A stretch of 57,357 nt of DNA, filler included, from Platydemus manokwari (Eukaryota): the NCBI GenBank assembly GCA_037951405.1. It is 5 parts of 5 records of this genome, joined end to end, with 100 filler letters (N's around TTAATTAATTAA, not from the genome) between each part and the next. Parts side by side here need not be neighbours in the genome. Positions count along the whole stretch, not along the records: positions 18,299 to 31,496 come from JBBMOY011800283.1; 4 more parts are not named here. One strand, given 5' to 3'. This document shows positions 1 through 57,357 of this stretch, one piece after another. Numbering within the stretch: the first letter of the stretch is position 1; every line of letters starts with the position of its first letter. Position numbers and translations under genes: made by a program. Under the pieces are notes generated by a model, which did not search any database, was not told the origin of the DNA, and was given only the letters and a program-made list of their open reading frames with translations.

Positions 1-669
1 TAGGATCGAAGTGGATATTCGAGTGTATCTCTCGAAATACGATTCCAAATTCATTGGACCAAGGAAGAAGGGAAACTATTAAATTTACGATTGGAGGTAA
101 TTTGAGATCGGGGGAGACATGTGATTTGATGTCGCATCTTTACCTATATTGATTGTTCTCTGTATTATTTAGTTTTGAAGGAACATAGATATCTCTAGTA
201 CTACATTTTGAGGATAAAATAACTCGAAATATTATTGATTTTATAATAATGTCAATAATATTCAAAATAATTAATAAAATTCGTGATATCGATTACTTAA
301 ACTATTGATTTATTTATTTATTTTTATCAGGTAGGCCTTATTGTCAGTGAATAAAATAGCATTTCTTCGAAAGGTTATCCCATCCACTCTATTCCTCTTT
401 TAATCCTTACCATTTAATCGAATATCTTTATCCATTTCTGTACGTGGCTGATCATGCCATCATATTATGAAAAAGAGAATTATCCGATTTACCTATCATT
501 CATTTATTCGTAATCGATATTTTCTTATTTAGATCAACCAATCTCACTTATGGTGATCTCTGCAATTGTTGTTGGAAGTTTCTTGATGTTTATAATGTTT
601 CTCATTCTTGTGCGTCGGTGTATCAATCGATGCTATCGATCCAGATCTGGATCTGGATATCAAAAGTAA
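1..669 (+). CDS. 3' part of an Ig-superfamily single-pass membrane protein gene (exons <1-96 and 533-669)
   Basis: Frame 3 reads GSKWIFECISRNTIPNSLDQGRRETIKFTIG, like the final strands of an Ig domain, and ends at a phase-1 GTAATT donor at 97. The acceptor ttatttAG at 532 opens DQPISLMVISAIVVGSFLMFIMFLILVRRCINRCYRSRSGSGYQK* (TM followed by basic residues). Phases are compatible and the layout matches the gene at 2939. Confidence 0.55.
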
Positions 670-699
670 GCAAAGATGTTGTGATTATCTCTATTAAAG

Positions 700-1560
700 C
701 CATATTTGAAGGCGAACCGTGACATTCGATATCGATGTAAACAAGAAAGAAAATTATCCCATGATAGATATGGTGCCATCGAAACAATTTTATCCCATAG
801 ATAAAGTATAACAAGAGATTTGTATTTTAAATTTTTCGATTTATTTGTGTTTTGAATTATTTTTGCCTCTATTCGACTGCAAGCATTATGTTCCAGCAAT
901 TTCATTAAGTTATCGTGGGATTTATTACGTCATAATTCAGCTGTGTCTATCAGAAATTTCTCTTCAGTGATTTTTTATCGTCTAAAAAGCAATAAATATT
1001 TATTTGTCTCGGTTGTTATCTTTTGAAATATTGTCGTCAATCTTGTTAATCTCGTCGACACAATTCATGTGACTTTTTAATGATGTTTTCTTACATATGA
1101 ACAACAACCGACATTCCATTGTTTAGCTCCTTGCTTGTTCGTGTGTTATATAAGTTGATAATCGATAATACATGAAGAATGTTACGTCATGATAATTTAC
1201 TAGTTACGAATTGATAATTATTAACAAGAATCCAGGACAAAGATGAGTTTGCACTGTCTCTTTGTGTAATTCCAGCCGATTTCAGAACCGCACATCTCAT
1301 CAACATCGATCGGCTCTTTGCATCGGGAAGCCTTTTTCCTTTATTTTGATATCACTTAGTGGCAACCAATATTTTGTGGTTGAGATAATCTTTTGTCATT
1401 TACTATAAAGGACGACTCTTTCGGTGGTATTTTTAAATTGAAGAGTCAATTAATTTGAAAGGTCAAACTATCGATGGAACTTTTTCTATTATTCCGAATA
1501 TTATTACTTCTTGGTTCTTTGATTTATGAGCTTGGATCTATCTATATTAATTGAGAGCAA
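700..1560 (-). pseudogene. Possible degenerate protocadherin ectodomain relic
   Basis: Minus-strand fragments IIFGIIEKVP, EPIDVDEMCGSEIGWNYTKRQCKLIFVL (resembles EC1 RIDREELCG...CxL) and DIECHGSPS (resembles DxGxP). Many stops and frameshifts. Confidence 0.3.
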
Positions 1561-2938
1561 CTCGTAATATTCATAATATGTCGATTATCTATGAGGTAGG
1601 AATTATATTGATTCCCCCGACTAACAATACAATCCCTATTTTAATTTATTTTAGTAAAAATATTTATAAGAAAATTGGCATGAAAATAAAAAGATAAACA
1701 AAAAATAGTTGTTGTAAATTTTTCTGGGAATATCTGAATAATAATATTGCGGATTAAGTGATTTATGTTTCGGTTGGATCGTTTTGTTAGAAGAGTTGAG
1801 AGAGAAATGAAAAACGATTTAATCACCACGAACTCCACAGACAAAAAAATTTCTGCAACAACATGAAAAATCTAATAAACCAGATCTAATATTTTCACCG
1901 AAGAATTTTATCCATCCGGCATTTTACCACACAGAGTTTTAGAATATGCTATTGTGTGTATCCGTGTTCGAGAAATTACTAGGAAATATCCGCTAAACAT
2001 TGTTTGATATCGCATTTTTCGAATTCTTGAAACTTTTCAAATCTTGTTATCAATTTTGCATTGATAAATCCATTTAGAAAACAAAAGAACTGCATTCTGC
2101 TTCAGGTTGAACAAGATCGATAAGAATCAGATAGTTAGAAACTAATTATGAGTCATACTAAAAATCGATAATTTTTCTACCTCTTTATAAAAGCAAGATA
2201 TTCAAATATTGATGAATAAAAAGTGAATACATCAAGGAAAACAGCACGTGTTTAATGATTTTAATCTCGAAACAAAATTTGTGAGATTGAACTTCCTTTC
2301 CCGACCTTTTAGTGCCGGGAAAAATTAGAACATCGTGCAACTATTTTTGAAAAATATTCCAACATTTATGATTTTGAAGCTTATTTGACATTCGAGTTTC
2401 TTTATAAAATTTCTTTTGAATTCGTTAAACTTTTATTAATTCCTGGAAAATACGATGTTTTCATGTCTCTACACTACCGAGTTCCAGTTCATATTCATCG
2501 ATTATAAGCTTTAATCACTTAGAAAAGAATGACTAATAATTAAAAAGATAAGAACACTCATTGAATTGTATCTCTATCATTTGCTCTTCGTTGTTTCATT
2601 TTAATTTTTAACTCGCCTTTAACACACCAAAAATAAAACTTGTAGTAGCCAATAGAATTAACAAAATCAATACCACCAACGTTTACCACTTGTATTGTTT
2701 TGATAATTCATGGATCGATGCTAAATATAAGGAATAAAATGACATGATCGACAATAATTGAGAACAATTTTACGTATTGATTCTGTCACTGTTTAATAAA
2801 TATTGCTGGCAATCTAATATTTGTGATTTATATGTAAAATCACAATCACATTAAATTATCATTAAAAATAAAATTTGTTTTATTAATCTCAACACAATTG
2901 ATCGACAATTTGAATTCATTAAAAAAATATTTTCTTGC

Positions 2939-4217
2939 ATGCTATTTCTGGTTTTCATCAGTGAGTAAAATTCATTTATGAAATTCTGTCATTTGTTTTC
3001 TTGATCTGTTGTAGTATTGATTTGTCAAATTGTTTTCCGTTTTGATAATCGACTTGAAGCAACACAAATCAATTTTAAAATCGATCCCATTTATGAAAAT
3101 GAGAATCACACAATTCGATTGAATTTCGATTCAACCAAGCAGAATACTTATGAGCTGTTTCTCTTTCAAATCTCCGAATTCGATTCAGAAATGCAGAAAA
3201 TCGTCATCAATGCTCAATCGAGCGAGGGAAAAGAAAAACATATCAGTGGGCCAATCTTTGGGCTGTGGTATAAGACGGTGGCACCGGGATTTATCAATGT
3301 CCAAATTAGATTTTCTCCATTTGCCAATAATATGCTGTTTGATGTCTTTCATTTATCCACAAAAAACAAGATCTTGAAATCCGATTTTCTAGCCAATACT
3401 CACAGATTCCAACAGTTCAAAATGCTTCATTATCCGATCTTAATTGAGCGCCACTGGGATTTGAAGATCTCTCAAATGTTATCCACCAATCAATCAGCAG
3501 GATTACTTGCTTATTTACCGGGGATTATCAAATGTCAAGCAACTGGTGGACGTCCACATGCCAATGTGACCGTAATTGGTATTGATAAACTGAAAATTGT
3601 CTCTCGAATTTACGATGAAATCGAAAACTCCGAGACCGTCACTATTATTCCATCGACATCTGATAGGAACTTCAAAATCGGCTGCAATGCGGGAAGAGAT
3701 TTTATTTACGAAAATTTAAGCATTATAGGTGAGCATCGATTTTTAATTCTGATGTCGAATTATTTTCACCATGACAACTTATGATAATGATAATTGAAAA
3801 TCAATATTATATATTCAGCGTCGATTTATCGACTGTACTTGTTTCAGGATACTGATCGTTTTTCAATGCTATTACGCAACACATCATTATCGCGATTCTA
3901 TAATTTTGGAATATCATCTAATCAATTATCTTTAGATGATACGAGAGGATTTAGTTTGATGCATGGAGCCATTTTCAGCGTTATCGGGACTGTTATCAGT
4001 GTCGCAGCAATAGTTGCATTCGTCATTTATAAGCGACGCAAGGACTTAAAGGTGATTGGTTGATTTATTTTATTCGATCAGTTGCCATGATTACATGATT
4101 TTTACTGGTCTAAATTTATTTGCTATTTCCATATATACGTATATGCATTTTCAGATCAAAGAAAATATTGAATTTGAGAACAAATATAAAATGAAGGAAA
4201 AGGTGGAATTCCTCTGA
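2939..4217 (+). CDS. Ig-domain (C2-set-like) type I membrane protein; exons 2939-2960, 3015-3728, 3936-4051, 4155-4217
   Basis: ATG exon MLFLVFI joins ORF 3017 in frame through a 54-nt GT-AG intron and forms a signal peptide. Ig motif IKCQATGGRPHANVTV...FKIGCNAG. TM exon GAIFSVIGTVISVAAIVAFVIYKRRK. Last exon IKENIEFENKYKMKEKVEFL*. All splice phases are consistent. Confidence 0.75.
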
Positions 4218-4629
4218 AAATGGAATCGATTCCACTGATCGAGATTGTTATAGAAACTGCTTCTACTTGGTTATCTCTGATAAAATATATTTATTCATAT
4301 TATTTTGTACTTAAATAATTGGACATTTATAGAATGAATGTTGAGAATTTTGTTGATATTGATATTGAGCTATCAGAAAATTATTTTGTCCAGTACACTC
4401 AATTTGTCCCTAACTCGATTATAAATACGATGTCGTAATCAGGAATCTTACAAAATCTAAGGGGTTGCGTAATTGTTTATGTGAGTGTTTGCGATGGTCA
4501 TTCCCTTTATTTGGGATTAAATGAATTTTGAGTTATATTGATATGGTCAATGAGCACCCATCAGTGATTCCGTTCGATATGTCCCATATAATCTAATTAT
4601 TACGTAATACTTTGTTTATTTTATGTGTC

Positions 4630-5900
4630 ATATATCATCAGAATTATTCAATGGTTTCCTCTGACACAGAACTATTGTTTCTGTTGATATCGATCCGATT
4701 TGTGTTCCTATGCCATAATAATTAATCTTTGTTGTCATTGGTTCATTATTGATTATGGGAACAATTAAAATGTGATCATGTCTGTCGATTGTCATGTTTA
4801 AAATAATAATTTGAATCAAAAATCGTGCTTAATCATTTGATGAAATATATTGACAATAACAATGAAAACATTGAAAATCATATCAATAACAGAATCAGAT
4901 AAATCTGATTATATAATTAATATCGATAATATTGTCTGAATTGACCAATCAAACTAATTCATAATAAATTAGCTTTATCAGTTTGAAATTCTTGTTAATT
5001 AATTATTGATGAGTCATTTGAGAAATAAATTTTATCGTCACGGTTGTGTGAGCCCGATTAAATATTCCAACAAAGCACACCAGATATCAAGTATTTTCTC
5101 CTAATTATAATGAACAATTTGTTCTCTTTGCCAGTTTCTAGAGATAATAGATCATTAAAAATATCAAAATATTCATAAATAATCAATGCCAATGGTAAAT
5201 TAAAATCGATATCAATGCACACAGTGGCGCACAAATAAATATAGTCGATTGAAGATGTTAATCAAATTTCACATTTAAAGCAATCCTGACAAAGAAAAAT
5301 CGATAAATGAAATTGCCAATCGATGACGTAATCACATATATCAGCACACACAATCAGATCGATATGTTCAGTAATTGAAAATAATATCACAAATTGTCCA
5401 CGATCATTTATACAAATCAATTTTTGTTACAATTCTGGTTTTTTGTTACTCGATCAATAAAATGATTTACAATATTCGGTTGATGTCATTGGGATTGATG
5501 TATTCGTTGGTGGTTTTAAAATCAATATTAATGTTTTTTACAAACATTTCATTTTATTATGATTCAGGCTTTGGAGGCAGATCGATTAAGTTTAAAATAG
5601 AAACTACATCCTTTGGGTTTTGGTTGTGATAGTCTTCGCGAATCACTGATTAATTTGGTGCATAGCTAGTTTAATAAATCCATAATTTATCTTGTGATAT
5701 TTCACTGTGCAGAACAAAGTAACAATTTTTTAGAATTTATGGCAACATTTTTCTTCAATCATCCTTAAAGGAGAAAGAAAATATTTTCAATGACGTTTGA
5801 GAAACAAGAGAAAAAATTATCGATTGCATTTTGAATGAAATCTGGTTTTACTGTGACAGTTTCAGCAATCATATCAGCAAAAAATCGCTTTGTTATCTGT
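4630..5900 (-). pseudogene. Possible degenerate cadherin-repeat relic
   Basis: Fragments in shifting frames: REDYH..VVSILNLIDLPPK, TVCIDIDFNLPLALIIYEYFDIFNDLLSLETG, IINNEP..GTQIGSI. These resemble the cadherin DRE, DxNDxxP, AxDxD...ETG and GTxIG motifs. Confidence 0.3.
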
Positions 5901-7712
5901 TTGAAAATCACTATAATTTGATTGGTTGAAATTTGTGTGATTTGAGAATTAAAACTGATGTAAATAAATGGTATGGAATAGTGTTTTGTACTTTATTCAC
6001 ATACAATTCAATAACAATGATAATCGCTTAGTTATTATAATCAATCATTAATATCTATGAAATGTTAATATTAATTAATAAATCGATAATAAATCACCGA
6101 TAAAGGATTGCACTATTCTTCAAGATAATTAGAATTCATTTTTAACACAACCGTAACTAAGAGCTTGAAAATTATATGAAATGAATTACAAAATATCAAA
6201 CAAAGGAGATCCAGAGAATGAGTTTAATGCTGTTAATAAACGTTGCGTTGATCGGCTTTCAGCATTTTCAGCGATCAAGTTAGAAAATAGTAAGGAAATG
6301 AAATTTTTTTAAAAAAAAATTCTAGAATTCACCTGTTGTCATCAAGTTGATGATTTGTTTTAACTAAAAATGACAAAGAAAGAATTGATAAACTGGTATG
6401 TTATATAAATCAATAAAGAAATGTTAGAAGTGAAAATAAAATCAATACAAAAGCGTTATTATCAATACCTGCAAAAGTTGAACATTTGAAATTCATAGAA
6501 GGCAAAACAGAAACAGAATTTGTAGAGATGATGGAGAAATATTTTAGTGTTCAATATGGAGGACATTTTAATGAGAAGTTGACCAATTTCTTGAAAAATA
6601 TTACTTCAAATATAAAGGATGTCGAAAAATAGAAAGAACCTATTACTGATTTAAGAAAATCAATTAATGTTTACATTATCGAACAATATAGGAGCAAACA
6701 AAGATGTGTTTAATGAAAAATTGAATCAATAATAATTGTTATTCAACTGAATCTATGATTTTTAATGATGATCCACTTAAAAATTTGGAAAAATATATTA
6801 AATAAAATAAATTATATCCCATAAATTGGTATTGGGAAAATTTCCCAAGATAAATTTCCCAACGCAGTTGAGATTTATAACCAGAAAGAATATAATTTTG
6901 TGTTTCTTGTTCAATATGTTGGGTTGTATATGATGTTTAAAGTTCTTTGACCAACTCAACAGCGTGAGTTCCCTTTTTAATTTTTGAAGACAGATAAAAA
7001 CACGCAAACTCGTAAAAACTTTATTGATTATAATTAAAAACCAAATTGCACTGATCACACGCAAATTCTCTACAAACTATTAGCTCACACAAAAAAAATT
7101 ATAAAAACAATTAGGTACGGTTATCTCACCGAGATCGTGAGAACCTTTTATTTCACTTTAAGAGTTTAGTATATATTTTAAGCAAATATCAAAATATTTC
7201 CAAAGGGTGATCCTTTAGAGCTCAAAATGTTCGTATTTTAAATAAGCAACTATGAAATTATTACTCTCTCTACTTTGATTTACTTGCCTGCAATGCAAAT
7301 CGTCGTATTAAGATTTTTAAGAGTGAATTGTGATGGAAATCCATCAGCTTATATAGATGCTGAGATTCGGTACTTTGTACCTAGGAATTTCCATCACTAG
7401 TGTAAATTTTAAACAATATTTTTATTTTGGATCCTTAATGTTTATAATATTAAAAGTCCTAAATCTTAAAATTCTTAATAATTTATCTAATCCTAGAAAT
7501 TTTTTACTAAATTATTGACATTACTAATTAAATATTATTAAATTTCTGACATTAGAAATTAAAAATTCTGTTTCTTTTTCACTCTCTGATTTATAAATAA
7601 TAATATATATTAATTTATATCTTCTATATTCTTTACATTTTATTCAAATTACATATTAACGATTATTACAAAAAAATAATTATATATAATTATAAGAATT
7701 CATAATTATAAT

Positions 7713-7850
7713 TAAGATCACAGATGATCAAAATATCAATTCAAATATAAAAATTAAATCATTAAAATATCAAGTCAAATCATATTCATAATCAAGATCA
7801 CGGATGATCAAAATATCAAGTCAAATATTAAGTCATTAAAATATCAAGTC
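7713..7850 (+). repeat. Imperfect ~80-bp tandem duplication
   Basis: aagatcac(a/g)gatgatcaaaatatcaa occurs twice and tcattaaaatatcaagtc occurs twice. Confidence 0.8.
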
Positions 7851-8220
7851 GATATAAAATCATTGAGTCATTATTGGAAACTGGATTGACTGGATTTAAA
7901 TTCGCAATTTACCGCTGAATCCTGGCTGATATTATGCGTCTAAATCCACGCTCCAGCTTTGGGTAGCCCATGTTTCCTATTTTGGGTTTAGTTTTTTGGG
8001 CTTAATTACTATTGTTGATCCGGGTTTCTCGATTATTGATGTGCCCGGTCTTTCGAGTTTCTTTCTGGGGGGTGTTTTTGGTTTTTTGCACACAAGGTGG
8101 TTACTCGGTGGTGGTTGTGGCCGTTGAGATTTCTGGGTAGCTCTTTTCTCCATTCACTGTATGATTTGAAAGAATATGTGATCATTTCGTTTTAGTCTTC
8201 GCTCTTCTCACTCTCTGAGT

Positions 8221-8400
8221 AGAGCATCAGACGTCCCATATGCTCGATCCAACACATGTATTGACAAGGCAATCATTTGCAAAATATAAACCTGCTAGTT
8301 ACTCACATACTGAGTAGATCAAAGATAAAATGATTATCATCACCATCGGTTTATATGGCGCATGGAATAGTAAAATAGCTGAAGTCAACGTCTGCAGACA
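8221..8400 (+). mobile_element. Relic of the C-terminal restriction-like endonuclease (RLE) region of a non-LTR retrotransposon
   Basis: DVPYARS..IDKA / AKYKP...IIITIGLYGAW resembles the RLE tail VPFE...K..KY...PxxVGxLGxW. Local GC is elevated. Confidence 0.4.
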
Positions 8401-9106
8401 ACGCCACAACCCCAAACTCCCTAAAATAAACCACAAGCATCTTATGGCAAAACAATACAATTAACACAACAAGTATCTTCTCCCCATATAGGGACAAGCA
8501 AGAATGCAGAGGAATGCAAAATGGAGTAAGAACAGCTGACGATTAGATTCAGATGCTTGTGGCCAGTGGAAGATTCAAATATATATTCATAGTTCTTCTT
8601 TAAAAATCTGCTCTAAAATATGTCAATTACAATTCTAAGATCTACATAAACGAATATTCATGAACAGTCAAATTTTTGTAAATATTTGCTTTTCTAAATC
8701 AACATATTAACTATTTCGACATTTGGCATTAACTCTATTTGACATTTCGGTCATGATCATCTAATGAAAGAAAATTATTTAACATTTTAATCCTATGATT
8801 ATTTGTAAAAATCTTGGCTAATTTCAAATAAAATAAATGTGAATAATATTTTGAAGAAATTAAACGACTTAATTACACCAAATAGGTAAGAATAAAAGAA
8901 AAATCAATCTAGTAAAATTTGTATTGTCACTAAAAATAATTGAAAAAGATAAGAAAGATACAATGAATAAATCCCACATTGATAAACTAAATATACAGGA
9001 TTTAAACTAGATCAGAAAATTAATTTTAGTATTACAAATTTTCTAAAGTACTTGAAATCGAAATAAAATAATGTACTTTAATTAATTAATTTTTAATGTA
9101 AATATA

Positions 9107-9206
9107 NNNNNNNNNNNNNNNNNNNNNNNNNNNNNNNNNNNNNNNNNNNNTTAATTAATTAANNNNNNNNNNNNNNNNNNNNNNNNNNNNNNNNNNNNNN
9201 NNNNNN
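9107..9206. other. Artificial contig-joining spacer (44N-TTAATTAATTAA-44N)
   Basis: Exactly 100 nt with a six-frame stop linker; the same spacer occurs four times. Confidence 0.97.
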
Positions 9207-9530
9207 TTTATTTAATTATATTCTTTAAAAACATTTTGAATTTTTTATTTAAGTTCTTAAGTAGAATTTTAGTTGTTTGAAATCAAATATTAAATACTAA
9301 AGAGCTTAAAAATCTCCTGAGATTTGATTAGGTCGAATTGCAATTTACTTTTAACATTAGAAGCAAATTGAGAAATATTCTCAATTTTTACAATTATTAT
9401 ATACAAATAAGCAATTATATTATTAAACATGTCAGTAGTTAGCTAAATCGATTTATTATTTAAAAAATTTAAATTTAAAAACTCAAATAATCATGTAAAA
9501 GTGTTGTGATTAGAATGGGAAATTGGTTTT
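9207..9530 (+). repeat. Dispersed non-coding repeat, copy 1 (inverted relative to 46570-46925)
   Basis: tttatttaattatattctttaaa..., aacattagaagcaaattgaga.atattctcaatttttacaattatt and aaatttaaatttaaaaactcaaataatcat match the reverse complement of 46570-46925. Confidence 0.85.
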
Positions 9531-9799
9531 AAAAATATGTTGTGTCTCTATTATACATCTTAAAGAAAGAGACATTAGCTGAATTATACGAGTACATCAA
9601 ACATAGCAGTTATACATAAAATTAAGATAATTAAAATGATCTCATGCGCTAAAATTCATTATAACAAAAATAGGTCAAAAGACCCTTTTTCTTTACTTAA
9701 GCTAATGTTTAAAACTAATTTTGGAATGAAAATATAAAAGCGGCAAATATATAAATTACTTTAATTAAATTACTTTACCATTTAATTAGTTCATATTAA

Positions 9800-11140
9800 G
9801 ACCAAAATTTGAATATCATAAATATTTCTAATGCTTATATCAAATATTTAAACAATGCCAAAACCAACAATAAATTAATTGGTATTTTGGTATTTATCGA
9901 TGAAATATTGTGTAATTTCTGGTTATAAAATGAATTTCCATTCAATGCCAAAAATCCCATTATTATTCTAATAGCTTAATTATTTTTTTCTGTGAAGAAC
10001 GCACTTTAAAATATCCATTTTTTGAGTTTGATTTGAATATAAAGCTCTTTTTGTTTTTAAGATCATTTATTCTTTCTATACAAGTTCAATTCTCACTCAA
10101 TTCTTCTGAAGTGGCTTATAATTTCGAATACTTTCTTTGATATTACACATATTAAATCTACTTTAGGAAGAACAATATAAATTTTCTATTTGTTATATTG
10201 ATTTTCTCTTGGTTAAAAATTTCTGATAATTTATACGTTTTCATGATAATCAAACAAGACTTTTAGGAGGAAAAGATTCGACTCTTATTGGCAACTGAGT
10301 TTTTCTTGGTCGGTAATTTTTGTGATTAGCATTGTTATTATCTTTAATCTCTCGAATGATTATCTTTTACTTTTTAAAGATTACCGTTAATTTATTTAAT
10401 AATTTACTATTTTCATGAAAGCTCAACTTTATTGTAATCTAATCTTGGTTTAAAATTCTTTTAAAGTATTTTTCAATTACAATTAAAACACTTTCAAAGA
10501 GATAATAATTTTTAATTTAATCAGAAATGATTCAAAATTTCAAAAAAAATTATCGAATAAATCGATATTATAGAAAATGATACAGTTGCAATCCAGGAAT
10601 GTCTCATGTATGAATGTTGAAATCTCCAAAACTATTATAATAAATGTTTTAAATCCATTTTATAAATACATGAATAATAATTCCTTTCCATCATCCAGGT
10701 CTAGGACTAATATTAGGTAGTGTATCATAGCATTACACAGTATAATATTTGGGTAATATTTTTATAATCGAGGCAATCAAAATGTAATTATATAAAAAAT
10801 ATATCAGCGTGCATGATTTTAAGAGTAAAAATATTTTTCTTCCGAGGTAATCACTGAAAATGCGTACCAAGTAATATGAATATGATCATGGATTTTGTCC
10901 AATGTACAATAATCACGACCTGTGTGAAAATTCTTTAATAAAAATTTCCATGCTCAGTTATACTAGTAATGATATAGCTAACATAACAATTAGTAATAGA
11001 ACATTATTTATGTTTTCTACTTCTCAGCTTTAATTTATCATAGAAGTAACAATAAAACCTTTATGGTATTGTCTTTGGCATGTAGATGCTGACTAATAAT
11101 AGACTGCTAAAGAATAGCCTTTTAATTTTTATATTGATGC
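9800..11140 (-). pseudogene. Degenerate rhodopsin-class GPCR relic
   Basis: Hydrophobic fragments in GPCR order: IINVLLLIVMLAISLLV*LSMEIF (TM3, SxERF-like), SWIATVSFSIISIYSIIF (TM5), a long hydrophilic loop, then AIRIIMGFLA (TM6). Many stops and frameshifts. Confidence 0.4.
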
Positions 11141-12080
11141 ATGATCACCGTACTACGTTATAATCATCTTAAGATTAGAGATTGAATGTAATAGACAAAG
11201 ATGTGTGTCGACAGAAATTATTTAGTTGTGTTTTTACTGAATTATTAACTACCATGACAATCATTGACAAAATTTAAAAATTTTATAAGCCATTGTGCTT
11301 TAACGTGTGAATAAAATTTCAGAAATCAAAATTTTAATTGCCGAATTGTGATTCCAAGATCAGTTTAGTACTTGACATTAACAAGATTGGCTCACTTTTT
11401 TTCTAAAGAATTCAAGAAAATTAAAATATTTCGTCTAATAGAGACGCATTATTTTACTATTGGCAGTAAAATTAATTATAATCGAAAGTTTTGGAAAAAT
11501 AGCAAAAGTCACGCCATATGAAAAATGGTTTCAATATGGCATCTGTGAATATTTAGACGGATTCCATACGATTTTGATAGTAAAGGAGAAGAATCTCAAA
11601 GCGTAAATAATTTTTTTCGAATAAGACAAGCGCCATGTTTAAGAGAATTTATTAGAAATTCTAATCTTTGATTAAATTATTTTTAAGATTAAATTTGTTT
11701 TTTAAATCTTATCTTATTATCTTGGAATATTTACATTTCTTGAAGAGATTGCGCTAAATATAAACAAAATGGAATCTATTTGAGATCATGTAGATGAATC
11801 GTGTTTTGATATTCAAATCATCATTATGATCCGATATGTTCATCAGTAAACCATAATGATCGTATTGAACTCAAATCAATAACATAAACCACGTTAAATA
11901 TCATAATCTAAACCATTAATATAAAAATAGCATACAAAATTATAAATAATTCATCGTTACTTATTTTGCAAACAATTTATTGGGTTTTGTCAATACTTTC
12001 TTTTCGGTAATGATCTACATTTAATAGTAGAAATATAATTTCATTTATAATTGGAATTATATTTAATATTATATCTGTAG

Positions 12081-13050
12081 TTACCTAGTTGTTCGAAGGC
12101 CATTTCTGATGTATCTTCAACGACGATTGCTAATAGAATGACTAGTTTGCTCCAGCAACAAAAGTTGCACTCTCGAGATCATTTAAGAAGCGATCAGAAC
12201 ACACAAGTTTATGCTTGCTATCATGGTATGAATCCCCGACTTATTATCGACGAAAACAGACTCAGAAATGATGATTGTTATAGCGAAGACAATGATTTAC
12301 CCAGTGAGATATATTTTCAAATTATTCTAAATCATAAAAATGGATTTAATAGTGTATCATCTTTTAATAATAGGTATGGCTATAATATTAAGAAATAGCT
12401 GTAGCGTATTTCAGTTGAAAATAATTAAAAATTTGTTTGCTTAATAATTTAGTTACAACATTAAGAATGTGTGAGTGTAAGTAGTGTGTGGAATTAGAAA
12501 CACTGTGGAACATTACTTGTGAATCTTATTAAATTATAAGAATTAATGCAGTATTTACTAGAATTGTCAGAAATCTATTTAAACACGCCCATGGGGTACT
12601 TCTGGGATAATTTATACAAACAGGAAAATATTGTGATAATGTACATTGTCGTATGCTGTAGCTAATGGCTTATTTTTGAAAGCAATTTTCATTCATTATT
12701 AATAGCATATAAATGAATTTTTTTTCATAAATGTTTCAGATAATCAGAATACTACAAATTACGTCTATTTACAAGGTCCAATGAATCCAGCCCTGAATCA
12801 GCTTCTAATTCCTAATAATATTCCTTCACAAATAGGAGAATCACCACTTATAGTATCATTCAACGATAATATTGATTCTAGAAATACAGCATCGGAAAGC
12901 GAATCATCCTATGATTCCGCATCAAATATTCGTAATCAAATTATGGTTTCTCTCGATCCTCATTTTGGAAGATTGCAAGCACTTAATCCTCGGGTCAGTG
13001 GAGGTAATAACTTAGTTAGATTTATCGAAGATAATAATATTCTTTTATAA
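12081..13050 (+). CDS. 3' exons of an unidentified host gene (about 12081-12373 and 12740-13050)
   Basis: Open frames follow AG acceptors: LPSCSKAISDVSSTTIANRMTSLLQQ... ending at a GTATGG donor, and DNQNTTNYVYLQGPMNPALNQ...NNILL*. How the exons connect is unresolved. Confidence 0.45.
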
Positions 13051-14795
13051 AATTAATTGTTTAAATTTATTGTAATTATTAAAACAAGATTTGTGAAATA
13101 AATTTTAAAACATACAACATATTATTATTAGTTTAAAAATAATCAATTAAGTGATTAAATTTTTGAACATTCCATGCATAAAAAGAGACGGGTCGGTTTC
13201 ATAAAAATTATAAATTATTAAGATCCACGAGTTTTCTGTTGATTGGTTATTTTTATGTATCGATTGAAATAAGAAAATATTTAATAATGTGTATATCGTT
13301 AAGATTTTACCAAATTTTTTATTTGAATCATCATGATAACAATAACCTAAGTTATGCGAGTAATGAAATTTGCTAATTTAAAATTTCTGCTATTTTTCAA
13401 AATAATTTTAATGAGTTTGACATGTTTGAATAATTTGAAGATTGAAATTGAAATTATTTTATTTTGAAGAATTATATAGCTTAACTGAAGGGTGATGCTG
13501 ATCATTTTTCAGATTTTTATGTTTATAGAATCAATAAAACTAGCTTAATTTTGACATTTTCTCGTGAAATTAAATTTTAATTTAACATTCTGTAATTTGA
13601 TGAGTTTCATTTTTATTAACTATTGGATATACTGATATACTTTTATTGTTAATGGAGATAGTGATTTTTATTCTTGTTATTATTTCTTTTGACAAATGCT
13701 ATACGTGTGCTCCTCATGTAACTCGGAATTTAGGTTCCTTGAAAAAGCCCTGTTATGTGAAGCGATGATAAGAAATTCAAGGTTTCGCAATATGAGGATT
13801 TTAAAAATTGATTTAAACAATTTTACAAATTATTATCAAGTTATTAATTTGGTTAAATAACTGTAGTTAAACATATAATTTGGTGTCGGGATTTTTCTGT
13901 TTGTTTCCAATGCGGGATTTATTAAATAACAGAGACTAACACATATGACAAAATATTTTTATCAAAAACTGTTACACAAATATTTCATATATTTTACTTT
14001 AGTGGGTTAGAGTGAAAACGCACTATAGGTGTGCTCACCTACGTTAAAAATCTCTAAAAAACTATAAGATATTAGTCGATTACAAACGTCTGGCACATAT
14101 TGTCAGAATTCGATGAATTGTAAAAGACATTACTTTAATTGTTTTCATTTTATTTATTTATTTTAAAAGAATAAACCGTTTTAATTCCATATTTGAACTT
14201 TATTTTCAATTTAAATTTCATTCACCATTTAAAAGAGATATAACAGTGACTTCATCATTAAATTTGGATTTAATTGTCAAAATTCATGCTAAAAGATTAA
14301 TTTACTATTAAAGTTTGATAGTGAAATATATTAAACAATAAATCAATATATTTTAATGAATATCAATAAAATTATCAAATTTCTGAAGTTCTTTAAATAT
14401 TTAATTTTAACAATTTATCTATTGATGCCGATTACATTGAAACTCATTTGTTAATATTTAATAAAAATTAAATTTTTGAGCGAACTTTTTATTTATTAAA
14501 TAATTTTATTTTATATTTCAATGAAAATTGAGATATCATATGATATTTCTTTCTTTCAATGTAAATTATCCTATTCTAAAAGAGATTATTGGCAATCAAG
14601 CTGATCTTATTGATTTTATCAATTAATTTATTTCCTCTTTGATATTTCAAACGTATTCAATTTATCGCGGATTACTAGTTTTGAAATTTTAATATTTGAT
14701 TTCAGAAATGCAAAAATTATTTAATTCTTTGAAAAATTGAAAATTTAGAGTTCTGAATTCAATTAGCTGATTAGAAACAATTTTTATTTGACATC

Positions 14796-15345
14796 TTAAC
14801 TGAAATTTGCACTATTATTGACATGATAGTTGGTGTCCATGACATGTGTGAACATAAAGGGCGGTGGAAAACACATTACCATTAAGTGACCTGATTCTTG
14901 TTTCTTGTTTTCGATATTAGTTAGTATTTCCTTGTATTCCATCGAATCTCGATGATTTGCTGTAATTCTTATTCTAGGACCTTCTCTTTTAAGAATTTGC
15001 ATGCCTACATAGCTACACAGGTATAGCAACTAACCAATGGAAAATTCAAATTCGAAAAATGGATATATCCGCATGATAACAAACACATAGGTATTGGACA
15101 ATCCCGAGTACACATAATCAATAAATCCAATTGGAACTTTAGAAATAAAAGATCAAATCAAACCTTGACCCCCTAATTTCAAATATAAATATTGTGTAAA
15201 GATGCCAAACTGCCAATTGAAAGTCAAGTTTTACGTTGATGGTTTGTGGCGTTTTTGTTGAATTCGAGTTATTCGTGTTTGTACTAATTAGTAAGGTCTA
15301 CTGAAATACAGATTGCCACCTTCGAATCCAAATATATCTATCTAC
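14796..15345 (-). pseudogene. Unidentified ~180-codon reading frame with four in-frame stops
   Basis: IDIFGFEGGNLYFSRPY*...VPIGFIDYVYSG...LMVMCFPPPFMF stays in one frame, and GC is higher than in the flanks. Family not recognised. Confidence 0.3.
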
Positions 15346-15749
15346 TTGTTTTATTTACCTTTATAATATATTGGATGTTGTCTGGGCAAATTAAGTTTTA
15401 TAAAAGAGAAATTCTAAATGTGTTCACTTTTCATTGAGATTCAATAAAGAGATTTATTTCTAATATAAATTGCTAATTTCTTTTACAAATTCTAAACACA
15501 CTTTCTTGAAAATTTAAATTTTTGGAATCACAAGATAATTAGATAACAAAGAATCTGAACTTAAGATTGACTGAGAAATTATTATAAATATTTTAAATTA
15601 TTATAAATATATTATAAATATTTTTTTTTAATTTTTCAATGTAATCTGAATTTCGTCTGATTGTATTTTTACCGATTTAATGCCATGACTGAAATTTCTT
15701 TTGAATTCAATACTATCGACGAAAATAAAGTTAAGGCTTCGAAAAACTA

Positions 15750-16934
15750 TTGGGTTGGTGCATAAATTCGTGCGGTTTTATTTATTGCAAAGAAAACGCT
15801 CGGACTTCTTGTTTTAATTGATTTGAGTTATATTCATTCAGCTGAATTATCTATTTAAATCATTTTAAAATGAAGAGTCTACTCTTTTTCTATTTTAATC
15901 AACATTTAAGCAATGCAGAAGCCACCAGAATGATTTGTTTTGTTTACGGAGAAAAGGCAGTCAGTGAACGAATAGCACAAAAGTGGTTTTCGAAATTTAA
16001 GAGTGGAAATTTTAATTTAAACAATGCACCTCGACCTAGTGACTTTGATGAAGACTGTTTAAACCAATTGATTCATGATGATCCGCTTCAATCGACATGG
16101 GCGCTTGGACAAGCCATAAATTGTGATCAAACCACTATTTCTCCGACATCTCAAGAAAATGGGAAAAGTTCTAAAGCTTGGATCATGGGCACCTCAACTT
16201 TTCAAAGAAAATCACAAAAATCCACGTGTTTCGATTTCCACATCTTTACTTGTTTACTAACAATTTGCTGTGCAGCAACATCAAACTTTCCTTTCTAGGG
16301 TCGTTCAGGTGATGAGAAATGGTGCCTGTATGTAAATTTGAAGCACAAAAAAGATTGGGTAATTCGTCAAAAGCAACCACAGCCACCTGATAAACCCGAA
16401 GTTCAATAACGCAATCTTGTTGTGCGTTTGGTGAGACCAATTTAGTGTTATTCATTAGGAAATCTTGCCAAGAAACCTAACAATCAATGCCGAACTTTAT
16501 TAATACTCGGCGTCATGTCGTCACAATGACAAAGTTGGCTATCGAAGAGCTTGGTTGGGAAGTTCTTCCTCGACCTCCATATTCGCTTAACTTAGCATCA
16601 AAAGTTTTTCATCTTTACTGCTCTATGTTGAACGAACCATATTTCTGGTCTCACATTTAAAAACAAAGAAGAATAATAGCGTGATTTGAGGAATATTTCG
16701 ACCAAAAATCACAAAGCTTCTTGAAACGTGGGATTGACAAACTTCCAGAACAGTTGAAGGAAGTGATAGATTGTGGCGGAGAATATCTCACCGATTGATA
16801 CTGAGATATTTGTTTTATCTAATGATTTCATAAATTCATTTTATTACCTGGAAATTTTTGCACGGTTTTTATTCTTGATCAGTATGCATTTTTCATGATT
16901 GTAAAAAACCGCATTAACTTATGCACCAACTCAA
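15750..16934 (+). mobile_element. Mariner (Tc1/mariner, Hsmar1/cecropia-like) element with both ends, defective transposase
   Basis: 30-bp TIRs ttgggttggtgcataaattcgtgcggtttt and aaaaccgcattaacttatgcaccaactcaa (4 mismatches). TA at 15748-15749 and 16935-16936. The TIR resembles Hsmar1 TTAGGTTGGTGCAAAAGTAATTGCGGTT. Confidence 0.95.
15870..16797 (+). pseudogene. Mariner transposase, frameshifted
   Basis: HTH region AEATRMICFVYGEKAVSERIAQKWFSKFKSGNF, GDEKWCLY, LGWEVLPRPPYSLNLA (HPPYSPDLA-like) and GIDKLPEQLKEVIDCGGEYLTD*. Confidence 0.92.
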
Positions 16935-17094
16935 TAAAAAATTGTATTAAAATTGAATGAATTTTCCTTTATTTCTATTTATTTTTAAAGATGTATGTAT
17001 TTATTTTCTGTATTATCTGTGGAATGCATTTTAAAATGAAGGCAAACATTGTTAAACCTAGCTTACGGTATACATCAATAATTTATAATTATAG

Positions 17095-17532
17095 GTGTCC
17101 TCAAATATTCAGACAACACTTCTCGATCATATTTACCTGAGTATATTCCTCTACAACCTGAAGGAATTAGTAATTCGGCATCCAAACCCGACAATTCTTT
17201 ACCGAGAGAAACTAGTACCCTTTTAGTTGGGGAAAGTGATACACCTTTAAAATCAAATGGTGAATCCAAGATACAAATAAACCCTTCGGTTTCTTTAAAT
17301 CGACAAAATTCTAGTAAGAAACGCATCTATGGGCAAAGAGTTACCTTTAAAGATGACCAACTAACAGACACGGTTGATTGTAGCCCAAACAACAGTGAAC
17401 AAAGTTCTAACAATACTTCATCCAGCGATAGTGGTATTGATAGTAATTCCAAACAGTCAAGAAGTCTACTTCTGCAAAAGTCAGACCTCAATAATATTAA
17501 TCTTTTAAAGCGGCCTGATGTTAGCATTTACG
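17095..17532 (+). CDS. Internal phase-1/phase-1 exon encoding a Ser-rich cytoplasmic region with RVTF and DSGIDS motifs (delta1-protocadherin-tail-like)
   Basis: 438 nt open between ttatAG and GTGAGA: VLKYSDNTSRSYLPEY...GQRVTFKDD...SSSDSGIDSNSKQ...DVSIY. The ORF track shows only its antisense ORFs. Confidence 0.7.
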
Positions 17533-18198
17533 GTGAGAGAATCTTTTACTATTGCGCATAAAGAGGGAAAATCTTTTTAAATATTTTTCTTTTAAGAGTT
17601 TCTTTAAAGTCCTTCTTTTATTATATTTATTGAAATCATTAGCAAACAATAATGATATAAATAAATAATAATGCTTGCTATTGGTGATTAAATAAATAAA
17701 TTGTAATCTTGGTGAAGATGACCAGTCTGGACAAATATATTTTGTATGGTGGGTCTGTATCTAGAATCAGTATAAATATCTAAATAAATCAATGATCTGT
17801 GCCTATTTAAAAACTAAACCAGAATGAGAATCGAAATTACATCTTAGGTAGCTGGTTTTATCATTAAAGGTAAACAGTCAGCGTAAATAGAAAATACTAT
17901 ATCTCCTTTCGTTTAAGGAACCATCTAATGAAAAACAAAGTTGAAAATCAATAATTCTATGTGAATGAATATTTCCACCGCTTCGTTAAGTTCTAACTTT
18001 TATGATAAATAAATATTTATTTCTTTTAATTTTAATTTTATTATTTTAATACAGGTGGTGTAGTAAAATTATAATATTAAGTTGTGTTTGTGAGATATTT
18101 TTTATAACTTTAATTAAAAATAATTTCAATTCACATTTTATTCAAATTTTATTCAGATTTAATTTAATTTTATAAAAAATTAAATTAATGTAAAATTA

Positions 18199-18298
18199 NN
18201 NNNNNNNNNNNNNNNNNNNNNNNNNNNNNNNNNNNNNNNNNNTTAATTAATTAANNNNNNNNNNNNNNNNNNNNNNNNNNNNNNNNNNNNNNNNNNNN
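18199..18298. other. Artificial contig-joining spacer
   Basis: 44N-TTAATTAATTAA-44N. Confidence 0.97.
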
Positions 18299-18421
18299 AA
18301 GCGAGTTCTGAAAGAGAAAAGGTCAGAATGGGCTGACAGACATGATAAAGTAATTTTACTACATGATAACGCCAGCCCGCATGTCCATCATATTGTAAAT
18401 AAATACTTAGAAGGTGTAAAC
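18299..18421 (+). mobile_element. Mariner transposase fragment (second family, Mos1-like)
   Basis: KRVLKEKRSEWADRHDKVILLHDNASPHVHHIVNKYLE contains the LHDNAxPH second catalytic Asp motif. Confidence 0.85.
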
Positions 18422-20204
18422 AGAGAAAATCACAGAGAAAATTATATAAAGATAAATATGAATGATCTCTTATGATAACAACAAAATAAAACTAACATTC
18501 ATCAGTCAATTTCTCCAAACTGTAAAAATGAAATAATAAATACATGTTAATATTCTTTAACAACAAATATCCTCACTTGGGAGTAATTGTAAAGACAGTA
18601 TATATAAATAATTTATAATTTATATTTATTTATTAATAAATACCATTTCTTGATACGCTGTACTTGGATAAATTAAACATATTTTACAAATAACTTGTTA
18701 TCATTTAACATAAACGTCACATGTAACTCAAACATGAAGAACTTGAGAATCTATTATAATTTGGAAATAATCAATCAATCATTACCATTATATCAATTGA
18801 AAAATCAATTTGTAAAACTGATGAATTGTGGAAAGGGAGACTTCAAAAGACGACTTCCAAAAGTCTTACCTTTTGTGAGTATTTTTATTATATTTAAAGA
18901 TATGATTTATACAGGAATATATGAATTTACCACAAAATATGTCCAATAATAATCAAAATTATTATTTATATTACGATAAAGAAAATAAAAATTGATTATG
19001 GTAATACTTTATGTGCTTACCTTGATTTTAAGTCATCAATTTTGTTTCTCATGTTCTCAAAAGCTCCATCTTTAACTAAAAAATCAATAAATCATTTATA
19101 CTAAATAATAAATCTATATATTTGTAAAAAAATATAAATATTTATAATATTATTATTATTTTAATTCAATTCAAACTTGTAAATGTTAAGAGAATTTGCA
19201 CACTTAATCATTATCAATACTGATTCACCGATGTGGTGTTTTGTAGTTCTTTCATAACTTTCAGTTTCAACTACAATTTCAGTTGACAATCTCAATTATA
19301 ATTTGACCTTATTGCTTTTTATTTTAATTTCTATTTGAGTATCTATTTTCAGAATATTCATTTCAAAATCAAAGGTAACAAAATATCGGTTTTATTATGA
19401 ATTTTAATTTGTCCAATAAAATGTCAAGAATTTATCATGGAATTAAACCATTAAGGATTCGATGATGCACACGCCCTTTTCGATTGGAATAATAAATGAA
19501 TTATAAAATAATCAGAATCAATGTTAAGTTATCGATACCATATCCATGAAAACCCAAGATTGAAAATGAGGTTTTAAGTACATTTTATTTTATTTATAAA
19601 ATTCAAGGACTGATATAATTGTTTATTCAGGAAAACATAAAACACAATAGTGTGCTTACACAAAATGAATGTTTTCAATGTAGAAAAATTTAACGATTTT
19701 TTCATATCAATAAAATTAAAAGTGTCACCAAAGAGTAGAATAAATAATGCTGAAATTCGAGATTAGGAAAAGAGAAGAATATCTCAGGATTAATATGTTT
19801 GATTTAGTCTTTTCAACACCAATTGTTAACAGATATCTTAAGAAAATCTTTCCCCTTTGTTTATTTGAATTTCATTATTTATTTATAACGTTGAGCTGAA
19901 CTGATTACTGAAAGCAAAAATATGTGATACAATTTGTGAAGCAGCTCATAAGAATTTTGTGCTTTATTCAATGAAATTAACTTGTTAAAGAAGAACTAGT
20001 TTACTTCAATTTGATTCAATTTAATGGGTTTTAAACCTCAATAATTTTGTTAATCTTATCTCTTATTATGAAAACAATGTTCAGTTCAAACAAAATAATG
20101 ACAATAATAATTATTTTATAATTTTATGCCGATCATTGCACGTCATGATAACCACGTAAAATTTTAAAATCATCGTTAGATCCATAATTAAAATTAAAAA
20201 TAAC

Positions 20205-23200
20205 CTTTACAAGATTCTTCAAGTTTTTTATTTTCTTTCATCATGGACTCCTCTGATGTATTCATAAACAATAGAATCAATCAAATAAAATTTAATTATA
20301 AAATCTCAGAATAATAATAAATATTATAAAGTACAGATTATAATAATTATTGACAAATTATATAAAACATACCCGTCACCTGCATTGATTCACTAAAATA
20401 ATGAAATCAACAAATGCTTGTCATGTAAAATATAAAAGATAATAAAACTACATCCGAATTTAAGAAATGAAATCAAATTCTTTATAATTATTAGCAACAA
20501 AACAAAACTTTCAAATTTTAGTCATGATTTTCATACAGGATAATTCATCACTGTCTTTTAATTGAGCTTTCGAGCGACTTCCAGTAAATGGGTCTTTCAA
20601 CACTCAGCATTACCACAATTTTACTGAGGAAATTTGAAGCAAAGTCTTTCGGATAATTGTTTCATAATCAGTATTATTGGTTTTACATACATCATCACTT
20701 CTGTCAGTTCTTGAAAGTAATCAATATCGAGAATATACTGTTCACATTACCAAGTATTTTTAATCTTTTCACTACCACTTTGACAGTTTTTTAATAAATT
20801 TCTGAAGCACTCGCTGTGATTTTCATTTTCATTTCAAATCTTATCATGAAAACGGATAAGCAGATCTTTATTTTTGATTCAATTTTATCAAACATTTGGT
20901 TTCATATGATTTCGACAAATGATTGTGAGAAAAGAGAATCATTTCAAATCCTAATCCAAGCACCAATTTATTAGCTACAAACAGTAATCAAACCTGAAAT
21001 ATATTTTACGATAAATTTAATTATGATTGGTCCAGAATAATGAGTTTATTGTAACAAAAATGTGCTCGATTAATAAATTTCCAATAAAATCTTCACCAAG
21101 AACTGAAAACATGGAGTTTTAGAATGTTTTACTTTTTACTTTAATGGAAATATAAATTTGTCATCATTTCATAAAAGTCGTATGGATAAGTCAGTGTTAT
21201 CGTTAACTTCATATCTAAGTAAGTTGAGAATCTCAAAGATAGAGCTATCTATATCAGTTATTAGATCTAATATTCCCGAAATCTACCAAAATCGACAATG
21301 TCAGATATCACTTGAAAATTCATTGATAACATATTTATTCTTATAAAAGTTTGGATAATTATAATTTTCTTAACAAATATTTCATTTCTTATATTTGTGC
21401 GATTCCTTATAATTTTTAATAAATATATATATTTATCGATATTCTAGTTACTGCTAACCAGATCTTTATTTTGAAATCTATTTTATCAACAAGTTGATGG
21501 AATGTCTAACAAAAATTCGATTTTGTCATTATGGATATTTGAATTACCTATATTTTATAACTTCATTGATTCTGGTGTTCAGCAACTCACAATCAAAAGT
21601 GTTCTGTGAGTTTATAAAATGGTGATAATCACAAATCTGACGTTTTGTAAAACAAAGCCCTCAAACAAACCTCAATTTGCAAATAATTGTGTAAACCTCA
21701 ATACCAGTACCAACAATCAATGGTAATTTATAACTCCAAATCAAATTTATTATATTATCTTATTAAATAACAACAAAAGATTACATTTTATCTTGTAGTG
21801 ATTGTATCTCATTATTCAAGCTTTTTATTTCTTCATCTTTATCTAAAATTAGAAAAGAATCTTCTAAATAACTAAACAGATTCATATTCACCTGTAATGA
21901 TTGATTTATTATCAAATAAAGATCCCTTCGAATTTTCAATAGAATCTCTTAATGAATTTACTACAAAAATAGAAATAAAATCGTTTTAATATTAATTTAC
22001 ATTCATCATCTTTCATTTTGATTTCATCAATAAATTTCTTTATTTGTTCATCTAAATAATAATTACTTTTAGAAAAGGCAGTTAATAAAACCATATGTAT
22101 TCAATAACTGAAAATCGATAACAAAAACAACTTAAATATAATAATAATTGAAGAGAACTTAGCACTAAGAATAATACTAAATGTCTTTAAAATTTTATTT
22201 GCTATTTACCAAAATCTTGGCTCATACCTTGTCAAGGTAATCTGAAGAAAATAATAAATGGAAATAATAAAAAATCATAAAGAAAATTTGATTAGTTCAT
22301 GGATTTCAAGTCACAGGCAAAACAAAATTATTTAATAAAATAAATTAATATTAAATAAAGTGAAACAAGCTGCTACTAAATAATTTATTTATAATAAAAT
22401 ATATTTGTACAAAAATCCCCAGATAAATTGGTAATATTAACAAACTACATAAAAGTTTAACGTGCTGGTTTTGTGCTTGAACTACGATACTAAATTCAAC
22501 GTTAATATTACATAATGTGATGAGGTTTCGACACTTTCCTGCTATTCTATCAACATCAAATTGAGTTACAATAACAATACATCATAAACTATAAGATTTT
22601 GAATCAAACAAAATTAACTAAAATAAAATTAAACCAGAAATATAGTTGCAAGGAGGGCTAGAAAATAATAGTGAAAGAAATCGAGGTCAATTACAACACT
22701 TACCAGGCTAATATGCTTTCTTACAAGGTGATTATTTCTATAGATTCATGGAGCAATTTATCTTGTAATTCATTAATTAATTGAAATACAAGAATGATTT
22801 TTAGATTGTTATGGTCAAAAAATTGACAATGATTCTAACTCTTTTTTAAGTGGTGTGAATGTTGCTGTAATTCGGAATTATCAATAAATAAAATTAAGGC
22901 TATGACATTAATATTTATTGACCCAAAAGAAAACATTGACATAATCCAACAATCAAAATATTTCATTCCTTTAACTGGGCTCAATCATCAATAAGTCATT
23001 TTGAAGAGATTTGTAGTTAAAAGTTTGTATATGTTGCTTGTGTTCGCCTCTTATTCGATGTCATGCTTTTTTGTCAATTCCAACTGAGTTCATTGATTTA
23101 TCATTACTGGGATAAACGTGTTGTTATGTAGTCACCTATTATAACCAAATTGAAATCATCGTTATAAGCTACTTCTAATTTGTCAGTTATAATTTGAATG

Positions 23201-26200
23201 TGTGTTTAATCTGAAATCAAGTGATGATCAAACATTCTCATTATCTTTCTAAATAATGAATGAGTAGCTTCAAATTTTACAAGGATCACAGTAATTTAAT
23301 CACAACAATTAAATAATATCATAATTACTAAAATTGATTTTATAAAGAAACAAAGGTTTGAAAATCCTGTTTCATTATGAGATTCAGTCTTTGTCAAATC
23401 AATAATGAGCATATTTTAATTACAAATAATTTGTTTTATTAACACTTCATATAAATGAAAAACAATAATTTACATTTTAATCTCGAAATTAATTTATTTC
23501 CATAAAAATTTATTTCATAAAAAACATTACTCAAGCAATTACCTTTAGATTCGACAGTTTTCTTTAGATTTAAAACATCTTTTCCAATGCCTAAATTAAA
23601 AAAAAGTACAAATTGAGGTTTGTAAAATAGATTTTTTGTACTTGAAATTTCATCTTCTGAAGAGGCCAATTCTTTCTTTTTTAATGCTAATAAATCAAAA
23701 GTAATTAATTAATACAATAACATCGTAAAAAGGGAAATAAAGCATAACGAATCAGATTAACTAAATTCGATTGATTAAATACTTGAAGAAAAATATATAA
23801 AAGCCCATTTACTCCGCATTTCATTTAAAAATTTGCACATAAGCTGTGAATAAATCCATGATTAAACAGAACATACTAGTGATAACAGATTGTTATTAAT
23901 ACTCAACAACAATGAGACACATAAATATTTACTTAACAAAATGTTGCTGTAGAAAATTATAATTGATTCTTAGTGTTATTTATAGTAAAATATATAAAAT
24001 TAAAATCTCAGATGCTATCAACAGAGTTGCAATAATTATTCAATATCAACGGAAAAGAGAATTGATCCATCCAGTATGATTTTCTAAAGATATGAGTGGA
24101 CAGCAATAATTCGTTTTGATTATTTACTTATTAGGAATATATACCAATTCTAGTATTTTTCATGTTTTAATTGATTGTTTATAATTCTGTTTTCAACAAC
24201 AATGGTTGCTGCTTTACAGTTCTTTTATTAAAACTGTATTAAATTCTAATTGTCGGCGAAACTTTTCATTCCAAACATATCTTTACGCCAAAATCCAAGA
24301 CACTGAATATAGACATCGAAGCAGAGCAAAACAAGGGTTTTTATGTTAATTGCAATTTATATAACTGAATTGCGAATTATTTTAAGATAAACTGTTCCAT
24401 TTTATAAGCTCGTCTATTATTAATTTCATTTTATCCAATTTAAAATACCTTGTCAAATTGTATGATTTCAACATCATGTTATAAAAGTTCAAATCTTCAC
24501 TTTGTTTTAATAGTTATAATTTATCAAACTATTCATTCAAATTAAACAGTTAATTATCAATAAATGATTCGAGCTTTTACAAGATTCCATTTCATTCAAT
24601 TAATTATTAAAATATCAGATAAATTAAATCTTTCAGAAATTTTTCAAGCCAAATTGATTTCTTTTGGTACAATAAAATGAAATCAACATCAAAAACTCGT
24701 GCAAATTCTTACAAATCAAGTATTAGATTAACACAAGTCGATACTTGTTTCGACTATTCTGACCAAAAACTCTACAATTATATTTACGGATTAAAAAGCA
24801 ATGTTTTACAAACTTGAGGCTGTGGAACAAACACATATTTCGTCACGGAGACTCGTGCAATCAACATATTATTAAAATAAAATGTGAACAATACTGGTAA
24901 ATATGTTGCAAATTATTGAAATTCTTAACTTTATTTCGTTTGAAGTACCACTACACCTAGCGAAGAAATCAAGTAACAATAACATTGATGACAATCTCCC
25001 TTTTAGTTTAGTTATTCATTTCTATTAATCTATGACAAATGCTTTTAAGAAGAAAGAGCTTGAAGGATGATATCATGTAGATAATTTGTTTAAGATATTC
25101 GAAATTTTATTCTTTTCATAACTGAAAACCAGTTTAGTACAAATGACTCGTGAATTTTTAGCTTAACAAAGAGAAGTATATGAATTTCGATGGGATCTTG
25201 ATTAAAAACCATTTCTATAAAAGTTATTACCAATGAAAAACGAATATAAATAAAAATAAATACAAAATAAAATAAAAATTATATATATAATATCCCAAGT
25301 AAAAAGGTAAGGAGAAATATTCAATACAATAACAATTCATAAAATTATTTTAAAAAGTCTACCCGTGGTTTTCTTTTTAATTTTTGATTCTAATTTTTGG
25401 ATACGTTCGCTCATCTCATTTTTTTCTGAACATAGTGTAATCAACATTAACTAATACATGCAAATAAATTTTAACCTTCGGTTAGTTCATCGCATTGTGA
25501 TTTAATATTTCTAAGGTCTCTTTTCAACGCGGTTCTTTCATTTACAAGTTCTAAATAACGAAAATATTTAATAAAATCGAACAGAATGTTATATTTGTAT
25601 TCAGGGTATCAGCTGAAAGCTTAAAACCCAACACACATAAAACTAATACTAGAAGAATAAATAATAATTATCCAAATCAAATTTTGTGTCACAGGATAAT
25701 GATAATAGGAATGATTTTAAAATGTTTTACATTTAACAATGTAAACAAAACCAATTAAGCAAATAGAGTCTAAACGTAAGAAGGGCGTCGAATATGTATA
25801 AACCAATTAAATATGTGTAAATATCGAGTATACAATTATAAATGATTGCCAACTACTTAAAATAGAGAAAAATAAAATAATTTAAATAATGAGGTAGAAC
25901 AATATATAATCTCTTCAAGCTCTATTGAGAAGTAATATCAGTTTTAAAGCAAATAAGTATGAAAAGAACATAGCTTGATAATGAATCTAAACAGTGAAAC
26001 CAAAACCATCATAATCTACAATCAGACAATTTATAACTTATAAATCATAATCAATAATATATTTATATATTGTGACAAGTGATGTTACAATCAGTTTAAA
26101 CAAAAATAGAAAACCAATGGACCAATTTAAGGATATTTAATAGAAAATAATCTTATTCCTTAATTTATTTCTGTAATTAATTAATAAATAATTAATCCAA

Positions 26201-26613
26201 TAATATTAGGATCTCATAAAATTTTATCCTATAAATATTGGCTAAATTATCATTCATTATCATAATTTATTATTATCATTAATTATATTGTTATAATTTA
26301 TTATTATCATTAATTATATTACTGACTGATCGCCATGAATTCCAATTCCTCGTATACAAACATTAATAAATAATACCTTCATTTTCTTTTTCCAATGACT
26401 CATTTTCGTCACTCAATGTTTTAATTTTCATCTGATATTTTCTATTAGCTGGATCAAGAGATTGATATCCATATTCATCTGTTTTATCGAACGTTTTACT
26501 ATTTCATTTTACATTCTTTATGTATATATTCGATATTATGATAAATGTCTTACTTTTGTGATTTTTCCAAAGCTTTAATTTCTAAAGATTTCTTTTCCAG
26601 AGCATCTTTTTGA
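20205..26613 (-). CDS. Multi-exon coiled-coil protein gene with micro-exons, partly degenerate
   Basis: Short AG/GT-bounded exons encode QKDALEKKSLEIKALEKSQ, QMKIKTLSDENESLEKKMK, ELVNERTALKRDLRNIKSQCDELTE, EKNEMSERIQKLESKIKKK, DEQIKKFIDEIKMKDDE, DKDEEIKSLNNEIQSLQDK and VHDEENKKLEESCK. May represent more than one gene. Confidence 0.5.
24010..25200 (+). pseudogene. Possible degenerate cadherin relic inside an intron of the coiled-coil gene
   Basis: Fragments ISTEKRID, HIFTPKSKTLNIDIE, YKLEAVE and IDDNLPF; heavily disrupted. Confidence 0.25.
26262..26320 (+). repeat. 31-bp-period tandem duplication
   Basis: ataatttattattatcattaattatatt occurs twice. Confidence 0.8.
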
Positions 26614-27117
26614 CTAAATTAAAAGGCAATTTGATGAATTTTAATCAATAATCTGATTTGCATTGCAGTACGAAATTAATTGACATGAACAATAAAAAGA
26701 TTCAGCTTGAATATTATTTATTTATTTTAATTAAAATCACAAATAAAATTATTCAATTCATTGTTATAGTCAGTTTAACGTAAAAACTATAAAGATTGTT
26801 TGAAATTTATTTTTATTAAAGATTTTCAAATAGGTTCACAGAATTTAAAAATCATTCAATAACAAATGCAAACCAACAGCAACATCTAACATAAAACACT
26901 CGATAATTATTTGATAGTATGAAAGTTATCAATAATTTTTAACAACTTCAATAAAGAAAAGCCAACTTTTTCATCACTTTTGACTCCAAATGTTTCATAA
27001 TTCACTTTTCCTCAATGCTTAAATTAATTATTTGAATTTTCAGGTAAATATTAATATTATTCAGATAGTATAAAACAAAATGAAGAATAAAATTTAAAAT
27101 AGTTGTGGATACATTTC

Positions 27118-28095
27118 CTAAATTGTGATGTATGATAATAAAATGCATTTTTCCAGTTTATTCATCAGAGTTTCCATGTCGATGAACAGTTCTTCTGTTG
27201 AATTATGTAGCTTCATAGAGAATTTCACTCCTAGATAGCGATAGTGCTCTTCTAGATTGATTGTAGAAATTTTCTCATTGTGGATCAGGAATTCCGCCGC
27301 GTTAGTACTTGATCTTTGATTATGTAAGTGCCCACATTTTGATGGTTTGAACTTGAAACCAAGAAGGAACCCCAGCGCTGATGCCTCATTGATCATCATT
27401 TGGAAAACATTTTGATTTTTATCAATAATTGCATAGACAAGGCATGAAATTCGATTATTTTCAATTATCAGGCCTCCAATAAGACAGTTGTCCATTTGTA
27501 CCAAGATTGGATTGATGGCTATGTTGAATAAAAGCATGGAAATCGGGCAGCCCTGTCGGACAGCCCAATCAATTTTAATTGGTTTCGTTTCATAATATGC
27601 GCATTTAAGAGACGTTTGGCAGTCTATGTAGAGACTTCTTATGATTTTGATGGCAGTTTCAGTCAATCCCATATGCTCAAGGATTGTGAACATCGCTTCA
27701 AGATTTAATGAAGGAAAGGCTTCTCCTATGTCTAAGAATCCGATGTGAACATTATCGATATTTCTCTTGCTGTGTTCTTCTATAATGGCTCGAAATAAAA
27801 AGTTGTGTATTAAGTTGTTTTCATCAATCCAATCTTTCAGTTGTTTGTACAGAATAGTTGTGAAAATTTTATAGCTGCAGTTGAGCAGAGCAATAGGGCG
27901 CCAGGAGTTGACTTGATGATAGTGACCTTCTTTCATGGGTTTCGGTATCATCAATGTTGTAAATGTTTTTCATTCATCTGGTATTTCTTGGTTACATAGA
28001 CATTTTGGAAAATCTTGTGTATGACTTTTGTCTCTGGATCTGCATATAGAATATCTTTATAATTGATCTTGTTTTTTCCAGAAGCACTTTTTCCA
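27118..28095 (-). pseudogene. Non-LTR reverse transcriptase domain
   Basis: IPDE*KTFTTLMIPK, WRPIALLNCSYKIF, FLDIGEAFPSL, VRQGCPISMLLFNIAI, LVYA (the DD of YADD is deleted), KPSKC and YRYLGV. Confidence 0.93.
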
Positions 28096-28689
28096 AATGG
28101 TTGTATAAATTATTTCTGGTTCTATTATGCTGATGTCGAAATTTTGGCCCCTTTTAGTAAGTTTCTTTAGTGAACAAAAATTTTACATGCTTTCGTACAC
28201 GATCCTACACAATCAGGAAGATCTGCTTTTTGCTTCTGTTTTTCTTCGAACTGTTTTCGAAGTCTTTTTGAATAAATTGACAGTCAACTTTTGTGTATTG
28301 CGTGGCTCATTCAAAGGCAGCAGATGGAGAGTGGTTAAACAGTCTCCTTAGTTTTAGGTCTGTTTCATCTCCTTTTTCATTATTAGCTCTACCCAAGTAT
28401 GTGTTACTTGATTATTTAATTGTGCAGACACAGCGAATAAATTCACATTATTTCCTAAACATTTAATCTACTGTTTTATTTGTAAAGTTGTTGGCCAATC
28501 CTTCTGCTAATGATTTCCTGATTTCAAATGTATCTTTTGGGCAAAAATCAGGAATGTACATTAGTTGTTCTCCTCTCTTGAGCTTCCATTCATGCTCAAG
28601 GATCGCCTTATTAGGTTTTTTCTTTATTCTCTTTATATTTATTCTCATAAGTTGGAAATTATGGCTGATTTTCAAATACCATTGACTAG

Positions 28690-29110
28690 CTTTCTCCAAA
28701 ATTGCACTGTATCAGTCTGGGTTTTGTAGGCTCAATTTCTTTCAGACCTTTTTCTTCCATATCATCATAAAAATATTTCTATTTAGATTACTGAGTAATT
28801 TTGTTTTTTGATCATCTGTATCATCACCTCTAGGGTCCAGTAATTGAATTGATTTTTCTGTTATAAATATTATCACTAGAATCCAGCGTTTAGAATTCAT
28901 CAGAAGTGGACAAAAAATAATTTCCCTGTTTTTGAAATACTGGAACGACAGGAATTCCAGAACATCTTCAACGTCATCGATTCCGAGGGCTCTACCAATA
29001 AAAGGATCGAGTACTAGAAATTTTCGACATTGAAATTCTTTTTTACATAAGGCGATCATGTGTCTTTTCGTAAAGAGGATATGGTCATCTTGATTTTATG
29101 CAGTTGCCTG
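28690..29110 (-). pseudogene. Ulp1/SENP-like C48 protease domain 2 of the retroelement
   Basis: A*NQDDHIL..., FLVLDPF, IIFCPLLMNSKRWILVIIFITEKSIQLLDPRG (HW appears as RW), and a frameshifted QTDT.NFG (QxDxxNCG-like). Same frame as domain 1 across a single stop at 29096-29098. Confidence 0.75.
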
Positions 29111-29149
29111 TCCCACCCCTGTTAATTTGTTAATCAAATCTTCCGAAAT

Positions 29150-29665
29150 GTTTTGTTTACATTTTCTTCTGATGGTTTTGACGTCTATGTCTATGCAAGA
29201 TTGGTTATTAGCTACACAATCAATGCGGCCGCATATTAATGGGCCACAGTCAAAGTTATTTTTTTCTAATTGCCGTTCTTTCTTATAAAAGAAGTTTCTT
29301 TTTATCTTTGAGTTTTTCCAAATTATGTTTTTGTATTTGAGTGTGTTGCATGTCCTCTTCGCTTTGATTTCAGCTTCATTTAAAAATTTGTCACTACTCA
29401 ATGGGTCAAGTATACCTCCCCCAAATGGGTAGATCACTAGCATCGTGCAGTGTTGGTTTTGTACGTTAATTAGGGCAAGGGCTGTTGTACATGTTGAGCT
29501 TCATGGCATTGATACCAACTTTACTGAGATTGGTTCCATTTGTAATTAATTCTGCAACATAGCTACTGTTGAACTTGCAATCATTTAACTGAACATGTTT
29601 TCACCCATATTTATCAATCTGGTCTCCGAAGAACCATTCGGTATAAGACAGTGAGGCCCTTTTGT
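29150..29665 (-). pseudogene. Ulp1/SENP-like C48 protease domain 1 of the retroelement
   Basis: SLSYTEWFFGDQIDKY (LxxxxWLxDxxIxxY-like), INVQNQHCTMLVI (His at 29450-29452), GILDPL, and QLEKNNFDCGPLIC (Cys at 29246-29248). Confidence 0.82.
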
Positions 29666-31496
29666 TCGCTTCGGACGAGGCCAAAATGAGATCCCATCAA
29701 AAGTCAGATTCTGTGTAGCTCGCAGTGCAAGACAAGGAGTACTCCTGACTATCTAACAACCTTGAGCTGGGGATGGTTGACAGGGATCGATTCTTGTTTG
29801 CGTTTTTTGGCGTCGACTCCATGGCCTATTTATCCATTAGGCTCAGCATTTTTTCTTGAATCGTAGTGAACTTTTTGATTTTGACTTTTTTAATCACTGC
29901 AATCGGTACTTCCTCTTGAGATGCACATGTTTCTTGAGTTTTATTTTTTTGTATTCTGCCATGAGTTCGTCCTCCATTTTTTCCTTTTCTAATTCAAATC
30001 TTTTGATGAGTTGGGTAGCATAAGACCTATTTTTTGCCGTGGAAAGACCGTAGAACTTATCCAATACTATCGCATTATCAATTCTCATTGACGATAAAAG
30101 AGATGTTGCCGTGTTGATTTTAAGATATATTGCAGTGGAATGTGAGTTCGATTCATTCTCCAAGTCTGTGGTAGGCACCTCTGTTTGCGCAGCTGAGCTA
30201 ATCATTTCGAGGTTTGTCTCTTTATCTTATATTCTAGTCTTGCTTACATTTGTGTTGAGGATATCCAGCTTCACGTGATTTGTGGTTACTATATCAAGAT
30301 CAACGTCGTTCAATTGTTTGGCAATAAGATTCACGATGTTTTCCGAGCTATTGCCAAAATCAATTATATTGTATGAGTTTTGATCGTCCAGGTTACTTTT
30401 TTATTTATCATCATTCAAAGTATTAGTTGGCCAAAATATATCTTTTAGAGTTTCAGTAACCTTATCTTCTACTCCATAATTACGAAGATTATTTTTGAAT
30501 TGCAATAGTGCGTCGTTATTCGTTAATCCTGGGATATTATTAGGATTACAGATGGGAACCTTAGCATTTGTTTTCATGTTCGCTAGCATCACTGTGCTGT
30601 CTTTTTCCCTTTCTCTGAGAGTTTTCTGAATTTATTTAAAATTGTTTTGAGATGCGGTTTATCTTTTAGCGATCCGATGTCAATGTTAAGAGACCATGAC
30701 TTGTGGGAGTTAAAAGTAGCAGGAATAAGGGGTCTCCGTTTTTCCTTGGAATGAATTTCATTTTTTCTTTCATCTTTCAATATGTGAAAATTTTGTTTTC
30801 GTTTTTTGATTTTCTGATTTAATCTGTAGGGTATAACCTCGTGAGCCAGATTCCTTTCTGGAGTTTCGTCGTGTTTTTCTCCTTATCATATTGAAACCTT
30901 TATCATCAAGTGTGTTTGGATGTGGTTCCTTGTTTGAATTCATGTTGTAGATGTTATCGCTTGATTTCCATATGCTTGAAATTTATTTACTATGACCATC
31001 CTTCCAGTTCACAGATTTTGCAACATTTGAATAGGATGGTCTTGCATTGAAGTGATATTGTCTGTTCTCTAAGTGAGAGTATTCATCCGTATTTTCAATC
31101 GGGTAATTCGTTAAGAATTGCTCCAAATCTCCGGCCAACTGATTTAGTTGTTTGTGCCCATTTAGCGTACCATTTCCTCCAGCTTCAAAGCTAGAGGGTT
31201 GTGATCTTCTGTAAGCATTTCTCTCTGTCTCTGGTCATTGTAAGGCTGGTAAACATTTTTTAAGTGCTCGTCGTAATTGTCAAACCTTTCGAGTTACGTT
31301 TCATACTTACAAAGATCAAAGTGACATCTTTTCTCACACAAAGTGGTATAACGCTGATTATATCGAGATATTTTAATATGTGATAAAATAAGAATCTATA
31401 TTCGAATAATGAAATTGTAAGGCTTTAAACCTAAATTAAATAATTTTGAAATTAAAATTAAAAAATTAAAAATTAAAATTGAATTATTTTACAATC

Positions 31497-31596
31497 NNNN
31501 NNNNNNNNNNNNNNNNNNNNNNNNNNNNNNNNNNNNNNNNTTAATTAATTAANNNNNNNNNNNNNNNNNNNNNNNNNNNNNNNNNNNNNNNNNNNN
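31497..31596. other. Artificial contig-joining spacer
   Basis: 44N-TTAATTAATTAA-44N. Confidence 0.97.
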
Positions 31597-34043
31597 ATTA
31601 TCGAGAATTAATAAACTCTGAATATTATGAATTTTATGGTGATCAAGCTGAATGTCATTTCATCTCTTATATTGTAGATCTGGATAAAAAAATAACAAGA
31701 ATACTTAAACATACAAATTTAGAAATAATGTTAACAAAAGAAGATTTAATGCATTTTAATAATGCAACATCTTGTATTTATTGTAAGAAAGAATTTCATT
31801 CGAATGATAGTGATAATGAAAGTAAAGTGAAAGATCATGCTCATTTAAATGGAAAATATAGAGGTGCTTCACATAATAAATATAACTTAAATGATAAGTC
31901 ATTAAAAAATTTATTTATCCTATGTTAGTTTCATAATGGTTCAAAATATGATTTTCATTTCTATTTTCTAGAATTAATAAGAAAATATCCAAATACTAAA
32001 TATAAAATTATTCCACGAACTGATGAGGAATATATAAGTTTTAGTTTTAAAAAGATTAGATTCATTTAGAACGACTGGAAAGTCAGTAAAAGAAAAATCT
32101 AATGGATGTAACATATTAAGATCTTTTAATTTAAAACCAAAAAAAGTTTTCTTCCATATGATTATATATGTGGAAATAACTTTAGAGAAGTAAATGCTTT
32201 ATTATTGAATGCTAATATTATTTCAATAAGTGATTTCTTTTCACGCATAGGTCAATGTGAAATTTCAGAAGATGATTATGAATATTTTCTAAATGTTTTA
32301 TATAAAAACAGATGTTTTAATTTTAGCAGATTTCTAAGAAAAATTTAGAGAAACATGTTTAACTCATTATGATTTAGATCCATGTTATTGTTATTCTACA
32401 CCAGTATTATCATGGCAAGCTGGACTAAAATATTCCAAAGTAAAACTAAAATATTTTAAATCAGAAACATATAATCATTTATTATTAATTGAAAAAGGAA
32501 TAAGAGGAAGAATTAGTTCAGTTCATGGAAATAGAAAAGTTATATCAAATAATAGAATAACAAACAAAAATTTTGATTGTTATTATGAACCAGAAAAATA
32601 TGAATGGGATCAAATGATCAATAATTCACAAAAAGGTTAATTTTGCCATGTCTAATTATTTTAAAGAAAGAATATGCTACTTGTATGACAAAATCTTCAC
32701 CAACAGGAGAAATTGAAGAAGTTGAACCAATCCATGAATCAACAACATTTGATGAAATAGGATTTATTTATGAGGTTGATTTGAATTATCTGAAAGAAAT
32801 TCATGATAAAGCAAAATATTTTCCATTATGTCCAGAGAAATTTAAAGTTAATGATAGTTTATTATCAGAGTATCAACTAAATAATCGACCTAGTGTTTTA
32901 AAAGATGGAACTGGTGTCTATTCAGAAAAACTAATGTTAACAGAATTTAATAAACGAAATTATATTGTAGAAGGATCTTTATTATATTATTTCATTGAAC
33001 AGGGAATGATTTTAATAAAGGTTCATAAAAAACTAAAATTAAAAAAATCAAGATGGTTATAAAGACATATAAAACATAATATTGGACAAAGAACTAAAGC
33101 AAAGAATAAAGGAGATAAATTTGGAGAAGAATTTTTAAAATTTTTAAATAATTCATTTTATGGAATAACATTGGAAGAGGTTAGAAAAAGATTGAATATA
33201 AAAATCGTTTCAACGGATAGAGAATTTCAATTATTAGCATAGGAATTAACATTCAAAAAGCAAAGATATTTACTCCACAAATATCAGCATCTCATATGAA
33301 AAAAGCATCAACAAAATTTGATAAATTTAATTATGTAGGATTTTTTGTTTTAGAATATTCTAAATTAATTATGCATAAATTTTTTAATGATGTTTTAGAT
33401 AAATTATTCAAAGATAAATATAAAATACATTTTGTGTGCCACTGACAGTTTATTTATAGAGTTTATTTTGAATTTTAATGAAACATGGAAAGATGTAGAG
33501 GATAAATTAAGACCATATATAGGAAATGATTTAGGAATGTTTAAAGATGAGGTTTCAAATGAAACAATAAAAACACAATATTTTATTAAATCAAAATCAT
33601 ATTTACAACAAAATGAAGTTGATTATGATAAGATATTATTAGAACAACCTACAGGTAAAATAATAGAGGATTTTAAAAATAAAATGAAAGGGTATAAGAA
33701 TTATAATAAAAAACAATTATCAAAATTAATTAATGATTATAAAAATTCACCAACTGAAGAACAAAAGAATTTAATAATAAAAATATTTATAGACACAATT
33801 GATAAATATAATATAGCTTTAACTGAAAAAATAACAACAATTAACAGAGTAATAGGATCTAATCTTCATCAAATAGAAGTTTATGAACAAGAGAAAATAG
33901 GATTATCACCATTTGATGATAAAAGACTAATAGAAAATAATGGAATAGTAACCTAGCCACATGGTCATCAATTAAAATATTCAAAATGTAATGAATAGAT
34001 TTTAAAATTAGATGAGATAAGAGAAACACATATATGTGAATGA
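31597..34043 (+). pseudogene. polB: Protein-primed family B DNA polymerase (Polinton type), frameshifted
   Basis: CIYCKKEF...VKDHAHLNGKYRGASH (Zn/EndoVII-like), FHNGSKYDFHF, FPYDY, DLDPCY, EKGIRG, GFIYEVDLNY..FPLCPE, KFLNNSFYG, CATDSLF (YxDTDS-like), LGMFKDE and LSPFDDKR. Confidence 0.93.
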
Positions 34044-34052
34044 AATTCTTTC

Positions 34053-34177
34053 GAACGAAGTCCGAAGAAATGAACTTCGTTCGTCAGATGAAAGCCGCAG
34101 GCTGAGTTCTTTCTTCTTCAATAGAATTACATAATTTGAACGAAGTTGATGAAATCCAAAGGTCAGACGAAGTCTGA
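34053..34177. terminator. Cluster of short hairpins between the convergent pPolB and minus-strand ORF
   Basis: gaacgaagt..acttcgttc (34053-34082), agccGCAggct (34093-34103), aacGAAgtt (34139-34147) and tcagacGAAgtctga (34163-34177). The terminator role is inferred from position only. Confidence 0.4.
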
Positions 34178-34255
34178 GTTTCTTCCCTTCAATGAAATAA
34201 TTTTTTTAAAATTTATTGAAAGAAGTTCCTTCAAATGAAATAAATTTTATTTTTA

Positions 34256-34700
34256 TTACTTACCAATGGTATCGAATTTACTTGAATTTAGCTTCCCTAA
34301 CTCCTCACGATATTTTTCTTTAATGGAATTCTTCAATTCTTTTTTATGCTCCTTCTTTGCTTTTTGCCGTATTTTATTTTCTAATTTATTATTATTATCC
34401 TTAATCTTTAAAATTTCTTCACGTAAATCTTTTACAATATTTTTAGCTTTATTAATTTCTTCATCGGTTAATATATTATCCTCTAAAGCTTTTAATTGAA
34501 AGAAATATAGCTTATCAACACCGCATTTAATCACCTCACAAAATTTCCATAAATCTTTTTCTATTTACTACACAGTCAAATATGAAATGATTCTCCAACA
34601 ATAGAATTTGTTATTGTAAATAAACCACCTCCCGCACCACAATATAAAACAATTGATAGAACCATTCCATTATATGAAAGAACAGGCTAAATGGTTGTTA
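34256..34700 (-). pseudogene. Polinton/adintovirus small membrane and coiled-coil protein (gasderminX-like)
   Basis: Gly-rich hydrophobic stretch SIVLYCGAGGGLFTITNSIVG followed by KALEDNILTDEE and a lysine-rich coiled coil. This resembles the KALxDxxIxDEE motif seen in such ORFs. Confidence 0.5.
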
Positions 34701-34834
34701 ATATAGTTGAAGCTCTACCGAATGTTAAAAGAAAATACTTTAGGCCACTATCAACTTTTGTCCATTTATTTTTAACTTATTACAATGGCTTAATAATTCT
34801 TCTAAAACTCTTTTTTCATTCAAAAAATTTAAAT

Positions 34835-35372
34835 ATGGTTTGATAAAGAATCTGGAATTGAAAGTAAGTTTTTAAAAATTTTTGTGATGAAAATAAAATC
34901 ATTTCATATCATACTGAAAATGAAGGTAAAGCTGTTTATGCAGAAAGATTTATTAGAACTTTGAAAAATATTATGTGGAAACATTTTACGGATTAGGGAA
35001 ATCAATGATGGGATAACAATTTATTGCAAAGTATTGTTAATAAATATAATAATAAAATTCATTCTGGTATTGGAGTTACTCCTGTTGAAGCTAGTAAAAA
35101 CCCTGAAATAATTAAAGAAAAAATTAAAGAATGGAATAATTTTAATAATAATTTAAATTATAAACCAAAATTTACAGTTCTAGTTAGAGTGAGAATTTTC
35201 AAATATAAAAATAAACTAGAAAAAGGAAATACGACAAAATTTTCGAAAGAAATATTTGTTATTAAAGAAGTTTGCAAAACAAAACCCATAACTTATAGAT
35301 TGATAGATGTAAAATGAGAAAAAATATTGGGAAGATTTTATGGAAATGAGTTGATTAAAATAAAATTTTAAT
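34835..35372 (+). pseudogene. Polinton rve (c-)integrase, C-terminal part
   Basis: KAVYAERFIRTLKNIMWK, LQSIVNKYNNKIHSGIGVTPVEA, KPKFTVLVRVRI...KGNTTKFSKEIFVI, TYRLID...GRFYGNEL. Confidence 0.9.
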
Positions 35373-35672
35373 AAGTTTATCAAATTATTAATATGTATGG
35401 CTTAGTCGTGATGTATTAATGGTTGTGGTTCAAATTTATATAATTTATTCAATATAGAAATTGGAAAAAAATACACTGATCTAGAATCTAAAATCAAAAT
35501 AAAAATCGGATTATTACTTAAAAAGATGTTTAAAATCAATAAAACATAATAAAATTAGATAATAATTATTTTTGTATTAAATTAAAATTCAAAATTTTTT
35601 CCTGTATCATTTATAAAAAAGACAAATCGAAATATTTATTAAATTAAATCAAATAAAATAAACGTTAATTTA

Positions 35673-35796
35673 TCCCACGGCGTGGGACTTTTCATAATAT
35701 ATTTTAGTAATCCAAATTTTCTTTAAGTTTTCATAATATTTGTCCAAGGGTGTGGGGGTTTTCATAATATATATTAGTAATCCAAATTTTCTTTAA
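35673..35796 (+). repeat. 70-bp-period direct repeat with a short palindrome
   Basis: gtggg..ttttcataatatat.ttagtaatccaaattttctttaa occurs twice; tcccac-ggc-gtggga palindrome at 35673-35687. Confidence 0.75.
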
Positions 35797-36519
35797 TTTA
35801 TATGTTTGCTCTGAAAGATCTTGGGGATCCTGAACTTACCTCCCGAAAAATAAATGTTTCCATCCCCTCCCTAAAATTTCTTCAACTTTCTAAGATTTTT
35901 CTTTTGTTAATATTTTTATATTTCCAACATTTTCTCCAAACTAGATATATTTTTTCCATCAAAATTGATCTAAAATAAAATTCTACTGATTATCAAATAA
36001 TAATAATAATAAAAGAAAATCAAATTCTTTTGACTGTTAAAATAAAAAGCTGATTTACAAATATTGATAATAATAATGATAATAATATTCAGATCCACAT
36101 AAAAAGTTTAACTAAAAATATGAAAAAACAAAATCATTAAAACTTACATTACAACAATATTTAAACTTGAATAATTACAAAGAATAAATTAGAATGAAAA
36201 ATAAAACTTACGTTGCAAAATTTGAAAATGAAACTAAATTAATGTCAATAAACAAACTTTCAAAGATAATTTATTTGAAATAACAAAATTTTTATTTTTA
36301 AGTAGGAAAATCATAAATAATTTTAAAATTTTATAAATGTATGAAATTAGTTATTTTGAAATTAATTATTTTAAAATTATACTTAGATTTCTATTTTGTT
36401 TTTCAAAAATTTTTATTTAATAAAGTATAATATTGTATAGAACATAATTTCTAACTTTTGATCTACTGATCCGATTTTAATGATTTATACATCAAATTAA
36501 AGGAAATTAAATGTGAAAT

Positions 36520-36960
36520 TTAAATAAAGGCTTCTACATATAAATTTCGGAATTCTAGTAAATTCAATTTGTCATTAAGCTTTAGTAAATCTTCTAACTT
36601 TTGTGGAAAATCATTTATAGTATTTAATAACTGATTTTCAGTAATTTCTTTTCCTTCAACTTTTGATATTTTATTTGAATATATTTTTTTTGTAATAATA
36701 TTAAGTTTTCGAATATCATTAAGATTTTTCAATAAAATTTCAATTACTATTCGAAAATTAACACCTTCCACCTCATTTATGTATTTTAAAATATTATCAC
36801 TTGATTCTAAAATATAAGAAATTATATTTTTATTTTCTGAAGAATGTTTAATGAATGTAACAAATTTAATAATATCACATGTATTATCATTGTTAATAAT
36901 GGAAGTATTAAATTTCGTTATATGGTTTCTTGTTGCAAATTTCACATTTTTTTCATTCAT
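36520..36960 (-). CDS. Intronless 146-aa hypothetical protein, probable Polinton accessory gene
   Basis: Intact ATG-to-stop ORF, Asn/Ile/Lys-rich like neighbouring Polinton genes; no recognised domain. Confidence 0.5.
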   Translation of the reverse strand: MNEKNVKFATRNHITKFNTSIINNDNTCDIIKFVTFIKHSSENKNIISYILESSDNILKYINEVEGVNFRIVIEILLKNLNDIRKLNIITKKIYSNKISKVEGKEITENQLLNTINDFPQKLEDLLKLNDKLNLLEFRNLYVEAFI

Positions 36961-37077
36961 TTTTTATGCTCACTTTTTATATAGGAAATAAAATTATGAA
37001 ATTTTATATTTCATTAAATAGTTTATGATTTTTGCCTACTCTTTAGAAAAAATTGAGATTTTTTAAAAATTGATAGC

Positions 37078-37187
37078 AGTAATGTAGGTCAGTATTTAGC
37101 AATATATTTTGAACCTTCAGCTGAGCTAACGTATGTGAGTGAAACTGAAGGTTCAAGGTATGTTACTAAATACTGACCTACACTACT
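37078..37187. repeat. 43-bp inverted repeat with a 24-nt spacer (fold-back or MITE-like)
   Basis: agtaatgtaggtcagtatttagcaatatattttgaaccttcag (37078-37120) versus ctgaaggttcaaggtatgttactaaatactgacctacactact (37145-37187); 5 mismatches, all transitions. Confidence 0.92.
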
Positions 37188-37599
37188 TCTGCTGTATGGT
37201 AAGATAGTTCCACCAATATTTCATTTATCACAGTGTCACAGTGTAGGTTGAGTGTATTAAACACGAGTTCAAATAACAATCGATGTGATACATTTATTGA
37301 TATAACTCTACATTAATTAATAATATAATAATAGCATGAATGCGAAGTATTTTAAATTTGAGTGATTTGAAATTAACATCTCTGTTGAAAACTATAGACA
37401 TCCACTTCTGGTGAAAATGAAGGTATGTAGAAAAATTAAGTTTTGAAGGAAGACAAATAGTCTTTGGGAACTTTGACGAAGTAATTTTATGTAGTAGTTA
37501 TTCCCTTACGGGTATTATTAACAAAAAATTTAAAAATAATTTTAAATAAGACATAAAAATCACTCATCAGATGAGAAAGTTTTCAAAGAATTTCTCTTA

Positions 37600-38737
37600 C
37601 AGATATTGTAGAATTTTTGATAAATCTCAACCGATTTGTGCGTTTATATTGTTTCTGTGCTTATTTGTTTTTTCCATACTGTGTTGGGTGTTTCCTTATT
37701 GGCTTATTGTTTTCCTTGTCCAATGATCGGTTATTTTTCAAGATTTATTCAGATTTTTTCATGGTTGATATGGCATCATGGAGGTTTCAATAACTATGTG
37801 TTCAATATCNNNNNNNNNNNNNNNNNNNNNNNNNNNNNNNNNNNNNNNNNNNNNNNNNNNNNNNNNNNNNNNNNNNNNNNNNNNNNNNNNNNNNNNNNNN
37901 NNNNNNNNNNNNNNNNNNNNNNNNNNNNNNNNNNNNNNNNNNNNNNNNNNNNNNNNNNNNNNNNNNNNNNNNNNNNNNNNNNNNNNNNAATATATCGCTA
38001 GTAATTCCTTTTGGTCTTTCAAATTTATCTATTGCTTCAATCCTACTTGAATCTGTCTTAATACCATCTTCATTTATGATATGACCCAGGAACCTAAATT
38101 CTTTTCTCATTATTCTACATTTTTCTGGATTAATGCGCAGCCCTGACTTTCCTATTCTTTTAATTACTTCCTACAGTATTTCGTAGTGTTCTTCTATCGA
38201 TTTTGAGAATACTAACATGTCATCTAAATAAACCATGGCTCTTTTTTCTCTCATATCCCACATTATTTTTGTCATCAATTCTTGAAATGTTCCTGGTGCT
38301 GCTGCAATCCCAAACGGTATCCATGTAAAACAAAATTGCCCCTCTTTCGTCGAGAATGCTGTTTTTTCTTGTGATTCTTTGTCAAGCTCTACTTGATAAT
38401 ATGCATTTCCCAAGTCTACCGATGTGAAGTACTTGGAACCGTGTAGAGTGTCTATTAGTTCTTTTATATTTGGCATTTGAAACGCTTGTCTCTCCGTTAT
38501 TAAGTTTAGTTGTCAAAAATCAAGGAATAGTCTTATATTCTTCCTATCTTTTTTCCATATACATACAAGTGGCGTATTTCACGGTGAATTGCATTTTCTT
38601 ATATTGGTTTTTTCTCTTAAATTCTTGATTGCCTCTTCTATCTTTCCTTCTAAATTTACTGGTTGTCTCCGAGGTTTGATATTTATGGGACTCTCATTTG
38701 TCACAATCTTATGCTTTACTAAATTTGTACAACCTGT
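37600..38737 (-). mobile_element. Ty3/Gypsy LTR retrotransposon pol relic (RT), interrupted by a gap
   Basis: GCTNLVKHKI, SP*NTPLV, IRLFLDF*QLN, DLGNAYYQV, KTAFST, PFGIAAAPGTFQ, VYLDDML, NPEKC and FLGHII. The left boundary beyond the gap is tentative. Confidence 0.92.
37810..37988. other. Ordinary scaffold gap (no linker)
   Basis: Run of N only. Confidence 0.95.
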
Positions 38738-39004
38738 TGAATGAACACAAAATCTTGAAATATAAAAACGATTTCGTACCTTGAAACCCTTGTTTTAGCA
38801 ATTTAAACATTGGCACACCTACATAATCATACTAGCTTGACAACCAATGAATCACAAATGACTTAAACAGAAAAATCATAATTTTCCAAGAGCGTGTATT
38901 GATTCTAATTTAAATGATTCTAATTAAAAATATCTTTATACCATGTTATTTTCATAATTGAAGTAATTATGATTTTCATCTATCTTTCAATGAAATAATG
39001 AAAA

Positions 39005-39370
39005 TTGTTCCACAAAATACTGATGATGACAAAAGTATTTCAAATACATATAATGAATATATTTCATTTCAATATGGAAATATTAGATCATTTAGACTCA
39101 TTACAACTTGTAGTACCAGCAACCTCTGTTGAAACAATGGGAGAAATAATAAATAAAGTTTCAAAAAATGAATGTAATTTGGAATCTAAAAAACAAATAT
39201 TTCCTCGTGATTAAATTAAAGGAAAATTTTTTAAAGAAATAGATAAAATATTAAATCCTAAATAAATGAAGGGAGAATTTCCAAGTATATCTAGATTTTA
39301 TTCTAGATTAAAAGGAATAACTAGAAAGAATATAGAATATTTTGAAGATATATGTTTAGTATATAATCAG
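39005..39370 (+). pseudogene. Second, divergent Polinton-type pPolB fragment (exonuclease region)
   Basis: LDSLQL...KKQIFPRD*IKGKFFKEIDKIL...FPSISRFYSRL parallels FPYDYICGNNFREVNALL...ISISDFFSRI of the first pPolB. Confidence 0.6.
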
Positions 39371-39686
39371 ATTAATCCCTTTCATAGCCATTCAGCCAGA
39401 AGATTAAGGTTATATGCTGGTTTAATATTTTTTCAAATGAAATTCATTAATATTTTTAATATTTAAACAATATGAACGTCCTTGATAAATTTTTTATTTA
39501 TTTAATTTAACTTGTTTTATGCGTACTTATTTTTGCTTATTGATAAGAATTATGAAATATTAGCATTTAATGAGCTTAATATTACATCAAGAAAAAGTCA
39601 CATAATAATTATTCTGGAATTTTAATGACTTCCCTCTTATATGATTAATTCTTATGATTAACTTTTTATAATTAATATTAAGATAT

Positions 39687-39687
<1 letters not shown>

Positions 39688-39720
<33 letters not shown>
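39688..39720 (+). repeat. (TAA)11 microsatellite
   Basis: Directly visible. Confidence 0.95.
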
Positions 39721-39722
<2 letters not shown>

Positions 39723-40148
39723 TATTTGATAAAAAAATATTTAATAAATAACGTAGAAGTAAAATTAAAAAATCAATGATGAACATTTTGAAACAAATCA
39801 AACTCAGTTTAAAATTACCATCTATTCCATTTTATGTTCACAGAGATAATCAACACCTATTCATTTGTAACTCAAAGAGCTATTACTAAAAATAATCACA
39901 TATTTGATGAAAATATAAAATATCATGTTTTGTCTCATTTCAATTTAAATGAAATTTGACCAATCATAGTTAATTACCCGTAATAAGAATATCAGTATAA
40001 TTAAACATTAATTGTAAAACTTAAAGGAATAATATTTTTCATTTGATTTTAATTTGTCAGTAATTGAAGAAAACGTCATGAATTTCTTTATCTATAACTA
40101 GTTATGAAACAGCATGCCATTTCCCATTTTAATTTATCTCCATTCGCA

Positions 40149-41084
40149 ATGTATTATTTGCTGTTAAATATCGAAATGTTTCTTATTAATTTATTCTATC
40201 TGGCATCTCATCTCAATACTGCTAATGGTAACATATTTTACTTTTATATTTACCAATAAACATTTCTTAGTTACACTGCTTTCGTGAAATAGACCGACAT
40301 CTGCTGCCAATATTTTCAATGACAACTAAAACTATTCACATATTGAAGATGTTGACGGAATTTACGGCAAAGGTGAATTCATTTAATGATCGATGGTTTT
40401 ACTCACGTTTTTAGACTCGTGTTATCAAAACTATAATGTGAATAATGCTAAATATTGAAGTGTGATTCTCAATCATGTTTCACTTATTAATACGATTAGA
40501 ATTTATATTAGACTTGATAAGATAAGCTGGCCTTGTTGTGTTTTTATATAAATCTCTCATATCATTAAATTTCAGAGTATATTCCCAGGAAGTTGTGGAT
40601 TATAGGCAGTTTTGATGGTATTTCAAATAAATGTGCAAAGTGGTTCGGACAAAGATTCTATAATTCGGTAAAGAGGGCCACCAAGACTGATATTTCATTC
40701 GATAAATTTGTATGGATTATTTTCTGAATTTCCCATAAATAATTTTCCGTACGTTGCAAGATCTGTAGTTATTTCAAAACGTTTTGATCTAGAAGCAATG
40801 AAGTGGAAGTATTTGGTTATGAATTTGTTAAATCGAATCCAATGATTTGTATATTGATTAATATAAATGTGATTATTGATCACTGGTTTGGACCGAATAA
40901 ATTTTATGGAACTCCATCCCATTTAGTGAAAGTTAAAGTTCGATCAATTATTGAATGTGGAATATTATGTATGAATGTATTAAGATGCGTTTCTTTTTCT
41001 GTAAAATTGGTAAATAATGTGCTCTTTATGATCACACAGCAGGAGATTACATCAGTTATGATGTCATTTAACGAAAATTGTTAA
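40149..41084 (+). pseudogene. Secreted F-type lectin (fucolectin-like) plus PAN/apple domain gene, disrupted
   Basis: Signal exon MYYLLLNIEMFLINLFYLASHLNTAN with a GT donor; EDVDG, DSCYQ..KY*SVIL..INTIRIYIR, YVARSVVI..EVEVFG (FTLD pattern); RSIIECGILCMNVLRCVSFS (PAN pattern). Contains stops and frameshifts. Confidence 0.55.
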
Positions 41085-41378
41085 ATAAGACTTCTCAAGA
41101 GTTGTTGTTGATAGTTCGCCTTTCACATTGATTTAATTTTGCATCATTAATTTACGTTGAGATCGATAATTTTTATTTCTCATTCATATTTCACTTGATT
41201 ATTTTATCATTTGCATGCTATCATATCACCATATTTTTGGTTTATTTTATTTTATTTATAATACATTTTGCTGTTATAATATAATATAGTGTGCCTCTTG
41301 ATTATACTTAAAATGTATTGATGCACTTAAAACTGTTTTGTAAATTATTTCTTTGTCGATTATCTATAAAATCTTAAA

Positions 41379-42860
41379 ATGAAAACGATTTTGCTTATTG
41401 GAACCATCCTGTGACATTTTGAAATCGTGGTGTTTTGATGCAGTTTGTTATATCGATTGAATGATAAAAAAATTTTGACTTTGATGCAATTATTAAATAA
41501 AGACGGAAAATCTAATCGATAGGCTTCCTTTATAGACAATTTGACTGCCAACTGCTTCTGTTTTGGATTAGATAAAGATAAAAATAATTTCATTATTCGA
41601 AATAACTTATTCCGTATCGGGATTTTGGCTGGAGAATTAATCCTGAAGTCAACGTTTTGTGGGAAGAACAAAGCAATTTCATCATTATAAATAAACTCAG
41701 TGGTCTTGAAATTATGCCGGCTCTGTCACTATTTTGTATAGGCAACCCTTTAGGAATCTTATGATTGTGCACTTGATTACAGTCACGATGTTTATCTGTT
41801 TACATGGAACTTTTCGACTCTTGAAAGAGCTCTTGATGGAATTATTGGCCAAAGACCACTCGATGGCCCAAGGTCAGGAAGGTTATTCGGTAATTTTGTA
41901 GATTTGGTCTTGAATTCATTTTCCTACATAACATATCAAGGCAAACTTACTTATCGTCTTTTATTGTCACCAAAAAGTCATAAAATTCTCAAAGGCTATC
42001 TTCTTCATTCTGAACTTTGAGAATTTATATATAAGAGCAAAGAATAATCTTCTGGAAATCAATTTCTTATTCATTTACACTGAATCCACAACTTACTTCT
42101 GATAGTTAAAACGCTGTATTGGATACTTTACGTTCGTTTCTTCATTCTTTTTGGGCTTGATCTTGACCTCAACTTACAACTCTGTTTTAGATAGGACATT
42201 ATTGTCAGAGAAAACGTACTTCAATCTCAAATTTGATAAATCCTTACGACTTCGGCGAAAACAAACAGACTAATCGTTCCAATAACCGAGATAAGTATAC
42301 ACAACTTAAAATCGATATCTACCAACGGAATCGAGAAGTCTCATATCTAGATGTGGTCCACATTGGTATCTTTGGTTCTTAGAATCTTGAAAATGATAAT
42401 GCTTAAATCATTTGAGTTTTGATAAAAAGACTATAAATAAATTATCAACTTTATTAATCGCTAAAGTGATCAAGTGTGTCTTTAATGTATACTTGATAAA
42501 AATACAAAACAAACTCATCATAAACTCTTTACATCTTCCAGCGAAACCACGGATATTATATAAACTAACCCACAATAATCATATTATCTACTGAGCCCAT
42601 CTTGCAATCCTGACCACCACTCTAACCTTCATTAACATTTATGAGCCTTCTATCCAAATACAACTTTTCAAAGATATTTATAAATTCAATGCTGCATTTC
42701 CTAGATTACTCAGTTTATCCAACCTCGACGAGCATATTGTTGGAGTAGATCTGATATTCCCATGTATACAATTATAAAACGCGTAAAGGTAAACTACGTA
42801 ATTCTTATAATCCAATCGTTCCAATAAACATTGTTCTCATAACTTCCCGATTTGACGATA
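41379..42860 (+). pseudogene. Possible degenerate protocadherin ectodomain relic
   Basis: Signal-like MKTILLIGTIL, then IKTENLIDR, LLAKDHS, IIVRENV, PYDFGEN, LENDNA and LFKDIYKF in shifting frames. Confidence 0.35.
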
Positions 42861-43291
42861 ATATGAATATTTGATGACTTTTCCATTGTGTTTATAACCA
42901 TTAATCTAATTGTCATTGGATGAATTGAATATGTGTTAAATATCACTTTCTTTCTTTTTCGCATCTCAAAGTTTTACAAAATATGCTCTCAGATCAATCT
43001 TATACAGAGTTGACCAAAATAGGATATTTTTTCAATATACTTAATGTTGCCTATTTATAATGTTTTCAACTCAACAAATACTGGCATATAGCTTGAAGAC
43101 ATTTTTGTAGAGTGATGTCCATGAACTCGTTTATAATGTTCGCGGTTTAGATTAATTGATCTAATAGATTAATTAATTATCTTAAAAATCTATAAGTTTA
43201 TAGATTTTTGAATTACATTTTTGAATTGCAGCTAATATGATGTGCAGCTTATACAACTAAAAAACAATTCAAATCGAAGATAAGATTATTT

Positions 43292-43391
43292 NNNNNNNNN
43301 NNNNNNNNNNNNNNNNNNNNNNNNNNNNNNNNNNNTTAATTAATTAANNNNNNNNNNNNNNNNNNNNNNNNNNNNNNNNNNNNNNNNNNNN
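43292..43391. other. Artificial contig-joining spacer
   Basis: 44N-TTAATTAATTAA-44N. Confidence 0.97.
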
Positions 43392-43621
43392 TCAGCGTTA
43401 TAACAATTTGTGTTAATAAAATACCTGCATAAAAACATGAATAACTTTTGACTCAACCTGGTATTTATTTACATGTGATGTTTTTATTTTTCTCCTCCGG
43501 GTAAAGAAACTTTTGCAGGAGGTATTCGACAAGAAAAAACACACTTCAAGAAATTTCAAGACTATTTATTTTGCAAGGTCTAAATAGCAAGAAAATGAAA
43601 GTCTTTCACTCTTGACCCTAC

Positions 43622-46425
43622 AATGTCCGATGATAGAAGAAGAGAGTTGGTAGTCGATTTGGAGAAGCTAAGACCGACGAAGCCGATAAAAGTCATTAAG
43701 AAGACATATGCCCAGTCAGTATATGAAAGTAATCCGAAAAAACCTTTGCAGAAGGAGACATCTTACAAATCGTGAAACCCAGTCGTGCAGGAAAGAGATT
43801 TTGGTGTAAAGGAATATCATCGGACACCAGTTAATCTCTCCAAACAATACGAGACCAACAAGATCAATGGAGGCATCTAAATTCTACAACGATTGTACAG
43901 GAAAACCCATACTATGGAGTGATTATTTAAAACCAGGAGCTTGCTTTTGCTGTAGTGAACTTGGACAACGGAAGTTTGAATGTCTATTGCGGAATAAATG
44001 CTTAATATGCGGTATAGAAGAACATTCATTTAGAGAGTGTCATTTAGCCAGAAAGTCTAGTTACAATAGTTTGAGGAAAATACTGTGCATCAATGAAGAG
44101 GAAGATGAAGCCGATATTCTAACGGAAAGTGAAGCAGATGATTGTGTTAGCTCACTCTCCATGAAAGACAAAACGAAAGAATTAAACGAACAGACTGAAA
44201 AGTTTTTTCTGATACCTGATATCCAAACGTTATTGATTCAGTGTATGGCGTAACAGTCTTTTCAACGATAGATTTAGGCCAGGCCTATTATCAGGTCGAA
44301 TTTTCGGAAGATTCTGAGTCGAAAACGGCCTTCAGCATTAGAACTGGGTAGTTCTGTTTTAACAAATTATCATTTGAACTATGTACCGTATCAGCAATGT
44401 TTCAGAGTTTAATGAATGTAATATTCAAGGGTTTGATCTATAAAGGCGTTCTTGTTTATTTGGACGATATTTTAGTGTATGGAAGAACAGTTGAGAAACA
44501 AAATGAGAAACCGGACAAGGTATTCAGGTTGATCAAATCGACAGGTTTGAAAATCAATCCCGAAAAATGTGCATTTGGAACTAGAAAATTGAATTTCCTG
44601 AGTCATACTGTTAGTTTGCAATAGAACCAGATAACATAACCCAGTTAAGGTCATTTCTAAGAATATTCAATTATTACAGACGACTTATTAAAGATTAAAC
44701 ATAGGTTACAGCTCCGTTATACGCGATGATGACGGGAAATGATAAGAAATTGAAGTGGACAACAGAGTGTGAAGAAAGAAATATTTATGCATGGCTCCAA
44801 TATTGGCCTTTCCGGATCCAAACAAATAGATGATTTTATATACCGACGCTACTTTCGGAGTGATTGGCTGTGTTCAAAGCCAATTGGATAATTCTCTAAA
44901 AAAGACAGTAGTAGTATATGGTCCTAGAACTCTTAACAGTCATGAAAAAGGTTATTTCGTCACGAGGAAGAAGCTTTTAGCAATTTACAAGTTCATTATG
45001 CATTTTAAACATTTTCTACTGGGAAAGAAATTTGTGACTCGCCCCGATCACAAAGCCTTGACATACATGAAGAAAACTAACAAACCGATAAGCCCTCAGT
45101 TTTAAACATGGTTTGCAAACTTATTCATATTTGATTTCCATCTTCAATATAGGAAGGGATCAGATCATGGAAATGCGGATGGACTCTCAAGGATAGGCGA
45201 AGTAATTTGTTTACAGTGCTTAAATCAGCACCGAGGAGTAGAGGAAGGTAAACCAAAAAGTCGGTTTATTAATGTTGTCGAGCATTCCATTGCAAATTAT
45301 GACGAGCTGAGAAAGATTGAACAAGTAGATAGTGTCGTTAGTTCTATTCGTAAATGCATACAGAAAACTCAAACAGGAATCAATTAAGCGGTGTAGAAAA
45401 TCAAATATTTTAATAATTTAGAGAGATACGAATTGTTTGAAGGTATGGTGACTTATAACGAGAATGGAAAGAAGCGAATTGTGGTTCCAGACGTTTATTC
45501 GCAAATTTAACGAGATACCTTTATGCGGAGTTGTACCATATTGGTAATAAGAAATTAAAATACATTAAAAAATTTACTTCTGGCCAAATATGTCACGAAG
45601 CATTGTACAAGAGGTACGGAATTGTGATATTTGTGCTAAACGAAAGGTATACAATGGACGTATTAAAGAAGTTAAGAATTTGGTCCTTTAAAACAGATCG
45701 TTGTTGGTTATTGTAGATAGATTCATTGAGCTAGTAAGCTTGGTGCCACTTATTCGACGAGTCAAAATCAGTATTTCCAAGTCCATCATCGATAATTGGA
45801 TCTATAGGTATGGTGCTCCAAAATGAATGCTTACTGATCGGGATATAGCCTTTGAGGGAAGGGGAATTAAGGAATTAGTGATACGCTTTGTAATAAAACA
45901 AGAATATACCTCCGTATACCAACATCAGGTAAATGGCTTGGCCAAAAGGATGATTTGGACGGTCCGAGACATGGTGGTAACAACTTTGGCATCAGACTGA
46001 CTTGGGATAAATTAATACCTCGGATAGAATTAACCATTAATGCAACATATCAAACCCCAATTCGACATTCTCCTTTTGAAATTTTATTTGGATAACGAAT
46101 TAATATGGATGGGTTACGATTAAATGAACCGAGTCACCACAACCAGATCATCAAAGAAACGGAGAACCAACTAAAATCTGTGACTACAAATTTAAGGAAA
46201 TTTGACGCTGAAAAAAGAGGTTGCCGAATTTTCGCGGTTGGAGAAGAAGTTTTAGTGAAGAAAGAACCACACCAGAAAAAGAAGAACGGATACCACTATG
46301 AAGGTCCTCACAGAATTTGGAAATTTTTAAGCCCAATCAAGTGCTTCTTGATTTCCAGGGACAGACAAAACCTCGAAGAATTGAGTGGCTGAAAAATATC
46401 TCAAAAACAACGGGAAAAGGAAGTT
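43622..46425 (+). mobile_element. Ty3/Gypsy LTR retrotransposon relic (gag knuckles, RT, RNase H, integrase), internally deleted
   Basis: CFCCSELGQRKFEC and CLICGIEEHSFREC knuckles; DLGQAYYQV, VYLDDIL, NPEKC; ILYTDAT...KLLAI...PDHKAL; HGNADGLSR; YQHQVNGLAKR, SPFEILFG, YEGPHRI (GPY/F). PPT-like gggaaaaggaag near 46412. Confidence 0.93.
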
Positions 46426-46569
46426 CGATAATATTGGAAATTCGATTATTTTAAATATTCTGAACAACTGATTTTTCAAATTTGAATAAATTTTTATGAT
46501 CGAATTAAAGGACGCTTTCACTCAGTTAATATCTCGCTTTTTAAATGTCTATTTGTAGAATATAGACAA

Positions 46570-46925
46570 AACCGAGTTCTTATTCTAATCAAGGCACTTC
46601 TATATGATTATTTGAGTTTTTAAATTTAAATTTTTATAATTATAAACCGAGTTAGCTATGTTTGATTATATCATTGCTTATTTTTATAAAATAATTGTAA
46701 AAATTGAGAATATCTCTCAATTTGCTTCTAATGTTGAAAAAAGGAGTCATGGATAATTTTCAATAAATTGCACTTCGACCTAATTTGATCCCTTTTCCAA
46801 ATAATCAAATTTTATTATATTTGAAGCTCCAGTTCACTTAATATTTGCTTTTATACAACTTAAATTCTTCTTAAGTACTTAAATAAAAAATCCAAAATGA
46901 TTTTAAAGAATATAATTAAATAAAC
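46570..46925 (-). repeat. Dispersed non-coding repeat, copy 2
   Basis: Reverse complement aligns with 9207-9530, with an indel of roughly 20 nt. Confidence 0.85.
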
Positions 46926-47059
46926 TATATAGAATTTTGCAATACACTCAACAAATTAAAATTTTTATTTTAGAACCCCTTTTCTTAACTTAAGCCCTTA
47001 AGGACCATAAATCTTTTACAATCTCAATTATTTACTTATCATGATTTATCCTTCACTAC

Positions 47060-47870
47060 AAAAGTACATTTTTAATCATAAAATTTCGTTCTAAATATAT
47101 TATTTCATTTATTGCTGATACGAAATTCATAAATGCTGAGCTTTGACATAATCGAATAAAAATTATATAAAAAATCAATCCATAATTTTCGGTCTCCATA
47201 TATGATAATTTAATGTGATTATAAAATGGAGTTAAAACCAATATTTACAATAAATGTGCCAGTATTAATGAAATCTAATTATACCAATTCAGGTAAAACA
47301 AATATTATCAATTCACATTACCACGGAAATAAAATTTTTATTACAAATATTATCTAATAAAAAATATTCATAATAATATATTGACAATATAGGTAACTGT
47401 AGCTAATAATATTAAACTCTTCTACATGTCTTCTCCTGACATTAAAATATTTGTTGTACCATATAATTCTAATGTTCCAATGACAAAATCCTTTAAAGCT
47501 TTTAATGTAAATGACAAATAAATTCTTTATTGAACATTTGGATACGGTAAAGATATTGGATGTGCAAAGATCTTTGACTTCTTCATAATAACAAATTTTT
47601 GTTTATCAAAACAGCCTGAAATAACATGACAACCATTGGGATCATGCAAAATAAAGGCTTAAAAATTATAATCAAGAGAGATGGTCACTGACTACTATCA
47701 GTAATTTATCAAAACTATGTAAACAAGAATGTTCGTGGAAAAGTTTTCCGTAACGGTCTCATGTAATTTGATGATACTGCCTCTAAAGTCTACTAGAGTT
47801 GAGATATGGATAAACAAATTTCACCAATATCTGGATCTTAGCCGCATCAAATTGCAGATTGCAAGTATTA
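47060..47870 (-). pseudogene. Possible degenerate cadherin-repeat relic
   Basis: Largely one frame: VTENFSTNILV, FILHDPNG..ISGCFDKQ, FVIGTLEL, LATVTYIVNIL, FVLPE; many stops. Confidence 0.3.
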
Positions 47871-48263
47871 ATCAGATAAACTTTAAAATTAATTTTTACA
47901 AAATTTATTTATAATATAATATAATAATATTTGTGAGGATTAAAATTTAAATTAAATAATTTTAAAATTATTAAATGATTGTAAAATAATTTAATTTAAA
48001 AAAAATTAAATTTAATAATTTATAAAAAATATTTTTAATTTATTATATTAAAAATATTTATGTATCTTGTTCAGACATTTATTGTAACCTCTCAAAATTT
48101 AAAAACATTTAAATGTGTTAAAATAATTTTATATCAATTATTAAAGAAGGAATATTTGTTTAAATAATCTGTAATATGAAATATATTTTTACACATTGAG
48201 AATTATGAGATTTGACTTTAACCTTAAAAGCGAAGAGGTGTTAGCAGCTAACAGGATGCATCA

Positions 48264-48317
48264 TAGAAATTGGCATACAATAAATAACTGTAGAAATTGG
48301 CATACAATAATTAGCTG
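48264..48317 (+). repeat. 27-bp tandem duplication
   Basis: tagaaattggcatacaataa(a/t)ta(a/g)ctg occurs twice. Confidence 0.85.
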
Positions 48318-49019
48318 CGGAATTGAGCTGGTGACGTTCGTCCAAGTTTAAAATAAATAGCTTCTTGTGAAAAGTAGTCAAATATCGTAAATGTGAATAA
48401 TGGAAATTGTGCAACAATTGTGGGTTGATCGCTGCTTATATACTTGTCTGACTGCTTTGTGTACAACGTCAGCTATTTTCTCTACAGCGGTTATTATTAC
48501 TAGCAACACTTACACGTCAGTGCCAAAAATAGTAACAGCCCACAAATTTAGTCGATACAGAACCTAAATTGGGGTAGTTTATTTCTATGACTGACGTAAT
48601 TGCTAAACATAGATTTGCTGATTGTTTTTCAAATGACCTTAGCTATTTGGAGCAGTCAAACAAATATAATTTTTTATTTATTTAAACATATTTTTGTTAA
48701 ATAGTTTTTTATGATAAATTTATAATTTCTGCTCTTATTGTTTTCTTAAATTGAGACTTAATTTGAAAATTTTTTTTATATTTATTTTAGGTTAATTTTG
48801 TTGGATCAAAATGGTCCGGTTAGTTCTCCACAATTAATACTTTTAAACTAGTTATTTTAAAAAGTAATTAACACAGTATTTTAGTTAATATTTATTCCTC
48901 ATTTATAACTTGTAATTAATTTTGATATTATTTTTTACTTATTTTAACTAGGAATTCTTGTTCAAATATGATTATAAAATAAAATTTTTATTATCAATCT
49001 ATTAAAATTTACAAAGTGA

Positions 49020-51460
49020 TTATGTAATCACGCAATAAAGTATACAACAGTTCGATTTTTTATAAGTAGTCCTGTTTCTCCGCAGTCCCCAACAATTTTC
49101 CCACATCCAGATTTTGTTTTACAAATTTTCTTCATTGAATTTGTATATGATTCATTAGTTGTCTATAAATTTTCATATTCATAAATTACTATTTTATTAA
49201 GCTCTCTTTTTATTTTTGGCTTTAAATTTAGAGTAGAATTTAATGTTTCCTGTGGAGATTTGTTAGTTGTGAGGGTAGGATATATTGTAAGATAATTCCA
49301 CCAATATCTGACTCGTCAGTGTCGAAGCATAGGTTTGTTGTATAAATTCGAGTTTAGGCTATATAGATGTAAATACCAAATTAAATTAAATTAAATATAC
49401 CCGATAATTGTAATTATACAAAGTGTTTTTAAGTTTCACTGAATTTGTTTCTTAACGCTATAGTGCCTTGAAGGTGATTGAGCAACCAGTGTTGGGAACT
49501 ATTGTCACTCATCTATGTCGAAAAAAGGTTTGTAGAAATATAAAGTTGAAAGGAAGCAAGCAAAATAGTAAAATAATAAACAATCCTTGCTTTAACTTGA
49601 AGTCTGGTGACATTACAAATTCTAGAATTTGAGCATTATAGATACTGATTTTCTGCACGGCATTACAGTCGCAATTAATTCATTGTTGTGTTGAAATGGT
49701 CATTTAATCTACAATAATTATCAAATTGTTATTGAAAAAAATAATTTTCGCTTGAGTTGTTATTTACAGGTTACACCTTACTGGCCTCCCAAGACATTCA
49801 ATAGCACATATGTAGGTAAAATTTTAAAATGTATCGTTTAATTGGATCATTAGGTTTTACAGTTATCACAACATCTATTGACTAATTATTACAAAATTGT
49901 ACTCTAAATGTGAGTATCCTCTTATTGTTATTCTAATTTGTTTTATTCATATCTGTATTGAGAAGACAATTATGATATTGTTGGGTTTTTGCTGTTTAAA
50001 TGTTGTTATTAAACTCAACAGTGTGAGTTCTCAATGAATGTATTATTTTGTGTAGTACAATCACTGGTATTTATTTTTCGTAATAAAGCATAAAAATCAT
50101 TTAATTTATCAAAGTTTATTAAATTAAACTTATTTACAATCAAATAGGTGTGCAAATCATCTCATATAAAGATTTTTATAAACAATTTTTCCAGTGATCT
50201 TGACGAGATCATAAAAACTTGATCATGCCTTGATCAGTTTAAAAGTTGTAGATATTTCGCACAAATAAAGAAAATTTTTGGTAAATTATTTATCTCTAAA
50301 ATTATTTATTTTGTCAGATTTTTATAACAGCAATCATATCGATCAAATGACTTCAAAATTTCAAATATTTTCGATACTGCTTTAATGTCATTTTCATCGA
50401 CTTTTTTAATACTAGTTGACTCTGGGTACATTATACCTGATAAATAATATCTAAATTTTATTAATATTATAGCGTTATTTTATTGTATTTTTACGTTAAA
50501 AAAATAGACACAAATATTCAAACTTAAACAATAAGTCAACTATTCCTAAATTATTAAATATTAATATTCAAAGACAGATAGAGTCCTATACCAAATGATA
50601 ATCTTTAACAATACGAAGTCAATAATGAAAGTTTGGATTGGCATCTTTTCATCCTCTGCATCACTGTCCGAATGTAATTCCAATCTATGAATTGTTAATT
50701 CTTCTGATTCTCCGGAATTTTTGTTTCTTGATTATTGAGTAAATTTTTGTGAAACAATTAAAAAAAACCCAACAACAAATGCAAGTACAACAAAAATGAG
50801 AGTTATGCTCACTTCACTACAAAAGTTTAGCGAAATATCTGAGAACAGATGACGTGTGGAGATAAGAAAGTAATTATTGATAAAAGTGCAAAATGATAAA
50901 TTAAATGACTGCAATATGATTATTTGATGATATTGTTGAGCACCAAAATTATAAAAATCCCAAAAATAATTGAGAACAGGAAATAGACAAAATAATGCTG
51001 TATTCCAGAAACTGAAAATGAAACTCCAAATAATTAACATTTATTTATTTTCTTCTTCAATCTTTTCTGTAGTCGCTATTATATTTTATATTGGCTTTAG
51101 ATTTTCTAGCAATTTGTCCTTATATTTCTCTGTTGCTTTCTCTTCATTTTTTGATTTATCAATCATTATTATATTAGAATTATTATTTTTGATTACATAT
51201 AAATTGTGTTTGTTACGTTCACTAAGACATATGGTTTCATAAATGGTGGTGTAATTCTGGTGTCAATAAATTTTGGGTTTCTGGTGGATATATCGTAATT
51301 GTCTTCTACTTGAAAATCATGACTTTTGGGTTTTTGATCATAATGGTCTTTGTACTGTCCTTGTATGTATTTGCTATTTAGTCGAGTTTTTTGATAGACT
51401 TTGCTTAAAATTTCCTTTCTTTTTGTAATGTATTTGGATCTTTTCTTTCATTATGGTATT
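49020..51460 (-). pseudogene. Disrupted multi-exon, multi-pass membrane protein gene (weak Frizzled/Smoothened TM1-2 resemblance)
   Basis: LIIWSFIFSFWNTALFCLFPVLNYFWDFYNF..QIIILQSF and ITLIFVVLAFVVGFFLI; downstream AG/GT-bounded segments contain stops. Confidence 0.25.
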
Positions 51461-52420
51461 AAAGGTAAAAAATGTTATAATTATAATTCCAAAATACGAT
51501 ATCCGGAATAAATATTTTGGCTTCACTATAAGTTTCTCGAATTTCACTCATTAATTTGTAATTTAAATATTTTGAATCGTAATCAATTTTTTTTTGAATT
51601 TTTGCATTCACTATTTTATGATGTTATTGTCCTATGATTTGAGTTCTACCCTGAATTTGTTTCTGAATTCTCGATTCCAAAGATGAACTATTTGCAAGGA
51701 ATTGCGTAATTTAAAGTCATAGAATGTATTTATACAGAAAGTAGTTTTCTAGAAATTGAGAATTTATGAAGATAAATTACTAATAATAGATTTATTCACA
51801 GTCACATGATTACTTGTTTTAATATTTAGTTGCTTGATACCGATTTTAAATATATTTTTTCTATTACTGTTACTAGTGACAAATCTGTGAAAATTAATGC
51901 TGATACCTAGACTCCATAGGAAGACGCATGATAATGTTGGGGTTTATATGCTTTAAGTTTACGCTTTAAGTCTAAGATCTGAGGTTATCGCGAGTCGATT
52001 CTATCCCAATTTATGTGTTCAATATTTATTATTGTTTTCATAACACCTGACTCCAAAGATGCTGTGTATAACTATGCTATGAAACAAACAGTTTATTAGA
52101 AATATATATATTCAAATAATAAATTACAATCTATTCAAATAATCAAATACAATCTATGAATAAATTAAGTTTGATAAAACGTTTTAATAATGACAAATAA
52201 CCAGGCTTAGGGGGTTTTCCTAATTTACGCTTAATTAAGACTTAAAGATTTTACTGACTCTATATAGATAGAGCGTGTGATTTTAGATGTGGTCTCTTAG
52301 GTTTCCCGGTAAGAGTTCTAAGTTACTAATTTGTTGGAGGTTAGGCCTACGTGGAACCGTAACCTCTTAGACCAGATTTGTTTTATATTTTATATTTTAG
52401 TAACGTTTCTACTTGTTTCA

Positions 52421-53013
52421 TTAATTTGTCTCGACATTCCATCCTATCGACATCAGTTTATAACAATCTATCCAGATACCAATATCATACTTGATCCATT
52501 GAGAAAACATTTGTTTGCGACCTAAATCATTAATAAACGATGGGAAATGTCCCTGGTTATTACCAAGATCATTCCATAATGCATTACAAAGTCTGATAAT
52601 TCTATCAAACATCAATATTTCCAGAGAAATCTCACTTTTAATTATTTCAGTATGAGTTTCCAAATAGCGATTGAGAACACCTAATCCATCAGAGGGACCA
52701 AATAAAGGACATTTATTATCTTGATTAAATGAACACTCTGATACAGATAAGGCAGTTTCCATTAATTGATTTTTATAATCAATATTTTGCGATTTACTAT
52801 AATTACATCGCATAACCATGAGGGCATTTGGTGTCATTCTTGTCAATGATTCTGTAAATGATACCAATTTATTACTAGCAGTATTAATCTTGAAGAATTT
52901 CAATCCACGTGACATTTTGTTTCTTGATATATGAAATCCAACTCGAAATCGATTGCCTTGTATCAAAGCAACATTGTTGGAATATTTTTTATGGACATCA
53001 AAAGTTACGCTAG
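52421..53013 (-). CDS. NUP98: Nup96 region exon of nucleoporin Nup98-96 (isolated fragment)
   Basis: VALIQGNRFRVGF resembles Nup96 MALFMGRSFRVGW. IIRLCNALWNDL...GRKQMFSQWI resembles VWTLCEALWGHL...RRRAFSRWL. Acceptor ttcttAG ends at 53014. Confidence 0.75.
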
Positions 53014-56000
53014 CTAAGAAAAGAAATTTGCAAATCAATAATAGATAATGAATTATTTCAGATGAATTAATCGATAAATCACTTGAATAACAATTTATAA
53101 TAAAATATTTTCTATTTGTGATATTTTTTCGAAAATAAGATTATAAACACGAGATTTTAATATTCGATCAGTTATATGAATATTTATCATTAAAAATGTA
53201 TTTTATTAGTTATAATTATAACAATACTAATATAAAGCTCGATAATATTCTATCAAGTATTGTTATTTCTTACCCATTATCATAATAATCATGAAGATCT
53301 ATGAAAAAATTTTTTAACTAATCATATATTTATAAATCCAGAAACATTATTATAACTGAACAAGATAAAAGGCAGTTACAATGGGTAGTCTTTTAAAGAC
53401 AGTTTCATCTGATTCAAATAGATTAAAATATAAGTTTGCTTTTTTTGTGTACTGCTTTAAGATGTTTCAGAACGAAAGCACTTGATATCATTAAAGTCCG
53501 CTGAATCCAATATGTTGTGTGTGAACGGTGAAGTTCAATTCATGACACAGAGAACCGCTAGACAGTTCTAGTTCTGACAAATTGCTACTTCACAGGAGCC
53601 ATTTTTCAAAAATTTTATCAGCCGTTCTTGTTTTTGAATTGGTAAAGTACACTTCAATATCAAAGGACAACACAATATTTGACGAAACTCCACTACTAGA
53701 CATTGTATAATACATAGAGATACTTGAATATTTTTCTTTTTGATAATCAGTTTTATTCGATTTGGATGATTAAGAGAGCCATAACTTATACGTGCACCAG
53801 CGAAGACCACTTACCGTCACTAATTGTCCTACCATCATAGCTTAATATTCATGTTAGAAATGTAAGATATAAGAATCAATTATGGATCAATTATGGTGAT
53901 CTTAATGGACCACTTAATCACTGAAATAAAGATAATAAAAAAGATCAATGCTGAAGGAAATTTGAAACAATGGTAACATAAGTACTAAATAAAGGAAATT
54001 CCCAAAAACATTATAAAATACCATAAACAATCCACTCCTTATTAGCAGCAACAAATACTGCTCTTTTATTCCAGTTTATACCAAGTCGCGTTCATAAGAA
54101 AGTCGACTATCTGAGAGAACGATAAGTCAGACATAAAATTAAATTTTGTTTAAATTTTAATTATTCTTTATTGCAACACCGAAAATAATTATCATTATAC
54201 AACTCTCTTTCATTGAAAATAAACATAGAATAAACACAAATATCATTAATTCTCATCAAATAATTATATTTCATCAATAAACAATAACCAAGCACACACA
54301 ACGACAACTAAAGGCAAATAAATAATAAGGAATATAAACAAATAAAATAAGTTAAAAATACTGATGTAAACGGTGGCATAAAGCAAAAATAACTCCGAAA
54401 AGAGCAAAATATGTTTGAAGACGACTTTAAGAATGACAAGCACCTACTACAATGGGTAAATTATTTAGTGACATCAATCCATGTAAGGGAGTTGATTATC
54501 ACGTTGCACATAAAGATGGAGCCATATACAAGTAGGTCACCCACGTCTTTCGCTTCTAACTCAAAATATTCAATGTATTACTTTATTTGAATTAAAGTCG
54601 ATTCAATTAGCCAAGACAATAATATTTTTATTAAACTTTTCAGGACACTACAGTTACGACATTACATATTCAATAACTATGTTCATCCTTGCTTTTCAGT
54701 TATCGATTTGTTTCAACAATAATATCGAATCGATTGGAATATTAGTAACATGTAACCCAAAATTTGTTAGATATTAGATTATTGATTATTAGAGCAATAA
54801 TCAAATTCTTCTCACATTATACGTGACCAGGTAATACCAAATTAATCCCATCAATGTAACGAATCTAAATACATATAATAGGAAGTTCTTGTGAGAATGA
54901 AATTTCGAAGTTGAAAACCAGACATGTGTACAAATCTCGAACTCATTGATATAAAGAACTCTAGTTAATCCAAATCGTCTATAATCAATAAAATTAGTCC
55001 AAATTAAACCTTTATTGTACAATGGCAGCTACGAACAGTTTGCTGTTTTTAGGCATAATAAGTCGATGGAAATCATGCAATCAAATTAGCGCAAATAAGT
55101 AGAATTGTCGATTTAAATTGAAAACCTGTCACACTACTGTGTTATATTTATAATTAAGGAATAATACTGTGCGATTCATAAGGGTCCGTCTCTAAAACTA
55201 AAATAAAACAAAACATAATGTAATTTATACTCATTGATATTAATTATTATTTACTCATTGATATTCACTTATTAATGCACTTTATTTCTTATTAATCAGT
55301 TGCATTATTACAATATGGTGGTAGCAGCTGGTGATGTTAAATTTTCGCTTCCGAATAATCTTTATAGTTAGCCATACAATAGTATACCAGAATAGTACCA
55401 AAGCTTAGCAATAATTTCAACATTTCAATCGTGCACCACCAGATAGGAAAACAGTGCAATACTGGAAACTTATCCACTAAGTTGTGATAAGGAAGACCAT
55501 CGGATGAAATCATGAAGAAAAAGGAGGTAAATTTTGTAAAAGAAAGATGGCACAAATCAACGAGAAACTGCACGAGTGTATATGACTTCACAAACTTCTG
55601 TTCACAAATATCTCAAGGAAGAAAAAAAAACCTTTCAAATATCATTTTAATCAAGCATTGGGAGACGAAGACTTATGAATCGCACGGTATATTAAACAAG
55701 CGAACCACTCTTACCTAATGTAGCACACGCGTTCAATGTAAAGAATTACGTTATTCGGAGAAACATGGGAAAGGAGCCCTGTGGAATGCATGACAAGGAT
55801 AATAGAATGAAATTTCTAAGTTTCAAGATAATTCAGTACGGTAAACACGGAATGTCACGATTCTAAAAATATAAACCTTATGCAAGAAAAGTATCCATTT
55901 AGAAAAAATAGATAATCAAAGTGAGAAAACGCCTAAACTAGCTAATAGATATGAAAAATTATATGAAAAATCTTTATTAAATACTAATAAACTATTAAAA

Positions 56001-56759
56001 ACCGTCAACCTTCAGAATGAAAATATGAGGTTGATAGTGTTATTAAATAAAAAGGATATTTTTTTTCAATAAAAATAATCCTTTAAGGATATGTTGATAT
56101 TATAAACCTTAATATCTAAAAAAACTATTTCGTTGTTTTAAGCGATTGACAAAAAAGAACATTAAATTTTCCATATATTGAATAGGAGCAATATAATTGG
56201 ATTCAAATTACTTTTATTATCGATATACTAAACTGGAATCCTTTTCTTGACGATAAGAAATGTTTCCTTTCGTCTTATATAATATTAAAAATCAAACATT
56301 TAAGATCTTTTTGGATTCATGTATGTTATTCCAATTTTATATTCTGAATTTTTATTTGATTTAGCATTTTCAAATCGCACTCGAAAAGAAAACGATCAAC
56401 GCTGGAAAATATCAAACATGGTGCATATCATATTGAAATATTCACTCGATTTGTAACAAATATAACTGCTGTTGAAAAGATGCATATCTGTTAAACTAAT
56501 TTTGGCTATTTTATATATATAATATTTCCTGTTTTATTTTTATATTTTTCTTTTCCTATAACTACATAAATATGCTTCAAAATTAGTCACACAAGTAGAA
56601 AAGATTGAGATTTTATAATATTTTTTTTACAATTTTTGTAAACATATTTCAGTCTTTCTTTAATTTACATTTCTCTACTTGAAGTTTAATTTTTTTTTAC
56701 TTGAATTTAAATACTGATATTATAATTTACGATAAAAATATTTATAATAAACCTCTAAC

Positions 56760-57074
56760 CGAGATAATTCTTAAATTTTGCAAAGAGATAAGGCATTTTT
56801 ATAGAACTCAAATCTCTCATATGGTTAGGAATATAAATATGCTTGACCATCGATTGATTGATTGATTTAACAGGCTTTGTTGGTGCAACATGCTCAATGG
56901 CTAAGGGTTTTATTGGAAGTTTATCACTTGGATTTGTTTTCATTCTATCGTCATAAATCAATGCCAAACTCGAATTTCGACTATCGTTTCGCATGCTATA
57001 TTGAGATGAAACGAGAATGCTTTCACCCATTTCACATGTTTGCAATTTCTTTGGTCTCGGTTGACCTTTATGTG
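56760..57074 (-). CDS. Internal exon of an unidentified host gene
   Basis: 315 nt open between ttttAG and GTTAGA, phase 1-1: HKGQPRPKKLQTCEMGES...FAKFKNYL. Confidence 0.45.
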
Positions 57075-57357
57075 CTAAAATGAATAATATCCATCATAAA
57101 TGATTGAATGAGATATTATAAACATTTGTATGAAATTTTAAAAAAATATATGCAAGTCATGATGAGAATTGGAAACATTGAAATAAATAATTACCATATT
57201 TCATAACTTGACAATTAAATATAATTTGAGTTGAAAAAATAAAATTACATTTTTCGATTCTTTGATCATTCTTTTGATTATTGTTCGAATCTTCATTAAT
57301 CGATTGACAATTATTTATTTCTTCATCACTATCATAATTATAAATGGATTGTTTTAT

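Follow-up and report, generated by a model that had tools for sequence, protein, structure and literature searches.

The window, a stretch of 57,357 nucleotides from the genome of Platydemus manokwari, carries a dead, 3'-truncated copy of an RLE-type non-LTR retrotransposon. In the reading that we favor and regard as probable, the family of this element combines a Ulp1-type (C48) protease unit of the active type (unit 1), a Gly-Gly junction and a second C48 unit (unit 2), which arose by an old duplication and became a pseudo-protease. This tandem of an active and a dead C48 unit in front of the reverse transcriptase (RT) is a layout common to a group of related elements and is apparently undescribed in the searched literature, as full-text searches turned up no account of a non-LTR element with C48 domains in tandem. 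The conserved pairing of an active with a Ser-substituted unit around a diglycine motif raises concrete questions (does the protein cut itself at the GG, and is SUMO bound by unit 2?), would bear on the means by which retrotransposons cope with SUMO-dependent silencing and chromatin, and gives the CE protease clan a natural case of an enzyme paired in tandem with a pseudo-enzyme. All analyses were confined to the piece at positions 18299-31496 (JBBMOY011800283.1).

Domain organization of the element

An earlier note on this DNA had proposed two tandem C48 domains before an RT on the minus strand, and this arrangement was recovered by Pfam (two weak matches plus RVT_1), family HMMs, the ESM Atlas and an AF2 fold. 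Both Pfam matches to Peptidase_C48 fell below the gathering score, with E 0.013 for unit 1 (29099-29500, minus strand, profile positions 90-215) and E 0.0014 for unit 2 (28745-29095, minus strand, profile positions 79-134). The unit-1 piece reached 15.8 bits vs the Pfam cut-off of 20.7, which the relatives exceeded. When HMMs of the two family units were run against the 276 stop-free pieces of both strands, exactly two pieces matched, as had been anticipated, namely 29099-29500 with the unit-1 HMM (E 8e-12) and 28745-29095 with the unit-2 HMM (E 2.3e-22); nothing else scored below 0.05. No match was obtained when each window C48 piece alone was searched against PDB sequences, or when the unit-2 piece was used in a word-index protein search.

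Table 1 Features of the retrotransposon copy in the window, numbered along the whole stretch.
Feature	Position	Strand	Basis or remark
Retrotransposon copy, homologous to other family copies	27132..31291	-	Contig depth; 5' end approximate
Basic N-terminal region, no recognisable domain	29700..31234	-	Stop-free stretches of 57-110 codons, minus strand only
C48/Ulp1 unit 1, active type	29123..29636	-	Pfam, family HMM, alignment with relatives
Unit 1 W-motif WFFGDQIDKY	29607-29636	-	Alignment
Unit 1 catalytic His	29450-52	-	Present
Unit 1 catalytic Asp	29405-07	-	Present
Unit 1 canonical Gln position, Glu in the window	29264-66	-	Alignment
Unit 1 catalytic Cys	29246-48	-	Present
Junction TGVG	29111..29122	-	Site of the conserved Gly-Gly(-Gly) in tandem relatives
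C48 unit 2, pseudo-protease	28619..29074	-	Pfam, family HMM, Atlas, AF2/Foldseek, alignments
Unit 2 N-terminal motif FTKRHM	29057-74	-	Alignment with relatives
Unit 2 KRW, Arg at the His position	28883-91	-	Alignment
Unit 2 Asp	28835-37	-	Alignment
Unit 2 NFG, Phe at the nucleophile position	28695-703	-	Ser in relatives, Cys in true proteases
Unit 2 C-terminal helix INIKRIKK	28619-42	-	Alignment
Linker between unit 2 and RT, heavily frame-shifted	27970..28618	-	~215 residues in the family
RT N-terminal extension motif SASGKNKINYKDILYADP	28035-28088	-	Inside the linker
RT fingers and palm, 283 stop-free codons	27121..27969	-	Pfam RVT_1, E 2.6e-18; homology ends at 27132
3' end of copy	27132	-	Truncation inside the RT thumb

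The family would be encoded by a single long ORF that runs from the basic region through unit 1, the GG(G) junction, unit 2 and the linker to the RT. In the window copy, ~10 in-frame stops and ~10 frame changes interrupt it between 31234 and 27121. Several of the frame changes (28750, 28007, 28180, 28253, 29949 and 30618) coincide with 1-base indels of other copies, which fits one ancestral ORF of ~1,370 codons and agrees with the decayed ORF described before. For alignment, the window copy was read through with X at each break, and the relatives were database proteins (P0001-P0153 and others).

The basic region does come first in the element, as had been described, and no Pfam family matched between 29700 and 31234. 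It comprises ~480 codons and belongs to the window's family only: relatives either start shortly before unit 1 or carry N-terminal sequence of another kind, and no similarity was seen between the region and the N-terminal parts of relatives, the long one of P0007 included. The region may have extended the ORF at its N-terminus or have formed an ORF1 of its own. Ahead of the RT, the piece at 27954-28109 matched by blastp the segment that directly precedes the RT in P0001, P0010, P0007 and P0004, and the consensus of alignment A1 at the RT N-terminal extension reads SAPGxxNITYRD..DP.

Unit 1 and the Gly-Gly junction

The motifs first read for unit 1 stand as far as the catalytic His, Asp and Cys are concerned, but the Gln position is occupied by Glu and the residue after the His is Cys in place of Trp in the window copy. 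In relatives, the aligned unit 1 always presents HW, D, Q and DCG. The family profile matched Ulp1 (4.5e-13), SENP2 and SENP1 (~1e-11) and SENP8 (1e-5) in sequence comparisons, and unit 1 is likely a protease for substrates ending in diglycine, most like the SUMO proteases.

A Gly-Gly(-Gly) motif lies 44-47 residues past the unit-1 Cys in tandem elements. It is present as GG(G) in P0153, P0152, P0004, P0001, P0007, P0012, P0015, P0016 and P0151, as GSG in P0018 and as GVG in the window. Such a motif might mean that the protease has no task other than cutting the polyprotein of the element itself at this junction, in the manner of CE-clan (Ulp1/adenain-type) viral proteases and with host SUMO uninvolved, an alternative that we consider unlikely. 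In its favor are the fixed distance of the motif from unit 1, its absence after the single unit of the P0014/P0021-P0030 clade, and the L, I or V found at P4 before the GG in several elements (LxGG or ITGG). Cleavage at GG-X or AG-X is established for adenain, ASFV pS273R and I7L, and the poxvirus I7L core protease was among the fold matches of unit 2. However, unit 1 is nearest by sequence to the SUMO-specific Ulp1, SENP1 and SENP2, the protease occurs without such a junction in single-unit relatives and in NeSL-1, and the junction may be a mere flexible hinge.

Cleavage of a bare GG linker by unit 1 is itself regarded as putative; Ulp1-type enzymes normally need a folded SUMO body. A complex prediction that combined unit 1 of P0153 (residues 14-186) with its junction and unit 2 (residues 187-385) gave a score of 0.00, which speaks neither for nor against binding.

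Unit 2 as a predicted pseudo-protease

The unit-2 piece was placed among C48 clusters in the ESM Atlas (score 0.95), and its AF2 model, generated from a 10-row alignment, reached a pLDDT of 84 and a pTM of 0.76. Foldseek matched this model to Ulp1 (1euv and 2hl8) with a TMq of ~0.7 (range 0.64-0.72) and a probability of 1.0, and to SENP, including the Cys-to-Ser SENP-SUMO complexes 2g4d and 5aek. Two motifs previously assigned to unit 2 had to be replaced, since alignment gives FTKRHM instead of DDHI as the N-terminal motif, and QTD..NFG mixes two frames, the box in one frame being CNFGES. At the nucleophile position, relatives carry Ser in 9/9 rows of alignment A1 (S332 of P0153 is invariant). 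The His position is H, Y, K, R, L or G in relatives, with Arg in P0006 as in the window and Leu in P0151. The HW and NCG that the earlier note had proposed to look for in unit 2 were not supported by the aligned tandem relatives, whose Ser fits its suggestion of an active protease paired with a pseudo-protease. With the catalytic Cys missing and the His variable, unit 2 qualifies as a conserved pseudo-protease; judged by alignment and model, it has the Ulp1 fold, lacks the catalytic Cys and His and is not an active member of C48. The RT-proximal unit of P0010, an element of the same RT clade, retains His, Asp and Cys, which indicates that catalytic loss in unit 2 is not universal.

Alternatively, unit 2 could be a functionless relic of the duplication that is tolerated as a spacer between protease and RT. 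It is the least conserved of all regions (mean identity of 18.9% vs 26.7% for unit 1), its His, Gln and Cys are lost, and the sister clade has extra units that are still more degenerate. We nevertheless find this explanation quite doubtful, because its length, order and fold have been retained across elements with RT identities of just 32-53%, the Ser and the adjacent LIC do not vary, and the Trp that flanks the lost His is still present. The confidence of a model built from 10 rows and the intact ORFs of relatives through unit 2 point in the same direction.

That both units are active in intact family members, with the Arg and Phe of unit 2 reflecting decay of the window copy, appears very unlikely. 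The copy is heavily mutated, C>T and G>A being the commonest differences from other copies, and the complete triad of P0010 would suit this explanation as well. Against it stand the Ser of all nine aligned tandem relatives, the substituted His position of P0006 and P0151, and the far better fit of the window's unit 2 to the unit-2 HMM (73 bits) than to the unit-1 HMM (30 bits).

Conservation and origin of the tandem

The nearest RT relatives (40-47% identity) have the same domain order as the window. C48 was found together with RVT_1 by Pfam in 6/6 of the closest long RT relatives scanned, with two C48 stretches in P0004 and P0153, and the window pieces align in order to units 1 and 2 of P0004, P0013 and P0009. 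In an RT tree of unnamed database proteins and the window, the latter fell within a 16-row clade (SH-aLRT 95) that holds all two-unit elements, and the sister group to this clade has three units. Since the same order is shared by relatives at 40-47% RT identity, the tandem is an old, family-level feature and not a nested insertion. Derivation of the second unit from a nested different element or from a separate host-gene capture can be set aside as extremely improbable, as the little direct identity between the units in the window (blastp E 0.3) is outweighed by their cross-matching of each other's HMMs (E 1e-13 to 1e-18), by the agreement in order and spacing among relatives that come from many unrelated contigs, and by a repeat depth that is unbroken across the unit 1/unit 2 junction. 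Between the two origins that the earlier note had left side by side, shared order and HMM cross-matches support an old duplication and not a double capture.

An Atlas search with P0153 found C48 and RVT_1 clusters, and a word-index search with its residues 1-400 matched only the cluster of P0153 itself. A scan of metagenomes with alignment A1 yielded 80 RT loci, none above 30% identity and none a tandem element; C48 accompanied the RT only in L001, as one unit.

Under the favored reading of duplication followed by loss of catalysis, the two units would have arisen within the lineage, and the RT-proximal copy would then have lost its activity. Unit 1 would act as a SUMO-like protease on diglycine-ended substrates, and unit 2, in which the fold, the Asp and the Trp beside the lost His are retained, may be its non-catalytic partner. 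Unit 2 might bind a diglycine-ended ligand rather than cut it, and in this it can be likened to SENP mutants whose Cys-to-Ser change lets them keep a stable hold on SUMO. Possible ligands are a SUMO conjugate where the element integrates and the GG junction of the element itself. A more specific version is offered tentatively and strikes us as unlikely in full: a clade-wide two-part SUMO module, made up of an active Ulp1-type protease, a junction resembling the GG tail of SUMO, and a Cys-to-Ser "trap" paralogue with the diglycine-tunnel Trp. Such a trap would either anchor the RT-endonuclease at its target, on SUMOylated chromatin or proteins, or retain the GG tail that the protease itself exposes by self-cleavage. 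If true, this module would be an element-encoded SUMO reader-plus-eraser, which is not known to have been described for any transposon.

Classification and comparison with known elements

The window RT aligned to that of P0001 with 43% identity (E 1e-76, two in-frame gaps), and compared with its nearest relative it is missing 15 residues of motif 2a and both Asp of YADD. Among PDB entries, the window RT matched R2 proteins at E 3e-15 and L1 ORF2p at ~1e-9, and the family profile matched R2 proteins at E 8e-110 (two matched stretches) and L1 ORF2p at 1e-39, in line with the earlier assignment to the non-LTR elements. Complete relatives continue from the RT through the thumb and a CCHC finger to a PD-(D/E)xK endonuclease with invariant C1132, C1135, H1144, C1149, D1195, D1212 and K1214 (P0153 numbering); this CCHC and endonuclease region is missing from the window copy, which is cut at 27132. 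Exo_endo_phos (APE-like endonuclease) was absent from the Pfam results for all window pieces and for 13 relatives. By sequence, the element is classed as an RLE-type non-LTR retrotransposon, R2/NeSL-like, with an RT nearer to R2 than to L1.

To our knowledge, Ulp1-like proteases have been known in NeSL-type elements since 2000, and their function was never shown. A Ulp1-like cysteine protease N-terminal to the RT is a trait of the NeSL clade (PMC4640811) and is present in the window and its relatives. NeSL-1 of Caenorhabditis elegans and Utopia-1_TSP of Trichinella, both of this clade, resemble the window's relatives in the outline of their domain layout. However, they were described with one protease domain, whereas the window's group has two C48 units separated by a GG(G) junction, the unit next to the RT being catalytically dead (the sister group has three units). 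R5/LIN_SM of planarians, from the R5/LIN lineage of the NeSL clade, are flatworm RLE-type elements that have been placed near NeSL (PMC4640811); they target 28S rRNA or tRNA genes, none of which lies in the piece at 18299-31496. Dualen-1_GCr of cryptophytes is likewise a non-LTR element with a C48 peptidase, RT, CCHC and RLE (PMC5029228), but Dualen differs by its apurinic-like endonuclease, its RNase H and its SET domain, none of which Pfam found in the window or its relatives.

Among solved structures, the RT and C-terminal part come closest to R2 proteins (PDB 9nl2, 9nl3, 9dou, 8gh6 and 8ibw), which share the CCHC and PD-(D/E)xK endonuclease with the window's relatives. R2 itself has zinc-finger and Myb DNA-binding domains at its N-terminus and is not known to carry a protease. 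For the two C48 units, the common fold is that of Ulp1, SENP1 and SENP2 (PF02902, MEROPS C48), whose His, Asp, Gln and Cys motifs recur in unit 1; unit 2 differs in having no Cys nucleophile and often no His, and in this resembles the engineered SENPs of 2g4d and 5aek.

State and abundance of the window copy

The window copy is dead, with ~20 breaks in its ORF, the YADD aspartates gone and the 3' end missing after 27132, and is itself an ordinary repeat without function. Its family is a high-copy one, as ~1,775 contigs at least 80% alike to the copy were recovered in one run (X1), from which all depth values derive. The stretch turned up in no RNA run. Summed word depth was ~420-1,600 over 27092-31191 and ~183 in the bin 31192-31355, where homology tapers, compared to ~10-17 outside the copy, and depth across the family was biased toward the 3' side. 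The furthest 5' support came from a single contig aligned up to 31291. At the 3' side, the copy does not extend to 27118 as first thought: homology ends at 27132, other copies run on, and 21 contigs continue beyond this point with other sequence. The RT-side 3' junction is absent from the copy. No Rfam family or tRNA was detected within 18299-31496, and the flanks showed neither a spliced-leader nor a U2 target; the 5' end of the copy adjoins a 21-bp AT-rich tandem repeat.

A decayed minus-strand reading path with two C48 pieces

The record piece at positions 18299-31496 is AT-rich (GC ~21-28%), but GC content rises to 33-40% within 27300-31300. On the minus strand of this GC-richer block, long stop-free stretches in three frames could be chained into a single path from ~31234 to 27121, and on the plus strand of the same piece no stop-free stretch exceeded 74 codons. 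The path is decayed by ~10 in-frame stops and ~10 frame changes, six of which coincide with 1-base indels in other copies among the contigs of one public run; for alignment, each break was bridged with X. When compared to the related database protein P0001, the reverse transcriptase (RT) of the window showed 43% identity (E 1e-76) with two in-frame gaps, and 15 residues of motif 2a and both YADD aspartates were gone. No Rfam families or tRNAs were found in 18299-31496.

Features located in the analyzed piece
Feature	Positions	Strand	Observation
RVT_1	27121-27969	-	Pfam, E 2.6e-18; stop-free 283-codon piece
Peptidase_C48, unit 2 piece (downstream)	28745-29095	-	Pfam, E 0.0014; profile 79-134
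Peptidase_C48, unit 1 piece (upstream)	29099-29500	-	Pfam, E 0.013; profile 90-215
Site equivalent to the Gly-Gly junction	29111-29122		
AT-rich tandem repeat	31433-31495		Periods 21/15 bases; adjoins 5' side of element
AT-rich tandem repeat	26245-26321		Periods 31/13/10 bases
Stop-free stretch	18299-18472	+	Cut by piece edge

The stop-free stretch at the piece edge reads '...VILLHDNASPHVHH...', which we take to resemble the DDE motif of a mariner/Tc1 transposase; Pfam returned nothing significant for it (best, OrfB_IS605, E 0.076).

Because the two separate C48 matches are weak, each falling under the Pfam cut-off taken alone, independent evidence for both units was sought. For the unit 2 piece, the ESM Atlas returned C48 clusters with a score of 0.95, and 28 of the 30 hits belonged to this family set. 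An exhaustive search with the window RT piece retrieved relatives with up to 47% identity, which are proteins from Logan and JGI/ENA assemblies, and these were used to build one HMM for each C48 unit. Searched against all 276 stop-free pieces of 18299-31496 on both strands, the downstream-unit HMM matched the unit 2 piece (E 2.3e-22) and the upstream-unit HMM the unit 1 piece (E 8e-12), with none of the remaining pieces at E <0.05 for either. AlphaFold2 modeled the 117-residue unit 2 piece from ten aligned rows with a pLDDT of 84 and a pTM of 0.76, and Foldseek matched this model best to Ulp1 (2hkp, 2hl8, 1euv; TMq 0.64-0.72, rmsd 2.4-2.6), followed by SENP2, SENP1, SENP8 and SENP5. Pfam and unit HMMs, joined for unit 2 by ESM Atlas and structure comparison, thus confirm the two C48 units that the earlier note, which expected two HMM matches, had placed ahead of the RT.

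The C48 tandem across related elements

Each of the six closest long relatives scanned combines C48 with RVT_1, and for P0004 and P0153 the Pfam search already resolves two C48 stretches. The two window pieces align, in order, to successive regions of P0004, P0013 and P0009. With the family HMMs, two units were identified in P0001, P0004, P0007, P0009/P0152, P0013/P0153 and P0018, and three in P0012, P0015 and P0016. Each unit also matches the HMM of the other (E 1e-13 to 1e-18), and the units are therefore paralogues.

In a quick IQ-TREE analysis of 71 RT rows, the window RT fell within a starred 16-row clade (SH-aLRT 95), nearest to P0001 and P0007, together with all two-unit elements except P0018. 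The latter joins the three-unit elements in the sister clade, and a third clade holds elements with an active-type RT-proximal unit; elsewhere in the tree a C48 unit occurs in one row only (P0049). Judged from these sequences, the C48 tandem is a property of the clade. Nested insertion or double capture is excluded by the clade-wide tandem, its shared order and the paralogy of the units, so that of the two origins proposed earlier, old duplication or double capture, duplication stands as the simple reading of the sequence data.

The three-unit proteins (~1,540 aa) carry one active-type and two degenerate C48-like units before the RT, and the Cys box of the last reads 'FSN', like that of P0018 unit 2; the array has therefore expanded more than once. 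P0007 (2,421 aa) has a Ser/Asn-rich N-terminal extension before unit 1 (residues 1-1105), in which neither a Pfam domain nor similarity to the ~480-codon upstream region of the window was found. A metagenome scan with A1, the nine-row alignment of tandem relatives, identified a 1,152-codon ORF on contig Ga0073919_1000541 (L001:765-4220, +) with C48, RT and C-terminal part. It has a single C48 unit, matched by the unit-1 HMM at residues 14-163 (E 7e-9), and shares 28% identity with P0153; this locus is an environmental single-protease, NeSL-like element.

Unit 2 as a conserved pseudo-protease

All relatives have kept HW, D, Q and DCG in unit 1; in the window, H, D and C are present, but the Trp is replaced by Cys and the Gln position is occupied by Glu. 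In unit 2, the catalytic Cys is absent from all aligned tandem elements and is Ser in nine of nine A1 rows (S332 in P0153), the Gln is lost, and the His position is occupied by H, Y, K, R, L or G. The Asp is mostly retained, as is, in most rows, the Trp following the His position. The window copy has Arg at the His position (KRW; likewise SRW in P0006) and Phe at the Cys position (NFG, where relatives have DSG). Given the Cys-to-Ser change, variable His and lost Gln, unit 2 is read from its residues as a conserved pseudo-protease, and a unit 2 consensus with HW and NCG, as hoped for earlier, is unlikely. Mean pairwise identity is lowest in unit 2 (18.9%); the corresponding values are 26.7% in unit 1 and 39.7% in the RT.

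In one relative, P0010 (1,089 aa), the RT-proximal C48 unit (residues 1-149) retains His, Asp and Cys ('GHRM', 'IDP', 'LDCGP'). Its RT belongs to the clade of the window and its ORF begins inside the unit.

Gly-Gly junction and a putative cutter-binder pair

A Gly-Gly or Gly-Gly-Gly motif, often 'KGGG', lies at the domain end 44-47 residues past the unit 1 Cys in nine independent tandem elements; the equivalent site reads GSG in P0018 and 'TGVG' in the window. No such motif follows the C48 unit in the single-unit clade. This junction is a feature absent from the earlier note.

SENP/Ulp1 proteases thread the SUMO Gly-Gly tail through a tunnel of two Trp residues, one beside the catalytic His (SENP1 and SENP2 structures), and Cys-to-Ser SENP mutants bind SUMO without cutting; two such entries (2g4d, 5aek) were among the Foldseek matches of unit 2. 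Following this reasoning, the best reading is a functional pair, in which unit 1 would cut after diglycine and unit 2 would bind a diglycine-ended ligand without cutting it. Host SUMO conjugates are one candidate ligand, and binding them would tether the RT-endonuclease or clear its way. Equally, the ligand could be the element's own junction, with self-processing of the kind known from adenain, ASFV pS273R and poxvirus I7L, whose cleavage sites are GG-X or AG-X.

Element class and relation to known elements

P0153 (1,382 aa) and P0152 (1,324 aa) start 10-20 residues ahead of unit 1 and end in 'CRRC...H....C' followed by 'R.D...D.K'; the four zinc ligands, D1195, D1212 and K1214 are invariant in the nine-row alignment. 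Its profile matched solved R2 proteins over two stretches (E 8e-110, versus 1e-39 for L1 ORF2p) and, at the N-terminus, Ulp1 (4.5e-13), SENP2 and SENP1 (~1e-11) and SENP8 (1e-5). Domain scans of the relatives detected neither an apurinic-type endonuclease nor an RNase H, and no N-terminal zinc finger. By sequence, the family outline is RLE-type and NeSL-like.

A Ulp1-like protease is known from NeSL and Utopia-1_TSP, the flatworm R5/LIN lineage is placed near NeSL (PMC4640811), and cryptophyte Dualen carries a C48 peptidase (PMC5029228). In the full-text papers searched, none of these elements is described with a pair of C48 units, an inactive unit 2 or a GG junction; the tandem with dead unit 2 and GG junction may thus be new within known protease-bearing RLE-type elements, although a Repbase entry may already show the tandem.

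Repeat family and truncation of the window copy

At 80% likeness, 1,775 contigs of the one public run that contains the stretch match 27092-31355, and depth in the flanks is ~10-17. Depth over the RT is two to three times that over the 5' part, the pattern expected for 5'-truncated LINE copies. Nothing in 18299-27131 substitutes for the missing 3' part of the window copy, whose absence is indicated by 21 contigs that continue beyond 27132, reading '...QKLRAFELF', which corresponds to 'PWQK...' in the thumb of related proteins. Deletion derivatives were also observed among the copies, with single contigs skipping, for example, 29005-29495 or 29204-30363.
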